A DNA stretch of 64,000 nucleotides from assembly GCA_963717505.1 (NCBI GenBank), contig OY970342.1, positions 672,001 through 736,000 of the forward strand. The letters run 5' to 3'. The stretch's first letter is position 1; each line of letters begins with the position of its first letter. Position numbers and translations under genes: made by a program. Shown here in pieces: positions 1 to 64,000 of this stretch. The notes below the pieces were generated by a model. That model saw only the letters and a list, made by a program, of their open reading frames with translations, had not been told where the DNA came from and did no database searches. This DNA is from Candidatus Eiseniibacteriota bacterium (GTDB lineage Bacteria; Eisenbacteria; RBG-16-71-46).

Positions 1-614
1 GCGCCGGCGATGCCCATCGCCGGGATCGGACCCCAGCCGTAGATCAGCAACGGGTCGAGCACGGCGTTGAGCGACACAGCGAACAGATCCACGAGCAATG
101 GCGTTCGCGTGTCCCCCGCGGCGCGCATGATCGTCTCGCAGGTGAACGAGGCCATGAGGATCGGCGAGCCGGCGAGCACGATCGACAGGTACTGGCCACC
201 GAGTTCGACGACCTGAGCGTCGCCGCCGAGCCACCCGTAGATCGGACGCGCGAAGAACAGGCCGGCGACCGTGCCGATCAGTCCCATGAGTACTGCGACC
301 CGCAGTCCCAGCCAGGCTGCGAGCCCCGCGCGCCGGCGATCGCCGGCGCCGAGCAACTGGCTCACATAGGCCGAGACGCCGAGCCCGAAAACGTCGTGGA
401 GCGAGATGACCAGCCACATCACGAACACCGACGTGGTCACGGCGGCGGTGGCTTCGACCCCGAGCCCGCGCACCCACAGCGCGTCGACCCACTGGTAGGC
501 GGTGCGCAGCAGGAACGAGAAGAAGATCGGGATCGCGAGGCGCAGGAGTTCTGGGCCGATCGGCCCGGTGACGCCGCGGGGCGGATCGGCAGTTCGCGGT
601 GTGGCGTCGGTCAA
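1..614 (-). CDS. MATE family efflux transporter/flippase (5' part; runs off window edge)
   Basis: Manual translation from TTG at 614 (TTGA overlap with the upstream stop) gives ...GPIGPELLRLAIPIFFSFLLRTAYQWVDALWVRGLGVEATAAV... and later MRAAGDTRTPLLV, both typical MATE motifs. Not in the ORF track because it is truncated. Confidence 0.85.
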   Translation of the reverse strand, partial: MTDATPRTADPPRGVTGPIGPELLRLAIPIFFSFLLRTAYQWVDALWVRGLGVEATAAVTTSVFVMWLVISLHDVFGLGVSAYVSQLLGAGDRRRAGLAAWLGLRVAVLMGLIGTVAGLFFARPIYGWLGGDAQVVELGGQYLSIVLAGSPILMASFTCETIMRAAGDTRTPLLVDLFAVSLNAVLDPLLIYGWGPIPAMGIAG

Positions 615-1240
615 CGCTTGAATCCGGGCTCGTCCGACGGCGTCGGCAGCGCCGGCCAGGGCGGCCGATCCATGGCTCCGCCCTCGATGCCCCACGGCTC
701 GCGATCCGAAGGCAGGGGTTCCATCAGGGACTCGGGCGGCTCCGGAGGCTCGATCCCGCGCTCGACCAGACTCAAGTGGAGCCGCGAGATCACGCGCTCG
801 AGATCGAGAACGCGTCCGGTCAGCTCGTGGATGCGCAACGCGAACGAGCGCACCATGGCCGCGGCGAACTCGGGGTGCTCCTGCACGGCGTCCCACACGT
901 CCCCTTGCAGCACGTTGAGCACGTGGGAATGCTCGACCGCGATGAGGGAATACTGGTGAGGCTCACCTTCGCGCAGCCAGAGTTCGCCGAACGCCATCCC
1001 GGCGCGCATGACCCGAACCACCGCCTTGCCGCGTCGCACCTGGATCAATCCATCGACCACCAGGAACGCACCGCGGTCGAGGTCGCCCTCTCGCGCCAGT
1101 TCGTCACCGATTTCACAGTGGATTTCGCGCGCGCGCGCGGCGAGGCCCGCCAGGGCTTCGGTCGGGATGTTCGAGAAGACCGGAATGCTCTTCATGAACG
1201 CGGTCTTTTCGATCAGGGTCAGAGTTTCTTCGGAGATCAG
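611..1240 (-). CDS. Cyclic nucleotide-binding domain protein (no HTH)
   Basis: LTLIEKTAFMKSIPVFS...REGD...FLVVDG.IQV...GMAFGE is a CAP/cNMP beta-roll. Start is uncertain (CTG 1240, ATC 1237, GTG 1270 or ATG 1195); GGAGG at 1248-1244. Confidence 0.8.
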   Translation of the reverse strand: MISEETLTLIEKTAFMKSIPVFSNIPTEALAGLAARAREIHCEIGDELAREGDLDRGAFLVVDGLIQVRRGKAVVRVMRAGMAFGELWLREGEPHQYSLIAVEHSHVLNVLQGDVWDAVQEHPEFAAAMVRSFALRIHELTGRVLDLERVISRLHLSLVERGIEPPEPPESLMEPLPSDREPWGIEGGAMDRPPWPALPTPSDEPGFKR

Positions 1241-3954
1241 GCACCTCCCGCGAGCGCGGCGCGCGCCCACAGCGCGGTCTCGCGCACGTAGGGTTCGCGC
1301 GCGCCGAGGTTGCGATCGACCTGTGCAGCCAGCTCGCGATCGCGCTGCGATCCGGCGACGTACAGCGCGCAGGTCCGGAGCCAGGGGTCGTCGCCTTCGA
1401 TCAGCGCCGCGAGCGAATCGCGCGGGCTCAGGAAGTGGAAGCCGTGCCGGTGGGCCGCCAGGCGCATCCGGGCATCGTCACCTGATTCGTCGACCAGCGG
1501 CAACACCAGCGCGGCATGGTCGGGCGCGATCGCGTTTTCGACATATTCGAGAGCATGGCCCCGGGCGCGCGGATCCAGGCTGATGACGCCGCGATAGGTG
1601 GCCAGGATTTCGTCCTGGCGGTAGAGCAGCCCGAGTCGCCGGAAGACACGGTTGATCGCCTGGTCCATCCGTTCGTTTAGAACAATGCAGAGCAGCCTTT
1701 CGGCGCTCCGACTCCCACCGATCGGACAGCTGCGATAGTTCACCAATGCGAACAGGTAGCTGCGCGCATCCCACGCCATGTCTTCGGTGACCTGATCGCG
1801 CGGGAAGCGGACCGCCCGGTTGCCCTCGCGGATCCGATTCAGGCCCTTGAGCACGCGATAGCCGAGCCGAACGTCGCCGCGCTCCCGAAAGCGCAAGAGC
1901 GCCTGGGCGGCCTGTTCGCTGCCGATGTCGGCGAGCACCCGCGGCAAGGCGCGCCGGATCTCGAGATCGACGCTCGCGTCCGTGAGGTAGTCGCCGAGGG
2001 TTCCCGCGATGCGATCACCGAACGCGGCCAGCCCGGCGCGCGCCGCTTCGCGCGTGCTGCCGTCGGCGAGCATCTCGATCATGCGGGGCACCAGGACTCG
2101 GCGTCCGTGGCGGCCCGCGCTGCGCAATGCTTCCCGGCGAACCTTCGGCGACGGATCACCGACCAGCGCGCTCTCGAGGTCGTCGAAGCCGTCGTCCGAC
2201 GCCCGGTGTCCGATCGCCTTGGCGATCGAGGCCCGCTCCTCGACGTCCCCCTCATGGAGCCTGCGCTCGACGATCGACCGCACCAGCGCCACCTCGACCG
2301 GACCCGCGACCTCGATCATGCAGGCGAGCGCGCTCCGTCGGATTCGCGGATCCGGACTCTCGAGGTAGGGCCGGGCACTCTCGACCATCGAACCGCCCTG
2401 GAGCAGGCAATGAGTCCGCAGGGCGGCGATGCGAACCTCGGCGTCGTCGTCGGCGAGCAGACGCTCGACCGCCTCCCGCACCTCGGGAGGGGAATCTGAC
2501 CGCACGAACGCGAGCGCCCGGGCGCGCACCTCGGCGGCAGAATGAGCCAGGAGTTCCGGCATGTAGCGATCCAGCTCCTCCGGAGCATTGTCCGCCAGCA
2601 TTTCGATCCCATGCAGAACGACGCGCTCGTGGGGGCTCGCCAGCAGGCGACCCATCTCGTCGAGAATCTTGGCTTCGCGCAGCGATACCGTCGTAGCGTG
2701 TGGATCGAGGGTCATGCGGCGCAGATTGCGCCCCAGCTCACGGGCGTAGCCGCGCCGAACACCAACCCACGCCGTCACCCAGACGGCCACCAACACCACC
2801 ACCAGACCGGCGATGGTGCGCGTGTCGGTGCCCATCATGGCGCCGGAGACGATGATCAAGGCGCCGGCCAGAGCGTCGCCCAGACGCTGGAGCCCGACGT
2901 CGATTCGCGAGCGCACGGCGCGCCGGATCTCGGGAGCGAGCGGAAAGTAGAACAAGTCGGTCGCCGATCGGTTCAGGGAATTCCGCAACACCTGATCCCA
3001 CAATCGCGCGGTCACCGAGGTCACGAATCCCGGGAACGCCAGGATCGCAGCCGCGCCGAGACCCAGACCCGCCGGCAGGATCGCGGCCGACCACGTGGCT
3101 CCGATTCGGCCCAGGGACCAACGGGTGACGAACAGCTGCAGGATGAGTGCTGCGAGATTGGTGGCGGTGTGGAACAGGCCGAGGAATTCCGCGAGCGCAG
3201 TCGAGGTCACCAGCCGGCGTTGAATCTCGACCTTGAACTGGAATTCGACCAGGGTCGTGACCAGCACCGAACACAGAGCAGCGATCGCGAGCCAACGCAC
3301 GTAGGACAGCCGCAATGGATTCGGCGTCGGTCCGGTCAGCGGCGCGTCGACATGCTGGACTTCGGCGCGACGCGTGGCGATCCGCAAATGGAGCGCCCCG
3401 CCGGCGAGCAACAGGCCGGCCAGCGCGATCAGCGCCGGAATGCCCAGGGTGGCGGTCACCGGCACCGCCACCAGGCCGGCGACCAGTCCGCCCATGATTC
3501 CGCAGGCGCCGACGAACGCGAACGAGCGTTTGGCCTCGCGCGGGTGCGACAGCGCCTGGGCTGCGATCCAGAATTGCGACAGCAGGATCAGCCCGTAAAC
3601 GTTGACCCAGACGTAGAACACGACCAGCGGCCAAGTCGCTCCGAAACCCCCGACTAGGCTGAACGCGGCCAGCGAGCCAGCTGCGATCCACATGGCGATT
3701 TCGAGCGGCCGCCACGCGGTCAGCGAGCGGGTGCCGCGTTCGAAGGCGATCGCGACGAACGAGGTCACTACGCCGACGCCGAGATAGACGAAGGGCAATA
3801 CGGTGGCGGGCAGATTCGCCAGAAACAGCGCGTCGCGCGCGGTCTTGGCCAGGGTGTACGAGGCCAGGAGCGCGAATAGAAGACCCCCGAGGGTCAGGGC
3901 GCGGCGGGCTTCCTCGGGCTCGAGGCGAAGCAGTCGTGCGACGAGAGGGATCAT
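1237..3954 (-). CDS. Npt1/Npt2 (NTT, ATP/ADP translocase-like MFS) transporter fused to HEAT repeats
   Basis: About 12 TM segments in the N-terminal half with KTARDALFL, SQFW, REAKR.F and LRNSLNRS motifs. The C-terminal half has HEAT-like repeats (LLADDDAEVRIAAL, LVGDPSPKVRREAL). Confidence 0.85.
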   Translation of the reverse strand: MIPLVARLLRLEPEEARRALTLGGLLFALLASYTLAKTARDALFLANLPATVLPFVYLGVGVVTSFVAIAFERGTRSLTAWRPLEIAMWIAAGSLAAFSLVGGFGATWPLVVFYVWVNVYGLILLSQFWIAAQALSHPREAKRSFAFVGACGIMGGLVAGLVAVPVTATLGIPALIALAGLLLAGGALHLRIATRRAEVQHVDAPLTGPTPNPLRLSYVRWLAIAALCSVLVTTLVEFQFKVEIQRRLVTSTALAEFLGLFHTATNLAALILQLFVTRWSLGRIGATWSAAILPAGLGLGAAAILAFPGFVTSVTARLWDQVLRNSLNRSATDLFYFPLAPEIRRAVRSRIDVGLQRLGDALAGALIIVSGAMMGTDTRTIAGLVVVLVAVWVTAWVGVRRGYARELGRNLRRMTLDPHATTVSLREAKILDEMGRLLASPHERVVLHGIEMLADNAPEELDRYMPELLAHSAAEVRARALAFVRSDSPPEVREAVERLLADDDAEVRIAALRTHCLLQGGSMVESARPYLESPDPRIRRSALACMIEVAGPVEVALVRSIVERRLHEGDVEERASIAKAIGHRASDDGFDDLESALVGDPSPKVRREALRSAGRHGRRVLVPRMIEMLADGSTREAARAGLAAFGDRIAGTLGDYLTDASVDLEIRRALPRVLADIGSEQAAQALLRFRERGDVRLGYRVLKGLNRIREGNRAVRFPRDQVTEDMAWDARSYLFALVNYRSCPIGGSRSAERLLCIVLNERMDQAINRVFRRLGLLYRQDEILATYRGVISLDPRARGHALEYVENAIAPDHAALVLPLVDESGDDARMRLAAHRHGFHFLSPRDSLAALIEGDDPWLRTCALYVAGSQRDRELAAQVDRNLGAREPYVRETALWARAALAGGA

Positions 3955-4032
3955 CGTGACTCCGAGAGGTCCCGGAGCCTAGCACAGGCACGTTTGACCG
4001 GCCGGCGGAACGCATGAATAGTCCCGGGTCTC

Positions 4033-5433
4033 ATGCGCTCCCTCGCGCAGTGTCTCTTGGTGATGCTGGTTCTGTCGTGTGCGGTCGCGCGTCCCATCGC
4101 CGCCCAGCCGTCTGCCGACTCTGCGGCGGCCGCGGCCCGATCGTCGCTGGCGCCGACCAGCGCGCCTCCCTGGAATCCACCTGCGGCGGTTCCCCGCTGG
4201 GAACCCTGGGAAGCTGCACTCCAGTTCCCCGGTCGCGTCGTGTCGCTCCCTTTGAGCGGGCTCGGCTGGATGGGCGAGCAGACCCTGGGGTACCTCGAAG
4301 AGTCGCAGCTGGTCGGGAAGGCCCTCGGGTTCCTCGCGGTCACGCAGTTGTACGGCGCCTACGTCGCGCCCGCCTCCCTGGGCGATCGCACGGGCACCGG
4401 CCTCGAGCTGCGCTGGATTCCGCCCTTTCTCAAGGACCGCGTGCTCCTGGAGCTGAGCGGCAGCACACGCCAGTACAACCGCGAGCGCGTGGCCGTGAAT
4501 TGGGGGCCGCTGCGGGCGATCTACGGATCGGAATGGCGATCGCGCGACCTGTTCTACGGCACCGGGATCGACGCTTCGATCGACGGCAAGTCGGCCTACG
4601 CGCTGCGCACACAGTCGATTCGGGTGGCGCTGGTTCACCCACACCACATCGCCAACGATGCGCTTCGAGTCGCCGAGGTCGCGGCGGTCTATCCCAGTCT
4701 GCTGCCGCCGAAGCATCCGATCCGGACCCAGTTCGCGGTGTGGGCCGGACCCCGATATGAATTCATGACCGATGGCCGCGACGCCAAGCTCGAATCGTTC
4801 GAAGTGCTGCATCCGGCGGTGGCCGCCGGGACTCTGCGGCAGGCGGTCGAGCACTTCACCTGGGGCGGCCGCATGCTGTTCGACCGCCGCGTCGGCTCTC
4901 CGCATTGGACTCACGGCTGGAGGCTGCGGCTCGATGGCCAACGCTTCGACCGTTCGATCGAGGCACTCGCGCTCAAGAACAACAGCACGAATGCGAAGCC
5001 CTTCACCCAATTGTCGGCTCAGGCGGAGATCGGAACGTCATGGGGACGCGATCCGCGCACGGTGCGACTCTTGGCCCGGATCATGGATCAGACCCTCGAC
5101 GACGGCGGGGGAACGTACTTGTTCTCCGACCTGCCGTGGCTCGGGGGGAGCGATTACCTGCGGGGCTACGAAACCGGCCGCTTCCGCGACATCGACATGG
5201 TCGCCGGCCGGGCCTCGTACATCTTCCCGATCGGCAAGAGCCTCGAGTTCGACCTCCATGCCGATGTCGGCGGCGTCTTCCCCGAGATGGAGGCCGCCCG
5301 CATGGACCGTCTCGTGAACTCCTACGGCACGGTGCTGCGCGTCCGCGGGGACCGATCGCTGATCGGAAACGTCGGTTTCGAATGGAGTCGAGAACAGACC
5401 CGATTCCGCTTCGGATTTGGAGCCGAGCAATGA
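4033..5433 (+). CDS. Omp85 (BamA/TamA-like) outer membrane beta-barrel, no obvious POTRA domains
   Basis: Signal peptide, amphipathic beta-strands, loop-6 motif LGGSDYLRGYETGRFRD and terminal strand FRFGFG. Confidence 0.75.
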   Translation: MRSLAQCLLVMLVLSCAVARPIAAQPSADSAAAAARSSLAPTSAPPWNPPAAVPRWEPWEAALQFPGRVVSLPLSGLGWMGEQTLGYLEESQLVGKALGFLAVTQLYGAYVAPASLGDRTGTGLELRWIPPFLKDRVLLELSGSTRQYNRERVAVNWGPLRAIYGSEWRSRDLFYGTGIDASIDGKSAYALRTQSIRVALVHPHHIANDALRVAEVAAVYPSLLPPKHPIRTQFAVWAGPRYEFMTDGRDAKLESFEVLHPAVAAGTLRQAVEHFTWGGRMLFDRRVGSPHWTHGWRLRLDGQRFDRSIEALALKNNSTNAKPFTQLSAQAEIGTSWGRDPRTVRLLARIMDQTLDDGGGTYLFSDLPWLGGSDYLRGYETGRFRDIDMVAGRASYIFPIGKSLEFDLHADVGGVFPEMEAARMDRLVNSYGTVLRVRGDRSLIGNVGFEWSREQTRFRFGFGAEQ

Positions 5434-6800
5434 GGCGGCGCATCGCAGGCCTGGTGATCGCGGTGGGCGCGACCATGGTATTGGCGGCGCCCCAGGCTTC
5501 CGGCCAGACCGCCGACAGCACGCACGCCGCACCCCAACCACCCGCGCCGCACGGCATCTCGTACGGCTACGACGCGCTCGAACAGAGCGTCATCCGTCCG
5601 ATGGCGAGGTTCCTCGATCTCGGCTTGCTGGCTCGCCGGCTGGGGGCGGGTCGCCGCGAGGCGGCCAATGTCGACGAGAGCGACCAGGTGCGCCTGCCGA
5701 CCACCTGGTGGACGCCGAGGGTCGGACACCAGACGGTGAGCGTCGAGGACATGCTGCTCGGGCCGGGAGCGGGCACGGGACCGGCGCCCGGTCCGTGGAC
5801 TCTGGTGCGCGCCAAGACCGAGGGCGTCTCCAAAGGCTTCCAGATCAAGGATGCGAAGGGCGCGCGCTTTGCGATCAAGTTCGATCCGCCCCACCACCCG
5901 GAACTGGGGACCTCTGCCGACGTGGTTTGCGCTCGGCTCTACTGGGCTGCGGGCTACAACGTGCCCGACAACACGATCGCGTTCTTCCGGCGCGAGGACC
6001 TGAAGATCGCCGAAGGCGCCACGTACGAGGTCCTCGGAATCAAGCACACGATCGACGAAATGTTCCTCACGAAGTTGCTCCTGGACGTGCCGAAGATGCC
6101 CGACGGCAGCTATCGGGTGGTTGCGAGCCGATACCTCTCCGGTAAGCCGCTCAGCGAATGGCGCTACGACGGCCGGCGCAAGGACGACCCCGAAGATCTG
6201 ATCCCACACGAGCATCGTCGCGAGGTCCGCGGGCTGTGGCTGATCCACGCCTGGCTCAACAACACCGACGGCAGCGCCCGCAACACGCTCGACATGTGGG
6301 TCACCGAAGGCGGGCGCTCGTTCGTCCGCCACCACGTCATCGACTTCAGCGGCTGCCTCGGTTCGGCTTCGATCGCGGCGCAGTCGCCGAGCGGCGGACA
6401 CGAATACCTGCTCGACTACGGGGCTTCGGCGCGTGCATTGGCCACGCTCGGCTTGGTTCCGGCGGGGTGGGAACACGCCGAGGATTCCGGCATTCCAAGC
6501 GTCGGATTCATCGAGTCCGAGTACTTCGAGCCCGGCGGCTGGAAACCATTCCTGCCGAATCCCGCGTTCGACGTGGCCACCGACCGCGATGCGCGCTGGG
6601 GCGCCCGGATCGTTGCCGGATTCTCGGACGAGCACATTCGCGCCGCGGTCGAGATGGGCAGGTACTCCGACCCGCGTGCGGCCGAGTACCTGACCCGCAT
6701 CCTGATCGAGCGTCGCGACAAGATCGCCGCGCGTTGGCTGACACCCGAGGAGGCCGTGGCGGCCCGAGCGGCGTCGGCAGGCGGCAATGGCGCGCGCTGA
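5430..6800 (+). CDS. Secreted protein with predicted atypical (PI3K/HipA-like) kinase fold
   Basis: ATG 5430 overlaps the upstream TGA. Sec signal MRRRIAGLVIAVGATMVLAAPQASG. Motifs in kinase order: KTEGVS (G-loop), FAIKF (beta3 Lys), WLNNTDGSARN (DxxxxN catalytic loop), VIDFSG (DFG-like). Confidence 0.65.
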   Translation: MRRRIAGLVIAVGATMVLAAPQASGQTADSTHAAPQPPAPHGISYGYDALEQSVIRPMARFLDLGLLARRLGAGRREAANVDESDQVRLPTTWWTPRVGHQTVSVEDMLLGPGAGTGPAPGPWTLVRAKTEGVSKGFQIKDAKGARFAIKFDPPHHPELGTSADVVCARLYWAAGYNVPDNTIAFFRREDLKIAEGATYEVLGIKHTIDEMFLTKLLLDVPKMPDGSYRVVASRYLSGKPLSEWRYDGRRKDDPEDLIPHEHRREVRGLWLIHAWLNNTDGSARNTLDMWVTEGGRSFVRHHVIDFSGCLGSASIAAQSPSGGHEYLLDYGASARALATLGLVPAGWEHAEDSGIPSVGFIESEYFEPGGWKPFLPNPAFDVATDRDARWGARIVAGFSDEHIRAAVEMGRYSDPRAAEYLTRILIERRDKIAARWLTPEEAVAARAASAGGNGAR

Positions 6801-8031
6801 CCGCGCGCGCCGCGCCGCGCCGCTGATCGCCCTGTCTCTGCTGGCTCTCGGCTGCGCACCGGTCGGCGCCTACAAGGGCATCGTTCCGGTTCCCGGGGCG
6901 CCGCAGCCGACCGGCGGCCTGCCCGGCGGCCCGGACTCGACGGTGGTGCTGGTCTATGGCGACAGCCGCCCGGGGCAAATGGTGCTGTCCCGTTCCTATG
7001 GAGCTTCGGTGGTCCGCTCGTCGCTGCGCTCGCGCAACCCCGGAGAATGGGTGCGCGGGCTGATCCACGTGCCGATCGCATTCCTCCAGCTCGTGTTTCC
7101 GACCCTCGACGGCGTGCGCGACATCTGGTCCACGTTCGGCTCCAAGCGCTACACCGGCGGCAATCAATTGGGCGTGCTACGCGCAATCTCGGCCGAGGTC
7201 GACGCCGAACTGATCGTGCACACCGGCGACATCGTCGAAGACGGCCGGCGGGGCGGACAGTGGAACGACTTCGTGCGGCTGTACGCGCCGCTACGCGAGT
7301 CGGTGAACTTCATCGCCACCCCGGGGAATCACGAGCGGACCTGGCACCCGGAGGCTCAGAAGAACTGGGAACGGGTGATGGGCGCCAGCAGCGGACCGGG
7401 GCGATTGTGGCACGTCGTCGACATTGGGCGTGCGCGCTTCGTTCTACTGGATTCCAACCCACTCACCGACGTTCGCGACCGATACCCCTCCGATATCGAG
7501 GAGGCTTTGTCCGAGGCGGAGTTGGCGTGGGCGGATTCGGTGCTCGCCGCTCCCTTCGCCTACAAGTTCGTGGTGCTGCACCACCCGCTGGCGACCTCCG
7601 GTCACTACCTCGAGGATTGGACGATGGATGACGCGCGCGGCCGCGCGAGTCGGCGCGGTCGACTGATCGAGATGTGCCACCGCCACGGCGTCACCGCCGT
7701 GCTGGTCGGCCACGAGCACCTGTACGAGCGCACGTGGATCACCGATCGCGAGGGCCGGCGGGGTTTCTGGCACGTGACGACCGGGGGCGGCGGCTCGCCG
7801 CTCAATCGCGTCCCCGACGAACGGCGCCGCAAGGCGTTGGCGCAGACCCTGCCCGATGGCTCGCGCATCACGTTTCCCGCGGAGCCCGAAGCGGTGTATC
7901 ACTTCTGCCGCATGGTGGTGCCCGGTGGCGACGTCTCGGATTCGCCGCCGGTTCTGGTTCGGGTCTACCGGGTGGAAGGCAATCACACGACCAACATGAT
8001 CGATTCGTTCGACCTGGCCCGAACGCCATGA
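6787..8031 (+). CDS. Calcineurin-like metallophosphoesterase (purple acid phosphatase-like), lipoprotein
   Basis: Lipobox LALGC; metal-binding motifs YGDSR, HTGDIV, PGNHE, LHHP, GHEH. Confidence 0.85.
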   Translation: MARADRARRAAPLIALSLLALGCAPVGAYKGIVPVPGAPQPTGGLPGGPDSTVVLVYGDSRPGQMVLSRSYGASVVRSSLRSRNPGEWVRGLIHVPIAFLQLVFPTLDGVRDIWSTFGSKRYTGGNQLGVLRAISAEVDAELIVHTGDIVEDGRRGGQWNDFVRLYAPLRESVNFIATPGNHERTWHPEAQKNWERVMGASSGPGRLWHVVDIGRARFVLLDSNPLTDVRDRYPSDIEEALSEAELAWADSVLAAPFAYKFVVLHHPLATSGHYLEDWTMDDARGRASRRGRLIEMCHRHGVTAVLVGHEHLYERTWITDREGRRGFWHVTTGGGGSPLNRVPDERRRKALAQTLPDGSRITFPAEPEAVYHFCRMVVPGGDVSDSPPVLVRVYRVEGNHTTNMIDSFDLARTP

Positions 8032-8086
8032 CGATCGGCTGCCTAAGAACGCCGACCGCCCACGCCGCTCACCCCAGCCACCGCCC

Positions 8087-9466
8087 ATGACCGCCGACCG
8101 CCCGCCACCTGACGCCCCGGACACCCAACGCGGACCGCTCGAACGATTGCTGTCGGTGTTCGCCGAAGTCCGTCAGGGCGAAGGCGGCACGGCGCTCTTG
8201 CTCGCGCTCAACGTCTTCCTGCTCCTGATGTGCTACTACCTCATTCGCCCCGTGCGCGAAGCGCTGATTCTCCAGGTCCCGAGCGGTGCCGAGATCAAGA
8301 GCTACTTGTCCGCCGGGCAGGTCTTCCTGCTGTTGTTCCTGATTCCCGCCTACAGCGCCTTCGCGAATCGGGTCGATCGCATTCGCCTGATCACCGGCGT
8401 CACGCTGATCTTCATCGCGTGCCTGGTCGTTTTCTACGGCCTGGCCCAGCTCCAGCTCACCTACCTCGGGGTCGCGTTCTTTCTCTGGATCGGGATCTTC
8501 AACGTCATGATCACCGCCCAGTTCTGGGCGTACGCCAACGACGTGTACACCGAGGAGCAGGGGAAGCGCCTGTTCGCGATCGTCGCGTTCGGCGCCACCC
8601 TGGGAGCGGTGTTCGGCTCGGGAATCGCGGCCGCACTGATCCGTCCGTTTGGGTTGAATCAGCTGATGCTGGTATCGGCCGGAGTGCTCGGCGTCAGTCT
8701 GGCGCTGACGCGGATCATCGACGCGCGGCTGGGCGCGATCGCGGCAGCCACGCGCGCCACGCGTGCCACACAGGAACCCATGTCGAGCACCGGCGGCTTC
8801 CAGCTCGTACTCCGCGATCGCTACCTGCTCTACATCGGCTTGCTGGTGCTCGCGATCAATCTCGTGAACTCGAACGGCGAGTACATCCTGGGTAAGACCC
8901 TCTCGATGCTTGCCGATCGCAACATCGCGGCCGGCGTGCACGGCGCGCTCGACCCGGGCGAGTACAAGAGGCAGTTCATCGGTGGTTTCTACGCGACCTT
9001 CCTGGTCTGGGTCAGCGTGGTGACCGCACTGGTCCAGTTGTTCCTGGTGTCGCGGGTGATCAAGTGGTTCGGGGTTCGCGTCGCTTTGTTCGTGATGCCC
9101 CTGGTCGCCCTCGGGGGTTACGCCATGCTCGCGATCACTCCGATCCTGGGTCTGATCCGCACGGTCAAGGTCCTCGAGAACTCGCTCGACTACTCGCTGC
9201 AGAACACCGCGCGCCATGCCTTGTGGCTGCCGACCTCGCGCGACGCCAAATACAAGGCCAAGGCGGCGACCGACACCTTCTTCTGGCGCGCCGGCGACGT
9301 GCTGTCGGCGCTGATCGTGTTCATCGGGGCGCAAATCGGGCTACACCCGCAGTCGTTCGCGGCGATCAACGTCGTGCTGGTGCTGGGCTGGCTCGCGGTG
9401 TTGGTCGCGCTGGCCAGGCGTCACCGCGCGCTCGCCGAAGTGCGAGCCGCCGACGCCGCTCGCTAG
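8087..9466 (+). CDS. Npt1/Npt2 (NTT/AAA family) nucleotide transporter, stand-alone
   Basis: About 12 TM segments; YYLIRPVREALIL, QFWAYAND.Y..EQGKRLF, ENSLDYSLQNTAR, KYKAKAATDTFFWRAGD. Confidence 0.85.
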   Translation: MTADRPPPDAPDTQRGPLERLLSVFAEVRQGEGGTALLLALNVFLLLMCYYLIRPVREALILQVPSGAEIKSYLSAGQVFLLLFLIPAYSAFANRVDRIRLITGVTLIFIACLVVFYGLAQLQLTYLGVAFFLWIGIFNVMITAQFWAYANDVYTEEQGKRLFAIVAFGATLGAVFGSGIAAALIRPFGLNQLMLVSAGVLGVSLALTRIIDARLGAIAAATRATRATQEPMSSTGGFQLVLRDRYLLYIGLLVLAINLVNSNGEYILGKTLSMLADRNIAAGVHGALDPGEYKRQFIGGFYATFLVWVSVVTALVQLFLVSRVIKWFGVRVALFVMPLVALGGYAMLAITPILGLIRTVKVLENSLDYSLQNTARHALWLPTSRDAKYKAKAATDTFFWRAGDVLSALIVFIGAQIGLHPQSFAAINVVLVLGWLAVLVALARRHRALAEVRAADAAR

Positions 9467-10611
9467 GGGTTCCCTGCCGTTCGAATGAGTCGCGCGAGGC
9501 CGAAGCGCTCGGGGACCGGGCCGGGAGCTCCGCCGACCATTCCCGCCACTATCTCCCCAATCGCGCTGGCGAACTTGAAGCCGTGGCCCGAGCAGGCGCT
9601 GACCAGGATCGCGCGTGGCTCCACCGGGTGCCGATCGATGATGAAGTCCTCGTCGGCGGTATTGGTGTAAAGGCAGGTCAGGGCTCGGATCGGCGCGCCG
9701 GCGGCCGGGGGAATGTGGCGGCGGAGCGGCGCGAGGATTCGCTCGACCTCGTCGCCTTCGACCTCGCGGCGAACGCGATCGGGATCGATGCGCTCGCCCT
9801 GATGATGGAGCGCAGCTTTGACGGCGCCGTCCAGCGCCGGGAAGGCGTAGAAGAATCGGTCGGGCTCGTATTGCCAGATGGTGATCGGGCAGCGCGCCGG
9901 CTCGAGCAGGGCCGGATCTCGAGCGGGCGCGAACCAAGCCTGAACGACGCGCTCGACCGAGAGCGGCAGATCGAAGCCGTTCAGCAAGCCGCGAAGCCAG
10001 GCCCCGGCCGTGAGGACGACCTGGCCGGCGTGCACCTCACCCCCGCTCGTCTCGACGACGATGCCTCCGGCAGTCGCCCGCCAGCCGGTGACCGCGGTAT
10101 TCATCCGAATCTCGGCGCCAGCGAACGCGGCCTGGTCGAGATGGGCGGCAACGCAGCGTTCGGGCAGGAGCACTCCGGCGCGCGGCTCCCAGACCCCGGC
10201 CATGTCGTCGCCCGGCGCGAACGCCGGGAACCGGCGCCGGATCTCGGTCGCCGACAATAGTTCGTGCCGCAGACCATGGAGGCGAGCGCTGCGCAGAGCG
10301 CCTGCGACCAGGACGCCTCCCGGTGGCCCGATCATCACGCCGCCGGTCTCGATCATGAGCGTCTGCCCGGCGTCGCGCTCGAGCGCCGACCACAGTTCGT
10401 AGGCCCGCTGAACCAGGGGGACGTAGCAGGGATCCTCGAAGTACGCCTCGCGGATGATCCGGCTCCCGCCGTGCGACGAGCCGTGCGTGTGCGGGCTGGT
10501 CCAGCGCTCGAGTCCGACCACCCGGTATCCGTTGCGCGCCAGGTGGCAGAGCGCGGAACTCCCGGCGGCGCCCAGCCCGACGACCGCGACGTCGAACGCC
10601 GAGCGCGTCAT
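9463..10611 (-). CDS. solA: N-methyl-L-tryptophan/sarcosine oxidase (monomeric, FAD)
   Basis: GLGAAG Rossmann motif, HGSSHGGSRIIR, CLYTNT and CSGHGFKF. Confidence 0.88.
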   Translation of the reverse strand: MTRSAFDVAVVGLGAAGSSALCHLARNGYRVVGLERWTSPHTHGSSHGGSRIIREAYFEDPCYVPLVQRAYELWSALERDAGQTLMIETGGVMIGPPGGVLVAGALRSARLHGLRHELLSATEIRRRFPAFAPGDDMAGVWEPRAGVLLPERCVAAHLDQAAFAGAEIRMNTAVTGWRATAGGIVVETSGGEVHAGQVVLTAGAWLRGLLNGFDLPLSVERVVQAWFAPARDPALLEPARCPITIWQYEPDRFFYAFPALDGAVKAALHHQGERIDPDRVRREVEGDEVERILAPLRRHIPPAAGAPIRALTCLYTNTADEDFIIDRHPVEPRAILVSACSGHGFKFASAIGEIVAGMVGGAPGPVPERFGLARLIRTAGNP

Positions 10612-11390
10612 CGCCCTTCATCCGCTGGCGCTTCGGCCAGCGCCGCGTCGGCCCATGCCTCGATCGTCTCCAGGTCGGGCACCGGCTCGGGCGGCGTGCG
10701 GCGCAGCGCCACGTAGGCCAGGTGGCCGGAGTGAACATCCATGAGCGCGTGCATCAGGATGCCGGGATAGAGCGAGCCCGAGATGAAGTAGACGCCCGCC
10801 AGGAAAGCGCCCACCAGGGTGGTCAACAGGATCCCGCGCGGTCCCTGGTAGGTGTGGCCGATGCCGAAAACCACCGCCGAGGCCCCGAGCGCGATCCACG
10901 GACCGAGCCAGTAGGTCAGGTACCAGATCATGAACCCGCGGTAGAGGATCTCCTCGCAGATCCCGGCGGTGATCGACAGGGCGTAGAAGCGCCGGAGCTC
11001 TCGCGGCTCGCGCGGGAGCATCGGCTCGACGTGGCGCATGCGCTCGCGCACCTCGGCCAGGGCCTCGTCGTCGTCCAGGGCCTTGGTCCGCTGGCGCCAG
11101 ACCAGGACGAAGACGATGGCGATGCCGGCCGCCACGCCTGCGAGCCCGGTCGTGACCCTCGGCTCGAGGCCGATCTCCCGCGCGGTGCGTCCGGCGGCGA
11201 CCCACACCGCCGAGGTCAGGAGCACCAGCCCCCACTGAACCGCCATCGCCGTGGCGTACAGCGACATGCGGACGCGGGGGCGCTGGGCGAGGCTGGCCCG
11301 GAGTAGCCGCCGGTAGCCGAAGGTGGCGCCCCAAACGGGACCGAGGAGGATCAGAACTGCGGCGAGGACGTGATCGAGGATTCCGGGCAC
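10608..11390 (-). CDS. CPBP (CAAX/Rce1-like) intramembrane metalloprotease
   Basis: AGICEEILYRG, FGIGH and HALMD motifs; multiple TM helices. Confidence 0.88.
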   Translation of the reverse strand: MPGILDHVLAAVLILLGPVWGATFGYRRLLRASLAQRPRVRMSLYATAMAVQWGLVLLTSAVWVAAGRTAREIGLEPRVTTGLAGVAAGIAIVFVLVWRQRTKALDDDEALAEVRERMRHVEPMLPREPRELRRFYALSITAGICEEILYRGFMIWYLTYWLGPWIALGASAVVFGIGHTYQGPRGILLTTLVGAFLAGVYFISGSLYPGILMHALMDVHSGHLAYVALRRTPPEPVPDLETIEAWADAALAEAPADEGR

Positions 11391-11546
11391 GTCCGGATCC
11401 TACGAGATCCGGTCCCCGATCGACCACGCTGCGTTCTGCCGAGCGCGTGTGCGACATCGTGCATCCCGCGTCGCGAAATCGTCGGCGGGAAAGATCGTCG
11501 CAGACAGGTCTTTGCCGCCACGAAATCGTCTGTTAACGTTTTACCC

Positions 11547-11972
11547 ATGTCGATTCGCCCGTACAAGATCGTATTCCTCTGCACCCACAACGCAGGGCGT
11601 TCACAGATGGCCAGGATCTTCTTCAACCAGATGGCCGACCCGAGCCTGGTGCGCGCGGTTTCTTGCGGCACCGAGCCGGCCAACCGGGTTCACCCCGAGG
11701 TCGTGGACGTGATGCGCGAGGTTGGAGTCGACCTCGCCCCCGATCGTCCGCGCCTGCTCATGGACGAAATCGTGGCGAATGCCACGCTGGTCGTCACCAT
11801 GGGCTGCGGCGACCAGTGCCCGGTGGTTCCGGGCGCCGAGCGCCTCGAGTGGGATCTTCCGGACCCCAAGGGTCAGTCGCTGGATCGAGTCCGCTGGATC
11901 CGCGATCAAGTGCGCGAGCAGGTGCGCGACCTGATCCAGGCCAACTTCTGGGGTCGTCAAGCCGTCGCGTAG
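11547..11972 (+). CDS. arsC: Arsenate reductase / LMW protein-tyrosine-phosphatase family
   Basis: P-loop CTHNAGRS, VTMGCGDQCP and W.LPDP motifs. Confidence 0.85.
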   Translation: MSIRPYKIVFLCTHNAGRSQMARIFFNQMADPSLVRAVSCGTEPANRVHPEVVDVMREVGVDLAPDRPRLLMDEIVANATLVVTMGCGDQCPVVPGAERLEWDLPDPKGQSLDRVRWIRDQVREQVRDLIQANFWGRQAVA

Positions 11973-12005
11973 TCGGCTGCCGGGAAGCAAACAACCGAGG
12001 TCATC

Positions 12006-14939
12006 ATGGCGCTCGCAGGCCGCCAGTTCGTCCTCTGCTTCTCCCTTTTCTTTGCCGTCCCCGCTCACGCGATCGTGCGGCCGATCGACGCTCCGGAGGG
12101 TGAACTTCGGCCCGATCAGGCACGCGTCGTCCGCATCGCGAGCCCCTCCGCTGCGCCGGCCCTCGATGCGCGCCCCCCCTGGCGCGAGTTCCAGAGCCGA
12201 CACGGTGGGTGGAAGGCCCAATGGAACACGGTCACCAAGAGCCCGCATCGGGCCTGGGGGCCCTCCTTCCCGATCTCGGGCCCGGTGCGCGACGCCGCCA
12301 CGGTCGATGGAGCGCTACGCAGCTTCATCGCGGGGAACCCCGGCGTGTTCGGCACGCCGTCGCTCGAAGTCGCTGCCATCTACTCCGTAAACGGACTCTG
12401 GTACGCCCGCTATCGCCAGAAGATTCACGGTGTGCCGGTGCTGTTCTCCGACTGGGAGTTCCGGGTCTCCGAGTCCGGAAAGCTCATGATGTTCGGCGCC
12501 GATGCGCATGAGCCGAGCCGAGCCCCGCGCACCTCGCCGGTTCTGGTGCGCGCCGCCGCGCGCGAGCAGGCCCGCCGAGGGCTGGCTTACACACCCGGAA
12601 AAGGCACGATCGAAGACGGCGGCTTGTACTTGATGCCCTGGTCCACTGAGACCGGCGTCGAATACCGGCTCGTCTACGAGCAGCGAGTGGTGACCGAAGA
12701 CCCACCGGGAAACTGGATTGCGTTCGTCGACGCCGAAAACGGCGACGTGCTATTCCGCCAGAACCGCGTCCGGTACGTGATCTCGGGCCAGATCACCGGC
12801 GCCATTCACACCTTGCTGCCGACCGATCCGCTGACCACCGCCCCGTTCCGCGACCTGAGGATCTGGGTCGGACCGGACTCCGGCGTCACCAGCTCGCTCG
12901 GGAACTATTCGGTGCCCGCCACCGGCACGGTCAGCGTGCGCGACAGCCTGATCGGGCCGTTCTGCGACGTGAACAACAACCTGCCGTCGATCGCCGTGTT
13001 CAACACCACGGTTGGCAATCCCGCGACCGTCAACATCAATTGGACCGACGCCAACTCGCACGTCGCCGAACGCGACGCCTTCTACCACGTGAACCTGGTC
13101 CACAATTTCATCCGCACGCTCGATCCGGCGTTCACGCAGATCGACTATTCGATGCCGACTCGGGTCAACATCAACCTCAATTGCAATGCGTTCTGGAACG
13201 GCACCGGCGTCAACTTCTACGTCGCCGGCAGCGGCTGCCCGAACACCGCAACGATTCCCGACGTCGTCTATCACGAGTACGGGCACGGCATCAACGACAT
13301 GCTCTACATCCAGGCGGGCTCGTTTGGCGGAATGTTCAGCGGCGCTCTCCACGAAGGCATGGCCGACGTCAATGCCGCGTTCGTGCAGGACGACCCGAAC
13401 ATCGGCAAGGGCTTCACCGGCCCGGGCACGATCTTGAGGACCTGCGACAACACCCGGCGCTGGCCCGATGACGCCGGTGAGGCGCATACCTCGGGGCAAA
13501 TCATCTCGGGGGCGTTCTGGGACCTGCGTCAGGCGGTTGGGCTGACCGTGGCCAGCCGGCTCGCGCATTTCGCGCGCTACGGCATCCCGGACGATCCCCT
13601 CGACGATGGCGTCGCCATGAGCGAGTACTTCGTCGAAACCCTGATCGCGGACGACGACGATGCCAATCTGGGGAACGGCACGCCGCACTTCTCCGACATC
13701 GTGGCGTCGTTCAACGCGCACGGCATCGGCACGGGCTTCTTCGTCGAGTTCACGCACACGCCGCTCGCCGACAACACCAGCACCGGTAACTACCCGGTTA
13801 CCGCCTTGGTTCGCTACACCGGCCCGGTGGGCGCCCTCGACGCCTCCTCGCCCACGCTCTACTTCTCGGTGAATGGCTCCGCTTACGTACCCGCCGCCAT
13901 GACGCCGACCGGCAACCCCGACGAGTTCTCCGCGGTCATCCCCGGCCAGCCGGCGGCGATCGTCTCCTACTACCTGACCGCGGCCGACGTCTACGGCGCG
14001 ACCAACACGCACCCGCCGGTGGCTCCGTCGCGGGAAACGTTCACGTTCCTGGCCGGCCCGGCGACCACGGTGTTCCAGCAGACGATGGAAGCCAATCCGG
14101 GATGGACCGTGGGCGATGCGACCGACAACGCGACCTCGGGAATCTGGGAGCGCGGCAATCCGAACGGTACGCTGGTCGACGGTGTCAACGTCCAGCCCGA
14201 GGACGATCACACGCCGTTTTCGGGCACGGTGTGCTGGTTCACCGGGCAGCACCCGCTCGGCGAGGCGAACCCGGGCCTGAGCGACGTCGATGGCGGCCGG
14301 ACGACACTGACCTCGAACGTCTTCGACGCAGTGACCGCGATCAACTACCCGGTGATCGAGTACTACCGCTGGTACACGAACCAGCTCGGCGGCGCCCCGT
14401 CGTCGGACCTTTGGCGCACGTACGTTTCGAACGACGCCGGCGCGAGCTGGGCGCTGGTCGAGAACACGCTCGATTCGAAGAACGCCTGGCAGCGAGTGCT
14501 GTTCTTCATTCACGACTACGTCACGCCGACCAACGCCATGCGGCTGCGATTCGTTGCCAGCGACTCGGCAGCGGGTTCATTGGTCGAGGCGGGAGTCGAT
14601 GATGTCCGGCTGCTGACCTATCCGTTGTCGCTGTCGATCGGTGGCGACGCGGGAGCCAGTCGCGAAGTCCTCTTGGCGCCGGCGTCGCCGAACCCGATGC
14701 GCTCGCACGCTTCGTTCGCGTTCACCCTGCCGTCGGCGGGCCATGCGTCGCTGCGGGTGTACGACATCCACGGTCGCGCCGTGCGCACGCTGCACCAGGG
14801 CCATCTCGATGCCGGTCCGCACCTCCGGGAGTGGAACGGGCTCGACGACCGCGGGCGGCGCGTGCCGAGCGGGCCCTACTTCGTGAGGCTCGAGCACGGG
14901 CTTCGCCAGGCCATGCGCAAGGTCGTGCGCGTCGAGTAG
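12006..14939 (+). CDS. Secreted M4/M36-like zinc metalloprotease with propeptide and C-terminal FlgD-Ig/T9SS-like domain
   Basis: Signal peptide; NAFWNG, HEYGH, ALHEGMAD and GEAH motifs; C-terminal PNP...LRVYDIHGRAVRTL...GPYFVRL. Confidence 0.85.
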   Translation: MALAGRQFVLCFSLFFAVPAHAIVRPIDAPEGELRPDQARVVRIASPSAAPALDARPPWREFQSRHGGWKAQWNTVTKSPHRAWGPSFPISGPVRDAATVDGALRSFIAGNPGVFGTPSLEVAAIYSVNGLWYARYRQKIHGVPVLFSDWEFRVSESGKLMMFGADAHEPSRAPRTSPVLVRAAAREQARRGLAYTPGKGTIEDGGLYLMPWSTETGVEYRLVYEQRVVTEDPPGNWIAFVDAENGDVLFRQNRVRYVISGQITGAIHTLLPTDPLTTAPFRDLRIWVGPDSGVTSSLGNYSVPATGTVSVRDSLIGPFCDVNNNLPSIAVFNTTVGNPATVNINWTDANSHVAERDAFYHVNLVHNFIRTLDPAFTQIDYSMPTRVNINLNCNAFWNGTGVNFYVAGSGCPNTATIPDVVYHEYGHGINDMLYIQAGSFGGMFSGALHEGMADVNAAFVQDDPNIGKGFTGPGTILRTCDNTRRWPDDAGEAHTSGQIISGAFWDLRQAVGLTVASRLAHFARYGIPDDPLDDGVAMSEYFVETLIADDDDANLGNGTPHFSDIVASFNAHGIGTGFFVEFTHTPLADNTSTGNYPVTALVRYTGPVGALDASSPTLYFSVNGSAYVPAAMTPTGNPDEFSAVIPGQPAAIVSYYLTAADVYGATNTHPPVAPSRETFTFLAGPATTVFQQTMEANPGWTVGDATDNATSGIWERGNPNGTLVDGVNVQPEDDHTPFSGTVCWFTGQHPLGEANPGLSDVDGGRTTLTSNVFDAVTAINYPVIEYYRWYTNQLGGAPSSDLWRTYVSNDAGASWALVENTLDSKNAWQRVLFFIHDYVTPTNAMRLRFVASDSAAGSLVEAGVDDVRLLTYPLSLSIGGDAGASREVLLAPASPNPMRSHASFAFTLPSAGHASLRVYDIHGRAVRTLHQGHLDAGPHLREWNGLDDRGRRVPSGPYFVRLEHGLRQAMRKVVRVE

Positions 14940-14976
14940 CTCGCGAGGACGGTCCGGTCCGCCTGCGGGCTGCGCC

Positions 14977-16614
14977 CTACCGAATCGTCACGAAACGCCG
15001 GACGACCGCTCCGCTGCTCGACTGGATCCGCGCGTAGTAGATCCCGGGCGCAGCCAGGGCACCCCAACGCGTCGCGCCCGACCAGGTCATCACGACGGAA
15101 CCCCGAGGATGATCCGTCTCGGGCGATCGCCACACTTCCCGGCCGCCGATATCGAGGATCGCGAGCGACACGCGCTCCGGGCTGTCAAGCGTAACCGTCC
15201 AGGACACCGCCCCTCTGCCAGGGTTGGGTCGCGCGGGAGAAACATCGAACGACGACTCCGTGGGCCCGGGGACGGACGTCGGAAACGTGCTCCAGAACTC
15301 GTGCGTGCAGATCTCCTCCATCCCCGGCTCGCCGGGAGGATGAGAGCGGAAGGTCAGCCTGCTGAATTTGGGCAACGGCCCGAGGATCCCGAAAGTGACC
15401 GGGATTCCCACGGTGGCCTGCGCGGCGACGATGACGCTGCCCAGGACCGGCAGGGCGAACACGGTCTCGTCGCTCTCCAACGTCCAGTCGAGAGCCAGCA
15501 GGTCACTCGTTGAATTGTGCGCTACGTAGACGATCTCCTGCGTAGACTCTCCGTTCCACTCGATCCCACCCGGCGCCGACAGATCGAAGCCCGCTGCGCC
15601 GACTGTCCATTCCAGCGCAGAAGTAATCGGACTGATGCTGCACCCGTGATGGAACGAGTCGCCGCCATGGACCAGGATACGATCGCGCACGGGATCCCAA
15701 GTCAACGACCAGCCGTTGTCGCCGTGATACGCGGGGCTGTCGGCCGGCTCCACGTAACACACCGGATCACCCGAAAGGTCGAGCACGTGCGCTTCCATCC
15801 CCTGGTACGGCACCGGGCTTGGGGACCAGCTCACCAGGCGCCGGCGTGAAGCGTCGAACGCCCACGGTGCCCACCACTGGAGCGGTGGAATCGGTGCCGA
15901 CCGCGCGGTCTCGATCCTCGCCCAGGTCATGGATGCCAAATCGAGGGCGTACGAGTCGGCGATACTGTGGCCGTATCCGCCGACCACGATCATCCGGTCG
16001 AGCGCCGCATCGTAGAACGCGGCGTGGCCCCGCCGCGCGGGCGGCTGCTCGCCCGCCGTCGCCAGCTCCACCCACTCCGGGGTTCCCGAGAGCGGCAGCA
16101 CCCAGGTGTCGTTGCCGTCATCGCCGCCGTGGAGAATCAGGCGGTTCCGGATCGGATCCAACATCAGGGAAGGCAACCATCGCGTCCCCGGCCCGACGTT
16201 GACCGGCACGATCTCGCTCCAGGTCGGCAGATCGGACAGCGTCAGCGCCCAGAGATCCGCGAGTAAACCGAAAGCGGCTCCATCGCCTCCGTATACGATC
16301 ATGCGGTGGAGCTGGGAATCGTAGACGGCCTGGTGGCGGCTTCGCGCCGGGGGCGTCGGACCGGCTGGTGCCAGAGTGGTCCATGCGTTGGTGGACAGAT
16401 CGAGCGCCGCCAGGCGGGAGTGTGGCGAGCACAGCTCGTCGGCGCCGCCGAACACGATGATCCGGTCCCCTACAGGGTCATGGATGGCGCTGTGGTTGGA
16501 GAACGAGGACGGATCGCCGCTGGTGGCCAATTGCACGTGCGAGTACTCGGCTCGGGCCGGGGAGAGCCAAGCGGCCAAGAAGCTCGCAATGATGACGAGA
16601 GCACATCGGCGCAT
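14977..16614 (-). CDS. Kelch-repeat secreted protein with C-terminal FlgD-Ig-like domain
   Basis: Repeated PPAR..H.A.YD....RMIV.GG...W kelch blades; signal peptide; C-terminal PNP...LDIGGREV...GIYYARI. Confidence 0.8.
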   Translation of the reverse strand: MRRCALVIIASFLAAWLSPARAEYSHVQLATSGDPSSFSNHSAIHDPVGDRIIVFGGADELCSPHSRLAALDLSTNAWTTLAPAGPTPPARSRHQAVYDSQLHRMIVYGGDGAAFGLLADLWALTLSDLPTWSEIVPVNVGPGTRWLPSLMLDPIRNRLILHGGDDGNDTWVLPLSGTPEWVELATAGEQPPARRGHAAFYDAALDRMIVVGGYGHSIADSYALDLASMTWARIETARSAPIPPLQWWAPWAFDASRRRLVSWSPSPVPYQGMEAHVLDLSGDPVCYVEPADSPAYHGDNGWSLTWDPVRDRILVHGGDSFHHGCSISPITSALEWTVGAAGFDLSAPGGIEWNGESTQEIVYVAHNSTSDLLALDWTLESDETVFALPVLGSVIVAAQATVGIPVTFGILGPLPKFSRLTFRSHPPGEPGMEEICTHEFWSTFPTSVPGPTESSFDVSPARPNPGRGAVSWTVTLDSPERVSLAILDIGGREVWRSPETDHPRGSVVMTWSGATRWGALAAPGIYYARIQSSSGAVVRRFVTIR

Positions 16615-16656
16615 GGGGTAATTGTAGGCATCGCGCCGGGCGTTCACCATCTGGAA

Positions 16657-17289
16657 TTACTGCCCGTCGACCGCGATTCCCAGTCGTACCCACGGCCCCG
16701 TGTAGTCGGGCTCGGCGTCGAACGGCTGGTCTTCGATGCTCAAAGCATCGGCCTTGGCGAAGCGATATCCGGCGACGCTGCTCAGGCTCCAGGGTCCGCC
16801 CAGCGACCACTGAACCTCGCCGGTCACCTGCGCGGCGAATCCCGACCCCGAAGCCTCGAACTCGAAATCGTCGCCGCGGAACGCGCCGGACACGTTGAAC
16901 GGGAGCAGCCCTGCGCCCACGCCGTAGCGGACCGAGGAGGTGCTCGGAAAGAAGTAGGTGGCGTGGATCGCGAGCGCCCACGCGGCGACGTCGAACGTGA
17001 GGTCGTCGTCGTGCCCGGCCGCGAACCATCGTTCGACGCCGACTCGCAACAGCACGCGGTCCCGGACTCCGAACCGTATCGCTGCGCCGGCCAGCGCCCC
17101 ACTCTCGATAGTCCCGAGATCGCTGCCAACCAACTGATTGAACGACTCGAGAGAATCATTGAGTTCGGACATCTCGTAGCCGGTCCAGCCGCCGTACACC
17201 TCGAAACCGAGACCCTTCTTGGCTTCGGCGGTGCTGACCACGACAACACTTCCCACGAGCAGCGCACTCATCACCATACGGCGGTGCAT
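16657..17289 (-). CDS. Small outer-membrane beta-barrel protein (OmpA/OmpW-like)
   Basis: GGAGG RBS, signal peptide ending AEA, about 8 amphipathic strands with alternating aromatic/Gly residues. Confidence 0.65.
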   Translation of the reverse strand: MHRRMVMSALLVGSVVVVSTAEAKKGLGFEVYGGWTGYEMSELNDSLESFNQLVGSDLGTIESGALAGAAIRFGVRDRVLLRVGVERWFAAGHDDDLTFDVAAWALAIHATYFFPSTSSVRYGVGAGLLPFNVSGAFRGDDFEFEASGSGFAAQVTGEVQWSLGGPWSLSSVAGYRFAKADALSIEDQPFDAEPDYTGPWVRLGIAVDGQ

Positions 17290-17463
17290 TCGTGCCTCCT
17301 CATGCTTCTTTCGGGTCGAAGCCCAACGGCCCCCTGGGAAGAACCCCCGAAGACGGGCCGCGCGGTCCGGGCTTGGCAAAATCCTGGGGAGTTTTCGAAT
17401 GTCGCATTCCCCGGATGCGGGGTAGATACTCTATGCGGCATGCCTCTCCCCGGGAGGATCTCC

Positions 17464-18318
17464 ATGCGTTTCTCGTCAGATTTCGCGTGGTCCATGCGCG
17501 GTCGCCCACCGCTCCATCGTCAACGTCGCGCACTTCGTGTGTTCGTTGCCCCTTTCGCACTGGGCCTATTCGTCGGTTGCGGCTGGGACGGTTCATCGTC
17601 GGGATGCGATCCACCGCAAGCCTACGATGCCGGATCGCCACGAGTGTACTTCGCCCACGACACCCCGCCTTGTTCCCAGATGACGTACCCGGTCCGCGGC
17701 TCCGCGTCGCGGCTGATGGCGGCGTTCAGTTGTCCGGGGACTTCGTCGCGGTTCCTGGCAGCGGTAAAGGTCGACGGCGAGTTGTTGTCGCTGAGACCGG
17801 TCGAGTGCGCCGGTTACGGTGGTGACGTCACGATCGATCTGGGCACCTGGGAACCGGCAGACAGCGCGGAACACCTGGTCGAGGTGATTCTCGACCCCAT
17901 GGATCTCTTCGAGGAAACCGACGAGTCCAACAATCGCGTCGCGACTCAGGTTCGGGTCCAGGATCCCGACGTCGGCCTATACCCGCTCCAGTCCGGATTC
18001 GTGACGCAACAGGGATACTGGGTGACCGAAGTCAATTCCGGCGTGCCCGTGGACCTCCGGACCAGCGTCGAAGTGAATGGCGCCTACCCGCAAGCCACGG
18101 TGCGGATGCGTTCCGGGACGGATCTCGATGCCACTCTGACCCACTCGTTCCTGGACTGTCAGACGATGTGGTCCGAGGCTCAATTCGTCCATCGCTGGAC
18201 TCCGCCCGCCCCCGGCGACTACGACGTCGAGTTCAGCGTCGCGCCACCCGCCGGCGCCATCGATCGCGATCCCGCGAACAACGTCGTGGTCAAGAGGCTC
18301 AGAGTCTTTCCGCCCTGA
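17464..18318 (+). CDS. Lipoprotein with CARDB-like Ig domains
   Basis: GGAGG RBS 6 nt upstream; lipobox FVGC; CARDB signatures LDPMDLFEETDESNN and DRDPANN. Confidence 0.65.
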   Translation: MRFSSDFAWSMRGRPPLHRQRRALRVFVAPFALGLFVGCGWDGSSSGCDPPQAYDAGSPRVYFAHDTPPCSQMTYPVRGSASRLMAAFSCPGTSSRFLAAVKVDGELLSLRPVECAGYGGDVTIDLGTWEPADSAEHLVEVILDPMDLFEETDESNNRVATQVRVQDPDVGLYPLQSGFVTQQGYWVTEVNSGVPVDLRTSVEVNGAYPQATVRMRSGTDLDATLTHSFLDCQTMWSEAQFVHRWTPPAPGDYDVEFSVAPPAGAIDRDPANNVVVKRLRVFPP

Positions 18319-18457
18319 CAGCACGGTGATGCCACGTTACTAGCAGTGTGGGATTGCGCATGGGCGTTGATGGGAATATCCTGACCGCATCCCATGATCG
18401 CGCGTTGCCACGGACGGGCTGCTCTCCGGTTCCAATGCGCTCCCTGAGCGCGCTGCC

Positions 18458-19177
18458 ATGCGCCTGAGCTTGGCCGAGGCCGTTGGGTACCTGGGCGTCA
18501 GCGAGCACACGGCTCGACGCTGGATCCGGGACCGGGGTCTGCCGGTCCACCGAGCCGACGAGCGCCTGTTCGTCAACCCGGTCGAACTCTGGGAATGGGC
18601 CATCGAGCACAATGTCCCGGTATCCCCCGAGCTGCTCGAACAAGCTCGACGAACGCCCGAAGTCGTGGCCCCGATCTCGGAGCTGCTCGCAGCCGGCGGC
18701 ATTCACCACGACGTGCCGGGCGCGACCCCGAACGAAGTGCTGCGCGCCGTCGTCGGCCTCCTGCCACTGCCGGCTTCCGTCGACCGGGAGTTCCTCACGA
18801 CCGCGCTGGCCGGCCGTGAAGCCATGGGCTCGACCGGGATCGGGCATGGCATCGCCATCCCGCACGTGCGAAATCCCATCGTGCTGCAGGTGAACGACGC
18901 CTTGGTCAGCCTGTGCCTGCTGGCGCGACCTGTCGATTTCGGCGCCGTCGACGGGCAACCCGTCCACGCGCTGTTCACGGTCATCAGCCCGACGGTACCG
19001 ATGCACCTTCGCATCCTCGCAGCATTGAGTTTTCTGCTTCACGACCCCGAACTACGCCGGCTATTGCAGGAGAAGGCGCCCGCCCCGCGTCTGCTCGATC
19101 ACATGCGCACCCTCGAGCGCAGCGCTCGACCTGGAGGGGATGTGAAACCCCGCTCCGCCACCGGAACGAACTCGTGA
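18458..19177 (+). CDS. Excisionase-like HTH fused to PTS EIIA(Ntr/Fru) domain; probable regulator
   Basis: N-terminal LSLAEAVGYLGVSEHTARRWI (HTH_17); C-terminal RE..GSTGIGHGIAIPH with the phospho-His. Confidence 0.85.
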   Translation: MRLSLAEAVGYLGVSEHTARRWIRDRGLPVHRADERLFVNPVELWEWAIEHNVPVSPELLEQARRTPEVVAPISELLAAGGIHHDVPGATPNEVLRAVVGLLPLPASVDREFLTTALAGREAMGSTGIGHGIAIPHVRNPIVLQVNDALVSLCLLARPVDFGAVDGQPVHALFTVISPTVPMHLRILAALSFLLHDPELRRLLQEKAPAPRLLDHMRTLERSARPGGDVKPRSATGTNS

Positions 19178-21165
19178 CCTGGCTCGCCGCGGCCGCCGCA
19201 TGGTGGGTGTTGGGAGCTGCCCTCAGTTGGGTGCTGCAGAGCCGGCGGTCGGCATCCAGCGGTATCGCCGTGGTCACGACCGTCCTGGGCGCCGCCTGTC
19301 TGGCGGTCGCGGCGTTGCAGGGCTTCTCCGGCGGGGTCCGTGAATGGGAAGGTGCGTGGTCCCTGCCCTTTGGACCGGTGGCGCTGCGCCTCGATCCAAT
19401 TACCGCCGTGTTCCTGATGCCGATCGCGGTCATCGGCGCTCTCGGCAGCGTCTATGCCCCCGCCTACGGGAGATTGGGTCACGGCGATGGCCGGCTTCCG
19501 ATCCAGCTTGCGGCGTTCGAGCTGCTGCTGGCCAGCATGGCGCTCGTGGTGGTCGCCGCCAACACCGTGCTGCTACTCCTCGCCTGGGAATTGATGACGA
19601 TCACGTCGTGGTATCTGCTGTCGAGCGATCACCACGTTCGCGAGGTCCGCGCGGCCGGCCTCAACTACCTCATCGCCGGCCACGTCAGTGGTGGGGCACT
19701 CGCGCTCCTGTTCGTCCTCATGGCCGAGGCGAGTGGGGGCTGGCGAGTGCCGCTGTTGCCGATTGCGTTCGCCGGGATTGGCGCCCCAGTACCGGCGGCC
19801 TTCTTCGTGCTGGCGCTGATCGGCTTCGGCACCAAGGCTGCCGTCGCCCCGTTTCACGTCTGGCTGCCTGATGCTCACGCTGCGGCGCCGAGCCACGTCT
19901 CGGCGCTCATGTCCGGCGTGCTCATCACGCTCGGCTTCTATGGCATCGTGCGTTTCGTGCCCGTGCTCGGGCCCGAGACCCGGGCCTCGGCCATGGTTCT
20001 CATGGCCCTCGGCGCGATGGGTGCGTGCGGCGGCATCGTGATGGCGCTCAGCCAGAGCGACGTCAAACGGGCGCTGGCCTACTCCACGATCGAGAACGCC
20101 GGATTGATCGCGCTGAGCATCGGTGCGGCACTCCTGGCTACGGCCGCCGGGCAACCTCTGGTCGCCGCCCTGGCGTGGAGTGCCGCGCTGCTTCACGTCT
20201 GGAACCACGCGGTGGCCAAGGGGCTCTTGTTCTTCGCCGCCGGCGCCATCGCGGCGATCGTTGGCAGCCGCGACCTCGAGCGTTGGGGTGGACTCCTGCG
20301 CCGGCTGCCACTTCTCGGGAGCACGTTGCTGATCGGCGGGGCGGCGCTTGCGGCACTCCCGGGAACCCATGGATTCGCGAGCGAGTGGTTGTTGCTGCTG
20401 TCGCTCTTCCGCGGCAGTCACGGACTTGCCGGGCCCGATCGGCTGGCGATGCTCCTGGCGGTCGTGGCGGTCACATTCACCGCCGGCGCCGCTCTGGCCT
20501 GCTTCGTCCGCATCGTGGGTATTGGACTGCTCGGCCATCCGCGCAGTTCGGCGGCGGCCGAAGCCCGCTCGCCCGGAGGCGCGGGACTCGCGTTTCCGGT
20601 CACTGTGCTGGCCGGCGCCTGTTTCGCTCTGGTCTTTCTCCTGCGCCCGATGCTGGCGCTCATTGGCCGGGCGGTTGACCAGCTCGCCCCCGGGGCTCCG
20701 CTCGACCAGGTACAGCGCTTGGCATCACCGCTGTCCTGGCTCGCGGCTCTGCCGCCGGTCACCGCGGTCGCTTTCCTCCTCTACCGCGCCTGGCTCGTGC
20801 GCACGCGCTCCATTCGGAAGTCCGTCACCTGGGACTGCGGCTATGCACGCCCCGAGCCTTCCATGCAGTACACGGCAAGCTCGCTGCCACAACCGATCAC
20901 CCAACTGCTGCAACCGGCGCTGCGAACTTCCGTGCGCTGGCGGCCACCCCAAGGGCTGTGGCCGGACGCCATGCACTGGGAGTCGCGAACGCCGGAGCGC
21001 GCACTGGCCGAGTTCTATCGGCCGGCCTTCCTGCGTCTGGCCGAACTCCTCGGCTTCTTCGGGCGACTGCAGGAAGGCCGCGTAATGGTCTACCTGCGAT
21101 ACGTCGGCGTGGCGCTGCTGCTCCTGCTCGTCTGGTTCTTCTGGCCGTCGGAGGGACCGCGATGA
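19174..21165 (+). CDS. hyfB: Hydrogenase-4/Ehr antiporter-like membrane subunit
   Basis: GTGA overlap; GFGTKA..PFHVWLPDAH.AAPSHVSALMSG, KRALAYSTIEN, TWDCGY. Confidence 0.88.
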   Translation: MTWLAAAAAWWVLGAALSWVLQSRRSASSGIAVVTTVLGAACLAVAALQGFSGGVREWEGAWSLPFGPVALRLDPITAVFLMPIAVIGALGSVYAPAYGRLGHGDGRLPIQLAAFELLLASMALVVVAANTVLLLLAWELMTITSWYLLSSDHHVREVRAAGLNYLIAGHVSGGALALLFVLMAEASGGWRVPLLPIAFAGIGAPVPAAFFVLALIGFGTKAAVAPFHVWLPDAHAAAPSHVSALMSGVLITLGFYGIVRFVPVLGPETRASAMVLMALGAMGACGGIVMALSQSDVKRALAYSTIENAGLIALSIGAALLATAAGQPLVAALAWSAALLHVWNHAVAKGLLFFAAGAIAAIVGSRDLERWGGLLRRLPLLGSTLLIGGAALAALPGTHGFASEWLLLLSLFRGSHGLAGPDRLAMLLAVVAVTFTAGAALACFVRIVGIGLLGHPRSSAAAEARSPGGAGLAFPVTVLAGACFALVFLLRPMLALIGRAVDQLAPGAPLDQVQRLASPLSWLAALPPVTAVAFLLYRAWLVRTRSIRKSVTWDCGYARPEPSMQYTASSLPQPITQLLQPALRTSVRWRPPQGLWPDAMHWESRTPERALAEFYRPAFLRLAELLGFFGRLQEGRVMVYLRYVGVALLLLLVWFFWPSEGPR

Positions 21166-22067
21166 GCGCCGCGCTCACCTTCGCGCTCGTGTTGTTGCTC
21201 GCGCCGCTGCTCCCCGCGGTCGCGGCCAGAACCGTGGCGACCCTGACCGGGCGCCGCGGCATCCCATTGCTCCAGCCCTACCGCGATCTGCTCCGCCTGC
21301 TCGGCAAGGGCCTGGTCTACAGCGAGGTGGCGACCTGGGTGTTCCGCCTGGCGCCCATGGTCTGGGTGGGCGGCGCCGTCGGCGCCGCGGCATTGATCCC
21401 GCTCGACGGACGGTCCGCCGTGGTGCAGTTCCCGGGCGATCTCGTGCTCTTCACCGGGCTATTGGCGCTCGGCCGCTTTGCTCTGACGCTTGCGGCACTC
21501 GATACCGGCTCGAGCTTCGAGGGAATGGGAGCGAGTCGCGAGCTGCTGATCGGCGTCCTGGCCGAACCCGTCCTGTTCCTCGGCTTGCTCACGCTCTCGA
21601 TCGCCACCGGTGGCAGCTCGCTCTCCGAGCTGCTCGGCTCTCCGGTGGGCCCGGCCTGGGCGCACGCTGGCGCGTCGCTGATCATGGTCGCGTTGAGTCT
21701 GGGAATGCTGCTCCTGGCCGAGGCCGCTCGTGGTCCGATCGACGACCCTTCGACGCATCTCGAGCTGACCATGATCCACGAGGTCATGGTGCTCGATCAC
21801 AGCGGCCCCGATCTCGCTTTGATCCTCTACGGCAGCGCGCTCCGTTTCGCACTGTTCGCCGCTTTGCTCGTGACGCTCGTCTGGCCGGGAACCGATCTCA
21901 CGGAGCTTGCGGCCGCCGGCCGCCTGGGCCTTGGACTCCTGGGAGTGGCGGTGGTCGTCGGCGTGGTCGAATCTTCCATGGCTCGGCTACGCATGATCCG
22001 AATCCCGCAGTACCTGGTGAGCGCCGGCGTGTTGGCAAGCCTCGGCGCGCTCCTGCTCTTGCGCTAG
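21162..22067 (+). CDS. hyfC: Hydrogenase-4/Ehr NuoH-like membrane subunit
   Basis: GRRG.PLLQPYRDL, LDTGSSFEGMGASRE, DDPSTHLELTMIHE. Confidence 0.9.
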   Translation: MSAALTFALVLLLAPLLPAVAARTVATLTGRRGIPLLQPYRDLLRLLGKGLVYSEVATWVFRLAPMVWVGGAVGAAALIPLDGRSAVVQFPGDLVLFTGLLALGRFALTLAALDTGSSFEGMGASRELLIGVLAEPVLFLGLLTLSIATGGSSLSELLGSPVGPAWAHAGASLIMVALSLGMLLLAEAARGPIDDPSTHLELTMIHEVMVLDHSGPDLALILYGSALRFALFAALLVTLVWPGTDLTELAAAGRLGLGLLGVAVVVGVVESSMARLRMIRIPQYLVSAGVLASLGALLLLR

Positions 22068-22070
22068 ATC

Positions 22071-22712
22071 ATGATCCCACTCTCCGAAGCCTTGCTGCTC
22101 CTGGTCCTGCTCGGCAACTTCGCGGTGCTGGCTGCGAGCCGACTCACGTTCACCATCCGCGCCACCGCCTTCCAGGGCGTGCTGCTGGGCTTGCTGCCGC
22201 TGGCGATTCACCCGCCATGGCACGCCGAGAATCTCCTGCTGGCGGGAGGCACGCTGGTCGTGAAGGGCCTGGTGCTGCCCAACGTGCTGTTGTGGGCGAT
22301 GCGCGAGGCGGCGGTGCGGCGTGAGGTGGAGCCGAGCCTCGGACCGCTCAGCTCGGTGGCTGCGGGCGTGGTGGCGCTCGGACTGTCGTTGGCCATCGGC
22401 AACCATCTGCCGGCACTCGACCCCAACCTGCCACGCTTGCTGATGGCGACGTCGCTGGCCACGGTTCTTTCCGGCTTCATCGTCCTCATGACACGGCGCA
22501 AGGCGATGACCCAGGTCGTCGGCTACCTGATGCTCGAAAACGGCGTCTACATCTTCGGCATGATCCTCGCCGGACGAGTGCCCCTGTTGGTGGAACTGGG
22601 TGTGCTCCTCGATCTGCTGGTCGGCGTGTTCATCATGGGGCTCGTGGTGTTCCATATGAACCGCGAGCTCGAATCGCTCGACTCGACGCGGCTCTCGGAG
22701 TTGCGGGAGTGA
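22071..22712 (+). CDS. hyfE: Hydrogenase-4/Ehr membrane subunit E
   Basis: QVVGYLMLENG and LVELGVLLD motifs; position in the operon. Confidence 0.88.
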   Translation: MIPLSEALLLLVLLGNFAVLAASRLTFTIRATAFQGVLLGLLPLAIHPPWHAENLLLAGGTLVVKGLVLPNVLLWAMREAAVRREVEPSLGPLSSVAAGVVALGLSLAIGNHLPALDPNLPRLLMATSLATVLSGFIVLMTRRKAMTQVVGYLMLENGVYIFGMILAGRVPLLVELGVLLDLLVGVFIMGLVVFHMNRELESLDSTRLSELRE

Positions 22713-24133
22713 GCCTCCTCGCGCTTCTCCTGGTGCCGATCGGTGGGGCGGCGGTCGCAGCACTCGATCCGCTGCGCGCGCGTCGCCTGGTCTGGCTGGT
22801 CCTCGCGGCGGCGGCGCATCTCACGCTGCTCGGTCTCGCCTGGGCGGGGCGGCTTGGAGACTCGGCGGTGCTGTGGCTCACCTTCGACCCGCTCGGCGGC
22901 CTGACGTTGACTCTGGTCAGCGTCGTGTTCCTGGCGGTCGCGGTCTACAGCGCCGCCTACCTGAGGAGCCAAGTGCCGCGCGGTGGTCGCGCCTATGAGG
23001 CGTGTCTGCTCGGCTTCCTGGGGTCGGCATCGGTCGTGTGCCTGACCGATCACTTCGGCGCACTTTGGGTGGCCATGGAAGCCACCACGCTTGCGACCGC
23101 GCCGCTCATCTACGATCCGCGCGACCGGCACTCGATCGAGGCGGTGTGGAAGTACCTACTCATCTGCTCGGTCGGCATCGCGCTGGCGCTGCTCGGCACC
23201 TTCCTGCTCGCACTCGCGCAAGGCGTGGCAACGGATGCCCCGAACCTGCTCCGGTCGTCGCTGGTCGCCGGGGTCGGACTGCACCCGGTGTGGTTCAAGG
23301 CGGCCTTCGTGTTTCTCTTCATCGGCTACGGCACCAAGGCCGGGCTCGCGCCCATGCACACCTGGCTCCCCGACGCCCACGGAGAAGCTCCGTCTCCGAT
23401 CTCGGCCCTGTTGTCGGGTGCGCTGATCAATGTCGCGTTCCTCGCCATTCTGCGCGTCGTCCAGGTCGGGTACGCGGCCGGCCAGCAGGCATTGCTCTCA
23501 CCGGTGTTGATCGGCTTCGGTCTGGGATCCGTCCTGCTGGCCACCGCCCTCTTGCTGCGACAAACCAACTACAAGCGCATGCTGGCCTACTCGAGCATCG
23601 AGCACATGGGAATTCTCGCGATCGGCTGCGGGCTGGGTCAGGCCGCCACCTACGGCGCCCTCCTGCACATGCTCGGGTCCTCGTTGTGCAAGGCGCTGCT
23701 CTTCCTGGTCGCGGGCACCATCCTGATCGAGTACCGCTCGAAGCGGATCGCCGACGTGTCCGGCCTGCTCCAGCGCTTGCCCGTGTCCGGCGCTCTGTTT
23801 CTGGCGGGATTCTTCGTGCTGGTCGGCGCTCCGCCGTTCCCGTTGTTCTTCAGCCAGCTCGCGATCCTCCGGGGCGCGTTCCAGGCCGGCCAGCCTTGGG
23901 TGGCTGCCGGCATGGTGGCGATGCAACTGGTCGCGTTCATCGGTCTCGGCGTACGAGTCGTCTCGATGGTTCAGGGTGAATCCACGGCGGTCGGCCCTCG
24001 CCCCCGCGAGAGCGCATGGCTTCACGCGTCCCCCGCGGCGTTGCTGGTGGTTGCGCTCATGGTGGGTCTCGCGCCCTCGATCCAAGGGGTTTTGGCGGCT
24101 GCCGCCGCGACGCTGGGAGGCACGGCGCCATGA
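22709..24133 (+). CDS. hyfF: Hydrogenase-4/Ehr antiporter-like membrane subunit F
   Basis: WVAMEATTL, EAVWKY, GYGTKAGLAPMHTWLPDAH, KRMLAYSSIEH. Confidence 0.9.
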   Translation: MSLLALLLVPIGGAAVAALDPLRARRLVWLVLAAAAHLTLLGLAWAGRLGDSAVLWLTFDPLGGLTLTLVSVVFLAVAVYSAAYLRSQVPRGGRAYEACLLGFLGSASVVCLTDHFGALWVAMEATTLATAPLIYDPRDRHSIEAVWKYLLICSVGIALALLGTFLLALAQGVATDAPNLLRSSLVAGVGLHPVWFKAAFVFLFIGYGTKAGLAPMHTWLPDAHGEAPSPISALLSGALINVAFLAILRVVQVGYAAGQQALLSPVLIGFGLGSVLLATALLLRQTNYKRMLAYSSIEHMGILAIGCGLGQAATYGALLHMLGSSLCKALLFLVAGTILIEYRSKRIADVSGLLQRLPVSGALFLAGFFVLVGAPPFPLFFSQLAILRGAFQAGQPWVAAGMVAMQLVAFIGLGVRVVSMVQGESTAVGPRPRESAWLHASPAALLVVALMVGLAPSIQGVLAAAAATLGGTAP

Positions 24134-25641
24134 GTGGCGTGATGGGACCGATGCTCCGCAATCGTTGGGCGATGGCGTGGAGCGACGTGCCGCTGCTCGG
24201 CGCCGGCGCATTCCGCGAGCAGGTCCTCCATGCGATGCGCGACGGCGCTCGACTTTGCCAGCTGTTCGGGGTCCCCGAGACCGGCCGGGAAACCCGCGTC
24301 GTGGCCGTGCTGGCCGACGACGGTGCCGGGCGCCTGGGCGTGCTGTCCACGCTCGTCACCGATGCTTATCCGGCGCTCACCCCCGACTGCCCTTCGGCGC
24401 ATGGTTTCGAACGCGAGCTGGCCGAGCAGTGCGGGCTGGTCCCCGACGGCCATCCGTGGCTCAAGCCGTTGCGTCGCCACCCCCCGGATCACTTGCCGCC
24501 CGGCCGGCCGGCCGGGGCCTACGATCGCGAGGCTTACCCGTTCAGCCGCGTGGCCGGGGGCCAGGTCCATGAAGTGGCGGTGGGCCCCGTCCACGCAGGC
24601 GTCATCGAGCCCGGTCATTTCCGGTTCCAGGCCCATGGCGAGGACGTGCTGTTCCTCGAGATCATGCTCGGTTACCAGCACCGCGGCGTCGAGCGCCTGC
24701 TCGAGACCCTGCCGCTCGAACGCGCCGTGCTGGTCGCCGAGTCCATTGCCGGCGATACGGTCGTCGGCCACGCCGAGGCCTTCTGCGGCGCCATCGAGGC
24801 GCTTGGCCGCTGCCAGAAGGGGGTGCGTGCCCAGTCGATCCGCGCGATCGCCCTCGAGCTCGAACGCCTGGCGAACCACTTCGGCGATCTGGGCGCGCTG
24901 GCCGGCGATATCGCCTACGCCCCGGCGGCGGCGTATTTCGGGCGCATGCGCGGCGACTGCCTGAACATGCTGCTGGAACTCTCCGGCAACCGCTATGGCC
25001 GCGGGCTCGTCCGGCCCGGGGGCGTCGGCTTCGACCTCACCCCGGCGATGGCGATGGACTTCGACCGGCGGCTCGGGAACCTCGCTCTGGACGTGGACCG
25101 CATCGGCGCGCTGTTCTTCGAGAACGAGTCGGTCCGGGCGCGGCTCGAAGGGGTTGGCGCGGTGACGCGAGCGGCATGCGAGGAGTTTGGCTTCGTCGGC
25201 CCCACGGCGCGCGCCTGCAACGTGCCCCGCGACGTTCGCCACGATCACCCGTACGGGGCGTTTCGGTTCACGCAGATTCCGGTCGCTACCGCATGGGCCG
25301 GCGACGTCGCGGCGCGGGCGCTGGTGCGCCGTCTCGAGGTGATTCGTTCACTGGAATTCCTGCGCGAGCAGATCGCCCATCTCCCGGCCGGGCGCCTCCG
25401 TCAGCCTCCGGAACATCTACGGCCTAACGAATTCGTGGTCGCCATCACCGAAGGCTGGCGCGGGGAGATCGCGCACGCCGTACTGACCGACGCGAACGGA
25501 CGGATACGTCGCCACAAGGTGAAGGATCCCTCGTTCCACAACTGGTCGGCGCTCGCCCTCGCCATGCAGGGAAATCAGATTTCGGATTTTCCGCTGTGCA
25601 ACAAGAGCTTCAACCTCTCGTACGCCGGCCATGATCTCTAG
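24130..25641 (+). CDS. hyfG: Ehr large subunit (HyfG/NuoCD-like) lacking NiFe-binding cysteines
   Basis: VGPVHAGVIEPGHFRF, GYQHRG.E. The L1 site reads ESIAGDT and the L2 site reads DFPLCNKSFNLSY, so neither has CxxC. Confidence 0.88.
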   Translation: MSGVMGPMLRNRWAMAWSDVPLLGAGAFREQVLHAMRDGARLCQLFGVPETGRETRVVAVLADDGAGRLGVLSTLVTDAYPALTPDCPSAHGFERELAEQCGLVPDGHPWLKPLRRHPPDHLPPGRPAGAYDREAYPFSRVAGGQVHEVAVGPVHAGVIEPGHFRFQAHGEDVLFLEIMLGYQHRGVERLLETLPLERAVLVAESIAGDTVVGHAEAFCGAIEALGRCQKGVRAQSIRAIALELERLANHFGDLGALAGDIAYAPAAAYFGRMRGDCLNMLLELSGNRYGRGLVRPGGVGFDLTPAMAMDFDRRLGNLALDVDRIGALFFENESVRARLEGVGAVTRAACEEFGFVGPTARACNVPRDVRHDHPYGAFRFTQIPVATAWAGDVAARALVRRLEVIRSLEFLREQIAHLPAGRLRQPPEHLRPNEFVVAITEGWRGEIAHAVLTDANGRIRRHKVKDPSFHNWSALALAMQGNQISDFPLCNKSFNLSYAGHDL

Positions 25642-25679
25642 CCCGTGCACGACGTACATGCCGTCGGGAGAACACGACG

Positions 25680-26471
25680 ATGATTAGGATGATCCTGGCG
25701 CGCCTGCGACAAGGCCGGCGCACGATGTCCTTCCCGCCCCCCGACCCCGCGCTGCCCGAGCGTTTCCGCGGGCGTCCGGTGCTCGACGGCGAACGTTGCC
25801 GGGCGGCGACCGAAACCTGTGGCGCACGGCACACGGCGGGCGCCCTGCGTCATGATGCCGGCCGGCCGCCGAGCGTCGACCTTGGGGCATCGCTGTTCTG
25901 TCCCGAGGAGTCGGCCGCGTGTCCCCAGGGGGCCCTGCGTTTCGGCAGCGATTACGCCATGGCGACCCGTACACGCGAAGCACTGGTCACCGGGACCGGC
26001 GAGGTGGCCCTGGCCAACGCACTCGAGGATCGCGCTCGACGGCTGTTCGGCCGCTCTCTGCGACTGCGATCGGTCTCGGCCGGAAGCTGCAATGGCTGCG
26101 AGGCGGAGCTGGTCGCGCTCGGCAACGTCGTCTTCGATCTCGGGCGCTTTGGCGTCCAGTTCGTGGCCTCGCCGCGCCACGCGGACGGAATCGTGATCAC
26201 CGGCGCGGTCAGCCAGAACATGCGGCTCGCCCTGGAGAAGACCTATGCCGCCACCCCCGATCCGAGACTCGTGATCGCCGTCGGCAGTTGCGCCATCAGC
26301 GGCGGCCCGTTTGTCGGGAGCCCCGAAGTCCTCGACGGCGTCCCGTCCGGGATTCCAGTGGATCTCTACGTTCCCGGTTGCCCGCCGCATCCGCTGACCA
26401 TGGTCGACGGATTGCTCCGGCTGCTGGGACGACTCGAGGCGAGAGGTGGGCGCGCTATCCGCGTCGGCTGA
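25680..26471 (+). CDS. hyfI: Ehr small subunit (NuoB/HyfI-like) with degenerate N-terminal ferredoxin region
   Basis: GSCNGCE, SPRHAD, VGSCA and PGCPP supply the four [4Fe-4S] cysteines. Confidence 0.85.
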   Translation: MIRMILARLRQGRRTMSFPPPDPALPERFRGRPVLDGERCRAATETCGARHTAGALRHDAGRPPSVDLGASLFCPEESAACPQGALRFGSDYAMATRTREALVTGTGEVALANALEDRARRLFGRSLRLRSVSAGSCNGCEAELVALGNVVFDLGRFGVQFVASPRHADGIVITGAVSQNMRLALEKTYAATPDPRLVIAVGSCAISGGPFVGSPEVLDGVPSGIPVDLYVPGCPPHPLTMVDGLLRLLGRLEARGGRAIRVG

Positions 26472-27054
26472 CGGCGGTCCGGGCCAGCGCCCGATGCCGA
26501 AAGCAGTCCACGGTGTGGTCGTTGACCATACCCACCGCTTGCATGAACGCGTACATGATGGTCGGGCCGACGAAGCGAAAACCGCGCTTCTTGAGCGCCT
26601 TCGACAGCGCGCTCGCCTCCTCGGTGACCGGAGGAATCTCGCGCAGGGCGCGCCACCGGTTCTGGATCGGCTTGCCGTCCACGAACTCCCAGAGCCACGA
26701 GCTGAAGGTGCCGTGCTCCTCGCGCAGCTCGAGGAAGGCCCGGGCGTTGCCGATCGCGGATTCGACTTTGAGCCGGTTGCGGATGATGCCGGGATCGGCC
26801 ATCAACCGGCGGACGTCGGCGCGCGTGAAGCGGGCGACCTTTTGCGGATCGAATCCGGCGAACGCCTTTCGGTAGCCGGCGCGGCGGTTCAAGATCGTCT
26901 CCCACGACAGCCCGGCCTGGGCGCCTTCCAGGATCAGCATCTCGAACAGCCGGCGGTCGTTGCGCACCGGGACGCCCCACTCGCGGTCGTGGTAGGCGAC
27001 GTAGAGCGAATTCGAGAGCTTGGCCCAGCCGCAGCGACGAGGCGTGGCGCTCAC
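26455..27054 (-). CDS. tag: DNA-3-methyladenine glycosylase I
   Basis: RCGW, YHDREWG, LEGAQAGLSW, FVGPT...MQAVG.VNDH...C; GTGA overlap with the upstream gene. Confidence 0.93.
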   Translation of the reverse strand: MSATPRRCGWAKLSNSLYVAYHDREWGVPVRNDRRLFEMLILEGAQAGLSWETILNRRAGYRKAFAGFDPQKVARFTRADVRRLMADPGIIRNRLKVESAIGNARAFLELREEHGTFSSWLWEFVDGKPIQNRWRALREIPPVTEEASALSKALKKRGFRFVGPTIMYAFMQAVGMVNDHTVDCFRHRALARTAVSRRG

Positions 27055-27866
27055 GGGTTCTGGGGTCGGTCGTAGAGGTATCGAGCCCGCATCAGATGCT
27101 TGAGCGCCCCGCCCTTCCGGCCCAGGGCCTCGAGCAGCAGCGCCAGGTTGTAATGGGCGTCGGCGTACTCGGCATCGAGACTCACCGCCTTTTCGTACGC
27201 GGAAACCGCTTCTGGAACACGTTTCAGGTCCTCGAGCAGGACCGCGAGATTGAACCAAGGCAACGCATCGGACGGCGTGGCGAGGATCGCGGCGCGGTAG
27301 TGGGCTTCGGCGCGGGCCGGGTCGCGCGACTCGCCGTACAGCCGACCCAGGTTCACGTGCGCGTCGGTCATCGCCGGATCGATCTCGAGTGCCCGGTGGT
27401 AGGCCTGAATGGCCTCGGCTCGCGATTCGGACTCCAACTCGCACGCGTGCTCGAACCACTGGAGCGCAGTCAGGTCGGACTCCGCGGCTGATCCCGGGCC
27501 GCGAGCACGTCGGCGCGACGCCGCCTCAGCACGCTGGCGTCGGCTGTTCTCAGCCGCACGTGCGGCAAGTGCGGTGACGTCGAGGACCGGCGCGAAGACC
27601 ACCGTATCGGGCGCATCTCCCCCCGACGCGGCCCCCTCCTGCTCACAGCCGAGGTCCATTAACACCTGTCCCGAGTCGGGCTCCCATCGCGACGCGCCGT
27701 CGCTGGCCACGATGCGTTTGCCGTCGGCGTAGACACTGACGCCGTCGACTTCCGCTTCGGGCAGTTGCGCCTGGAGCGACTTGAGCGCGCGCGCGACGCG
27801 GCGCGCCGGCACGCCGGCCTCGGCCAGATCCTGCGTCGCCTGTTGAACGAGATCCTGAAGCTTCAT
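27051..27866 (-). CDS. Tetratricopeptide repeat protein with MerR-like N-terminal remnant
   Basis: 3-4 TPRs (AY.RALEIDP...DAHVNLG; ADAHYNLA); N-terminal W..DSGQ motif. Confidence 0.8.
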   Translation of the reverse strand: MKLQDLVQQATQDLAEAGVPARRVARALKSLQAQLPEAEVDGVSVYADGKRIVASDGASRWEPDSGQVLMDLGCEQEGAASGGDAPDTVVFAPVLDVTALAARAAENSRRQRAEAASRRRARGPGSAAESDLTALQWFEHACELESESRAEAIQAYHRALEIDPAMTDAHVNLGRLYGESRDPARAEAHYRAAILATPSDALPWFNLAVLLEDLKRVPEAVSAYEKAVSLDAEYADAHYNLALLLEALGRKGGALKHLMRARYLYDRPQNP

Positions 27867-27914
27867 GCCTCCGCCCTTCCTTGGCGGTGGTGGCTCACGT
27901 TGTGAATCCGGCGA

Positions 27915-28778
27915 TCAGCGCCGTGACGCCACCTTCTTCTTGGGCGCCGGCTCGGCGCTGCGCGCCGCCTTGGCCGCCGGCTTCCGGGCCGCCTTGGCGC
28001 CGGAGCCCTTGTGCTCGAGGCTCTGCTTGAGCGCGTCCATGAGATCGATCACCTGAGCCCGTTCGGCGGCCGGCGCCAGGGTGGTGATCTGCTTTCCGGC
28101 GACCTTCTGCTCGACGATCTTCATGACTTCTTCGCGGTGCTCGTCGTGGTACTTGCCGGCGTCGAACTTGTCGTTCGACAGGTCGTTGATCAGGCGCTCG
28201 GCCAGATCCAGCTCGCCGGACTTGATCTTGGCGCCCTCGCCCTTGTCGATCTCGCCGAAGTTGCGCACCTCGTCGGCGTAGTACATGCCGTGCAGCATCA
28301 GACCGTCCTGAGACGGGCGGATCAGCACCAGGTTTTCCTTGCCGCGCATGACGTACTGGGCGACCGCGACCCGCTTCGACTTCTTCATCGCTTCGAACAG
28401 CAGGCGGTAGGCCTTCTCGCCGCCCTCGTCGGGGCCGAGGTAGTAGGTCTTCTCGAAGAAGATCGGGTCTACCTTGTCGAGGGGAACGAACTCCTGAATG
28501 TCGATCATCCGGTTGTTTTCGTGATCGAGCGCTTTGAGTTCCTCTTCGGTGAATCGGACGTACTGCTCCTTCGAGAACTCGAAGCCGCGCACCAGCTGCG
28601 ATCGCTCGAGCACCTCGTTGCACACCGGGCACATCTGCTGCTGCTTGATCCGGTTACCGCATTTCTCGTGCAGCAGGTTGAACGAGACGCTGCCCGAACT
28701 GGCAGCGGAGAACATCTTCACCGGAATGGAGACCAGACCAAACGAAATGGTCCCTGAGCCGATGGAATGGGGCGGCAT
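27915..28778 (-). CDS. ku: Non-homologous end-joining protein Ku
   Basis: GTISFGLVSIPV, IDIQEFVP, YYLGP, VIDLMDALKQSL; basic tail; GGAGG RBS. Confidence 0.95.
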   Translation of the reverse strand: MPPHSIGSGTISFGLVSIPVKMFSAASSGSVSFNLLHEKCGNRIKQQQMCPVCNEVLERSQLVRGFEFSKEQYVRFTEEELKALDHENNRMIDIQEFVPLDKVDPIFFEKTYYLGPDEGGEKAYRLLFEAMKKSKRVAVAQYVMRGKENLVLIRPSQDGLMLHGMYYADEVRNFGEIDKGEGAKIKSGELDLAERLINDLSNDKFDAGKYHDEHREEVMKIVEQKVAGKQITTLAPAAERAQVIDLMDALKQSLEHKGSGAKAARKPAAKAARSAEPAPKKKVASRR

Positions 28779-29009
28779 GGCGGTTTCCTCCTGCCCGATC
28801 GGGGCGTGCGGACCCAAGAATACACCACGCCCAGGAGTTGCTCACCCCACGCCCGCCCCCGCGGCGATCGGGGCTCGGCCCGCTTCAGCAGCGCCGAAGC
28901 GCCGCCAGACACACTTCGACCGGGGCCTTACCGGGGCGGCAAGGGTTGGGATATCCTTCTTGCCTTCCTTTCCGATCGGATTCTCGGGATCGACACTTTG
29001 GGAGAGTTC

Positions 29010-31040
29010 ATGCAGCGCAAGACTGCATTTTCGCGACTGATCGTGGTGCTCGGAGCGTTCCTGGTGACCGGGGCATCGGCCCAGACCCCTTCGCAGACCG
29101 ATACCTCGATGGTCCAGGTTCCCGAAGTGTTGGTGCGAGGAACGCGGCCGGTCGCCACCACCGGCGGTGCGGGTGCGATCCAGGCCAAACTCGACACGCT
29201 GGCGATCCCATCCGACCCGACCATGGAGCGGGTTCTGCGGGCACTGCCTGCGGTCTACGTGCGCACCAATTCGCGCGGTGAGGCCGAAGTCACGGTGCGT
29301 GGCTCCGAGTCACGGCAGGTCGCCATTTTGCTCGACGGAGTGCCGCTGACCTACGCGTGGGACGGCCGAGCCGATGTTTCGGTGATCCCGGCACTCGCGC
29401 CGCAGGAAGTGGTGCTGGTCCGCGGCCTCTCGTCGCTGATGCATGGCACGAATTCGGTCGGCGGCGTCGTCGAATTCAACACCCGGCCCGCCAACCCTGC
29501 CACCACACGGCGCAGCATCCAGTTGCGCGGCGATGTCGACCAGGTCGGCAGCTTCGGCGTTGCCGGCGCGGTGACCGCCCCCCGCGACCTCGGCTGGGGT
29601 GTGCTCACCGCGCGTGCCGGCGCCGGCTTCCGGGACACTCCCGGGCAACCGCTGGCCCGCGGCATCACCGAGCCGGTCCCGACCGACGACGACTTGCGTC
29701 TCAACACCGACGTCAACGAAACCAACGGTTTTGCAGCACTGCGCGTCGACGGCGACAACGGCTCGTTTCTGTCGCTGGCGGGCGGCGGTTACGAAGCCGA
29801 ACGCGGAATCGCCGCCCAGCTCGGCGTCACTGCCGCGCGTTTCTGGCGCTACCCGTTCATGGCCCGAGGGATCGGCGTCCTGTCCGGTGGCACCGGTCGC
29901 CACTCGATGCCTTGGGGCGGCAGGGCCGATCTTCAAGTGAGCGGCGGCTACGACAAGGGCCGGACCGAGATCGATGCCTACGATTCGCGCGATTACACGA
30001 CGATCGCGGCGGAGGAAGACGGCAACGACGAAGTCACGACCTTGCGCACGGTCGCCACCCAGACGTTGGGAGAAAACGCGGACTTCCGTCTGGGGGCGAC
30101 CTACGGAGACATCCGGCACGACGAGATCCTGAGCGGCGTGCAGAACGACTACCGCCAGCGACTGTGGAGCGTCTCGGGCCAGACCGTGATCGCGATTCCG
30201 ACGAACGGAGCGATTCGGCAATACGACGTGAGCGCGGGTGCCACCTACGATGGCGCCGACACGCCGGAGACCGGCAACAAACCCTCGTTCGGCGACCTGG
30301 ATCGCTGGGGCGGGCGCCTCGGACTCGCGGGGCACTTGGGCAACGGCGCGACGACCGTGCACGCCAGCGTCAGCCAGCGGGCGCGCTTCCCATCGTTGCG
30401 CGAGCTCTATTCGGGCTCCCTAGGAACCTTCGAGATCAACCCCAATCTGAAACCCGAGGAGTTGTTGGCGACCGAAGCCGGCGTCACCACGCGCTCGGGC
30501 TGGGGCGACGTTCAGGTGGTCGGCTTCTACCACATGCTCTCCGACGCGGTGGTCCGGATTCGCCCGCCGGGCCAGAATTTTCAGCGCGTCAACCAGGAGG
30601 GCATCCGCAGCGTCGGCGGCGAGCTGCTCGCGTCACGTGCGTTCGGCCGCTTCCAACTGAGTGGCGACCTCATCGTTCAGGACGTCGAAGTGCTCGATCC
30701 CTCGGCCGGGCTCACGCGCCCGGAGAACATGCCCGAAGTCATGGGCGCCGTGCGGGCCCAGGTGCTGGTCGGCGCCGGACTGGTGATGGCCGCGGAGGCG
30801 GAATACACCGGCGAGCAATTCGTGATCGACCCGGAAACCGACCTCGAAACCGAGTTGCCGGCGGCAGGGCGGCTGAACGTCGAATTCCGTCGGGCGTGGG
30901 CCATGGGCGGCGGCAGCGGCTGGTTCGGCGCGTTCGAGGCTCGAGCCATGTTCGAGAACCTGACCGACACTCCCCAGTACGATGCCTTCGGGCTGCCGTT
31001 GCCGGGACGGAGCATGCGGTTGGAGTTCCGCGTGCACTGA
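29010..31040 (+). CDS. TonB-dependent outer membrane receptor
   Basis: Signal peptide; TonB-box-like EVLVRG; plug motifs TVRG...LLDGVP, VRG.SS..HG..SVGGVV; NPNLKPE; ENLTD...PGR C-terminal signature. Confidence 0.9.
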   Translation: MQRKTAFSRLIVVLGAFLVTGASAQTPSQTDTSMVQVPEVLVRGTRPVATTGGAGAIQAKLDTLAIPSDPTMERVLRALPAVYVRTNSRGEAEVTVRGSESRQVAILLDGVPLTYAWDGRADVSVIPALAPQEVVLVRGLSSLMHGTNSVGGVVEFNTRPANPATTRRSIQLRGDVDQVGSFGVAGAVTAPRDLGWGVLTARAGAGFRDTPGQPLARGITEPVPTDDDLRLNTDVNETNGFAALRVDGDNGSFLSLAGGGYEAERGIAAQLGVTAARFWRYPFMARGIGVLSGGTGRHSMPWGGRADLQVSGGYDKGRTEIDAYDSRDYTTIAAEEDGNDEVTTLRTVATQTLGENADFRLGATYGDIRHDEILSGVQNDYRQRLWSVSGQTVIAIPTNGAIRQYDVSAGATYDGADTPETGNKPSFGDLDRWGGRLGLAGHLGNGATTVHASVSQRARFPSLRELYSGSLGTFEINPNLKPEELLATEAGVTTRSGWGDVQVVGFYHMLSDAVVRIRPPGQNFQRVNQEGIRSVGGELLASRAFGRFQLSGDLIVQDVEVLDPSAGLTRPENMPEVMGAVRAQVLVGAGLVMAAEAEYTGEQFVIDPETDLETELPAAGRLNVEFRRAWAMGGGSGWFGAFEARAMFENLTDTPQYDAFGLPLPGRSMRLEFRVH

Positions 31041-31044
31041 CCTG

Positions 31045-31494
31045 CTATCGGCCCACGCCTCGCGCCATGGCGGTGGCCAGCAGCACCATCACGATCACCA
31101 GCCATGCCTGGACGAAGCTGACCGTGGCGAAGCGTCCCGCAGCACTCGTGTCGGGCTGTGTGCCACGCTTGAGCGCGATGCGCCAGCGGATCAACGCCAC
31201 CATGGGCGCGAACTCGAGCACCAGGATCACTGCCAGCAGGATCATCTTGGTCCAGAAGTTATGGTTCTGCAGGTAGTACGGCGCGCCCTTCTCCAGATTG
31301 GAGAACGCGCGCACGAGCCCCGTGCCGATCCATAGCACCGCCGCCAAGCCCCAAAGCGCGTCCGCGTAGAACACACGCTTGAGCCCGGTCGCGTCGAGTT
31401 CGCCGTTGAGCGCTCGACCACGAGCCCAGACCGACCCGAGGCCGATCCCCAGCGCCAAAAGATGCGCGGCAGCAAACAGCCAGCGCACGATCAT
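31045..31494 (-). CDS. DUF2214-like membrane protein
   Basis: AD..WGLAA....TGL.R....EKG..YY..N..FW.K and MARG.G motifs; ATGA overlap. Confidence 0.75.
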   Translation of the reverse strand: MIVRWLFAAAHLLALGIGLGSVWARGRALNGELDATGLKRVFYADALWGLAAVLWIGTGLVRAFSNLEKGAPYYLQNHNFWTKMILLAVILVLEFAPMVALIRWRIALKRGTQPDTSAAGRFATVSFVQAWLVIVMVLLATAMARGVGR

Positions 31495-32573
31495 GACTGC
31501 CTCCGTGATTCCGGTGATTGCGCGGCGGCCGACGTCATGCGCGACGCCTGCCACTCCTCGAGCAACGCGCGCTCGCGGTCGCGCGTGAGGCCGGCGCGCC
31601 ACGCGTGCACGCCGCGCGCACGCTCCCAGGCCAGCGTGTCGCGCGCGGTTTCGATCAGGGGCCGGAACGTAAGGCCACTCGACACCGCTCGACTCACGTC
31701 GGTCTGCAGAACCCCGACGGAATCGGGCGACGTCGTCTCGGGAATCCAGATCGGCATCTCCTCCCACGCCCCGACCTTGCGCTCTACGAGGAACTCCTCG
31801 TCCACCCAGACGAAGCGAGCGTCACTCGCGGCCGCGTCGCGACAGGTCTCGAGCATCGCGGACATGGTCAACGGACGTTCGGGGCCGGTCGCGTTGAAAA
31901 CACCGGTTCGCGCATTCTCCGCGAGACGCACCATCCACTCGGCCAGGTCGCGAGCGTCGATCACCTGCACCGGGCGCTCGGGTCGACCCGGGGCCAACAC
32001 GTCGCCGCCTTCGGCGATCCGTGACACCCAGTAGGGGAACCGATCCATGTAGTCGTGCGGCCCGACGATCAGCCCGGGCCGCGGAATCGCGGCGCGATCG
32101 GGAAACGCTTCCAGCACCACCTGCTCGCACGCTGCCTTGAGCGGCCCGTAGAGTTCCAGAAAAGCAGCCGATTTCCGGGGCTCGGAAGCATCGATCGTCT
32201 CGACCGCGCTCCATTGTTCGGAGGTGAGCGTCGACACCGGCGAATGCTCGTCCATACCGATCGTCGAGAAATTCGCATAGACCGAGATGCTCGAGACGAA
32301 CGTGTAGTGGCCGACGCGACCACGCAGCGCTCTCGTGGCCTGCTCGACCACCCGTGGCAGGAACCCCGACGTATCGATCACCGCGTCCCACGTCCGCCCG
32401 TCGAGCGCGGACAGATCGCGCGCACGGTCTCCGCGCAGCTTCTCGACCTCGGGGAACAGCTCGGGCTCGGTGCGTCCGCGATTGAACAGGGTCACGCGGT
32501 GCCCTCGAGCCTGCGCGGCGACCACCAGGTGGCGCCCAACGAAGCGCGGGCCACCGAGGATCAACAGCTTCAC
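31491..32573 (-). CDS. NAD-dependent epimerase/dehydratase (atypical SDR)
   Basis: LILGGPRFVG, FNRG, FVSSISVY, YGPLK and RPGLIVGP motifs. Confidence 0.88.
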   Translation of the reverse strand: MKLLILGGPRFVGRHLVVAAQARGHRVTLFNRGRTEPELFPEVEKLRGDRARDLSALDGRTWDAVIDTSGFLPRVVEQATRALRGRVGHYTFVSSISVYANFSTIGMDEHSPVSTLTSEQWSAVETIDASEPRKSAAFLELYGPLKAACEQVVLEAFPDRAAIPRPGLIVGPHDYMDRFPYWVSRIAEGGDVLAPGRPERPVQVIDARDLAEWMVRLAENARTGVFNATGPERPLTMSAMLETCRDAAASDARFVWVDEEFLVERKVGAWEEMPIWIPETTSPDSVGVLQTDVSRAVSSGLTFRPLIETARDTLAWERARGVHAWRAGLTRDRERALLEEWQASRMTSAAAQSPESRRQS

Positions 32574-33169
32574 GAGATTGCTCCTGGCATCTGCCGTGAG
32601 AGTGCAGCCCAGCGTCGTTCCGCCTCACGTCGGATTGCGGGAAGCAGGAAAAGCCGAATGCCGATGATGCCAAAACGAGCCCAGCCCCAGTAGCTCCGGA
32701 ATCGAGCGTGGGCGTCGGCATCGGTCGCCACGGCGCGCGTTTCCTGCACGAATCGAGTCACGGCTGCGTCGAGGGGCTCGGACTCGATCGTCCAGGCGAT
32801 CTTCACCTGGCTCGGCTCGGAATACGACGCGAAACGATCGGCCGCAATCGGCGTGAATCGCACGTTGGCCTGCCACGGCTGGCAGGTCGCGCCACACACG
32901 ATCAACCGGCCCGGGTGCTCGGCCAGGAGGCCCCAGCCCATGGCCCGCGTGTCGGCCAACAGGCCTTGCGGCTTTCGTGAGACCCGGGGCGTCGTGCCCA
33001 GGATTCGCTCTCGCATTCGGATGATCCCACGCACGATCGCCACCGATTCGAGGTCGAAGGTTCCCGCCACGTCCATGACCAGGTTCGCCGGAGCCTTGAT
33101 CGTGGTGTGAAACCGCTCCTGAATGTCGGGATTCGGGATGAACGGATCGAGAGGTGAGGGCTCGGCCAT
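32570..33169 (-). CDS. Conserved hypothetical protein (possibly SRPBCC/DUF2867-like)
   Basis: LDPFIP...ERF.T.I.AP; ETR..ATD..A..RF..YW pattern; GTGA coupling to the downstream gene. Confidence 0.6.
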   Translation of the reverse strand: MAEPSPLDPFIPNPDIQERFHTTIKAPANLVMDVAGTFDLESVAIVRGIIRMRERILGTTPRVSRKPQGLLADTRAMGWGLLAEHPGRLIVCGATCQPWQANVRFTPIAADRFASYSEPSQVKIAWTIESEPLDAAVTRFVQETRAVATDADAHARFRSYWGWARFGIIGIRLFLLPAIRREAERRWAALSRQMPGAIS

Positions 33170-33180
33170 GAGAGTTTGGA

Positions 33181-33594
33181 TCAGCCTCCTCTCGGCAGGG
33201 GCGCCAGGTCTGGCTCCACGAAGGTGGCCTTGGCCGCCGGGGTGAGTATTCGCTCCCGCGTATAGTAGAGGCGCAGCAGGGTCTTCTGCAGCAAGTGCGG
33301 ATTGGCGGAGACGAACTCTTCGAAGCTGGCAATCGGTCCGTGTGCGTTCATGGTGGTTTGGATCACCCTGGCCCATGCGGTTGTGACCGTCTCGTGATAG
33401 CCCGATGTGTTGCTGTCGACGACCTGGTTGACCTGATTGAGGGCTCGAATCCCTGATCGCATTCGAGACAGCGCCTCTTCATACGGAAGATCCCGAAGGT
33501 AGAGGAACGCCATTCGGACGTGATCGCGATGGGTCCAGCGATCCTTGGGAATGGCAGCCGCCTCGAAGTCGGTCAGGAACTGTTGATCGTTCAT
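33181..33594 (-). CDS. Conserved hypothetical protein
   Basis: Globular composition; W.H.DH.R.A..YL, YHET.T.AW and FVEPDL.PLP pattern. Confidence 0.7.
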   Translation of the reverse strand: MNDQQFLTDFEAAAIPKDRWTHRDHVRMAFLYLRDLPYEEALSRMRSGIRALNQVNQVVDSNTSGYHETVTTAWARVIQTTMNAHGPIASFEEFVSANPHLLQKTLLRLYYTRERILTPAAKATFVEPDLAPLPRGG

Positions 33595-33655
33595 TCAGGA
33601 GGACTGCAAGACCATCGAGCGTTGGGTTGCGGGTGACGCCAATACCATGCGTCGC

Positions 33656-34486
33656 CTACTTCTTGTCGAAAGAACCGTTGATCTCGGCGTAGGGAATCGC
33701 CCGGGCGAGGTGGGTGAACGTCCCCTGTTCCGCGATCTCCCGGGCCGCCTGCAGGAAACCGGCCCAGGCCGCGCGCGCCAAGGCGCCGCCCACGCTGATC
33801 CGCCGGACTCCGAGTTCAGCGAGCATGGCGACAGTAGCGAAGTCGCTGCCGACCAGAACGTTGACCGGCTTGGGTGCGACCGCCTTCACGACCGCCTCGA
33901 TATCGGCCTTCGAACGAATGCCCGGCGCGTAGAGGCAGTCGGCCCCGGCCTCGGCAAATGCGGTAAGCCGGCGGAGCGTTTCGGCAAGATCCGGGCGCCC
34001 GACGATGAAACCCTCGGAGCGCCCGGTGAGCAGAACGCCGGTTCCGCTGTCGTCGATGGCTCGTCGGGCGGCCCGGACCCGCTCTACTGCCAGGGTGAAC
34101 TCGTGGAGCGGGCTCGAATCGTCGCCCGTCGAATCCTCGATCGACAGGCCTGCGATCCCAGTGGCGGTGGCGGCCGCGACATTGACGGCGACGGCGTCCG
34201 GGGCAATCGCAAAGCCTCCTTCGAAGTCCGCGTTGACCGGCACCTCGACGGCGCGGGCGATCGCTCGGAGGTGGCTCAGCGCGTCCACCAGCATGATCCC
34301 GTTGTCGGGACGACCCAGCGTCCAGGCGAATCCGGCGCTGGTCGTGGCCAGTGCCTTGAAGCCGAGCTGGGCGAGCAGGCGCGCGCTGCCGGCGTCCCAC
34401 GGGTTGGGAATCACGAAACAGCCCGACTCGTGGAGCTGGCGGAAGATTCGACAGCGATCGCCGACGGAAGACTCGAGTTTCGTCAC
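33656..34486 (-). CDS. Isocitrate lyase/PEP mutase family protein
   Basis: PNPWDAGSA, ATTSAG, VNADFEGG, SIED, AGADCLYAPG, RISVG. Confidence 0.9.
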   Translation of the reverse strand: MTKLESSVGDRCRIFRQLHESGCFVIPNPWDAGSARLLAQLGFKALATTSAGFAWTLGRPDNGIMLVDALSHLRAIARAVEVPVNADFEGGFAIAPDAVAVNVAAATATGIAGLSIEDSTGDDSSPLHEFTLAVERVRAARRAIDDSGTGVLLTGRSEGFIVGRPDLAETLRRLTAFAEAGADCLYAPGIRSKADIEAVVKAVAPKPVNVLVGSDFATVAMLAELGVRRISVGGALARAAWAGFLQAAREIAEQGTFTHLARAIPYAEINGSFDKK

Positions 34487-34517
34487 GGGTACTCGCCCCC
34501 AGGTAGCCTGTGGTTCA

Positions 34518-35168
34518 TCACTCTGTTGTGTATGACGACACCGCGATCGAATGAATCTTGCCGCCGGGGGCGAACTCTCGGGTCCTTTGCGAATCCGCTG
34601 GAAAGATCCCCGTGTAATCCAACCTGAAGGTGAGGCCGACGGGCTGATTCTCGAACACGATGTACTCGCGCGACTCGATCTCGCTCTTCTCGATCGTCTT
34701 CGTCTTGCCCAGCACCGTCTCGACCTCGGTGACCAGGGAACCGGGATGAACTCCATCGGTGGTGTGCATTTCCGGGCTGAATGTTTCGATCACTCGGACC
34801 TCTCGCGACCAATCGATCGGGGCCTCCGCATCACCCTCGTCAGCCCAGATCGTCATCGCGGCATTGGGCCCGAGCCGGACCTCCACGAGCGCGGCCCCAT
34901 CGCCGTCCGACGTCCGCTCGAACCTGGCGTCGGGGAGCGCGCGCCGGGCTTCATCCAGAGTCATTCCGAGTCGGATGCCGCCGATTCCGTTTGCTGACAC
35001 GAGGTACGGGTCCAAGGTCGTCGACGCACTTGACGCTGGCGCCCGACTGTCGAGCACCGCGGGAGTTGCAGCATCGCCAGACGACTGCCGGTCACGTCCG
35101 CAACCCACGACGCCCACCGCGACCGCGATGGCCGCAATGGCCGTCCAACGACTTGGGACCTTCGCCAT
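34518..35168 (-). CDS. Hypothetical lipoprotein
   Basis: Signal with lipobox VVGC; GIG.IRLGMT motif. Start could be 35174. Confidence 0.6.
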   Translation of the reverse strand: MAKVPSRWTAIAAIAVAVGVVGCGRDRQSSGDAATPAVLDSRAPASSASTTLDPYLVSANGIGGIRLGMTLDEARRALPDARFERTSDGDGAALVEVRLGPNAAMTIWADEGDAEAPIDWSREVRVIETFSPEMHTTDGVHPGSLVTEVETVLGKTKTIEKSEIESREYIVFENQPVGLTFRLDYTGIFPADSQRTREFAPGGKIHSIAVSSYTTE

Positions 35169-35285
35169 GTGCATGGAGCTTCTCCGCTTCGAGCCGCCGG
35201 CGATGCTACCACGGCCCATTTCTCAAGTTTGTCGCCGACGACACTTTCCCGTCGCGCGCCCCGACGGCTATCGTCGTCGACCGAC

Positions 35286-37937
35286 ATGCCATCCCGATCC
35301 CGAAAGCCCACACCGCCACCGCCCGGCCTCGACACCTATCGACAGAAGCGCAGCCCGGACCGCACGCCCGAGCCATTCGGCGGGCAGGCGCGCCCGGCCG
35401 GTGGACCACTGCGCTTCGTCGTTCACCAACACGCCGCACGCAACCTGCACTACGACCTGCGGCTGGAACTCGATGGCACGTTCAAGAGCTGGGCGGTGCC
35501 CAAGGGACCCTCGAGCCACGTCGAGGAAAAGCGCCTCGCGGTCCACGTCGAAGATCATCCCCTCGAATACGGGAGCTTCGAGGGCGTGATTCCCGCCGGC
35601 AACTACGGCGCCGGCAGCGTGATCATCTGGGACCACGGCTGGTACCGGTCGTTCAAGCCCGAGGACCTGCTCGCGCAGTACCAAAGCGGAAAACTCGAGC
35701 TGGAGCTGTTCGGCTTCAAGCTGCGCGGCCGCTGGACGCTGGTGCGCATGGGCGGCTCGGCGCGCAAGGGCAACGAGTGGCTGCTGCTCAAGAAGGTCGG
35801 CGCCGGGGTCAGCGAGCAGGAGCTAATCGAGCGCTACCCGCACTCGGTGGTCACCGGGCTCACCGTGCACGAGATGGCCGACATGGCTGGCCACGTCGCC
35901 GCGGTGCGCGAACACGTGGAGGGCATTGGCGCTCCCAAGGCCACGGTGAAGCCGAAGGAACAGTCGCCGATGCTCGCGAACCTCGAGGAGAAGCCGTTCG
36001 ATCGCGAAGGCTGGATCTTCGAGATCAAGTACGACGGCGTGCGGGTGATCGCCGGGCGCAAGGGCTCCGACGTCGAGCTGATCGGGCGTAGCGGCCAGAA
36101 CGTCGCCAGCCGCTATCCCGAGATCGCCGAGGCGCTGCGCGCACTTCCCTATGAAGACTTCGTCGTCGACGGCGAGATCGTGTCGCCGGACGAGAGCGGC
36201 CAGCCGAGCTTTCAGCACCTGCAGGCGCGCATGCAGCTCGTGAACCCGCACGACATCGCGCGCGCGCGAGTTCAAGTGCCGGTGGCGATGATCGGGTTCG
36301 ACTGTCTCGCCCTGTTCGGCCACGACCTGCGGCGGAGGACGCTGCTCGAGCGCAAAGAGTGCCTGCGCCGCATCCTGCCGCCGCTCGGTACCGTGCGCTA
36401 CGGCGACCACGTCGCGACGCGCGGCGCCGCGTTTTTCGCAGCCGCGGACGCCATGCACCTGGAAGGCATCGTGGCCAAGCGCGCGGCCAGCTCGTACGTC
36501 GGGAAACGGACCAGCGACTGGATCAAGATCAAATGCCAGCGCCGGCAGGAGTTCGTGATCGGGGGCTGGAGCGATCCCCAGGGCGCGCGCGGCGGGTTCG
36601 GGGCGTTGCTGGTCGGACTCTACGAGCCGGGGCCCGACGGCAAACCGCGACTGATCTACGTGACCAACGTCGGCACCGGCTTCGACCAGAAGACGCTCAA
36701 GTCGATCCGAGAGAAGCTCGACGCGATTGCGCGTGACACCTCGCCGTTCGCGGTGCGCTCACCCAAGGACGCCGGCAACCACTGGGTCGAGCCCAAGCTG
36801 GTGTGCGAAGTGCGCTTCACGGAGTGGACGCACGACGGCGGCTTGCGGCACCCGGCGTTTCTCGGCCTGCGCGACGACAAGAAACCGGAAGAGTGCGTGC
36901 GCGAAACTCCGGTGACGCTGGCGACGGCGGAACCGGATCCCGCCGAGGATGGTACCTCGCCCAAGTCCGCGGGTGCTCGAAACAAGCGATCGAAGGGTAC
37001 CAAGGCCTCGGGAGCCAAGACCGCAGCGCCCCCCGCGGTCCCACGCCCGACCGTGGCGCTCACCAATCTCAAGAAGATCTTCTGGCCCGCGGACGGCTAC
37101 ACCAAGGGCGACCTGATCGCCTACTACGACGCGATCGCGCCCTGGATCCTTCCCTACCTCGAAGATCGACCGATCTTCCTGACCCGTTACCCCGACGGCA
37201 TCGAGGGCAAGTCGTTCTATCAGAAGGATGCGCCGGTGTTCGTCCCCGAGTGGGTGCGCACCGAGGTCATCTACTCGGGCGACGGCGAGCGCGAGAACCG
37301 ATTCTTCGTGGTCAACGACACCGAGACGCTGCGCTACATCGCCAACCTGGGCACGATCCCGATCCACATGTGGAGCTCGCGGATCGGCACGCTCGAGCAG
37401 CCGGACTGGATGATCCTGGATCTGGATCCCAAGGGCGCCCCGTTCGCCAACGTCGTTCGCATGGCCAAGGTGTTGAAAGAGATCCTCGACGAGCTAGACC
37501 TGCCGGGCTTTCCCAAGACTTCAGGAGCGAGCGGACTTCACATCTTGGTGCCGCTCGGCGCTCGCTACACCTACGAGCAGTCGCGAGCATTCGCACGCCT
37601 GCTCGCCATGCTCGCGGTGCAGGAAGAGCCCGAGATCTCGACCATCGTGCGCGCGGTCCAGGCCCGCGGCGGCAAGGTCTACGTCGATTGGGGGCAGAAC
37701 GGCCACGGCCAGTCGATCGTCTCGCCTTATTGCGTGCGGCCGCTGCCGGGTGCTCCGGTCTCCTGCCCGCTCGAGTGGAAGGAAGTGAACGCCAAGCTCG
37801 ATCCCGCGAAGTGGACGATCAAGACCGTGCCGCCGCGGTTCGAGAAGATGAAGGACCCCCTGCTCGGCGTGTTCGGCGAAGGGATCGAGATGTCCGGAGC
37901 GATCGGGAAGATGGAAGGGATGCTGAAGTCGCGATAG
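35286..37937 (+). CDS. ligD: DNA ligase D (phosphoesterase-ligase-OB-polymerase)
   Basis: HAARNLHYDLRLE (PE), EIKYDG (adenylated Lys), EGIVAK, W.KIK, RYPDG, LDLDP, KTSG..GLH (POL). Confidence 0.96.
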   Translation: MPSRSRKPTPPPPGLDTYRQKRSPDRTPEPFGGQARPAGGPLRFVVHQHAARNLHYDLRLELDGTFKSWAVPKGPSSHVEEKRLAVHVEDHPLEYGSFEGVIPAGNYGAGSVIIWDHGWYRSFKPEDLLAQYQSGKLELELFGFKLRGRWTLVRMGGSARKGNEWLLLKKVGAGVSEQELIERYPHSVVTGLTVHEMADMAGHVAAVREHVEGIGAPKATVKPKEQSPMLANLEEKPFDREGWIFEIKYDGVRVIAGRKGSDVELIGRSGQNVASRYPEIAEALRALPYEDFVVDGEIVSPDESGQPSFQHLQARMQLVNPHDIARARVQVPVAMIGFDCLALFGHDLRRRTLLERKECLRRILPPLGTVRYGDHVATRGAAFFAAADAMHLEGIVAKRAASSYVGKRTSDWIKIKCQRRQEFVIGGWSDPQGARGGFGALLVGLYEPGPDGKPRLIYVTNVGTGFDQKTLKSIREKLDAIARDTSPFAVRSPKDAGNHWVEPKLVCEVRFTEWTHDGGLRHPAFLGLRDDKKPEECVRETPVTLATAEPDPAEDGTSPKSAGARNKRSKGTKASGAKTAAPPAVPRPTVALTNLKKIFWPADGYTKGDLIAYYDAIAPWILPYLEDRPIFLTRYPDGIEGKSFYQKDAPVFVPEWVRTEVIYSGDGERENRFFVVNDTETLRYIANLGTIPIHMWSSRIGTLEQPDWMILDLDPKGAPFANVVRMAKVLKEILDELDLPGFPKTSGASGLHILVPLGARYTYEQSRAFARLLAMLAVQEEPEISTIVRAVQARGGKVYVDWGQNGHGQSIVSPYCVRPLPGAPVSCPLEWKEVNAKLDPAKWTIKTVPPRFEKMKDPLLGVFGEGIEMSGAIGKMEGMLKSR

Positions 37938-37940
37938 CCC
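37851..37940 (+). repeat. Direct repeat copy 1 (ligD 3' end)
   Basis: 78/90 nt identical to 38507-38596 by manual alignment. Confidence 0.9.
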
Positions 37941-38001
37941 GGGGTGGCGCGACGCACGAGATCTCGTGCCGATGTCAGCCTCCGCAGCGGCCGCACTACG
38001 C

Positions 38002-38214
38002 CTATGGTTTGATGGTCACCGTGTCCGGCAAGTCGACCTTTACATGGATATCGTTGTCCGACGGCGGGCTCGTCGTGCTGGTGTTCGTTGCTTCGGGCTT
38101 CTGAGCGCTTCTCGAGCACCCCCAGCTGGCCCAGGCAACCGATGCTGCCAAAGTGATCATCGCCAGAATCGAAACGAATCCCACGCTCTTGTTCCTGCTG
38201 CTCGCGTCCGACAT
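38002..38214 (-). CDS. Small (70 aa) putative lipoprotein
   Basis: GGAGG RBS; hydrophobic helix ending SWGC; Thr/Ser/Pro linker; short beta-rich tail. Confidence 0.5.
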   Translation of the reverse strand: MSDASSRNKSVGFVSILAMITLAASVAWASWGCSRSAQKPEATNTSTTSPPSDNDIHVKVDLPDTVTIKP

Positions 38215-38506
38215 GGTTCATCCTCCATCTTGAAGCAGTGAAGAGTTGGGAGCAGCCGGCGAGGCGAACACCTCGGACGCTCCAGATTGCAATATGACTT
38301 CGAATGGCATTCGCCAGCACGATCGTCGGGTTCGTCACAGCGCATCACTCCGTCATTTCGCACGTCGCGTGCCCACATCGCCAAGAGTTTCCTCGAGTTC
38401 CTATCATCAACGGAGAGAGTCGCTTCGGCGATCCGGCCCTCCGCCCTCCACGATCCCATTCCGATCGGGGTCTGCATTCCGTGGGCATAGCTTTGGAGAA
38501 TTTCCC

Positions 38507-38596
38507 AAGCACCCGCTGCTTGGCGTGTTCGGCAAGGGGATCGAGATGTCCGGAGCGATCGGGAAGATCGAGGGGGTGCTCGAGTCCCGCTAGCCC
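38507..38596 (+). repeat. Direct repeat copy 2 (orphan ligD 3'-end remnant, KHPLLGVFGKGIEMSGAIGKIEGVLESR*)
   Basis: Ungapped match to the last 28 codons and the TAG of ligD. Confidence 0.9.
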
Positions 38597-38665
38597 CTAC
38601 GGGGCGTTCCGGCGCTTCCCACCCTCCAATGCTAGAATCGTTCACCGGATTGGGGAACAACGACA

Positions 38666-40273
38666 ATGCGGCAGGCTATGCGGTCCCTGGCAATCATCGT
38701 AGCGATTGTGGCTCTGTCGCGCCCTGCGGCATGCGCCGATCTTGTTGAAGACAAGTCGATGGTCGAGTTGCAAGCCATGCTTGCGAACGGCGCCACGACG
38801 TCGGAAGCGCTGGTCGCGGCCTACCTTGCCCGCATCGAGGCGATCGACCGCTCGGGACCCACCCTGCGCAGCGTGCTGGCGCTGAACCCACGGGCGGCCG
38901 ATGACGCCCGCGCGCTCGATGCCGAGCGCAAGACGGGCAAAGTGCGCGGGCCCTTGCACGGCATTCCCATCCTGCTCAAGGACAACATCGAAAGCGCCGA
39001 CCCGTTGCCGACGACCGCAGGGTCGCTCGCGCTCACCGCCAACGTGACCGGCCGCGATGCGCCGTTCGTCGCCCGCCTGCGTGCCGCCGGCGTCATCATC
39101 CTGGGCAAGACGAACTTGTCCGAGTGGGCGAACATCCGCTCGTCGCGTTCGATCAGCGGCTGGAGCGCGGTGGGTGGCCTGACACGCAACCCGTATGCAT
39201 TGGACCGCAGTGCGTGCGGTTCGAGTTCAGGTTCGGGTGCTGCCGTCGCGGCAAGCCTTGCGGCCGCGGCCATCGGCACCGAGACCAACGGCTCGATCGT
39301 GTGTCCGTCCACGATGAACGGCCTCGTCGGCATCAAGCCGACGGTGGGTCTTGTCTCGCGCACGCACGTCGTGCCGATCAGCCACTCGCAGGACACGCCA
39401 GGTCCGATGACGCGTACTGTCGCCGACCTCGCCGCGCTCTTGACCGTGATGGCGGGAAGCGATCCCGCCGACGCTGCAACCAAACCCGCCGATGCGCGCA
39501 AATCCGACTACAGCACGGCTCTCGACGCCGGCGCGCTGAAAGGCAAGCGTATCGGCGTCATGAAGTTCGCAAGCGGATACCACGCGCTCACCGACAGCGT
39601 CTTCGCGAAAGCGCTCGAGGACATCAAGGCCGCGGGCGCCGAGCTCGTCGAAATCGCGGAACTCCCCACCCTCGACCAGATCAACGAGTCCTGGGCTCCT
39701 GTCTTGCTGACCGAACTGAAAGCCGACCTCAACGCCTACCTCGCGACCACGCCGCCCGCCGTGAAATCACGGACGCTGAAGGACGTGATTGCATTCAATG
39801 CCGCGAGCCCGGCCGAACTCGCGCTCTTCGGCCAGGACCTGTTCGAGCAGGCGGAGCAAACCAAGGGCCTCGCCGACTCCACCTACCGCAAAGTGGCTGC
39901 GACGGCGAAGCGCCTCGCCGGTCCGCAAGGCATCGACAGCCTGCTGAAGCAGCACCAGCTCGATGCGCTCGTCGCGCCTACCGGCGGCCCCGCATGGACG
40001 GTCGACGTCGTCACCGGCGACCACTTCCTGGGCGCGTCCTCGACTCTGCCTGCGGTCGCCGGCTACCCGAGCATCACGGTGCCGATGGGCGAAGCGCGCG
40101 GCCTGCCGGTCGGCCTCTCCTTCATAGGCACGGCATGGTCGGAGGCGAAGCTGATTGGCCTCGCCTATGCTTTCGAACAGAAGACCAAGGCGCGCAAACC
40201 GCCGCGCTATCTGCGCAGCGTCGAAGACCTGGACGACGTGCGCCCGGCGCTCGCACCCGCCAAAGCGAATTAG
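38666..40273 (+). CDS. Amidase-signature family enzyme, secreted
   Basis: GPLHGIPILLKDN, GKTNLSEW, GSSSGS, GTETNGSI; signal peptide. Confidence 0.93.
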   Translation: MRQAMRSLAIIVAIVALSRPAACADLVEDKSMVELQAMLANGATTSEALVAAYLARIEAIDRSGPTLRSVLALNPRAADDARALDAERKTGKVRGPLHGIPILLKDNIESADPLPTTAGSLALTANVTGRDAPFVARLRAAGVIILGKTNLSEWANIRSSRSISGWSAVGGLTRNPYALDRSACGSSSGSGAAVAASLAAAAIGTETNGSIVCPSTMNGLVGIKPTVGLVSRTHVVPISHSQDTPGPMTRTVADLAALLTVMAGSDPADAATKPADARKSDYSTALDAGALKGKRIGVMKFASGYHALTDSVFAKALEDIKAAGAELVEIAELPTLDQINESWAPVLLTELKADLNAYLATTPPAVKSRTLKDVIAFNAASPAELALFGQDLFEQAEQTKGLADSTYRKVAATAKRLAGPQGIDSLLKQHQLDALVAPTGGPAWTVDVVTGDHFLGASSTLPAVAGYPSITVPMGEARGLPVGLSFIGTAWSEAKLIGLAYAFEQKTKARKPPRYLRSVEDLDDVRPALAPAKAN

Positions 40274-40372
40274 CGCAATTTAGGCGCTGCGCGTCCATTC
40301 GCGCTGCGCTATCCTCTTGTCATTCCATTCCAAACTGCGGTTCGCCCGTCTGCCTGCCTGATAGGAGTTCCG

Positions 40373-43042
40373 ATGAGCGCGCTCCCCCGCTGCGCCCTAC
40401 CCGCCGCTCTGGCCACCTTGCTGCAGTTCGCCCCTTCCCGTGCGGTTCCCGCCGAGCAGGCGCCGCCGCGCCTGGATCGCACCGCCATCCCCACCGCACA
40501 GTCCGTGGATCTGACGTGTGATCCAGAAAAGCCCGACTACACGGGAACGGCGCGCATCACGCTCGACGTGAAGCAACCCACCGACGTCCTGCGTTTCCAC
40601 GCGCGCGCGTTGACGATCGACAGTGCCACGCTCGAAGGTCCTCGTGGCACGCTCAAGGCCTCTGCGATCGAGCCGCTCGAGCCCGAACAGGTGCGTCTGC
40701 GCTTCCCGGCCACGGTCGCACCCGGCACGTACACGTTGACGCTCGCCTTCCACAACGCCTACAACACGCGGTCGATCTCGCTCTACAAGGTGTCGACTGG
40801 TGGGCACGCGTACCTTTTCACTCAATTTGAAGACACCGAGGCGCGCGAGGCGTTCCCCTGCTGGGACGAGCCGGAGTTCAAGATCCCCTGGCGCATGACG
40901 CTCCGGGTGCCCGCCACGGACCTGGCGGTGAGCAACACGCCCATCGCCAGCGAGACGCGTTCGGGAGCGAACAAGATCGTGGTGTTCGAGCCGACGCGCC
41001 CGCTGCCCTCCTACCTCATCGCGATTGCGGTCGGACCCTTCGAGACGGTGCCGATCCCCGCGATGTCGGTGCCGGGCCGCGTGGTCACGGTGCAGGGCGC
41101 GGGCCCATTGGCGGCCGACGCAGTGAAGGCCGCGGCACCGCTGCTCAAGTCACTCGAGCGCTACTTTGGCCGGCCCTATCCCTACACGAAGCTCGACCTG
41201 ATCGCCGCTCCCGAATTCTTGTACGGCGCCATGGAAAACGCCGGCGCCATCGTGTTTGCCGACCGCGCGCTGCTGATCGACCCGGCGATCGCGAGCCCCC
41301 AGCAGCGCACGCGTGTGTTCAGCGTCATGGCGCACGAAATGGCGCACATGTGGTTCGGCGACCTGGTCACCATGAAATGGTGGGACGACCTGTGGCTCAA
41401 CGAGTCGTTCGCCACGTGGATGGCGGACAAGGCGATGGACGACGTCTACCCTCGCGATCGGGAAGGCGTGACAGCGCTATTCAGCGTCCAGCGGGCATTC
41501 ACCACTGATTCCCGGCTCTCGACGCGCGCCATGCGCGGCAAGATCGAGGGCGCCACCACGCTGCAAGAGACCGCCAACGAGCTGACGTACAACAAGGGTG
41601 GCGCCGTGCTCACCATGTTCGAGGGCTGGGTGGGGCCCGACAAGTTCCGCGCCGGCGTGCTCGACTACTTGAAGGCGCACGAGTGGGCAAACGCGGAAGG
41701 CCGCGACCTGTGGCTCGCGATCGGCAAGCAATCGGGTGAGGACATCGACGCCGCCATGGCGAGCTTCCTGGACCAGGCCGGTGTTCCGCTGGTCACGTTG
41801 GAGCCGGTGGGCGGCGGGCGCGTGAAGCTCTCGCAGCGCCGATTCCTTACGGTGGGCGAAGCTCCGGCGGATACTCAGGTGTGGCGGATCCCCGTGATCC
41901 TGCGCTATCCGTCGGGCCGCGACCTGCGCACGCTGCGTGTATGGCTCTCCCAGCGCGACACCATCGCGGATCTGGGCGTTGCCGCCTTGCCGGCCTGGAT
42001 CATGCCCAACGCCGGAGCGAGCGGCTACTACCGCTGGCGCGTTCCCGAGGCGATGCGGGACTCACTGCTCCGCGCGGCGCGTGGTTCGCTCAACGAGCGA
42101 GAACGGATCGATGTGATCTGCAACCTCACGGCCCAGCTTCGGGCGGGCGCCGAGCGTGGCGACCGCTACCTGCAGATGATCGCCACGATGGCCGACGATC
42201 CCGACCCCGACGTCCTGCGCGCGGGCATGGGGTCGTTCGACGACACGCGAATCGCTCTCACCACACCGCGCTCCTCCACTGCCCTCGCCGCCTACGTGCG
42301 CACCACGTTCGACCCGGCTCTTCATCGCCTGGGGCTCGTGCCGAGCCCCGACGAACTGCCCGGTGCCTCGGTCGCGCGCGCTCAGTTGTTGCGCCTGCTC
42401 GCCGACGCCGGGAACAGCACGCCGGTGCTCGCATACGCGGAAAGCTTGAGCCAGGTCTATCGGAATTCACCGACTTCCGTAGCGCCGTCGTTGGTCGACT
42501 GTTCGATCGTGCTGGGGGCGCGCCGGGGGAACTCGGCGATGTTCGAGGACTACCGCCAGCGCTTCGAGACCACCACCGTGCCGAATGACCGCACGCTCTA
42601 CCTGGTTGGAATGGGCTCGTTCCGGGACCCGACGATTCGGGCGTCTGCGCTCGAGTACACCCTGAAGGGCCCGCTCCGCCCGCATGAGACCCAGGTCATT
42701 CCTGCCTCGATGGGCGAGACCGGCCTCACGTCGTACGGGGGTCGCGGCGGCGGCGGTGAATTCTCGGATGAAATGGCCAAGTGGACGCTCGACCATTGGG
42801 ACGAGCTGGTGGCGAAAATGCCGCCGAACTTCGCCACGCGGAATCTGCAAATGACCGGGGGTTGTTCCCGGGAACGCGTCGCCGGGCTCAAGCAGTTTTT
42901 CGCGGATCCCAGGCGCGACACCCCGGGAATCCGGGCCACGCTGCGGCGCATGGCCGATGCGATGGAGGAGTGCTCGAGCCTGCACGATCGCGAAGCAGGT
43001 CGGGTCGAGCAGTGGCTGAATTCCGCGGCAACCGCCCCGTAA
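40373..43042 (+). CDS. M1 family aminopeptidase with ERAP1-like C-terminal domain
   Basis: GAMEN, HEMAH(x18)E in WLNESFA, YNKG; signal peptide. Confidence 0.93.
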   Translation: MSALPRCALPAALATLLQFAPSRAVPAEQAPPRLDRTAIPTAQSVDLTCDPEKPDYTGTARITLDVKQPTDVLRFHARALTIDSATLEGPRGTLKASAIEPLEPEQVRLRFPATVAPGTYTLTLAFHNAYNTRSISLYKVSTGGHAYLFTQFEDTEAREAFPCWDEPEFKIPWRMTLRVPATDLAVSNTPIASETRSGANKIVVFEPTRPLPSYLIAIAVGPFETVPIPAMSVPGRVVTVQGAGPLAADAVKAAAPLLKSLERYFGRPYPYTKLDLIAAPEFLYGAMENAGAIVFADRALLIDPAIASPQQRTRVFSVMAHEMAHMWFGDLVTMKWWDDLWLNESFATWMADKAMDDVYPRDREGVTALFSVQRAFTTDSRLSTRAMRGKIEGATTLQETANELTYNKGGAVLTMFEGWVGPDKFRAGVLDYLKAHEWANAEGRDLWLAIGKQSGEDIDAAMASFLDQAGVPLVTLEPVGGGRVKLSQRRFLTVGEAPADTQVWRIPVILRYPSGRDLRTLRVWLSQRDTIADLGVAALPAWIMPNAGASGYYRWRVPEAMRDSLLRAARGSLNERERIDVICNLTAQLRAGAERGDRYLQMIATMADDPDPDVLRAGMGSFDDTRIALTTPRSSTALAAYVRTTFDPALHRLGLVPSPDELPGASVARAQLLRLLADAGNSTPVLAYAESLSQVYRNSPTSVAPSLVDCSIVLGARRGNSAMFEDYRQRFETTTVPNDRTLYLVGMGSFRDPTIRASALEYTLKGPLRPHETQVIPASMGETGLTSYGGRGGGGEFSDEMAKWTLDHWDELVAKMPPNFATRNLQMTGGCSRERVAGLKQFFADPRRDTPGIRATLRRMADAMEECSSLHDREAGRVEQWLNSAATAP

Positions 43043-43060
43043 CGAGTAGGCAAACGACTA

Positions 43061-43453
43061 TCAAGTCTCGAGGTCTTTGATCAGGCAGAACTTGTTGCCG
43101 AACGGATCCAGCATCACGGCCCATTCCAGGTAGGGACGGTCCGCCCCGATCGGGTAGGTCCCCTTCTCGCGAAAGAGCGTCGCGCCCAGCGCTAGGGCCT
43201 GCTGAACGGCGACGTCGACATCCGCGACGGTCAGATCGAGGTGGGCGTTGTTCGTGGGGGCCGGCTGCTGCTTGGTCACTCCCTGGAGCAGGATCGAATG
43301 CGACGCCTTGTCGCCCAGCCTGGAATAGGGCGTCGGGTGCCCGACCCTGCTGAAGCGAAGCGGCAGCCCGGTCATCGCCATCCAGAAGCTCTCTCCTCGC
43401 TCCAGATCGGTGACGTTCATCACGATGCAGCGAAAGGTTCCGACGGCCATCAC
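43061..43453 (-). CDS. VOC/glyoxalase family protein
   Basis: D.ER...FW, HLDL.V.D, DPFGNKFC. Confidence 0.82.
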   Translation of the reverse strand: MMAVGTFRCIVMNVTDLERGESFWMAMTGLPLRFSRVGHPTPYSRLGDKASHSILLQGVTKQQPAPTNNAHLDLTVADVDVAVQQALALGATLFREKGTYPIGADRPYLEWAVMLDPFGNKFCLIKDLET

Positions 43454-43482
43454 TGCCTCCTCGCGCGAAACGCGGTACCCGT

Positions 43483-44172
43483 CTAGAAGCCTACCCCGAC
43501 GCCGAAGGTCACCACCGGCTCCCAGCTCTCGTACGGCGAGCGGTCATCCTGCAGGACATCGAAGAGAACCTCGGCATAGACGGCCGTGCGCGGACTGATC
43601 GGGCGGATGAAGCCGCCACCCACCAGCAGGAACGGCACCCATTCGCGGGTGGACGAGTTGGGCCCGGTGAAGATTTCGTAGTTGACGTTCTGGTATTCGC
43701 CGTGGGCGTAGAGATTCGGACGCAGGCGGTAATTCGCGAAAACGCTTCCGCCGTAGTTGTTCGAGGACTGATTGGAGCCGTAGCTCACGTACTCGTAGCC
43801 GCCCTCCACGCCTCCGGAAATTTTCGGCGTCAGCTTATAGCCCACCATCGGGAAAAACCCGATGCGTGTCGTCGATCCGACCGAGAGCGTTACCGAACCG
43901 CCATAGTAGATGCGATCGTTCGGCGCGGATTGGTTGGAAGTAGCGGGCGGCGGCGTCGACGCGGGTGGCGGCGTCGACGCGGGTGGCGGCGCTTGCGTGG
44001 CTGCCGCCGGCGGAGTCACGACCGGGGCCACCGCGGTGGTGTCGGGTTCCGCCACCGTGGTGTCGGGTGCGGCCGCGGTGGTGTCGGCGGCCACCGGCAG
44101 AGCCGCGTGCGCGGTTACTGCTGACCCCGACACACCAATTGCCAGCAGAATCACGAGAATCTTCGGTTTCAT
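43483..44172 (-). CDS. Outer-membrane beta-barrel protein with Pro/Ala/Thr-rich linker
   Basis: GAGGAG RBS; signal peptide; low-complexity linker; about 8 strands ending FGVGVGF. Confidence 0.7.
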   Translation of the reverse strand: MKPKILVILLAIGVSGSAVTAHAALPVAADTTAAAPDTTVAEPDTTAVAPVVTPPAAATQAPPPASTPPPASTPPPATSNQSAPNDRIYYGGSVTLSVGSTTRIGFFPMVGYKLTPKISGGVEGGYEYVSYGSNQSSNNYGGSVFANYRLRPNLYAHGEYQNVNYEIFTGPNSSTREWVPFLLVGGGFIRPISPRTAVYAEVLFDVLQDDRSPYESWEPVVTFGVGVGF

Positions 44173-44322
44173 ATCGAGCTCCTCATTGTTGTGGGGGTGC
44201 TTTGGCATGATAGGTGAACTCGCCGGCGCGGGTCGAGCGATCGGAGAGGAAGGAATTCCAAGAGTTCGTGGACGCGGTCCCAGGGCGGCAGGGTCATGTT
44301 TGCGCCAACCCTAGCACGTGAA

Positions 44323-44661
44323 TCATCGACCGCGCGTCACGATCCACACCGCGAGCGTCCAGGTCGGCACCAGTCCCACGAACGGCACCAGCTCCGCGAG
44401 GAAGGTGGGCAGGAACGCCCAATGGAACCCCAGCAGGCCGATCATCGCGAACGCGACCACGACGTCGAGCACGTCGGCCACCGGCGACGTTGCGCCCCAC
44501 ACGAACATCGGGAGCGCCGCCCACTGAACGACGTCGGCGGCGATCGCGACGGCGAAGGCGATGCGACGCCTGGCGGGTGCGAGCGGAGGCGCACGCCGTT
44601 CGCCCGCCCGAGAGATTCTTTCGACATCGGGCTCCTCGATCTTCGGAGGGACCTCGATCAT
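44323..44661 (-). CDS. Small hypothetical membrane protein
   Basis: Hydrophobic; AD..Q and LPTF.AEL.P....VPTWT pattern. Confidence 0.6.
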   Translation of the reverse strand: MIEVPPKIEEPDVERISRAGERRAPPLAPARRRIAFAVAIAADVVQWAALPMFVWGATSPVADVLDVVVAFAMIGLLGFHWAFLPTFLAELVPFVGLVPTWTLAVWIVTRGR

Positions 44662-44772
44662 GCACTCTCTCCACGAGCGGGCGGCCTCTGCATCGGATGG
44701 GTGCGATCGTCACGCCTCGAACCCCGCCCGAGACGATACTTGATCCCGCGGGCGTGCATCACATCCGACCGG

Positions 44773-45846
44773 TCACGACGGCGTGGCAATACCCTCGACC
44801 ATCGAGTGATCCAGCCTGGGAACCAAGTGCAGCAGCAGCTCCAAAGCCGCGAGATAGTCGTCGATGTCGACGATCGACACGTGACTATGGATGTACCGCA
44901 CCGGAACTCCGAGCACGATCGAGGGCACGCCTCTCCCCACCTGGTGAATCGCCCCACCATTGGTCCCTCCCGCCTGCCAGACGGCGACCTGATGAGCGAT
45001 CCCCCGTGACTTCGCGGTTTCCAGCACCAGCTCGCACAGGCGCGGATTCGGAATCATCGTGGGGTCGTAGAGCCGCACGTGAACCCCCGCGCCCAATCGG
45101 CACTGCGCCGCCAGGCGATCCCCCGGCGGCGCGTCATCGGCATAGGGTCCTTCCAGGACGATCGCCAGGTCGGGCTTCACCGCCTCGGTCACGGTGCGTG
45201 CGCCGCGCAGGCCGATTTCCTCCTGCGCGCTTCCCGCGCCGATCACCGTGTTCGGATGCTCACCCAGGCGTTCTAGAGTCTCGATCACGAGCGCCACGCC
45301 CACGCGGTTGTCGAAGGCCTTCGCCGAGAACAACCGCTCGCTGGTCATTGGCAGGAACGGGGCGTAGGGCACGATCGGGCAGCCTGGGAGCACGCCGTAT
45401 TCCGCCGCGTGTTCCCGGGTTCCTGCCCCGACGTCGATGAACAGCTCGCTGAAATCGAGGACGCGGTCGCGCTCGCTGGGTTTGAGCACATGTGGCGGCC
45501 GGGAGCCGATGACCCCGTGCACCTTGCCGCGTCGAGTCAGGATGCGGACTCGCTGCGCGAGAAGCGCGTGCGCCCACCAGCCACCGAGTGGAAGGAACTT
45601 GACCAGTCCCGCCGGCGTGACGCTTTGCACGATGAAGCCCACTTCGTCGAGATGCGAATCGAGAAGGATGCGTGGGACGTCGCCCGCGCCACGCTTGGTG
45701 CAGAAGATGCTCCCCAATCGATCGCTCCCGATCTCTCCGACTCCCGACAGTCGCGACCGGAAGATCTCGCGCACCTCGGCCTCGTGCCCGGGCACGGCGT
45801 CGGCCTGAGTCAGGTCGCGAAGGAGATCGATCGAAGCCCGGCTCAC
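44773..45846 (-). CDS. M42 family aminopeptidase
   Basis: SHLDEVG, KAFDNR.G, QEEIGLRGA, RYIHSH. Confidence 0.92.
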   Translation of the reverse strand: MSRASIDLLRDLTQADAVPGHEAEVREIFRSRLSGVGEIGSDRLGSIFCTKRGAGDVPRILLDSHLDEVGFIVQSVTPAGLVKFLPLGGWWAHALLAQRVRILTRRGKVHGVIGSRPPHVLKPSERDRVLDFSELFIDVGAGTREHAAEYGVLPGCPIVPYAPFLPMTSERLFSAKAFDNRVGVALVIETLERLGEHPNTVIGAGSAQEEIGLRGARTVTEAVKPDLAIVLEGPYADDAPPGDRLAAQCRLGAGVHVRLYDPTMIPNPRLCELVLETAKSRGIAHQVAVWQAGGTNGGAIHQVGRGVPSIVLGVPVRYIHSHVSIVDIDDYLAALELLLHLVPRLDHSMVEGIATPS

Positions 45847-45862
45847 CCGTTTCTCCGATGGG

Positions 45863-46882
45863 TCATACGGACACCGAGGTCCTCGCCGCCAGCGTCACGG
45901 TTTGTCCACGACCCGTGGCCACCGAGCGTTCGTAGGCGAGCACCGCGGCCGCAACGTCCTGAATCGCCGTCCCGGTGCTGTCGAACAAGGTCAGCTCGTC
46001 GTCCGACGACCTGCCGCGCTTGGCGCCGGTGACGACTTGGCCCAGCTCGGCGTGGACGCCGTCCACGGTCATGACACCAGCGGCGACCGCGTGGTGCAGA
46101 TCCCCGATGCTCAGACACTGGTCGAGCACGTCGACCACCACGGTGGCGCCCCGAAAGAGCTCGGCGTGGATTTCATGCTTCTCGGGGTGATCCGCGCCGA
46201 CTGCGGCCACGAACGCGCCGGGTCGAACGTGCTCGGGACCGAGGAACGGCTGGCGCGAGGGCGTGCAAGTCACCCAGACGTCACTCGCGCGACAAGAGGA
46301 CAAGTCCCGAACCGCCGTCACCGGAAGGCAGAGGGTTGCCGACATCTCCTTCGCAAAGCGCCGGGCCTTGTCTTCGTCATGGTCCAGGACCTGGACTCGC
46401 TCGATCGGCAGCACGGTGGCCAGCGCGCGGAGCTGCGCACGACCCTGGATCCCGCAGCCGACGATCGTGGCGGTCGAGCTGTCGGGACGCGCCAGGTACT
46501 TTGCCGCGACCGCCGTGGCTGCTGCCGTGCGGAGCGTGGTGATTTCGATCGAGTCCATGAGCGCGAGCACGCGGCCGTCGGCGGCGTCGCAGAGCACGAT
46601 GACGCCCTGGATCGTCGGCAGCCCCCGTCGCGCCGGGTTCTCCGGAAAATTGCCGTTGGTCTTGGCCGCGAAATAGGAACGGCCCAGGGTCGCGGACGCC
46701 GCCTTGATGTGGAATCCGCCGCCCTCGACGTGGATTCCCAGCACTCCGGGCGGGCCGACGCCTCCGGTGGCGTGAAGCGCATGCACCCGCTCAACGGCGA
46801 GGATGCAGTCCTCGAGGCCGAGGACATCAGCCACGTCCGACGCGGTGAGGATCAAAGTCGATCCGCTGGGGACCCTAGTCAT
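45863..46882 (-). CDS. Ornithine cyclodeaminase / mu-crystallin (alanine dehydrogenase-like)
   Basis: ITTLRTAAA, IVGCG.QG, AVGAD, FDSTGTAIQD. Confidence 0.9.
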   Translation of the reverse strand: MTRVPSGSTLILTASDVADVLGLEDCILAVERVHALHATGGVGPPGVLGIHVEGGGFHIKAASATLGRSYFAAKTNGNFPENPARRGLPTIQGVIVLCDAADGRVLALMDSIEITTLRTAAATAVAAKYLARPDSSTATIVGCGIQGRAQLRALATVLPIERVQVLDHDEDKARRFAKEMSATLCLPVTAVRDLSSCRASDVWVTCTPSRQPFLGPEHVRPGAFVAAVGADHPEKHEIHAELFRGATVVVDVLDQCLSIGDLHHAVAAGVMTVDGVHAELGQVVTGAKRGRSSDDELTLFDSTGTAIQDVAAAVLAYERSVATGRGQTVTLAARTSVSV

Positions 46883-46911
46883 CGCGGTTTCCCTCGTGAA
46901 TATAGAAAAAA

Positions 46912-46947
46912 GATACACTTGATATACTGTTAGTGCAATTGTATCAT
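46912..46947 (+). promoter_or_regulatory. sigma70-type promoter overlapped by an inverted-repeat operator (chrB promoter)
   Basis: TTGATA (46919-46924), 17 nt, TATCAT (46942-46947). Dyad GATACACTTG-N14-CAATTGTATC (9/10 complementary) in an AT-rich patch. Confidence 0.75.
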
Positions 46948-46953
46948 TTCTTC

Positions 46954-47961
46954 GTGAAAACCCGGACCGACCCAAGACCCGTCGAGCCCGAGGCACCTCG
47001 TGAATCGGGCTCGGACCATCGCTGGCTCCTGCTGACTCACCAGGTTCCGCCGAGCCCCTCTTATCTCCGGGTCAAGGTCCGTCGTCAGCTGCACCGGATC
47101 GGGGCGGTCGCGCTCAAGAACTCGGTCTACGTCCTGCCGCCCGGCGACGACACGCGCGAGGACTTCGAGTGGCTGTGCCGGGAGATCGAAAGGAACGGCG
47201 GCGAGGCCACGCTTTGCCTGGCGTCGTTCCTGGACGACGCCACGGACGCCCGGATCATTGCCGCGTTTCGCGAAGCCCGAGCCGCGGACTATCGATCGAT
47301 TGCCCAGGCGGCCCGTGAGCTCTACACCCGAAACGAGGAGGAAGTGATGAAGGACACGGTACCGGTCACGCAGAAACGCGGCAGGAAGCTTCGGAAGTGG
47401 TTGGACCAGGTGACGGCCATCGACTACTTCGACGCCTCGGGTCGCGACGAGGCCGAACGGCGGATCTCGGACGTCGAGTCCTTGATGCGCGACGCGCCCG
47501 AACCGCAACCCGCCACCTCCAGTCGCACAAAGTCTCGACCCACCGGACGCACCTGGGTGACGCGACAGGGCGTCAAGGTCGATCGTATGTCGAGCGCCTG
47601 GCTCATTCGTCGTTTCATCGATCCAGCCGCGACGCTCAAGTTCGTCCCGGCCCGTGGCTACGAGGCACAGCCTGGAGAACTCCGTTTCGACATGTTCGAC
47701 GGCGAGTTCACGCACGAGGCCGACCACTGCACATTCGAAACGCTGCTCGATCGATTCGAGCTCGACGATCCAGCGCTCGCCACGCTCGGCCAGATCATTC
47801 ACGACATCGATTGCAAGGACGAGAAGTTCAGCCGCGCCGAGGTCAGCGGGGTATCGGCGATGATCGACGGCATCACTCGAGCCCACGACCAGGACGAGGA
47901 TCGGATTCAGCGCGGAACGGCGTTGTTCGACGGCCTTTACGAGCACTTCAGTTCACGGTGA
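46954..47961 (+). CDS. chrB: Chromate resistance regulator ChrB
   Basis: WLLL..Q.P....YLRVK..R.L..IGAV, WVTR....VDR..SAWLIRRFIDP.A, F.H....CTFE. Confidence 0.92.
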   Translation: MKTRTDPRPVEPEAPRESGSDHRWLLLTHQVPPSPSYLRVKVRRQLHRIGAVALKNSVYVLPPGDDTREDFEWLCREIERNGGEATLCLASFLDDATDARIIAAFREARAADYRSIAQAARELYTRNEEEVMKDTVPVTQKRGRKLRKWLDQVTAIDYFDASGRDEAERRISDVESLMRDAPEPQPATSSRTKSRPTGRTWVTRQGVKVDRMSSAWLIRRFIDPAATLKFVPARGYEAQPGELRFDMFDGEFTHEADHCTFETLLDRFELDDPALATLGQIIHDIDCKDEKFSRAEVSGVSAMIDGITRAHDQDEDRIQRGTALFDGLYEHFSSR

Positions 47962-49286
47962 TCCGAGCGGACGGTCGCGGAACGGTACCGCTCTCGACCG
48001 CGATGCCGGTGTGGACCCGGATCGCGCTGCTCAGCTTCGGCGGGCCCGCGGGACAGATCGCCGTGATGCATCGGCTCCTGGTGGACGAGCGCAAGTGGGT
48101 GAGCGAGGAGCGCTTCCTCCATTGCATGAGCTACTGCATGTTGCTGCCCGGCCCCGAAGCCCAGCAGCTGGCGACCTACCTGGGCTGGCTGCTGCACGGG
48201 ACGCGAGGCGGCCTGATCGCCGGAGTCTTGTTCGTCGTGCCCGGATTCGTGTCGATTCTGGTTCTCAGCCTGCTCTACGCCCAGTTCCGTGATACTACGA
48301 TCCTCCAAGGCATCTTCTTCGGGCTGAAGCCGGCCGTCATGGCGGTCGTGATCGAGGCGCTGCTCCGGATCGGACGGCGTGCCCTGGTCGGCCGCGGGCG
48401 AATGCTGCTCGCCCTGGTCGCGTTCATCGCGATCTTCTTCCTGCAGGTGCCGTTCCCGTTGATCGTCGCGTGTGCGGGTCTTCTCGGGTACCTCGGAAGT
48501 CGGTGGACCCGTGTGGAAGCGCCGGCCGGGGACGGACCCGAACCTGGGCTCGAGGCGATGCGGCGCCCGACGGTTCGCTCGACCGCGAGAACGATCGCCG
48601 TGTGGCTCGTGATCTGGTTCGTCCCGGTCTGGTTGCTGGCCCGCACCTTCGGAAGTCGAAGCATCTTCGTCGAGGAAGCGCTCTTCTTCAGCAAGACCGC
48701 GGTGGTCACGTTCGGGGGCGCCTACGCCGTCCTCTCGTACATCGCGCAGCAGGCGGTCGAGGCCTACCGTTGGCTGAGCCCCGGTGAAATGCTCGACGGA
48801 CTCGGCATGGCCGAGACGACGCCCGGTCCGCTCATCCAGGTCGTCCAGTTCGTCGGCTACTTGGCCGCCTACCGCAATCCCGGTGACCTTTCACCGGTGG
48901 CGGCGGGCGTGCTCGGCTCGGTGGTCACCGCATGGGTGACGTTCGTTCCCTGCTTCCTGTTCATCTTCGCCGGCGCCCCGTTCGCCGAACATCTGCGGGG
49001 CCGGCCCGGACTCAAGGGGGCGCTCTCGGCCATCACCGCAGCGATCGTCGGCGTCATCCTGAACCTTGCCGTATGGTTTTCTCTGCACACGCTGTTCGGC
49101 GAAGTCCACGAGCTGCGGTTCGGACCGCTCAGGCTCCTGACGCCCGAGTGGCGCAGCATCGACTGGTTCTCACTGGCGCTGGCGCTGGGAGCCGGAGTGG
49201 CGATGCTGCGCTTTCGTGCCAGCATGCTGGCCACGCTCGGCGTGGCCGCGGCGATCGGCCTGGCCTACGCAACACTGTTTCGTTGA
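47958..49286 (+). CDS. chrA: Chromate efflux transporter ChrA
   Basis: SFGGPAGQIA, LLPGPEA.Q, TFGGAY, ETTPGP; two CHR repeats; GTGA overlap. Confidence 0.95.
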   Translation: MIRADGRGTVPLSTAMPVWTRIALLSFGGPAGQIAVMHRLLVDERKWVSEERFLHCMSYCMLLPGPEAQQLATYLGWLLHGTRGGLIAGVLFVVPGFVSILVLSLLYAQFRDTTILQGIFFGLKPAVMAVVIEALLRIGRRALVGRGRMLLALVAFIAIFFLQVPFPLIVACAGLLGYLGSRWTRVEAPAGDGPEPGLEAMRRPTVRSTARTIAVWLVIWFVPVWLLARTFGSRSIFVEEALFFSKTAVVTFGGAYAVLSYIAQQAVEAYRWLSPGEMLDGLGMAETTPGPLIQVVQFVGYLAAYRNPGDLSPVAAGVLGSVVTAWVTFVPCFLFIFAGAPFAEHLRGRPGLKGALSAITAAIVGVILNLAVWFSLHTLFGEVHELRFGPLRLLTPEWRSIDWFSLALALGAGVAMLRFRASMLATLGVAAAIGLAYATLFR

Positions 49287-49293
49287 CGTGCGC

Positions 49294-49318
49294 TCCGCCA
49301 CGGAGTTCCGGTGGCGGA
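49294..49318. terminator. GC-rich hairpin between convergent chrA and the fdh operon
   Basis: TCCGCCAC/GTGGCGGA 8-bp stem just after the chrA stop; no clear U-tract. Confidence 0.45.
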
Positions 49319-49412
49319 ATCCGAGAGCACGTTACTGACGCTGAAGTAGGACTTGCGGACAGATGTTCGCGCCAATGGGCGACAGTCGGCAGAACGACCG
49401 GGGACGCGAGCG

Positions 49413-52253
49413 CTACTTGCGCTTCTGCACGAAGCGCCAACCGAAACGCCCCTTGATGCACAGGTTGCCGAGCGTAATGTCGTTGTCGAGCGGTGACGTA
49501 GCCTTGACGATGCTCCCGTCCTGCACGTGCAGCGTGAGCGTGCAGCCGACGCCGCAGTAGGGGCAGATGGTGTCGGTCGTGGTCTGCGCGGCCTCGTTCC
49601 ACGTGCCCTTCTCGCGCATCTCGTACTCGCCGCGATCCATGAGCGCACCCGTCGGGCACACGGCGATGCAATTGCCGCAATAGACGCACGCAGAATCGGT
49701 GAGCGGCACGTTCATTTCCGTCGAGATCCGCGCGTCGAAGCCGCGCCCGGCGACGGCGATGGCAAACGTGTTCTGGTGATCCTCGCCGCACGCCTCGACG
49801 CACTTGTAGCACAGCACGCACTTGCCGTAGTCGCGCACGTAGAGATCGTTGTCGATCTTGACCGGTTGGTGAACGGTCGCAGCACGGCCGAGAACGGGCG
49901 CCCCGTGATGGCCCACCGTTGAGCGATCGCGATCGGCGGCCGGCGCAGGCGGGCCGTAGCCCCGCGCGTCGGCGCCGTACTCCGCGATTTGTCGCTGCAG
50001 GTCTGGCGCAGTGGACAGGTCCACCGACGAAGCGAGCATCTCGAGCACCATGCGCCGCGAGCCAACCACGCGCTCGGAGCGGGTACGCACCACCATGCCC
50101 GGCTCGACGGCGCGCGAGCAGCTTGGCGCCAACACCCGGGCACCTTCGACCTCGACCACGCATAGCCGGCAGGCGTTTGCGGGTTTCAGCGTCTCGAGCC
50201 AGCACAGCGTCGGCACCTCGATGCCGAGCCCGCGGCACGCGTGCAGGATCGTCGTGCCCTCGTGCACCGCGGTGCGGCGGCCGTCGATTTCGAGCTCGAC
50301 CATGCCGGGCGCGGCAGCCGGGCGCGGGCCCGCGGGCTTGGGTGGCGCCGCGATGGTGGGCGGGTCGGCGGGTACTTCGCCGAACAGTCTCAGCCGGCGG
50401 ATCGCCGACTCGACGGCGGCATACGCCGTCTGGCCAAGACCACAGATCGAGGCGTCGCGCATCCCCGCGCCGACATGGTCGATCAGCACGAGCTCGGTGC
50501 TCGTGCCACCGCGCGGCTGACCCTCGATCAGCCGATGCAGTGCTTCTTCCTGCCGCACGGTGCCGACACGGCACGGCACGCACTGGCCGCACGATTCGTC
50601 GCGGAAGAAGGCGGCGATCCGCAGCACCATGTCCTTCATGTTGGTGCGGTCGTCGAACAGCATCACGACGCCCGAGCCGAGCGTGGCGTTGGCGGCGCGC
50701 GCGTCTTCGAGCGTGAGCCGCAGATCGACCTCGTCGGCGCGCAAGAACACACCCGCCGCGCCGCCGAGCAACACCGCCTGCAGCGCGTGGCCGTCCGGCA
50801 CGCCCCCCGCGCGCTCGATCAGCGCGCGCAACGTGGCGCCGTGCGGCAGCTCGTAAACGCCGGGCTTCGCGACGTGGCCGCTCACGCAGAAGAGACGCGC
50901 GCCCGTGGACTGCGGGGTGCCGGTGCCCGCGTAGGCCGCGCCGCCCTCGAGCACAATCGGCAGTACGTTGACCAGGGTTTCGACGTTGTTGACGACAGTC
51001 GGCCGCCCGAACAACCCGACCTGCACGGGAAACGGCGGCTTGCTGCGGGGCTCCCCGCGGTAGCCCTCGATCGACTCGAACAACGCGGTCTCCTCGCCAC
51101 AGATGTAGGCGCCGGCGCCGCGGCGGATCTCGAGATCGAACGTGAAGCTCGTGCCGAAGACGCGCGGGCCCAACAGGCCCGCCGCGCGAGCCTGATCGAT
51201 CGCGCCTTGCAGCCGCTCGTGCGCCAGCGGGTACTCGGCGCGCAGGTAGACGTAGCCTCGATCGCACCCCGCGGCGAATGCGGCGATCGTCATGGACTCG
51301 ACGATGGCGAACGGGTCGCCGCACATCAGCAGGCGGTCCTTGAACGTACCGGGCTCCGACTCGTCGGCGTTGCAGACAATGTATTTCGTTCCCGCCGGCT
51401 GCTCCCGCACCGCCTGCCACTTGCGCCCGGTCGGGAACGCCGCGCCGCCGCGCCCGGTGAGCTTCGACTCGACCACTTCCCGGATCACGGCGTCGGGACC
51501 CATCTCGAGCGCGCGGCCGAGCGCGCGGTAACCGCCGGCCCCGCGGTAGGCGTCGAGGCGCGTCGGATCGACGGCGCCAATCCGCGCGAGCAGCTTGAGC
51601 GACGGATCCCCGCGCTGGGGCAGCGCGGGCTCGGCCGCCGCGTCCGCTCCGGGCGCCGCGCCATCGAGCAGCGCGCGCAGATCCTTGGCGCTCGTCTCGC
51701 CGATCTGGCGCTCGAGCGGTGACGCACCGGCCTCGGTGACCAGCGCCGCGGGCGCGCGGTCGCAGAGACCGAGGCAGGGCGAGCGCATCCACGCCGGCTT
51801 CTCCGGATGATGGTGCACGTGATCGCCCGCGGGTGCGTGCGGCAACGGCGGCCCGACCTCGCGTTCGAGGCGCTCGCACAGCTCGCGACCGCCGCGAGCG
51901 CGGCAGGCGATATCGTCACACACGTGGACGACGCGCCGCGGCCGTGGTGAGGTGGCGAGCATCGCGTAGAACGTCGCGACCCCCCACGCCTCCGCCGGCG
52001 GCACGCCGAGCCGCTCGCAGACGTAATTCAGCCCGCCCTCGCTGATCCAGCCGACCCGAGCCTGCAGGGCCTGCAACGCCGGGAGCAGTTCGGTGCGCCG
52101 TTCGCGCTGCGCGCGGCCGCCGTGTGCCACGTGCGCGTCGCGGGCGCTGCCGCGTTCGCCGCCGTCCCATGCGGAGCGTGGCGCCCCGAGCACCCCGTCG
52201 ACCACCTCCCGCTCCTCGGCCGTGGCTTCGGCGTCGAGCAGGCGAACGTCCAT
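49413..52253 (-). CDS. Fused NuoE-NuoF-like diaphorase + 2Fe-2S + 2x4Fe-4S + molybdopterin-oxidoreductase Fe4S4 domain (FDH electron-transfer subunit)
   Basis: CDDIAC/CLGLC (NuoE); GRGGAAFP, NADESEPG, YICGEET, CGQCVPC (NuoF); PTLC..ACRLC; CVLCYKC, CVYCGNC; CPYCGVGC...LCIKG. Confidence 0.9.
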   Translation of the reverse strand: MDVRLLDAEATAEEREVVDGVLGAPRSAWDGGERGSARDAHVAHGGRAQRERRTELLPALQALQARVGWISEGGLNYVCERLGVPPAEAWGVATFYAMLATSPRPRRVVHVCDDIACRARGGRELCERLEREVGPPLPHAPAGDHVHHHPEKPAWMRSPCLGLCDRAPAALVTEAGASPLERQIGETSAKDLRALLDGAAPGADAAAEPALPQRGDPSLKLLARIGAVDPTRLDAYRGAGGYRALGRALEMGPDAVIREVVESKLTGRGGAAFPTGRKWQAVREQPAGTKYIVCNADESEPGTFKDRLLMCGDPFAIVESMTIAAFAAGCDRGYVYLRAEYPLAHERLQGAIDQARAAGLLGPRVFGTSFTFDLEIRRGAGAYICGEETALFESIEGYRGEPRSKPPFPVQVGLFGRPTVVNNVETLVNVLPIVLEGGAAYAGTGTPQSTGARLFCVSGHVAKPGVYELPHGATLRALIERAGGVPDGHALQAVLLGGAAGVFLRADEVDLRLTLEDARAANATLGSGVVMLFDDRTNMKDMVLRIAAFFRDESCGQCVPCRVGTVRQEEALHRLIEGQPRGGTSTELVLIDHVGAGMRDASICGLGQTAYAAVESAIRRLRLFGEVPADPPTIAAPPKPAGPRPAAAPGMVELEIDGRRTAVHEGTTILHACRGLGIEVPTLCWLETLKPANACRLCVVEVEGARVLAPSCSRAVEPGMVVRTRSERVVGSRRMVLEMLASSVDLSTAPDLQRQIAEYGADARGYGPPAPAADRDRSTVGHHGAPVLGRAATVHQPVKIDNDLYVRDYGKCVLCYKCVEACGEDHQNTFAIAVAGRGFDARISTEMNVPLTDSACVYCGNCIAVCPTGALMDRGEYEMREKGTWNEAAQTTTDTICPYCGVGCTLTLHVQDGSIVKATSPLDNDITLGNLCIKGRFGWRFVQKRK

Positions 52254-54190
52254 CAGCGCGTCGCCCGGCCGGCCAGCGTGGCGGCCGGCTCGACCTTCAC
52301 CGCGCAGGCCTTGAACTCCGCGGTGCCCGATAGCGGGTCGGTGGCGTCGATGGTGAGTTCGTTGGTCGCGACGTCGTCGGGAAAATGCAGGGTCATGAAC
52401 ACCACCCCCGCACGCAGCCCGACGTCGATCCGCACCGGCGCCGTGAGCGATCCCCGCCGCGACGAGACGCGCACCACGTCACCATCGGTAACGCCGAGAT
52501 GCCCGGCGTCCTCTGGGGAGATATCGAGCGTCTCGCCAAATCGCAGCGGCGAGGAGTAACCGGCGGTCTGGACACCGGTGTTGAACGATTCGAGCCGCCG
52601 CCCGGTGGTGAGCAGCAGCGGGTAGTCGTCGTCCGGCTGCTCGACCGGCCCCTCCTGGTGCACGACCGTGAACGGAGCCGCACGGCCGCCGCGCGGCGTC
52701 TCCCACAGGCGGCTGTGGAGGAACGGCGAGCCGGGATGGTTCTCATTCGGGCAGGGCCACTGGATGCCATCGAGCGCCTCCAGGCGCGCGTAGCTCATGC
52801 CGCCCGCGAAGTCTGGGGCGACCGCTCGGAATTCGTTCCATACGTCTTCGCCGGTCGGGTGACCGAACTCGACGCCCAGACGGCGTGCAATCTCGCACAG
52901 GATCCAGAGTTCGTCGCGCGCGCCCGCGGGCGGCTCGACCGCCTTGCGCACGCGCTGCACGCGACGCTCGCTGTTGGTGACCGTGCCCTCGGCCTCGCAC
53001 CACGAGGCCGCTGATGGCAGCACGACGTGTGCGAGCTGTGCGGTGCGGGTGAGGAAGAGCTCCTGCACGACCAGGTGGTCGAGGCCCTTGAGCAGCTTCT
53101 CGACGTGGCCCGAATCGGCGTCGGACTGAGCCGGGTTCTCGCCGATCACAAACAACGCCGTGAGGTCACCGCGGTCCATGGCGCGCAGCATTTCTGTGAG
53201 GTTCCAACCGACGTTGGGCTGGAGCTTCACGTTCCACGTCTTTTCGAACCTCGCGCGCACGACTGGATCCAGGATGTCCTGGAAGCCGGGAAGGCGGTTG
53301 GGGATCGCACCCATGTCCCCGCCACCCTGAACGTTGTTCTGGCCACGCAGGGGATTGCATCCCGAGCCCCACCGGCCGACGTGACCGGCGAGAAGAGAGA
53401 GGTTGATGAGCGCGAGCACGTTGTGCACGGCATCGTGATGCTCCGTGATCCCGAGCGTCCAGCAGATCATGGCCGTGTCGGCGCCCGCGTAGGTGTGCGC
53501 GGCCTCGCGGATCACGTCGGCGGGAATGCCGGTCAGGCGCTCGCCCTCCGCCAGCGTGTAGCGCTCGACCGCCTCACGGTACTCCTCGAAGCCCTCCGTG
53601 GCGCTGGCGATGAAGTCGCGGTGGTGGAGCCCGGCGTGGATGATCTCGCGCGCCATCGCGTTCGCGAGCGCGATGTCGCTGCCGACGTGCAAGCCAAGCC
53701 ACACGTCCGCCCACTGCGCGGATGTGGTGCGCCGCGGATCCATGACGTAGAGGCGCGTCCCGTTGTGGATCCCCTTGAGGAGATGGTGGAACCAGATCGG
53801 GTGCGCTTCGCGCGCGTTCGAGCCCCAGAGGAAGACAACGTCCGTCTCCTCCACCTCGCGGTAGGAGTTCGTGCCACCTCCCGCACCGAAGACCGTCGCC
53901 AGACCGACGACGCTAGGCGCGTGTCAAGTTCGGTTGCAGCTGTCGATGTTGTGCGTCCCGAACGCGACCCGGGCCAGCTTCTGCGCCACGAAGTTCATCT
54001 CGTTCGTGGACTTGGAGCAGCTGAATATCCCGAGCGCATTCGGGCCGCGCGCTTCGCGGTTCCGCCGAAAGCCTTCCGCCGCGCGATCGAGCGCCTCGTC
54101 CCAGGTGGCCGGACGAAGCACGCCGCCCTCGCGGACCAGTGGTTCGGTGAGCCGTTCGTAGGAGCGCGAATCCCTGCGTGCTGGCACCAT
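52253..54190 (-). CDS. fdhF: Selenocysteine-containing Mo/W-bis-PGD formate dehydrogenase-like catalytic subunit
   Basis: ORFs 53924-54445 and 52253-53854 are in the same frame, joined by TGA (53926-53924) in NIDSCNRT-U-HAPS, the FdhF Sec-His site. Also PLRGQNNVQG; GGAGG RBS before ATG 54190. Confidence 0.9.
53882..53923 (-). promoter_or_regulatory. Bacterial SECIS element
   Basis: 11 nt after the UGA: stem CGUCGUC / loop GGUCU / GGCGACG, plus lower pairing CGCGCC/GGUGCG. Resembles the fdhF SECIS. Confidence 0.8.
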
Positions 54191-54318
54191 GCACCTCCCC
54201 GAATGTGATGCGTGATGCGGTTGAGCATCGCGCAGCGGGCAGGGAGAGGCAAGCCCCACGGAGTCCCCCACGGCATAGGGGATGGACTCCCCTGATCCGA
54301 TCCGTGACAATGGGGACC

Positions 54319-55332
54319 ATGATCGAACGCACGATTGGCTCCACCGGTCCCCGCGTGTCGGCGGTCGGCCTGGGTTGCATGGGGATGTCCGACCTCTATG
54401 GCCCGGCCGACGAAGGCGAGAGCATCGCGACGGTGCGCGCGGCACTCGACGCCGGGATCACGCTGCTCGACACCGGCGACTACTACGGCATGGGTCACAA
54501 TGAGCTGCTGCTACGCGACGCGCTCAAGGGCCGCGGCCGAGATCGGGTCGTCCTCAGCGTCAAGTTCGGCGCGCTGCGCGACGCGGAAGGCGCGTGGCTC
54601 GGGTTCGACGGACGCCCGCAAGCGGTGAAGAACTTCCTGGCCTACTCGCTGCGCCGACTCGGAACCGACTACATCGACATCTACCGTCCCGGCCGGCTGG
54701 ACCCGTCGGTGCCCATCGAAGACACCGTCGGCGCGATCGCGGAACTAGTGAAGGCCGGCCACGTGAGGCATGTGGGGCTGTCGGAGGTCGGCGCCAGCAC
54801 GTTGCGGCGTGCGCGAACCGTCCACCCCATCTGCGACCTTCAGATCGAATACTCGTTGCTGTCGCGAAGCATCGAGGCCGAGATCCTGCCGACCTGCCGG
54901 ACGCTCGGGATTGGGGTCACCGCCTATGGCGTGCTATCCAGGGGTCTGCTCAGCGGCCACTGGGCGAAGGATCGCGTGCTGACCAAGGGAGATTTTCGCG
55001 GATTCGCCCCGCGATTCAGCGGTGAGAACCTCGAGCGCAACCTCTCGCTGGTGGATGCACTGCGGGACATCGCAAACCAGAAGAAGCTGACGGTGGCTCA
55101 GGTGGCGATCGCCTGGGTGCTCTCCCGCGGTCCCGACATCGTGGCCCTGATCGGAGCCCGCCGACGCGACCGGCTCACCGAGGCCCTGGCGGCCGTCGAC
55201 GCGACTCTGACTCCCGAGGATCTCGGTCGTATCGAGCAGACCGTGCCGCTGGGCGCCGTCTCGGGAGAGCGCTACCCCGCGCCCGTGCTCGCCCACATGG
55301 ACAGCGAGCGGGTCGGATCCGGTCCAACGTAA
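54319..55332 (+). CDS. Aldo/keto reductase
   Basis: GLGCMGMS, DTGDYYG, SLRRLGTDYID, GLSE, QIEYSLL. Confidence 0.93.
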   Translation: MIERTIGSTGPRVSAVGLGCMGMSDLYGPADEGESIATVRAALDAGITLLDTGDYYGMGHNELLLRDALKGRGRDRVVLSVKFGALRDAEGAWLGFDGRPQAVKNFLAYSLRRLGTDYIDIYRPGRLDPSVPIEDTVGAIAELVKAGHVRHVGLSEVGASTLRRARTVHPICDLQIEYSLLSRSIEAEILPTCRTLGIGVTAYGVLSRGLLSGHWAKDRVLTKGDFRGFAPRFSGENLERNLSLVDALRDIANQKKLTVAQVAIAWVLSRGPDIVALIGARRRDRLTEALAAVDATLTPEDLGRIEQTVPLGAVSGERYPAPVLAHMDSERVGSGPT

Positions 55333-55355
55333 CGCCTGGAAATCAGCGCCGCGTT

Positions 55356-55778
55356 CTACGTCCCCGGCTTCTTCGCCTTGGTGTGCTCGAATACCCGGTA
55401 CTCGCCGTCGCCGGTGACCCGCACACCCATGTCCTCGCGCGGCGCCGCGCCTTCCGGAACCACGGTCAGGATGATGTTGCCCTCGTCGTCGGTTTCCTTC
55501 GTCGCGCCGGGCAGGGCCTGTTCGTAGAAGGCTGCGATTTCGGCTTTGGTCCCCTCGGCCTTGCACCACCAGGTCATGCCATAGAGATAGGAGTCGGGCT
55601 CGTCACCCCAGCCCTCGTGCCCCATGGCGTCTTCGATCTTGGTGCCGGGGTACAGGGGGATCTTGGTGGCGTAGACGGCGTACTGCGCGGCCTCCGCGTC
55701 CCACTTGGTCTGCGATGCGCCGCAGCCGACCACGGCCAGCGCGGCGATAACGATGACAGCCGGAACGAAGTTCTTCAT
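55356..55778 (-). CDS. Hypothetical lipoprotein
   Basis: GGAGG RBS; lipobox VVGC; IPLYPG motif. Confidence 0.65.
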   Translation of the reverse strand: MKNFVPAVIVIAALAVVGCGASQTKWDAEAAQYAVYATKIPLYPGTKIEDAMGHEGWGDEPDSYLYGMTWWCKAEGTKAEIAAFYEQALPGATKETDDEGNIILTVVPEGAAPREDMGVRVTGDGEYRVFEHTKAKKPGT

Positions 55779-55980
55779 TGCGGTCCTCCGTGTGGCCACC
55801 CACGGTCATCGAGGGTCGGGGTCTAAGTCCTATCGGCATTCCCGCCCACGGGCTTGACGGGCCGGGGGCGCCCGGTGGTCGTGGCGGAGGCAGGGCGATA
55901 CGGCTCGCGGCGGCATCCGGAACCGGTGTAGCCTCGGGCTCGTTCGTGTGTCCGCCCCCACTCAACGAAGGACAAGACCC

Positions 55981-57753
55981 ATGACGCCAGGACGAGCTTC
56001 GATCGCCATGACCTGCATGTTCCTTCTCTCACTCGTGACTTCGGCCGCCGGCGCCACCGCCGACCAGCAGTTCGAGGCCCTGGCCAAACGCTACGTCGAC
56101 GAGTTCCCGGCGCTGAATCCGGTGGCCGCCACGGAACTGGGGGACCATCGGTTCGACGGCAAACTGAACCAGGTCAGCACCAAGGCGCGAAAGCAGCAGG
56201 CGGACTTCTATCGTCGCTACCAGAAGGACCTCGCGAAGATCGACCGCGCCGCGCTGTCGCGCGCCAATCAAATCGACGCCGCGCTGCTGGCGCATTCGCT
56301 AGAAGCCGGGATCTTCCGGCTCGAGGTGTTGCAGGAGTGGGCCTGGAATCCTCTGACCTACACGCAGCTGGCCGGAAACGCGGTGTATTCGCTGACCGCT
56401 CGCGAATTCGCCCCGCTGCCCGACCGCCTGCACAACGTGACCCTGCGCCTCGAGCAGTTGCCGAAGCTGCTCGAACAGGTACGCGCGACGCTTCAGCCGG
56501 CGCGCGTGCCCGAGATCCACGCTCAGACCGCGGTGCGCCAGAACCGCGGCGTCCTTTCCACGATCAAGGAAATGGTCGAACCCAACCTCGGCTCATTGCC
56601 CGAAGCGGACCAGAAGAAACTCGCGGTGGCCATCGCGTCGGCGCGCGAAGCGGTGGAGGCCCACCAGAAGTGGCTCGAAACCGAACTGCTGCCCAACGCC
56701 AAGGGCGACTTCCGCATCGGCCAGAAGATGTTCGACCGCAAGCTTGCGGCCACCTTCCACACGCCGCTCACCCGCCAGGACATTCGCGAGCGCGCCGAGC
56801 GGGAATTCACACGCGTGCGCCAGGAGATGTACGCGACCTCCGTCGAGATCTACAAGAAGGCGCATCCCATGACGGAGTTCCCGGCAGAGCCCGACGAGGC
56901 GTTCCGGCAGGCGATCATCCGCGCGGCGATCGAGCAGGCCTGCAAGAAGCTGCCCGGTCGCAACGACATCGTGACCACTGCCAAGGCGCAGCTCGAGCAA
57001 GCCACGAAGTTCGTCCGCGAGAAGGACTTCGTCACCGTGCCCGACGATCCGATCGACATCATCGTCATGCCCGAGTTCCAGCGTGGGGTGGCGATCGCCT
57101 ACTGCGACTCACCCGGCCCGCTCGACGTCGGACAGAAGACCTTTTACGCGGTGGCGCCGCTGCCCGACGACTGGACCGAGCAGCAGGTCGAATCGTTCCT
57201 GCGCGAATACAACCTGTTCTCGCTTCAAGATTTGACCATCCACGAGGCGATGCCCGGCCACTTCCTGCAGTTGGCGCACTCCAATCGCTATCCGTCGACC
57301 CTGCGCGCGGTGCTCTCGTCCGGTCCGTTCGTCGAGGGCTGGGCGGTATACGCCGAGAAGGTCATGGTCGAGCAGGGTTACCTCGACGGCGACCCGCTGC
57401 TCAAGCTGGTCAACCTCAAGTGGCTGCTGCGGGTGATCACCAACTCGATGATCGACCAGGCGATCCACGTCGACGGGATGACGAAGGACCAGGCCATGAA
57501 ACTTATGGTCGAGGGCGGTTTCCAGGAGGAGCGTGAGGCGGCGCTCAAGTGGGTGCGCGCGCAGCTAACCTCGACCCAGCTATCGACCTACTTCATTGGC
57601 TACCAGGAACACAGCGACTTACGGGCGGCGGTGACGGAAAAGCGGGGCAGTAGCTTCGCGCTCAAGGCGTTCCACGATGAGCTGCTGTCGTATGGCTCGC
57701 CGCCAGTCCAGTTCGTGCGCGCGTTGATGCTCGACCAGCCGATCCCGGAGTAG
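55981..57753 (+). CDS. DUF885 domain protein (putative secreted metallopeptidase)
   Basis: P..AT.LGDH..D, HEAMPGH.LQ, FVEGWAVYAE, Q.STY..G, FHD.LL..G. Confidence 0.88.
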   Translation: MTPGRASIAMTCMFLLSLVTSAAGATADQQFEALAKRYVDEFPALNPVAATELGDHRFDGKLNQVSTKARKQQADFYRRYQKDLAKIDRAALSRANQIDAALLAHSLEAGIFRLEVLQEWAWNPLTYTQLAGNAVYSLTAREFAPLPDRLHNVTLRLEQLPKLLEQVRATLQPARVPEIHAQTAVRQNRGVLSTIKEMVEPNLGSLPEADQKKLAVAIASAREAVEAHQKWLETELLPNAKGDFRIGQKMFDRKLAATFHTPLTRQDIRERAEREFTRVRQEMYATSVEIYKKAHPMTEFPAEPDEAFRQAIIRAAIEQACKKLPGRNDIVTTAKAQLEQATKFVREKDFVTVPDDPIDIIVMPEFQRGVAIAYCDSPGPLDVGQKTFYAVAPLPDDWTEQQVESFLREYNLFSLQDLTIHEAMPGHFLQLAHSNRYPSTLRAVLSSGPFVEGWAVYAEKVMVEQGYLDGDPLLKLVNLKWLLRVITNSMIDQAIHVDGMTKDQAMKLMVEGGFQEEREAALKWVRAQLTSTQLSTYFIGYQEHSDLRAAVTEKRGSSFALKAFHDELLSYGSPPVQFVRALMLDQPIPE

Positions 57754-57777
57754 GGATCATCAGGGAGCGACCTTCAC

Positions 57778-58455
57778 TCAACGAGCTTTGTCGTCGAGCC
57801 GGGTGACCGCGACGTTGTCGTAGTAGACGGTGCACTTCGCGCTGCCGCCGGTATAGGCGGCCAGCGCGATCCCGCCGTTGTCGCGATCGCCGTCCTCGAC
57901 CTCGAGCACCTGCTTGCGGTTCACGAACACGCGGTAGCGCGTGCCCTGGACCTCGACCCGGATGTGGTGCCACTTGCCGTTCGGATTCTGCACCGAGGCC
58001 TTACCGAGTTGCGACATCCCGCGATGCACCACGAGGTCGTCGTAGCCGGGACCGCGTAGGTCGATGCCGATTCCCTCGTCACCCTGCACGCGAACGGCGA
58101 CCCCTTTGTCGACGCCCCGCGTCATGCACACGTCGAGATCCACCGCGTAGTCGGTCCAGTCAGGATCGCCTGCGTGTAGAAACGACTTCTGTTGTTTCTT
58201 GTCCGGGAGCCGGGCGCGCAGCATCCCGTTCTTCACGGTCCAGACTCCCTGCTGGTCCGGCTTCCATCCCGAGAGACCGGACTTCGAGAAGTCGTCGGTC
58301 CACAGCGCGTTCTTGGGCTTCTCGAATCGCGGAGATTCTCTTACCGTGGCCCCCGCCGTTCCGTCCTTCGATGGCCGCGGGTCGACCCACAGAATCCAGG
58401 CGACTACGGCTGCTGCGGTGGCGAGCACGAGTCCGAGTCGAAGACGAGGCGTCAT
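57778..58455 (-). CDS. DUF1080/LamG-like beta-jelly-roll protein, membrane-anchored
   Basis: N-terminal TM; DDF....L.GW...G.W.V.NG, W.HIRVEV.G....VFVN, YDNV.V. Confidence 0.65.
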   Translation of the reverse strand: MTPRLRLGLVLATAAAVVAWILWVDPRPSKDGTAGATVRESPRFEKPKNALWTDDFSKSGLSGWKPDQQGVWTVKNGMLRARLPDKKQQKSFLHAGDPDWTDYAVDLDVCMTRGVDKGVAVRVQGDEGIGIDLRGPGYDDLVVHRGMSQLGKASVQNPNGKWHHIRVEVQGTRYRVFVNRKQVLEVEDGDRDNGGIALAAYTGGSAKCTVYYDNVAVTRLDDKAR

Positions 58456-58550
58456 CTGCGCATCATAGCCCTTTGGCATTCGAGGCTCAGAGCCGATAAC
58501 CCGAACGGTCATCTGGCTTCCGCCGGACCGCCCGTTCGCCGCCCTCGAGG

Positions 58551-59069
58551 ATGTCCATGAAGGACGCACTTCCCTATGCGTTCGATACCACGCGTGTCGT
58601 GCGCCTGATCCTTCGCGGGGTCCTCGGCTTCGAGATCGTCATGATTGCGGGCATCGTCTATGCGCTGGCCGCGGGGCGTGGGCTCATGGTGATTGCGTTC
58701 CTGATCGTGTGCGGCTCATTCATGCTGGCATTCGGCTGGATCGTGATGCGGTTCCTGGATGCGACCTCGGGGACGATCACCCACGAGTCCGTTATCGTCG
58801 AGCCCATGAACTTCTGCGGGATCCGCCTGCCCGGGCCGCAAGGCACCCTTCCGATCGGTTCCTTCCAAGGGATTCGGGTCGAGCGCGTGTCGGGGAGGAT
58901 CGACACGGCGAATCCGACGGGGCCGAGCACGCGCGTCTACTTGATTGGCCGGAATGGAACGTCAGATCTTTTGATCGCGCGCGCGAGTGTCGAGGAAGGA
59001 TCGGCGCTCGGACAGGATCTCGGCGCCGCGCTTCGCCTGCCGCGCATCGATTCCTCCTCCCCGTACTGA
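58551..59069 (+). CDS. Hypothetical membrane protein (2 TM + PH-like domain)
   Basis: Two hydrophobic helices followed by a beta-rich region. Confidence 0.55.
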   Translation: MSMKDALPYAFDTTRVVRLILRGVLGFEIVMIAGIVYALAAGRGLMVIAFLIVCGSFMLAFGWIVMRFLDATSGTITHESVIVEPMNFCGIRLPGPQGTLPIGSFQGIRVERVSGRIDTANPTGPSTRVYLIGRNGTSDLLIARASVEEGSALGQDLGAALRLPRIDSSSPY

Positions 59070-59072
59070 GCC

Positions 59073-60948
59073 GTGAGAGCGACCTCTAGACCCACTCCGC
59101 CCGAGGGACCCGAGCGGATCCCAACCGTCGTCACCGACGAGCACGACGACATTGCTCGGCGGATCGCGGGCCGCATGGCCGAGGTCATTCGCAATCGAAA
59201 CCGCGCAGGGAAGCTCGCGGTGCTGGGACTGGCCACCGGCTCCACACCGATCGGGGTCTACCGCGAGCTGATTCGCCTGCATCGCGAAGAGAGCCTCGAC
59301 TTCACCCGGGTCGTCACCTTCAATCTCGACGAGTACTACCCGATGGCCCGCGACAGCCTGCACAGCTATCACCGCTTCATGTGGGAGAACTTCTTCGAGC
59401 ACGTCAACCTCGATCCCTCCCACGTCCACATCCCGCGCGGTGATCTCTCACGCGGAGAGGTCGACGCCCACTGCCGCGAGTACGAGCGCGCGATCCACGA
59501 TTCGGGCGGCATCGACTTCCAGATTCTGGGCATCGGGCAGACCGGGCACATCGGTTTCAACGAACCCGGCTCGAGCGCCGCGTCGCGCACACGCCTGGTC
59601 GCGCTCGATACGATCACCCGCAGGGCCGCGGCCGCTGACTTCTTCGGCACCGAGAACGTCCCGATCGAGGCGATCACCATGGGCGTCGGGACCATTCTCG
59701 AAGCCCGCGAGATCGTCCTGATCGCAACCGGCGAGCACAAGGCCGCGATCGTCAAGCGCGCGATCGAGGGCCAGGTCGACCACGAGGTCGCCGCCACCTA
59801 TTTGCAGGGCCACCCGAATGCCACCGTGTACCTGGACGCCGCGGCCGCCGCTGAATTGACGCGCATGAAGACGCCCTGGGTGCTCGGCGAGCTCGAGTGG
59901 ACCCGCGCGCTCGAAGTCCGGGCCGTGGTCTGGCTCAGCGAGGTGACCGGCAAGTCCGTGCTCAAGCTCGACGACATCGACTACCGCGAGCACCACCTGA
60001 GCGCGCTCATCCGGCGGCACGGTTCGTCATCGACCCTCAACGGCATTGTGTTCAACGACCTGATCGCCAAGATCCGAGGACGCAGCAAGCTGCCGAGCAA
60101 GAAGCGCGTCATTGTGTTCTCCCCCCACCCCGACGACGACGTGATCTCGGCCGGCGGCATCCTGTCGAAACTGAACCAGAACCAAAATGACGTCCTGGTC
60201 GCCTATCAGACGTCGGGGAACATCGCCGTCTTCGACCACGAGGTCCGCCGCTATCTCGACTTCCTGCGCCGCACGGCCGGCGATTTCGAGTACGGGAACC
60301 CGCGCCTCGGCGGCACTTCTGCAGGACATCGAGTCCTTCCTGGCGCAGAAGGCGCCCGGCCAGGTGGACAGCGACGCCGTCCTCATGCTCAAGCGCCGCA
60401 TTCGCGAGGTCGAGGCGATCTCGGCGATCGAGACCTTGCGCTTGCGCCCCGAGCAGGCCCGCTTCCTCAACCTGCCCTTCTACCAGACCGGCCAGGTGCG
60501 CAAGAACTCGATCGGGCCGCGCGACGTCGAGATCGTCCTCGAGCTGCTCGAGGAGAAACGTCCCGAGATCATCCTGGTGGCGGGCGACTTGTCTGATCCG
60601 CACGGCACGCATCGCTTGTGCAAGGAAGCCGTCGAGCTTGCGCTCGAACGCTACCGCGGCGAGCCACCCGAGGTCTGGCTCTACCGTGGCGCGTGGCAGG
60701 AGTGGTCCGTGGCCGACGCCGACGTGCTCGTGCCGCTCTCGGAGGAAGAGCTGCGGCTCAAGATCAGCGCGATCTTCAAGCACCAGAGCCAGAAGGATCG
60801 TGCGCCGTTCCCGGGGGTCGACGAGCGCGAGTTCTGGCAGCGGGTGGAGGAGCGCAATCGGGGGACGGCGCGTTGGGTGGATCAGCTCGGGCTGCCGGAG
60901 TACTTCGCGATGGAAGCGCTCAAGGTGCGTCGGATGGGCGCATCGTAG
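59073..60948 (+). pseudogene. nagB: Long-form glucosamine-6-phosphate deaminase + PIG-L deacetylase-like domain, frameshifted near 60300 (real lesion or assembly error)
   Basis: GLATGSTP, FNLDEY, GHIGFNEPG, FSPHPDDD in one frame; LPFY.TG, GDLSDPHGTH, YRGAW.E, HQSQ continue in the +1 frame. Confidence 0.85.
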
Positions 60949-60959
60949 ATAATCCACGC

Positions 60960-61922
60960 ATGACGACGCTCGAAGCTGTCCGCCGGATCGAGCTGGCCGA
61001 GATCCACGAGGCGCGCAGGCGCATTGCGGCAACCGTGGTGCGCACCCCGCTGGTGCGCCTCGAACTCGGACCCGACGCGCCCGAGATCCGCCTGAAATTG
61101 GAGAACCTGCAGCCGATCAACGCCTACAAGCTCCGCGGCGCGGCCAACGCCGTCGCGGCGTTGAGCGAGTCGGAGCGCGGTCGTGGCGTGTGGACGATCA
61201 GCGCCGGCAATGCCGGTCAGGGTGTCGCGTACGCGGCGCGTCAGGCGGGGGTGCCGTGCACCGTGGTCGCCATCGAGACCGCACCCGCTTCGAAGCTCGA
61301 TCGAATGCGGGCGCTGGGCGCCAGGTTGATCCTGGTTTCCTACCAGACCGCCTGGCAGGCGCTCGACGATCGTGCGTACCCCGGAGCCGAAGGAACGTTC
61401 ATCCACCCGTTCGACGACCACGACTTCATCGCCGGTCACGCGACCATGGGGCTCGAGATTCTCGAGGACGCTCCCGACACGGTGGCGGTGATCGCCGCGA
61501 TCGGCGGCGGGGGGTTGATCACCGGCGTCGCCAGCGCGGTCAAGGCCCTGAACCCTCGCATCCAGGTCTGGGGGGCCGAGCCCGAGACCGCCGCACCCGC
61601 CTCACTCTCGTTCGCGAAGGGATCGCCGCAGGTGTTCCCCGGCTGGCAGGCATCGTTCGTCGACGGCGCCGGTGGCCAGAGCGTGTTCCCCCGCATGTGG
61701 GAGCGCATGAGGCCGGTGGTGGACGGCTGCATCGTCGTCAGCCTGGACCAAACCAGGAACGCCATGCGAATGATGGCCGAGAAAGCGCGCGTCATCAGCG
61801 AGGGCGCCGGCGCCCTGTCGCTGGCGGCGGCGCTGACCGGCGGCGCCGGGCGCGGCCCGATTGTCGCGATCGTCTCGGGCGGCAACATCGACCTGAAGAA
61901 GTTCTGCGAACTGGTCGCCTGA
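60960..61922 (+). CDS. PLP-dependent threonine/serine dehydratase family protein
   Basis: LKLENLQP..AYKLRGA, SAGNAGQG, GGGGL, SGGNID. Confidence 0.9.
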   Translation: MTTLEAVRRIELAEIHEARRRIAATVVRTPLVRLELGPDAPEIRLKLENLQPINAYKLRGAANAVAALSESERGRGVWTISAGNAGQGVAYAARQAGVPCTVVAIETAPASKLDRMRALGARLILVSYQTAWQALDDRAYPGAEGTFIHPFDDHDFIAGHATMGLEILEDAPDTVAVIAAIGGGGLITGVASAVKALNPRIQVWGAEPETAAPASLSFAKGSPQVFPGWQASFVDGAGGQSVFPRMWERMRPVVDGCIVVSLDQTRNAMRMMAEKARVISEGAGALSLAAALTGGAGRGPIVAIVSGGNIDLKKFCELVA

Positions 61923-62014
61923 CCTGAGATCGCGGGGTCCACGATCGGGCACAACGAAGGCGGCGCGTGCCGGCGTTTACGAATCCGGCGCCGCGCCGCC
62001 TCTCGACCCCGGGC

Positions 62015-63076
62015 CTACCTCGCGCGCGCCAGAGCGGCGCTGCCCGCGATGACCGGCAGAATCCAGGTCTCCGAGTTGTAGGGCGCCGTGTCATCGAACA
62101 GCGTGCTGTCCGACAGCGCGTTGACACCGAAGTGGTGACACCCGAACGACTCGGGCACGGTGAACGTCCCCGAATAAGTGTTGTCGCCATTCGACTGCAG
62201 CCGGATTCGCCGGTTGCGAGAGAGCAGCAGCACGATGTCGTCGGATGAGGCCGTGGTCGCAGTGATGGTCATCACCGACCCAGGCGCCAGCGTCGGCAAT
62301 CCTGCCACCGGGAACAACTCCAGGGCGTCGGTGATCGTGGTGTCGAGACCGGACCCCTCGAGCCTCAAGCTGAGGATCCGATCCTGGAAGCCCTCGGTGT
62401 CGATCTCGATGCCGGAAACCGCAGTCAGCTCCCAGCGAGCGCGATTGCCGCCGCGACCCCGTCCATGACCGTGGCCGTTGCCAAGGCCACCGGCAGTTTC
62501 ATCGCGTCCCAGACGGCGGGCGCTGTCGTCATCGCCATCGTCGTCGTCGTCGTCATCGCCATTGTCGTCGCCTCCGCCGCTACTCGTATCACGCTCGAAT
62601 TGCAGGCGCCGGGTCCATCGTTCCGAGATAGGCTTTCGGATCGTCACCGGCGGGTTGAAGCCCCCGGTCGTGTCGTCTGCCAGGATTCGGAAGACTCCGG
62701 TCATGTCCTTGTGCACGGTGAGGATCGCCAGGGTCGGGCGACCGGTGGTATCGGTGTCAGCGAACGCGAACTCGAAAGACTGATCGGTGACTCGAACTCT
62801 GCGCGAAAACGTGATCGGGTCAATGGCGACCGTCGCGGAGAGCGTGCCGTCCGGGCCGAGGGCCTGGGACGACATCGATTCTTCGGACTGGTAGAAACCG
62901 TCATCCATGAACACGGGGTATGCCGCCGCGCCGGCGGCGACCTCCGCCCGATCCTCGGCGGAGCCTTGCACCCAATTGTGACTCTGCCCGGACTGGACGG
63001 CGGTCGGAGAGTCACCGCAGCCGGCGATAGCGCCGGCGACCAGACCGAGGATGATGAGCAGGGCGAGTTTCTTCAT
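62015..63076 (-). CDS. Hypothetical lipoprotein with poly-Asp/Gly-His insert
   Basis: GAGGAGG RBS; MKKLALL...IAGC lipobox. Confidence 0.7.
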   Translation of the reverse strand: MKKLALLIILGLVAGAIAGCGDSPTAVQSGQSHNWVQGSAEDRAEVAAGAAAYPVFMDDGFYQSEESMSSQALGPDGTLSATVAIDPITFSRRVRVTDQSFEFAFADTDTTGRPTLAILTVHKDMTGVFRILADDTTGGFNPPVTIRKPISERWTRRLQFERDTSSGGGDDNGDDDDDDDGDDDSARRLGRDETAGGLGNGHGHGRGRGGNRARWELTAVSGIEIDTEGFQDRILSLRLEGSGLDTTITDALELFPVAGLPTLAPGSVMTITATTASSDDIVLLLSRNRRIRLQSNGDNTYSGTFTVPESFGCHHFGVNALSDSTLFDDTAPYNSETWILPVIAGSAALARAR

Positions 63077-63181
63077 GGCTGGTCCTCCTCGAGGGGTTTG
63101 GGGCGTGAATGAACCAGCTTGCACCCCGGAGGGGACCTGAATCAAGGGATTTGTGCTGTATTTTCGCGGGTCGGAGCGACC

Positions 63182-63730
63182 CTAATCCGACCAGCGCAGC
63201 AGCTCGACCCCGACCGTAATCCACTGGCGGGTACGCGCCTTCAGGTCCGGCGCGTAGTTATAGGCGGTCACCAGGGCGACACTGGTTTGCCACGACGGCG
63301 ACCAGCGCAGGCCCACTCCGGCGCGCATGCCGAAGCGCAGATCCTCGTTCGGCTCGTTGTATCGGTCCATGCGATAGATCCCGACTCCCACCTGGTAGGT
63401 CGCGGCCCACACGTCCGGCGCAGTCGGGCACCAGTCGGAGCGCAGCTCGAATTGATTCACCGCAGCGACCCCCTCCTGGAAGGGGGCGCCGCCAAAAGTC
63501 GAGTAGCCGAACGCCAGACTCACGACCACGGGATCGTCGCCGACGCCGATCTGAAATTCGAGTGTGCCACCGGGCTCGCCTTCGGTGCCCTCGGTGTCGA
63601 TCGGCAGTGCGCCCGCCAACGCGATCCCGAATCGCGTGCGAAAAACCGGTTCCAGTTGCGCGTCGGCCGGTCTCGCCGCCGCCACGCCGAGCGCAATCGC
63701 GATCAGCGGCCACCACCGTCGACGCATCAT
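63182..63730 (-). CDS. Small outer-membrane beta-barrel-like protein
   Basis: Signal peptide ending ADA; amphipathic strands; ATGA overlap with the upstream gene. Confidence 0.55.
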   Translation of the reverse strand: MMRRRWWPLIAIALGVAAARPADAQLEPVFRTRFGIALAGALPIDTEGTEGEPGGTLEFQIGVGDDPVVVSLAFGYSTFGGAPFQEGVAAVNQFELRSDWCPTAPDVWAATYQVGVGIYRMDRYNEPNEDLRFGMRAGVGLRWSPSWQTSVALVTAYNYAPDLKARTRQWITVGVELLRWSD

Positions 63731-64000
63731 CCCGTCACCCCCGAGGTTCCGGCCAGTTCCGCGAAACGGCGTGCGAAGTCCGGGCCGCGGCCTTCGTCCT
63801 CGTGTTTGAAGAACACGTAGGCTTCGGACCAGGCGGGGTTTCGGGCCTTCTCGATCCACCCGTTCAGATCGGCGTCACTGTACTCGTAGTCGCGCAATCT
63901 CAAGTATCCCCAGGGGGCGGTGGCGATGAACGGCGTATCGACGCCTTCCTCATTGTGGGCGATGCACAGCGCGATGCTGCGGGCGCGCAGGGCCTCGTAA
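63727..64000 (-). CDS. DUF72 domain protein (3' part; truncated by window edge)
   Basis: Manual translation gives ALCIA...TAPWGYLRLR..EYS..DL..W...AYVFFKHEDEG.GP..A. Confidence 0.8.
   Translation of the reverse strand, partial: YEALRARSIALCIAHNEEGVDTPFIATAPWGYLRLRDYEYSDADLNGWIEKARNPAWSEAYVFFKHEDEGRGPDFARRFAELAGTSGVTG

Follow-up and report, generated by a model that had tools for sequence, protein, structure and literature searches.

A conserved bacterial locus linking an exported kinase-fold protein with a POTRA-less Omp85 barrel and TLC/NTT carriers: a possible envelope phosphorylation module

In the window analysed here (the whole 64,000-nucleotide stretch of Candidatus Eiseniibacteriota DNA), two divergent gene arms bring together an exported atypical kinase-fold protein (KIN), an outer-membrane barrel of the Omp85 superfamily, two carriers of the TLC/NTT family, a cyclic-nucleotide-binding protein and a metallophosphoesterase lipoprotein (MPE). 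The cluster of kinase, barrel and carriers is conserved in soil and sediment bacteria, and we propose, with slightly less than even confidence, that the locus codes for a conserved module for phosphorylation in the cell envelope, fuelled by carrier-delivered nucleotide. A first-pass annotation, made from the sequence alone, had recognised seven genes here, and the ORF list, Pfam and NCBIfam confirmed all of them at its coordinates (Table 1); the ORF coordinates also bear out its remark that overlapping junctions are in the majority. The spacer between the arms probably serves as the promoter region of both, and presented no Rfam match at E<=1. Co-occurrence counts put the arrangement far above chance, and in other genomes KIN was found linked with the barrel, both NTT-type carriers and the cyclic-nucleotide-binding protein. 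Two checkable outcomes had been named as fatal to the annotation's interpretation, namely genes unlinked in other genomes and a product of 5430-6800 that was cytoplasmic or lacked a kinase fold, and neither was encountered; overall, that interpretation is partly supported. A literature search found no publication describing the kinase-barrel-carrier module.

Table 1. Genes, junctions and spacer of the locus (positions in the window; overlaps and gap from ORF coordinates).
Feature	Position	Strand	Properties
MATE efflux transporter, partial, running off the window start	3..896	-	PF01554 E 2.9e-28
Cyclic-nucleotide-binding-domain (cNMP) protein	611..1270	-	219 aa as listed; PF00027 39.7 bits
cNMP gene / NTT-HEAT junction			34-nt overlap
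NTT-HEAT	1237..3954	-	905 aa; TLC 41.2 bits, HEAT_2 61.3 bits; TLC/NTT carrier about residues 1-430, C-terminal HEAT repeats fused
Intergenic spacer separating the divergent arms	3955..4032	.	78 nt
POTRA-less Omp85-superfamily outer-membrane barrel	4033..5433	+	466 aa; signal peptide; helices 58-106 N-terminal to a 16-strand barrel (109-462)
Omp85 / kinase junction			4-nt overlap
KIN, exported atypical kinase-fold protein	5430..6800	+	456 aa; signal peptide; N-terminal part specific to the family (38-100), then kinase core (about 101-441)
Kinase / phosphoesterase junction			14-nt overlap
MPE, calcineurin-like metallophosphoesterase lipoprotein	6787..8031	+	414 aa; PF00149 56 bits (cut-off 21.5)
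Phosphoesterase to second TLC carrier			55-nt gap
NTT2, short TLC/NTT-family carrier (MFS-like)	8087..9466	+	459 aa; TLC 55.2 bits, MFS_1 35.2 bits

At E<=0.01 KIN matched nothing in Pfam or NCBIfam, and at E<=10 no PDB sequence; the Pfam and NCBIfam sequence search did not assign it to Fam20C (PF06702), HipA, PI3_PI4_kinase or CotH, and its atlas similarity to the clusters of such named-family kinases was only 0.83-0.84. At the level of sequence it represents a separate, unnamed family, with 2596 clusters at 50% identity. The kinase fold that had been claimed for it was confirmed by a bilobal AF2 model (pLDDT 93.3, pTM 0.90), in which the N-terminal part (38-100) is helical and packed against the kinase. 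By VIA, all 14 chains with Z>=8 were atypical kinases, aligned with model residues about 101-441, and included CtkA (Z 13.6), Fam20 of Hydra (13.2), PI4KII-alpha (12.8), DrFam20C1 (12.8), CotH (12.0), HipA (10.5), HipT (10.3) and MavQ (9.7). Foldseek at E<=0.001 gave seven matches, consisting of Fam20C, the Fam20C-Fam20A complex and CtkA, with Fam20C at the top. KIN thus shares its fold with the animal Fam20 secretory-pathway kinases (Fam20C, the Golgi casein kinase, and Fam20B), and like them it carries a signal sequence; Fam20 kinases act outside the cytosol and rely on ATP carried into their compartment. Unlike them, KIN is bacterial and paired with an Omp85 barrel, is only about 8-11% identical to Fam20, has no PF06702 match, and its proposed carriers belong to the TLC/NTT family and not to the eukaryotic lumenal ATP carriers. 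Helicobacter pylori CtkA and the HipA/HipT toxin kinases are best or near-best structural matches, and one KIN relative bears a UniRef name beginning 'HipA domain-c...', but KIN has neither a HipA Pfam or NCBIfam match nor an antitoxin partner, and its family bears export signals whereas HipA is cytoplasmic. The lipid kinases PI4KII-alpha and MavQ and the CotH spore-coat kinases fall in the same fold group, although KIN does not belong to any of these families at the sequence level.

An alignment of 74 KIN relatives (identity to the query 32-84%) disclosed four invariant positions, Lys150, Asp280, Asp305 and G132, and three more, Asn285, G136 and F137, kept in at least 90% of the sequences. 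K150 is within FAIKF on strand 146-150 and D305 within IDFSG, and by position the catalytic set is complete, with a glycine-rich loop, a strand-3 lysine, an Asp..Asn loop and a DFG-like Asp, these roles being the ones that the residues would have from their place in the model. As judged from the alignment, such conservation looks like the pattern of active enzymes. It argues against a reading that we regard as very unlikely, in which KIN lacks catalytic activity and serves as a nucleotide sensor or a barrel scaffold and the carriers are linked to it for regulation unrelated to co-substrate supply: the fold is found in pseudokinases too, Fam20A is among the matches, and partners with HEAT repeats or a cNMP-binding domain suggest signalling, but the catalytic residues hold down to 32% identity, and the recurrent pairing with phosphatases described below fits phosphate-ester turnover. 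Export, which had also been proposed, is indicated by the signal peptide of the window protein. By a heuristic search, an N-terminal hydrophobic segment is present in 69 of the 74 relatives and a lipobox-like motif in about 29. The family is common in Myxococcota, where one genome has 6 copies, and 100 of 201 genomes of Eisenbacteria, the window's phylum, carry KIN, about half of those sampled.

The gene upstream of KIN had been read as an Omp85 barrel, and this identity is sustained mainly by structure. The PF01103 match of the window protein is weak (21.5 bits against a cut-off of 24), while 10 of 14 barrel relatives from other loci reach at least 24 bits; the AF2 model (pLDDT 84.7) has 16 strands, and the best 18 matches by VIA all belong to the Omp85 superfamily (Sam50 Z 25.5, TamA 24.7, BamA 24.3, FhaC 19.1, CdiB 18.7), the next barrel type coming at 11.9. 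No POTRA domain was found in the Pfam search or the model, where only helices 58-106 precede the barrel. The barrel gene abuts the KIN gene in 68 of 73 loci (the KIN copies with at least 1300 nt of upstream sequence) under about eight phylum labels, among them Eisenbacteria, Myxococcota, Gemmatimonadota, Acidobacteriota, Fibrobacterota and Krumholzibacteriia. Taken together, sequence, fold and linkage show the core of the locus to be an exported atypical kinase, its gene arranged for co-transcription with that of a dedicated Omp85 barrel lacking POTRA domains. TpsA/TpsB, TamA/TamB and BamA offer the nearest parallel, a 16-strand Omp85 barrel (Z 19-25.5) encoded beside a partner exported to the periplasm, but here the barrel has an N-terminal helical segment in place of POTRA domains and, in contrast to the TpsA/TpsB and TamA/TamB pairs, the partner has no TPS or TamB-like domain.

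This layout is that of a transporter with its cargo, and could suggest that the barrel, like a two-partner-secretion transporter, exports KIN to the surface or the medium, where it would act on other cells or external substrates with their ATP, the NTTs having a separate role such as importing externally released nucleotides. The presence of FhaC and CdiB among the structural matches would agree with this, as would helices 58-106, which resemble the plug helix of TpsB proteins, the PDB title describing CtkA, the top structural match of KIN, as a secreted kinase, and the abundance of the family in Myxococcota, including the genome with 6 copies. Nevertheless, we consider secretion unlikely. The barrel lacks POTRA domains and is closer to Sam50, TamA and BamA than to TpsB; KIN has no TPS or other Pfam domain, is conserved more strongly than is typical of effectors, and has many lipoprotein-like, thus anchored, relatives; fusions of KIN to inner-membrane PAP2 domains are hard to square with release; and the tight co-occurrence of the carriers would be left unexplained.

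Both carriers exceeded the cut-off of 21 for PF03219 (TC 2.A.12), NTT2 distantly matched the solved NTTs 9j3n (E 2.5e-7) and 9j3j, and the TIGR00769 NTP/NDP-exchanger cut-off of 387.2 was missed by both (39.5 and 31.5 bits). They are therefore remote TLC members, and their substrate is not transferable by homology. In NTT-HEAT the NTT domain is followed by C-terminal HEAT repeats, and the next gene downstream encodes a cNMP-binding protein, the pair recurring in many related loci, so that the protein, here in a free-living bacterium, has the features of the NTT-HEAT(-cNBD) clade; the cNMP-binding protein is presumably a cytoplasmic regulator. This pairing was described by Major, Embley and Williams (2017, PMC5381601), whose passages on the clade call its function unknown and, unlike the present account, mention no exported kinase, Omp85 barrel or second short carrier.

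Carriers and KIN go together in two phyla: among 201 Eisenbacteria genomes, 84 have both KIN and NTT2, 16 KIN only, 5 NTT2 only and 96 neither, and among 151 Myxococcota genomes NTT2 is present in 11 of 13 with KIN versus 11 of 138 without it, although such two-by-two tables overstate the coupling, because linked genes are co-inherited and related genomes are not independent. The two genes lie at most 10 kb apart in 67 of the 84 Eisenbacteria genomes (median gap 1450 nt), and at most 6 kb apart in 8 of the 11 Myxococcota genomes with both. NTT-HEAT occurs in 64 of the 201 Eisenbacteria genomes, 60 of which also carry KIN, and in the window's own 4.16-Mb genome the single KIN gene is flanked by two of the three TLC genes. 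The association has exceptions. Of 41 loci in which KIN has 6 kb or more of sequence on each side, 14 showed neither carrier; NTT2 is absent at E<=1e-40 from 16 of the 100 KIN-positive Eisenbacteria genomes, 11 of these 16 being from one family; and half of the carrier-positive Myxococcota genomes (11 of 22) have NTT2-like carriers without KIN, their 11 loci showing no KIN or Omp85 match and no kinase among 29 neighbouring ORFs.

The phosphatase partner is more variable. MPE, whose translation shows a lipobox (LALGC), is the next gene after KIN in 17 of 25 close loci, in 5 of 6 additional Eisenbacteria loci and at none of 43 distant copies, where barrel, kinase and carriers persist; the proposed linkage of phosphoesterase and kinase hence holds in part of the kinase's range and fails in its distant copies, and no other member of the module is conserved so poorly as MPE. 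Among the best 120 homologues of KIN, 6 are KIN-PAP2 fusions, and a PAP2 gene adjoins KIN at loci L042, L058, L071 and L050, so that the partner is either an MPE lipoprotein or a PAP2 domain, fused or adjacent. In the fusions, PAP2 motifs and hydrophobic segments, from which the topology was read by eye, indicate that the kinase lies on the outer face, together with the PAP2 active site. Since PAP2 replaces MPE elsewhere, there is some support for the idea that a phosphatase opposes the kinase. PAP2 is also the family of LpxT, which phosphorylates lipid A in the periplasm with undecaprenyl pyrophosphate as donor (PMC2229476), the known route for extracytoplasmic phosphorylation of an envelope lipid; LpxT, however, has no kinase fold and uses no nucleotide, whereas the conserved core here is a kinase with nucleotide carriers, and PAP2 is optional. 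The MATE gene, which had been counted as part of the module, does not belong to its core: of 79 related loci, only 5 (L004, L006, L007, L018 and L020), all from close relatives, gave MATE-like matches, and its position is mere local synteny.

The best solved relative of MPE is diphosphonucleotide phosphatase 1 (3zk4, E 5.7e-6), and NCBIfam gave weak matches to cyclic-nucleotide phosphodiesterases. That relative cleaves nucleotides, which counts against the export model and also fits scavenging. Together with the NTT2-like carriers found without KIN and the nucleotide import by characterised NTTs (Major et al. 2017, PMC5381601, in its account of these carriers), these matches favour a pathway for scavenging nucleotides or phosphate, in which exported phosphoesterases would process external nucleotides or organophosphates, the NTTs would import nucleotides and KIN would bind or convert nucleotides instead of phosphorylating a target in the envelope. 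We find this distinctly unlikely, since a kinase whose catalytic set is invariant would have no clear role in it and would still require an extracytoplasmic phosphate donor, and its phosphoesterase would be the member missing downstream of all the distant KIN copies. The barrel, moreover, matches insertase and translocase barrels (Z 24-25) far better than porins (<=11.9), and no Omp85 barrel is known to act as a nutrient channel.

Returning to the phosphorylation module, kinase-fold enzymes require a nucleotide co-substrate, and the periplasm is generally regarded as free of ATP. KIN would be active in the periplasm or at the outer membrane, where the barrel would bind or handle it; its co-substrate would be a nucleotide triphosphate, most likely ATP, that NTT2 and NTT-HEAT would deliver across the inner membrane. 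Characterised NTTs are nucleotide antiporters whose direction is set by gradients, and those of a free-living cell would drive cytoplasmic ATP out and periplasmic ADP (plus phosphate) in; we infer ATP export by these carriers from linkage only. A point against export is that such ATP might be lost from the periplasm through porins. The HEAT repeats, with the neighbouring cNMP-binding protein, might gate transport from the cytoplasmic side, and the exported phosphoesterase (MPE here, PAP2 elsewhere) would reverse the phosphorylation or clear leftover nucleotide. As for the substrate of KIN, an envelope lipid or a lipid-linked glycan is our leading guess, held with low confidence; the likeness of KIN to lipid kinases fits the PAP2 fusions.

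In intracellular parasites and plastids, NTT-family carriers are familiar as importers that steal energy, and textbooks explain envelope processes through energy relayed by the inner membrane or donors such as undecaprenyl pyrophosphate. We suggest tentatively, somewhat short of an even chance, that free-living diderm bacteria of many phyla carry out a Golgi-like extracytoplasmic phosphorylation, in which NTT carriers export ATP to a dedicated kinase with its own Omp85 barrel, opposed by MPE or PAP2. The module is large and conserved, judging from the number of KIN clusters (2596) and its occurrence in about half of the sampled genomes of one phylum and in several others. If the suggestion is true, it would overturn the rule that no ATP-driven chemistry takes place in the periplasm, give a role to the orphan and widespread NTT-HEAT(-cNBD) proteins, establish a kinase family and a class of POTRA-less Omp85 partner that are both new, and be the first case in bacteria to parallel secretory-pathway kinases, with an ATP supply of its own.

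The genes called at this locus by the first-pass annotation were confirmed by the ORF list, Pfam and NCBIfam (see the table). The GC content is 65-71% and spurious long ORFs are numerous, so homology was used instead of ORF length. The ORF coordinates show that the genes of the module are tightly packed: neighbouring genes overlap by 34, 4 and 14 nt, and there is one gap, of 55 nt.

Features of the module and of its flanks
Feature	Coordinates	Strand	Source or remark
MATE transporter, partial	3..896	-	ORF list, Pfam, NCBIfam
cNMP-binding protein	611..1270	-	ORF list, Pfam, NCBIfam
NTT-HEAT, TLC/NTT carrier with C-terminal HEAT repeats, 905 aa	1237..3954	-	ORF list, Pfam, NCBIfam
Divergent spacer, 78 nt	between NTT-HEAT and barrel genes		
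Omp85-like protein (barrel)	4033..5433	+	ORF list, Pfam
Kinase-fold protein (KIN), 456 aa, without annotation	5430..6800	+	ORF list
Calcineurin-like metallophosphoesterase (MPE) with lipoprotein signal	6787..8031	+	ORF list, Pfam, NCBIfam
NTT2, second, short TLC/MFS carrier	8087..9466	+	ORF list, Pfam, NCBIfam
solA-like N-methyltryptophan oxidase	9463-10611	-	NF008425, 413 bits; convergent to module
CAAX/Rce1-like protease	10608-11390	-	convergent to module

Not all of these genes belong to the module. The MATE transporter, which had been proposed as a component of the system, was present in only 5 of 79 related loci, all of them from close relatives, and was discarded. On similar grounds we excluded the pair formed by the solA-like oxidase and the CAAX protease, which also follows the module in three other loci (L007, L013 and L020) and accompanies it in close relatives only, representing local synteny. 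Further downstream, an ORF of 977 aa (12006-14939, + strand) combines a weakly matching thermolysin-like M4 peptidase domain (23.2 bits) with a C-terminal FlgD Ig-like domain, and its product is probably a secreted protease. An Rfam scan (E<=1) disclosed no riboswitch in 1-12000, the sole match being snoRNA-like and due to chance. No RNA dataset was listed as containing the region 4033-9466, and the top DNA dataset shared 0.29 of words.

KIN had no match in Pfam, NCBIfam or PDB by sequence search. A word-index search yielded 1153 homologues, "hypothetical" wherever named, with the sole exception of one UniRef label beginning "HipA domain-c"; an exhaustive search yielded 2596 clusters at 50% identity. 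An alignment of 74 members (32-84% identity to the window protein) showed G132, K150, D280, D305, H260, R264 and R267 to be invariant, and G136, F137, N285 and D288 to be conserved in at least 90%. The AlphaFold2 model built from this alignment (pLDDT 93.3, pTM 0.90) yielded seven Foldseek matches at E<=0.001, corresponding to Fam20C, the Fam20C-Fam20A complex and CtkA. An exhaustive structural search returned 14 chains at Z>=8, atypical kinases without exception, including CtkA (13.6), Hydra Fam20 (13.2), DrFam20C1 and PI4KII-alpha (12.8 each), CotH (12.0), actin-fragmin kinase (11.2), HipA (10.5), HipT (10.3) and MavQ (9.7). Together with a typical N-terminal signal peptide, these matches uphold the prediction of a secreted protein with a kinase fold. 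In the model, a glycine-rich loop precedes the strand 146-150, the lysine lies within FAIKF, and the Asp..Asn loop (NNTDGSARN) is followed by a DFG-like IDFSG. We infer from the model that the conserved residues occupy the positions required in kinases, and the complete and invariant catalytic set argues for KIN being an active enzyme. That the protein would instead act as a silent sensor or scaffold thus seems very improbable.

Export is predicted to be a trait of the family as well, since 69 of the 74 members carry an N-terminal hydrophobic segment and, by a heuristic search, about 29 have a lipobox-like motif. Signal sequences, alignment and model together show a family of kinase-fold proteins that carry export signals and retain all the catalytic residues. 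More distant relatives (P0126-P0272) are mostly 550-580 aa long, being extended at the C terminus by about 110 aa; this stretch has no Pfam match, and the window protein lacks it.

The barrel scored 21.5 bits on Pfam, below the threshold of 24, which 10 of 14 relatives from other loci exceeded. In its AlphaFold2 model (pLDDT 84.7), a signal helix and a disordered stretch are followed by helices at 58-106 and by 16 strands. The top 18 structural matches all belonged to the Omp85 superfamily, with scores of 25.5 for Sam50, 24.7 for TamA, 24.3 for BamA, 19.1 for FhaC and 18.7 for CdiB, while the next barrel type scored 11.9. The model thus bears out the initial Omp85 assignment and, because the window barrel has no POTRA domain, places the protein outside the BamA, TamA and TpsB classes. 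An Omp85 barrel next to an exported protein could also be read as a secretion module; considering this class assignment, we regard that reading as unlikely.

To see whether these genes are linked elsewhere, as the first-pass annotation implied, we scanned one genome per species and obtained 79 loci. They were labelled chiefly Candidatus Eisenbacteria and Myxococcota (Kofleriaceae, Haliangiales, Bradymonadia), with others from Gemmatimonadota, Acidobacteriota, Fibrobacteraceae and Krumholzibacteriia; on a few contigs the label was Verrucomicrobiia, Rokuibacteriota or Limnocylindria. Linkage was tallied by tblastn with the window proteins plus an iterated barrel HMM (84 kinase copies, 78 loci); MPE was tallied by tblastn with the window protein, an iterated HMM having been dropped because it drew alternative-frame ORFs of GC-rich DNA. 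The expected linkage was found. Of 73 kinase copies preceded by 1300 nt or more, 68 begin where the barrel gene ends; among the exceptions are the second copies of two tandem kinase pairs (L051, L077) and a broken barrel (L025). The pairing of the kinase with a POTRA-less Omp85 barrel is near-obligate. Of 41 copies flanked by 6 kb or more on each side, 27 had one or both carriers nearby. MPE was directly downstream of KIN in 17 of 25 close copies (>=50% identity) and in none of 43 distant ones.

The tandem duplications behind a single barrel gene (L051 1249-4595 and L077 3191-8037) are both from Kofleriaceae, and a 9.8-Mb Haliangiales genome (G201, that of locus L039) carries six kinase copies; the family is expanded in Myxococcota. 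In one Eisenbacteria locus (L043, 8900-11200), the barrel and kinase genes are each split over three reading frames, with frameshifted matches, while the downstream MPE and NTT2 appear intact, which represents either a decaying copy or an assembly error. Four loci labelled Limnocylindria, Verrucomicrobiia or Rokuibacteriota (L004, L008, L011 and L023) showed 54-64% identity and the gene order of the Eisenbacteria loci, which suggests that these contigs were mis-binned or recently transferred. For a bin assigned to Chloroflexota, an Omp85 barrel is suspicious.

The carriers were examined at the genome level in 201 genomes of the window's phylum (NTT2 at E<=1e-40, NTT-HEAT at E<=1e-50). The kinase was patchy (100 genomes; for example, 4/16 and 4/18 in two genera) and NTT2 was present in 89, both occurring in 84, the kinase alone in 16, the carrier alone in 5 and neither in 96; a genome flagged as unpublished (G015), positive for both, is included, and without it these counts shift by one. 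In 67 of the 84 double-positive genomes the two genes were no more than 10 kb apart on one contig (median gap, 1450 nt), in one they were far apart, and in 16 they were on separate contigs of fragmented assemblies. NTT-HEAT was found in 64 genomes, 60 of them kinase-positive. Among 151 Myxococcota genomes centred on that of L039 and tallied by hand, 13 had the kinase and 22 NTT2 (both, 11; kinase alone, 2; carrier alone, 11; neither, 127), with the two genes within 6 kb in 8 of the 11 double-positive genomes. As related genomes are non-independent and linked genes travel together, we take these tables as support for a module and not as a probability.

The association is not strict. Where NTT2 occurred without the kinase in Myxococcota (11 loci), no kinase or barrel match was obtained, and none of 29 neighbouring ORFs was a kinase; these neighbours were mixed and included PilZ, beta-lactamase family and polysaccharide synthesis ORFs and one metallophosphoesterase. 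Moreover, 16 kinase-positive genomes of the window's phylum lacked NTT2 at the threshold, 11 of them belonging to one family with divergent kinases. Both observations count against a strict mutual dependence of kinase and carrier. As to the carriers themselves, their assignment as ATP/ADP-translocase-like (TLC) proteins held in Pfam, and both are remote members: the two scored 39.5 and 31.5 bits on TIGR00769, against a cut-off of 387.2, and the match of a carrier to the solved NTT 9j3n had an E value of 2.5e-7. A conserved in-frame TAG within NTT2 matches proved to be an ordinary stop codon. In the window's own 4.16-Mb genome the kinase gene is single-copy, and two of the three TLC genes sit at the locus. 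The third, for a paralogue of NTT-HEAT shortened to 698 aa (L087 5851-7947, - strand), is directly followed, with overlapping stop and start, by a Hanks-type Ser/Thr kinase (530 aa; L087 4262-5854, - strand); the pair, at about 549.3-552.9 kb of G000:C1, may represent a second, cytoplasmic kinase-carrier pairing.

The phosphatase partner varies. Six of the best 120 KIN homologues are kinase-PAP2 fusions (731-790 aa) carrying PSGH and RxxxxxHxxxD motifs, and, by our reading of the hydrophobic segments, kinase and PAP2 active site would lie on the same outer face. L042 and L058 each have a separate PAP2 gene directly downstream of the kinase (Pfam, 73.3 and 69.8 bits); in L071 and L050 a PAP2 gene is encoded on the other strand. 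When metagenomes were scanned with the PAP2 portion of one fusion protein, three loci of 1.3-9.3 kb came up, too short for barrel or carrier context. PAP2 fusions were also suspected in six long open frames of the phylum, but none proved to be one; five of the six have the order KIN-MPE-NTT2, with kinases of 37-39% identity from other families of the phylum. Overall, the kinase associates strongly, but not absolutely, with both NTT-family carriers, with a cNMP-binding protein and with exported phosphoesterases that are interchangeable. Among solved structures, the best relative of MPE is a purple-acid-phosphatase-type diphosphonucleotide phosphatase, a likeness that would also fit a scavenging role of the locus; with a predicted active kinase at its centre, we find this role unlikely.

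Unbiased clustering of neighbour ORFs gave mainly antisense artefacts and minor lineage-limited neighbours. Among these, six loci from a single subgroup of Eisenbacteria (L005, L009, L015, L019, L021 and L043) have, immediately before the barrel gene, genes for a DAGK_cat/YegS-like lipid kinase and for a membrane protein of the DUF1206 type, MlaE/MlaD are near the module in five Kofleriaceae loci, with ABC-ATPase-like ORFs (a cluster in 12 loci), and Hanks kinase ORFs occur in 16 loci, e.g. directly after a short NTT-HEAT in L016. These are weak hints towards lipids and not module parts. On the basis of the phosphatase partners, the lipid-type neighbours and the structural matches to PI4KII and MavQ, we lean towards a lipid or lipid-linked molecule as candidate substrate.

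An extracytoplasmic kinase requires a co-substrate, and the NTT-family carriers could supply its nucleotide. Characterised NTTs are antiporters whose direction is set by the gradients. The HEAT repeats and the cNMP-binding protein might gate this supply, and the phosphoesterase would reverse the phosphorylation or clear nucleotide. We put forward this joint mechanism tentatively, as having slightly less than an even chance of being correct. The pairing of NTT-HEAT with a cNBD protein is known, its function being unknown (Major et al. 2017, PMC5381601), but, unlike the window locus, neither a kinase nor a barrel is mentioned in the parts of that work consulted. Phosphorylation in the periplasm is known to proceed with undecaprenyl pyrophosphate as donor and a PAP2 enzyme as catalyst (LpxT, PMC2229476). 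Full-text searches of openly accessible papers on periplasmic ATP, ATP export, phosphorylation in the periplasm or elsewhere outside the cytoplasm, secreted or periplasmic kinases with Fam20 or CotH, and NTT with HEAT yielded no description of the module. We rate it as categorically new among described bacterial systems, with a mechanism that we infer: carriers that would feed an exported kinase.

What the first reader, a model, noticed from the sequence alone, without database searches (positions are those of the whole stretch)
5430..6800. Hypothetical protein carries an ordered set of atypical kinase motifs behind a Sec signal peptide
Seen in canonical order: K-T-E-G-V-S loop, FAIK (Lys at about 5877), helix SADVV (Asp where the alphaC Glu usually sits), GYNVP, WLNNTDGSARN (DxxxxN as in PI3K/HipA-type catalytic loops) and IDFSG (DFG-like). 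Known: secreted kinase-fold enzymes (Fam20, CotH) exist but few are characterised in bacteria. Inference: a new periplasmic kinase or nucleotidyl-transferase family.
Basis: partly seen in the sequence, partly recalled or inferred. Interest (0 to 1): 0.8.

Follow-up and report, generated by a model that had tools for sequence, protein, structure and literature searches.

The report
Exported kinase-fold enzyme with barrel partner
This gene encodes an exported protein with a kinase fold and an intact active site; it is paired with its own outer-membrane barrel and sits between ATP/ADP-carrier-like transporters, which hints that some bacteria run ATP-driven phosphorylation outside the cytoplasm.

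Summary
The AlphaFold2 model (pLDDT 91) is a bilobal atypical kinase. Its best structural matches are CtkA, Fam20, PI4KII-alpha, CotH, actin-fragmin kinase and HipA (Z 10.9-13.7). In 269 relatives the catalytic Lys, Asp, Asn and Asp are kept in about 98-99%.

No Pfam, NCBIfam or PDB sequence model matches the protein. A profile comparison links it remotely to HipA_2 (79.9%).

The family is large (2596 cluster representatives). An N-terminal hydrophobic segment was found in 209 of 214 full-length members.

It almost always follows a POTRA-less Omp85 barrel gene (69 of 81 loci). A complex prediction supports binding (0.75 against 0.00 for the best control).

NTT/TLC-type nucleotide carriers flank the gene here and co-occur with it (74 of 82 and 24 of 29 carrier genomes in two phylum samples). 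A lipoprotein-like metallophosphoesterase follows it.

My best reading is a periplasmic phosphotransferase docked on its barrel and supplied with ATP by the carriers. The substrate is unknown. My literature searches found no description of it. This scan has flagged the same module before on other DNA.

The parts
5430..6800 (+). Exported kinase-fold protein (456 aa, P0001), the finding itself
   Evidence: ORF and translation; AF2 pLDDT 91.1; kinase-like fold matches; conservation.
5430..5504 (+). Sec-type signal peptide, residues 1-25 (predicted cleavage ASG|Q)
   Evidence: Read. A hydrophobic N-terminus is present in 209 of 214 full-length relatives (heuristic).
5814..5831 (+). Gly-rich loop KTEGVS (residues 129-134)
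   Evidence: K129 in 255 of 265 and G132 in 263 of 266. It aligns to the EGGSLPA loop of HipA_2.
5877..5879 (+). Beta3 Lys150 (FAIK), predicted ATP-phosphate contact
   Evidence: 266 of 268 conserved. It aligns to the VVKFR Lys of HipA_2.
5919..5921 (+). AlphaC acidic residue Asp164 (Glu in many relatives)
   Evidence: D in 146 and E in 101 of 268. It aligns to the AE Glu of HipA_2. Helix 159-173.
6177..6230 (+). Family-specific invariant loop RKDDPEDLIPHEHRREVR (residues 250-267)
   Evidence: D253 in 268 of 269; D256, H260, R264 and R267 in 269 of 269. Residues 255, 257-259 and 261-262 lie in the predicted interface with the barrel.
6252..6284 (+). Catalytic loop WLNNTDGSARN (Asp280, Asn285)
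   Evidence: D280 and N285 each in 264 of 269. They align to the NVDRTARN motif of HipA_2. They also align in register to E. coli HipA D309/N314, but that alignment is not significant.
6339..6353 (+). DFG-like IDFSG (Asp305), predicted Mg2+ ligand
   Evidence: D305 in 265 of 268. It aligns to the IDHG motif of HipA_2.
4033..5433 (+). POTRA-less Omp85-superfamily outer-membrane barrel (466 aa), translationally coupled partner
   Evidence: PF01103 at 21.5 bits, below the cut-off of 24; 60.9 bits in a homologue. AF2 gives N-terminal helices followed by 16 strands. Foldseek matches TamA, Sam50 and BamA at E 5e-11. The same cluster is present in 69 of 81 loci. Complex score 0.75 against 0.00.
6787..8031 (+). 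Metallophosphoesterase with a lipoprotein-like signal (..LLALGC..), overlapping the kinase gene's end by 14 nt
   Evidence: PF00149 at E 9e-15. The cluster is present in 25 of 81 loci.
8087..9466 (+). NTT/TLC-type nucleotide-carrier-like transporter (459 aa)
   Evidence: PF03219 at 55.2 bits, cut-off 21. Its only PDB sequence matches are ADP,ATP carrier protein 1 entries 9j3n and 9j3j.
1237..3954 (-). NTT-HEAT fusion transporter (905 aa), divergent from the barrel gene across 78 bp
   Evidence: PF03219 at 41.2 bits plus HEAT_2 at E 1e-16. The architecture is as described in PMC5381601.
611..1270 (-). Cyclic-nucleotide-binding protein immediately downstream of the NTT-HEAT gene
   Evidence: PF00027 at E 4.9e-10. 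The same cluster (c6) is present in 12 of 81 loci.

Best explanation
The gene encodes a Sec-exported, catalytically competent member of an undescribed family of HipA/PI4K/Fam20-like atypical kinases. After export it docks on the periplasmic face and N-terminal extension of the POTRA-less Omp85 barrel encoded just upstream. There it transfers phosphate from ATP, or possibly another nucleotide moiety, to an envelope substrate that is still unknown. Candidate substrates are the barrel's own periplasmic extension, something that passes through the barrel, or an envelope lipid. ATP would reach the periplasm through the co-inherited NTT/TLC-type carriers, which would exchange cytoplasmic ATP for periplasmic ADP. 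The lipoprotein-like metallophosphoesterase would remove the phosphate again; in some close relatives a fused PAP2 phosphatase would do this. Shown by computation: the gene, the fold, the conserved catalytic residues, the export signal, the linkage to the barrel, and the linkage and co-occurrence with NTT genes. Supported by a model only: the complex with the barrel. Inferred: catalysis, ATP as donor, the direction of NTT transport, the phosphatase as antagonist, and the substrate.
For: Fold: the AF2 model has pLDDT 91.1 and pTM 0.89. VIA-align against 48,161 chains gives CtkA 3akj Z 13.7 (227 aligned, rmsd 4.3), Fam20 5xom Z 13.0, PI4KII-alpha 4pla Z 12.8, CotH 5jda Z 12.2, actin-fragmin kinase 1cja Z 11.8, HipA 4pu3 Z 10.9, HipT Z 10.8 and MavQ Z 10.4; the next match drops to 7.5. 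Foldseek agrees.

Remote homology: hhalign of A1 against 17 HipA_2 members gives probability 79.9%, E 1.4e-5, over 143 columns, with the Lys, Glu, Asp/Asn and Asp motifs in register.

Catalytic residues are kept in about 98-99% of 269 relatives.

Export: 209 of 214 full-length relatives have a hydrophobic N-terminus. Six of the 120 listed close relatives are fused to a membrane PAP2 domain whose PSGH and R-x5-H-x3-D motifs are intact (read). That fusion would keep the kinase domain in the periplasm.

Barrel partner: the cluster is present in 69 of 81 loci. It lies immediately upstream on the same strand in 52, and 20 of those have 4-nt or 1-nt overlaps. The barrel has a TamA/BamA-like fold without POTRA domains. 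The complex score is 0.75 against 0.00 for the best of 3 controls. That mark was reached by 58 of 80 solved complexes and 2 of 110 mismatched pairs. The three runs agree in at least 92% of contacts and the partner's pLDDT is at least 84.

NTT link: 2 of the genome's 3 TLC-like genes flank the operon. NTT genes are present in 36 of 81 loci, in several different arrangements and under several phylum labels. In 151 genomes of the window's phylum, both are present in 74, the kinase only in 8, NTT only in 5 and neither in 64. By my reading of the coordinates the two lie on the same contig within 10 kb in at least 61 of the 74. In 151 Acidobacteriota, 24 of 29 kinase-positive genomes have NTT against 31 of 122 kinase-negative ones.

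Phosphatase: the metallophosphoesterase cluster is present in 25 of 81 loci.
Against: There is no biochemical evidence of any kind. The protein matches no kinase HMM on its own. The fold matches are remote: Foldseek TM about 0.35 and sequence identity 6-15%.

NTT genes are not obligatory. Eight of 82 and 5 of 29 kinase-positive genomes show no TLC match. Conversely, 5 and 31 genomes have TLC without the kinase. These genomes are related to each other, so the counts overstate independence.

No characterised NTT is known to act as an ATP exporter of a free-living bacterium, and the function of NTT-HEAT is unknown (PMC5381601, passages read). The carriers here score far below NCBIfam's NTT cut-off (31.5 and 39.5 bits against 387). 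ATP is small enough that it might leak out through porins (my own knowledge).

In some Acidobacteriota the pair sits beside PhoB/PhoR-like, Pit-like and PhoU_div genes instead of NTT genes. That fits a phosphate-acquisition role as well as it fits this reading.

The complex score is the model's own confidence, and it was obtained with my own alignments.
Confidence: 0.45

Rival explanations
1. Phosphate-scavenging module. The barrel admits organophosphates, polyphosphate or nucleotides. The kinase-fold protein handles them as a phosphotransferase run towards ADP, as a hydrolase or as a binding protein. The phosphoesterase releases phosphate, and the NTT carriers import nucleotides rather than export ATP.
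For: Next to the pair in Acidobacteriota lie response regulators whose best hit is PhoB (227-238 bits) and histidine kinases whose best hits are PnpS/PhoR. PHO4/Pit-like transporters are present in 8 loci and PhoU_div in 7 loci. The metallophosphoesterase is present in 25 of 81 loci. All characterised NTTs are importers (PMC5381601). The family has many invariant Arg, His and Asp residues (R97, R264, R267, R428, H260), which would suit a polyanionic ligand.
Against: The PhoB and PhoR hits are below NCBIfam's equivalog cut-offs (296, 400 and 334 bits). The Pho-type neighbours are seen in only about 7-10 of 41 acidobacterial loci. The intact Lys/Asp/Asn/Asp set is typical of Mg-ATP phosphotransfer. 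No known phosphate-scavenging enzyme has this fold (my own knowledge).
Confidence: 0.2
2. Two-partner-type secretion. The Omp85 barrel exports the kinase-fold protein to the cell surface or the medium, where it acts on external targets as a secreted kinase or toxin.
For: The barrel gene and the gene for a signal-peptide protein are tightly coupled. Binding is predicted. The closest fold match, CtkA, is described in its PDB title as a proinflammatory kinase of H. pylori.
Against: The barrel has no POTRA domain and the cargo has no TPS domain or any other Pfam match. The model docks the folded enzyme on the barrel's periplasmic extension and turns. Six of 120 listed relatives are fused to an alpha-helical membrane PAP2 domain, which is incompatible with release. 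The link to inner-membrane nucleotide carriers is not explained.
Confidence: 0.1
3. Non-catalytic role. The protein is a pseudokinase-like scaffold, plug or regulator of the barrel, or a nucleotide sensor that only binds ATP or ADP.
For: The family-specific invariant loop and the conserved N-terminal W93/R97 motif lie in the predicted barrel interface rather than in the active site. Fam20A is a precedent for a pseudokinase in this fold class (title of entry 5wrs).
Against: Pseudokinases usually lose catalytic residues (my own knowledge). Here the Lys, Asp, Asn and Asp are kept in about 98-99% of 269 members across many phyla.
Confidence: 0.1

Closest known systems
HipA-like kinases: CtkA of Helicobacter pylori (PDB 3AKJ), HipA/HipT toxins, Pfam HipA_C PF07804 and HipA_2 PF20613
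   Same: CtkA is the best fold match (Z 13.7; HipA 10.9; HipT 10.8). The order of motifs is the same, and the catalytic loop D-x4-N followed by a hairpin and an [ID][FH]G Asp is shared. The profile match to HipA_2 has probability 79.9%.
   Different: The window protein gives no HMM match. Only 3 of 39 relatives touch HipA_C and 2 of 39 touch HipA_2, all weakly. The protein is exported, has no antitoxin or HipB-type neighbour, carries a 100-residue N-terminal region and an invariant DDPxDxxxHExRRExRG loop of its own, and is partnered with an Omp85 barrel.
Fam20 secretory-pathway kinases (Fam20C and Fam20B; PDB 4KQB, 5XOM), which are fed by an ER/Golgi ATP/ADP exchanger (the exchanger is recalled, not checked)
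   Same: Both are kinase-fold enzymes that work outside the cytosol. The fold match is Z 13.0 over 257 residues and Fam20C is the top Foldseek hit. In both cases a compartment without its own ATP synthesis would need a nucleotide carrier.
   Different: There is no sequence match to PF06702. The organism is a bacterium and the compartment is the periplasm. The carrier is of the NTT/TLC type, and there is an outer-membrane barrel partner.
Type II PI 4-kinases and the Legionella lipid kinase MavQ (PDB 4PLA, 7M7A)
   Same: Fold matches of Z 12.8 and 10.4. The PAP2 fusions in close relatives would suit a lipid phosphate cycle.
   Different: There is no PF00454 match. No lipid substrate is known.
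NTT-HEAT / cNBD gene arrangement of free-living bacteria (Major, Embley and Williams 2017, PMC5381601)
   Same: The window carries exactly this arrangement: NTT-HEAT at 1237-3954 followed by a cNMP-binding gene at 611-1270.
   Different: In the passages I read the paper gives no function and does not mention a kinase-fold or Omp85 neighbour. Here the carriers are linked to both.
'noNterm' (POTRA-less) Omp85 proteins (Heinz and Lithgow 2014, PMC4104836)
   Same: The partner is a 16-strand Omp85-type barrel without POTRA domains.
   Different: It has a helical N-terminal extension (helices 58-90 and 93-106) that is predicted to hold the kinase-fold protein. The one passage I read only suggests a role in membrane-protein biogenesis.

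Membership tests
Protein-kinase-like (PKL) superfamily | Bilobal fold: a beta-rich N-lobe with an alphaC helix, and a helical C-lobe | tested here: met
   AF2 pLDDT 91.1. All matches from Z 10.4 to 13.7 are kinase-fold chains. Foldseek hits are Fam20C, CtkA and ERK2.
Protein-kinase-like (PKL) superfamily | Beta3 Lys, alphaC acidic residue, catalytic Asp and Asn, and a metal-binding Asp | tested here: met
   K150 in 266 of 268, D/E164 in 247 of 268, D280 in 264 of 269, N285 in 264 of 269 and D305 in 265 of 268.
Protein-kinase-like (PKL) superfamily | Nucleotide-dependent phosphotransfer or nucleotidyl-transfer activity | not testable with these tools
   This needs an enzyme assay.
HipA family (Pfam HipA_C PF07804) | Match to the family HMM above the gathering score | tested here: not met
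   No families at E up to 1 for P0001. Three of 39 relatives match, with best E 0.026. hhalign against E. coli HipA gives probability 0.3%.
HipA family (Pfam HipA_C PF07804) | Toxin-antitoxin context (hipB-type antitoxin gene) and cytoplasmic location | tested here: not met
   The neighbours are a barrel, a phosphoesterase and NTT carriers. A signal peptide is present.
HipA_2 (PF20613) | Match to the family HMM, or a significant profile-profile match | tested here: inconclusive
   There is no HMM hit for P0001 and only 2 of 39 relatives match weakly. hhalign of A1 against 17 members gives 79.9%, E 1.4e-5, with the motifs in register. This indicates remote kinship, not membership.
Fam20 (PF06702), PI3_PI4_kinase (PF00454), CotH (PF08757) | Match to the family HMM | tested here: not met
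   There is no hit at E up to 1. The likeness is structural only.
Two-partner secretion (TpsB/TpsA) | POTRA domains on the transporter and a TPS domain on the cargo | tested here: not met
   The barrel has no POTRA hit. Its model has helices followed directly by 16 strands. The cargo has no Pfam hit.
Omp85 superfamily (partner gene 4033-5433) | 16-strand Omp85-type barrel | tested here: met
   Foldseek gives TamA 8us4 at E 5.1e-11, followed by Sam50 and BamA. PF01103 scores 21.5 bits, under the cut-off of 24, for the window copy and 60.9 bits for a homologue.
NTT/TLC nucleotide transporters (neighbour genes) | PF03219 match above the gathering score | tested here: met
   55.2 and 41.2 bits against a cut-off of 21. 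The PDB sequence hits are ADP,ATP carrier protein 1 only. TIGR00769 scores far below its cut-off (31.5 and 39.5 against 387).
NTT/TLC nucleotide transporters (neighbour genes) | Nucleotide transport, and its direction | not testable with these tools
   This needs proteoliposome assays.

The most novel reading that the evidence does not exclude
Free-living diderm bacteria of many phyla deliberately supply their periplasm with ATP through NTT and NTT-HEAT carriers. The ATP drives a kinase/phosphatase cycle at a dedicated Omp85 barrel. This would be a bacterial counterpart of the eukaryotic secretory-pathway kinases and their ATP/ADP exchanger. It would overturn the textbook view of an ATP-free periplasm and would give the widespread NTT-HEAT-cNBD genes, whose function is unknown, a role.
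Probability: 0.3. Interest if true: 0.9.

Novelty: new variant of a known kind. Interest (0 to 1): 0.8.

Why it matters
The periplasm is generally described as lacking ATP, and ATP-using enzymes there are rare exceptions. The listing shows reviews that repeat this view, and it shows two exceptions: the periplasmic ligase Lig E and the apyrase PhoN2. Here a large family has no Pfam, NCBIfam or PDB sequence match (2596 representatives at 50% identity). Its members are exported enzymes with an intact kinase active site. The gene is tied to its own outer-membrane barrel and is statistically tied to ATP/ADP-carrier-type transporters. If the carriers deliver ATP, three things follow. A new envelope phosphorylation system would exist in soil and sediment phyla (Eisenbacteria, Acidobacteriota, Zixibacteria and others). 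The NTT-HEAT(-cNBD) genes, which Major et al. 2017 left unexplained, would gain a function. POTRA-less Omp85 proteins would gain a role. All three ideas become directly testable with one operon.

Tried and rejected
Sequence searches that gave nothing:
- phmmer of P0001 against PDB sequences.
- A profile of A1 against PDB sequences, which returned only a chance armadillo-repeat hit at E 1.6.
- Pfam and NCBIfam on P0001.
- PADLOC on all five operon proteins, which gave only two negligible hits, so I see no link to a defence system.

hhalign of A1 against the single E. coli HipA sequence aligned only the catalytic loop at probability 0.3%. It is useful for register only.

Gene calling: my first two home-made gene callers mis-called high-GC loci and I replaced them. 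The final caller still merges the barrel and kinase genes in some loci (for example L003, L007, L010, L020 and L023). The barrel count of 69 of 81 is therefore a lower bound. tblastn with the window's barrel alone found it in only 31 of 80 loci at E below 1e-5, because the barrels are divergent.

Sequencing runs: no RNA holder is listed, so nothing can be said about expression.

The look-up of earlier findings by place returned nothing.

Readings I considered and set aside:
- A HipA-type toxin-antitoxin module. There is no antitoxin gene and the protein is exported.
- A defence system. PADLOC gave nothing.
- A Pho box in the 78-bp divergent promoter region. I saw no obvious repeat and have no consensus for this phylum.

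Literature searches that found no description of this family or module: (listings only). I also read passages of bioRxiv 10.64898/2026.09.18.752743. It describes other kinase-like families, including a cytoplasmic PAP2-linked one, but not this family. Supplementary tables of these papers were not available to me and might list the family.
Full report
**What is there**

Window 5430-6800 (+) is an open frame of 456 codons (P0001). Its ATG overlaps the stop codon of the upstream gene (ATGA), and its last 14 nt overlap the start of the next gene. The N-terminus (MRRRIAGLVIAVGATMVLAAPQASG|Q) looks like a Sec signal peptide.

The gene is single-copy in its 4.16-Mb genome. The closest loci in genome contigs are MAGs labelled Candidatus Eisenbacteria.

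**Is it a kinase fold?**

P0001 matches no Pfam or NCBIfam model at E up to 1 and no PDB sequence. A profile built from 39 relatives also finds no PDB sequence.

AlphaFold2 on alignment A1 gives a confident model: 39 rows chosen by hand for diversity from the 269 relatives returned; mean pLDDT 91.1, pTM 0.89. It has the strand-strand-strand-helix N-lobe, followed by a helix, a loop, a hairpin and the DFG-like element.

VIA-align against 48,161 PDB representatives gives these top matches:
- CtkA 3akj, Z 13.7 (227 aligned, rmsd 4.3)
- Fam20 5xom, Z 13.0
- Fam20C 5yh0, Z 12.9
- PI4KII-alpha 4pla, Z 12.8
- CotH 5jda, Z 12.2
- actin-fragmin kinase 1cja, Z 11.8
- HipA 4pu3, Z 10.9
- HipT 7ab3, Z 10.8
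- MavQ 7m7a, Z 10.4

After these the score drops to 7.5. Foldseek gives the same families at E about 3e-4 and TM about 0.35.

At sequence level only traces remain. Three of 39 relatives touch HipA_C (best E 0.026) and 2 of 39 touch HipA_2.

I built a profile of 17 HipA_2 proteins taken from genomes of the same phylum. These were 17 of the 22 matches; I left out the partial ones. This alignment is A3. It aligns to A1 with probability 79.9% and E 1.4e-5 over 143 columns. The alignment puts Lys150, Asp/Glu164, GYNVP, Asp280/Asn285 and Asp305 opposite the corresponding HipA_2 motifs.

Against E. coli HipA alone only the catalytic loop aligns. It is in register (Asp280 with HipA Asp309, Asn285 with Asn314), but the match is not significant.

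The ESM Atlas places the protein among unnamed 'putative secreted protein' clusters. The nearest named clusters are bacterial Fam20C-domain, PI3_PI4_kinase and HipA_2 clusters, at sub-threshold scores.

**Conservation**

The family is large. There are 1153 hits among the 8000 candidates scored in the 90%-identity database. There are 2596 representatives at E up to 0.001 in the 50%-identity library, and most are about 560 aa long, with a C-terminal extension of about 110 residues that the window copy lacks.

In a MAFFT alignment of all 269 sequences held, conservation is as follows:

| Residue | Conserved in |
|---|---|
| Lys150 | 266 of 268 |
| Asp/Glu164 | 247 of 268 |
| Asp280 | 264 of 269 |
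| Asn285 | 264 of 269 |
| Asp305 | 265 of 268 |
| Arg97 | 256 of 257 |
| Asp253 | 268 of 269 |
| Asp256, His260, Arg264, Arg267 | 269 of 269 |
| Asp387 | 268 of 268 |
| Trp390 | 267 of 268 |
| Arg428 | 266 of 266 |

The last seven rows are family-specific invariants. This sample over-represents close relatives: 120 of the 269 come.

I kept 214 sequences that carry the GYNVP-like motif at least 140 residues from their start. The other 55 were dropped as truncated or lacking the motif. Of the 214, 209 have a hydrophobic N-terminal segment and 47 have a lipobox-like Cys. This is a heuristic, not SignalP.

**Partners**

I called genes in the 80 fetched loci plus the window with my own caller and clustered the proteins with blastp.

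- *Barrel.* The upstream gene's cluster is present in 69 of 81 loci. It lies immediately upstream on the same strand in 52, with a 4-nt overlap in 14 and a 1-nt overlap in 6. The caller merges the two genes in several high-GC loci, so these are lower bounds. The protein is an Omp85-superfamily barrel. PF01103 scores 21.5 bits here, under the cut-off of 24, and 60.9 bits in a homologue. Its AF2 model (pLDDT 82.6) has two N-terminal helices (58-90 and 93-106) followed by 16 strands, with no POTRA domain. Foldseek matches it to TamA, Sam50 and BamA at E about 5e-11.
- *Complex.* The predicted complex of barrel residues 25-466 and kinase residues 31-450 scores 0.75 (runs 0.74, 0.75, 0.75) against 0.00 for the best of three controls. 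That mark was reached by 58 of 80 solved complexes and 2 of 110 mismatched pairs. The runs agree in at least 92% of contacts and the partner's pLDDT is at least 84. My own alignments were used, so the calibration holds only roughly. The interface joins the barrel's N-terminal extension (35-85) and periplasmic turns (338-342, 396-408, 440) to the kinase's conserved N-terminal region (44-107, including Arg97), the invariant loop (247-262), the post-catalytic hairpin (293-300) and residues 316-348. This supports, but does not show, a complex on the periplasmic side.
- *Nucleotide carriers.* The window carries five features here:
  - a cNMP-binding gene at 611-1270 (-)
  - an NTT-HEAT gene at 1237-3954 (-)
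  - the operon barrel-kinase-metallophosphoesterase
  - a 459-aa NTT gene at 8087-9466 (+)
  - these two NTT genes are two of the genome's three TLC-like genes

  The only PDB sequence relatives of the NTT protein are ADP,ATP carrier protein 1 entries. NTT genes are present in 36 of 81 loci, in at least four different arrangements: 13 of 13 loci labelled Eisenbacteria, 13 of 41 labelled Acidobacteriota, 2 of 3 labelled Zixibacteria, and single loci under other labels.
- *Co-occurrence, window's phylum.* In 151 genomes the kinase (E up to 1e-20) is found in 82 and TLC in 79. Both are present in 74, the kinase only in 8, TLC only in 5 and neither in 64. Within the window's own family the distribution is patchy (25 of 59 and 28 of 59) yet matched. 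By my reading of the coordinates listed, the two genes lie on one contig within 10 kb in at least 61 of the 74; the TLC list was truncated. These counts include one unpublished genome (G015, positive for both). Without it the figures are 73, 8, 5 and 64 of 150.
- *Co-occurrence, Acidobacteriota.* In 151 genomes sampled around the genome of L054, 24 of 29 kinase-positive genomes have TLC, against 31 of 122 kinase-negative ones. This includes the unpublished G202, positive for both; without it the figure is 23 of 28. The genome of L054, whose kinase gene is not next to an NTT gene, has NTT genes elsewhere. The link is therefore strong but not obligatory in either direction, and related genomes are not independent samples.
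- *Phosphatases and phosphate genes.* A metallophosphoesterase (PF00149) follows the kinase gene here, with a lipoprotein-like signal. Its cluster is present in 25 of 81 loci. Six of the 120 closest relatives listed are fused to a PAP2 domain whose PSGH and R-x5-H-x3-D motifs are intact (read). In Acidobacteriota the pair is often followed by a two-component system. Its best NCBIfam hits are PhoB (227-238 bits, cut-off 296) and PnpS/PhoR (337-343 and 292-293 bits, cut-offs 400 and 334), so it is below equivalog level. PHO4/Pit-like genes follow in 8 loci and PhoU_div genes in 7. Hanks-type Ser/Thr kinase genes are present in 15 loci and cNMP-binding genes in 12.

**How it most likely works**

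The most economical reading joins these facts. A Sec-exported, catalytically intact HipA/PI4K/Fam20-like enzyme sits on the periplasmic side of its own POTRA-less Omp85 barrel. It uses a nucleotide that the co-inherited NTT-type carriers move across the inner membrane. An exported phosphoesterase (metallophosphoesterase or PAP2) opposes it.

An ATP(out)/ADP(in) exchange would be favoured by the membrane potential, as it is for the mitochondrial carrier. That point is my own knowledge and is an inference here.

The fold, the residues, the export signal and the gene linkage are shown by computation. The complex is supported by a model only. Activity, donor, transport direction and substrate are all inferred. 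I give this reading 0.45.

The main rival (0.2) is a phosphate-scavenging role with the carriers importing nucleotides, suggested by the Pho-type neighbours. Secretion through the barrel (0.1) is disfavoured by three facts: the barrel has no POTRA domain, the cargo has no TPS domain, and some relatives are fused to an inner-membrane PAP2 domain. A non-catalytic role (0.1) is disfavoured by the near-perfect conservation of the catalytic residues.

**Comparison with what is known**

The protein works like an atypical kinase of the HipA/CtkA, PI4KII, Fam20 and CotH group. It is not a member of any of their Pfam families, because the HMM tests were not met. Its kinship to HipA_2 is remote. It is not a toxin-antitoxin HipA: there is no antitoxin gene and the protein is exported.

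The carriers reproduce the NTT-HEAT plus cNBD arrangement that Major et al. (PMC5381601, passages read) found widely in free-living bacteria and left without a function. The barrel resembles the 'noNterm' Omp85 class of Heinz and Lithgow (PMC4104836, one passage read).

My literature searches found no description of the family or the module (listings; passages of one preprint).

**Earlier notes of this scan**

I consulted these after my own analysis. They show that the same barrel-kinase pair, often with NTT carriers, PAP2 or phosphate genes, has been flagged on at least twelve other windows from other genomes. They agree with this report but are not independent evidence.

**Verdict**

This is a new family within a known fold class, set in an undescribed envelope module. 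Interest is high, because the module makes the question of ATP use in the periplasm, and the function of NTT-HEAT carriers, directly testable.

Noticed in passing
window 611-1270 (-): A 219-aa cNMP-binding protein gene overlaps the end of the NTT-HEAT gene by 34 nt. This reproduces the NTT-HEAT/cNBD operon described in PMC5381601. My gene caller had missed it in favour of an opposite-strand frame.
   Followed up: partly
G000:C1:551813-552382 (outside the window): This is the third TLC-like gene of the genome (a 736-aa frame). Its neighbourhood was not examined.
   Followed up: no
P0054, P0069, P0072, P0075, P0079, P0086 (relatives): These close relatives (57-64% identity) are about 730-790 aa long. 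They carry a C-terminal membrane PAP2 phosphatase domain after a Pro/Ala-rich linker.
   Followed up: partly
most relatives (about 560 aa): Most family members have a C-terminal extension of about 110 residues that the window copy and its nearest relatives lack. Its fold was not examined.
   Followed up: no
loci L025, L041, L048, L052, L054, L070, L071 (Acidobacteriota): In these loci the barrel-kinase pair is followed by PhoB-like and PhoR/PnpS-like genes, then by convergent PHO4/Pit-like and PhoU_div genes (PhoU_div not seen in L041, which ends there). This is a phosphate-homeostasis neighbourhood without NTT genes nearby.
   Followed up: partly
15 of 81 loci (e.g. L033, L044, L060, L072, L081): Hanks-type Ser/Thr protein kinase genes (Pkinase, some with TPR repeats) lie next to the module.
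   Followed up: no
genomes of the window's phylum: Cytoplasmic-type HipA_2 (PF20613) genes are present in 21 of 151 genomes of the phylum but not in the window's own genome.
   Followed up: no
window 12006-14939 (+): A 977-aa protein has a thermolysin-type Peptidase_M4 catalytic domain and a C-terminal FlgD_ig-like domain. It is probably a secreted metalloprotease.
   Followed up: no
window 9463-10611 (-): A DAO-family FAD oxidoreductase gene is convergent with the NTT gene. The same cluster (c30) follows the module in L005 and L007, so it is probably synteny within the lineage rather than part of the module.
   Followed up: no
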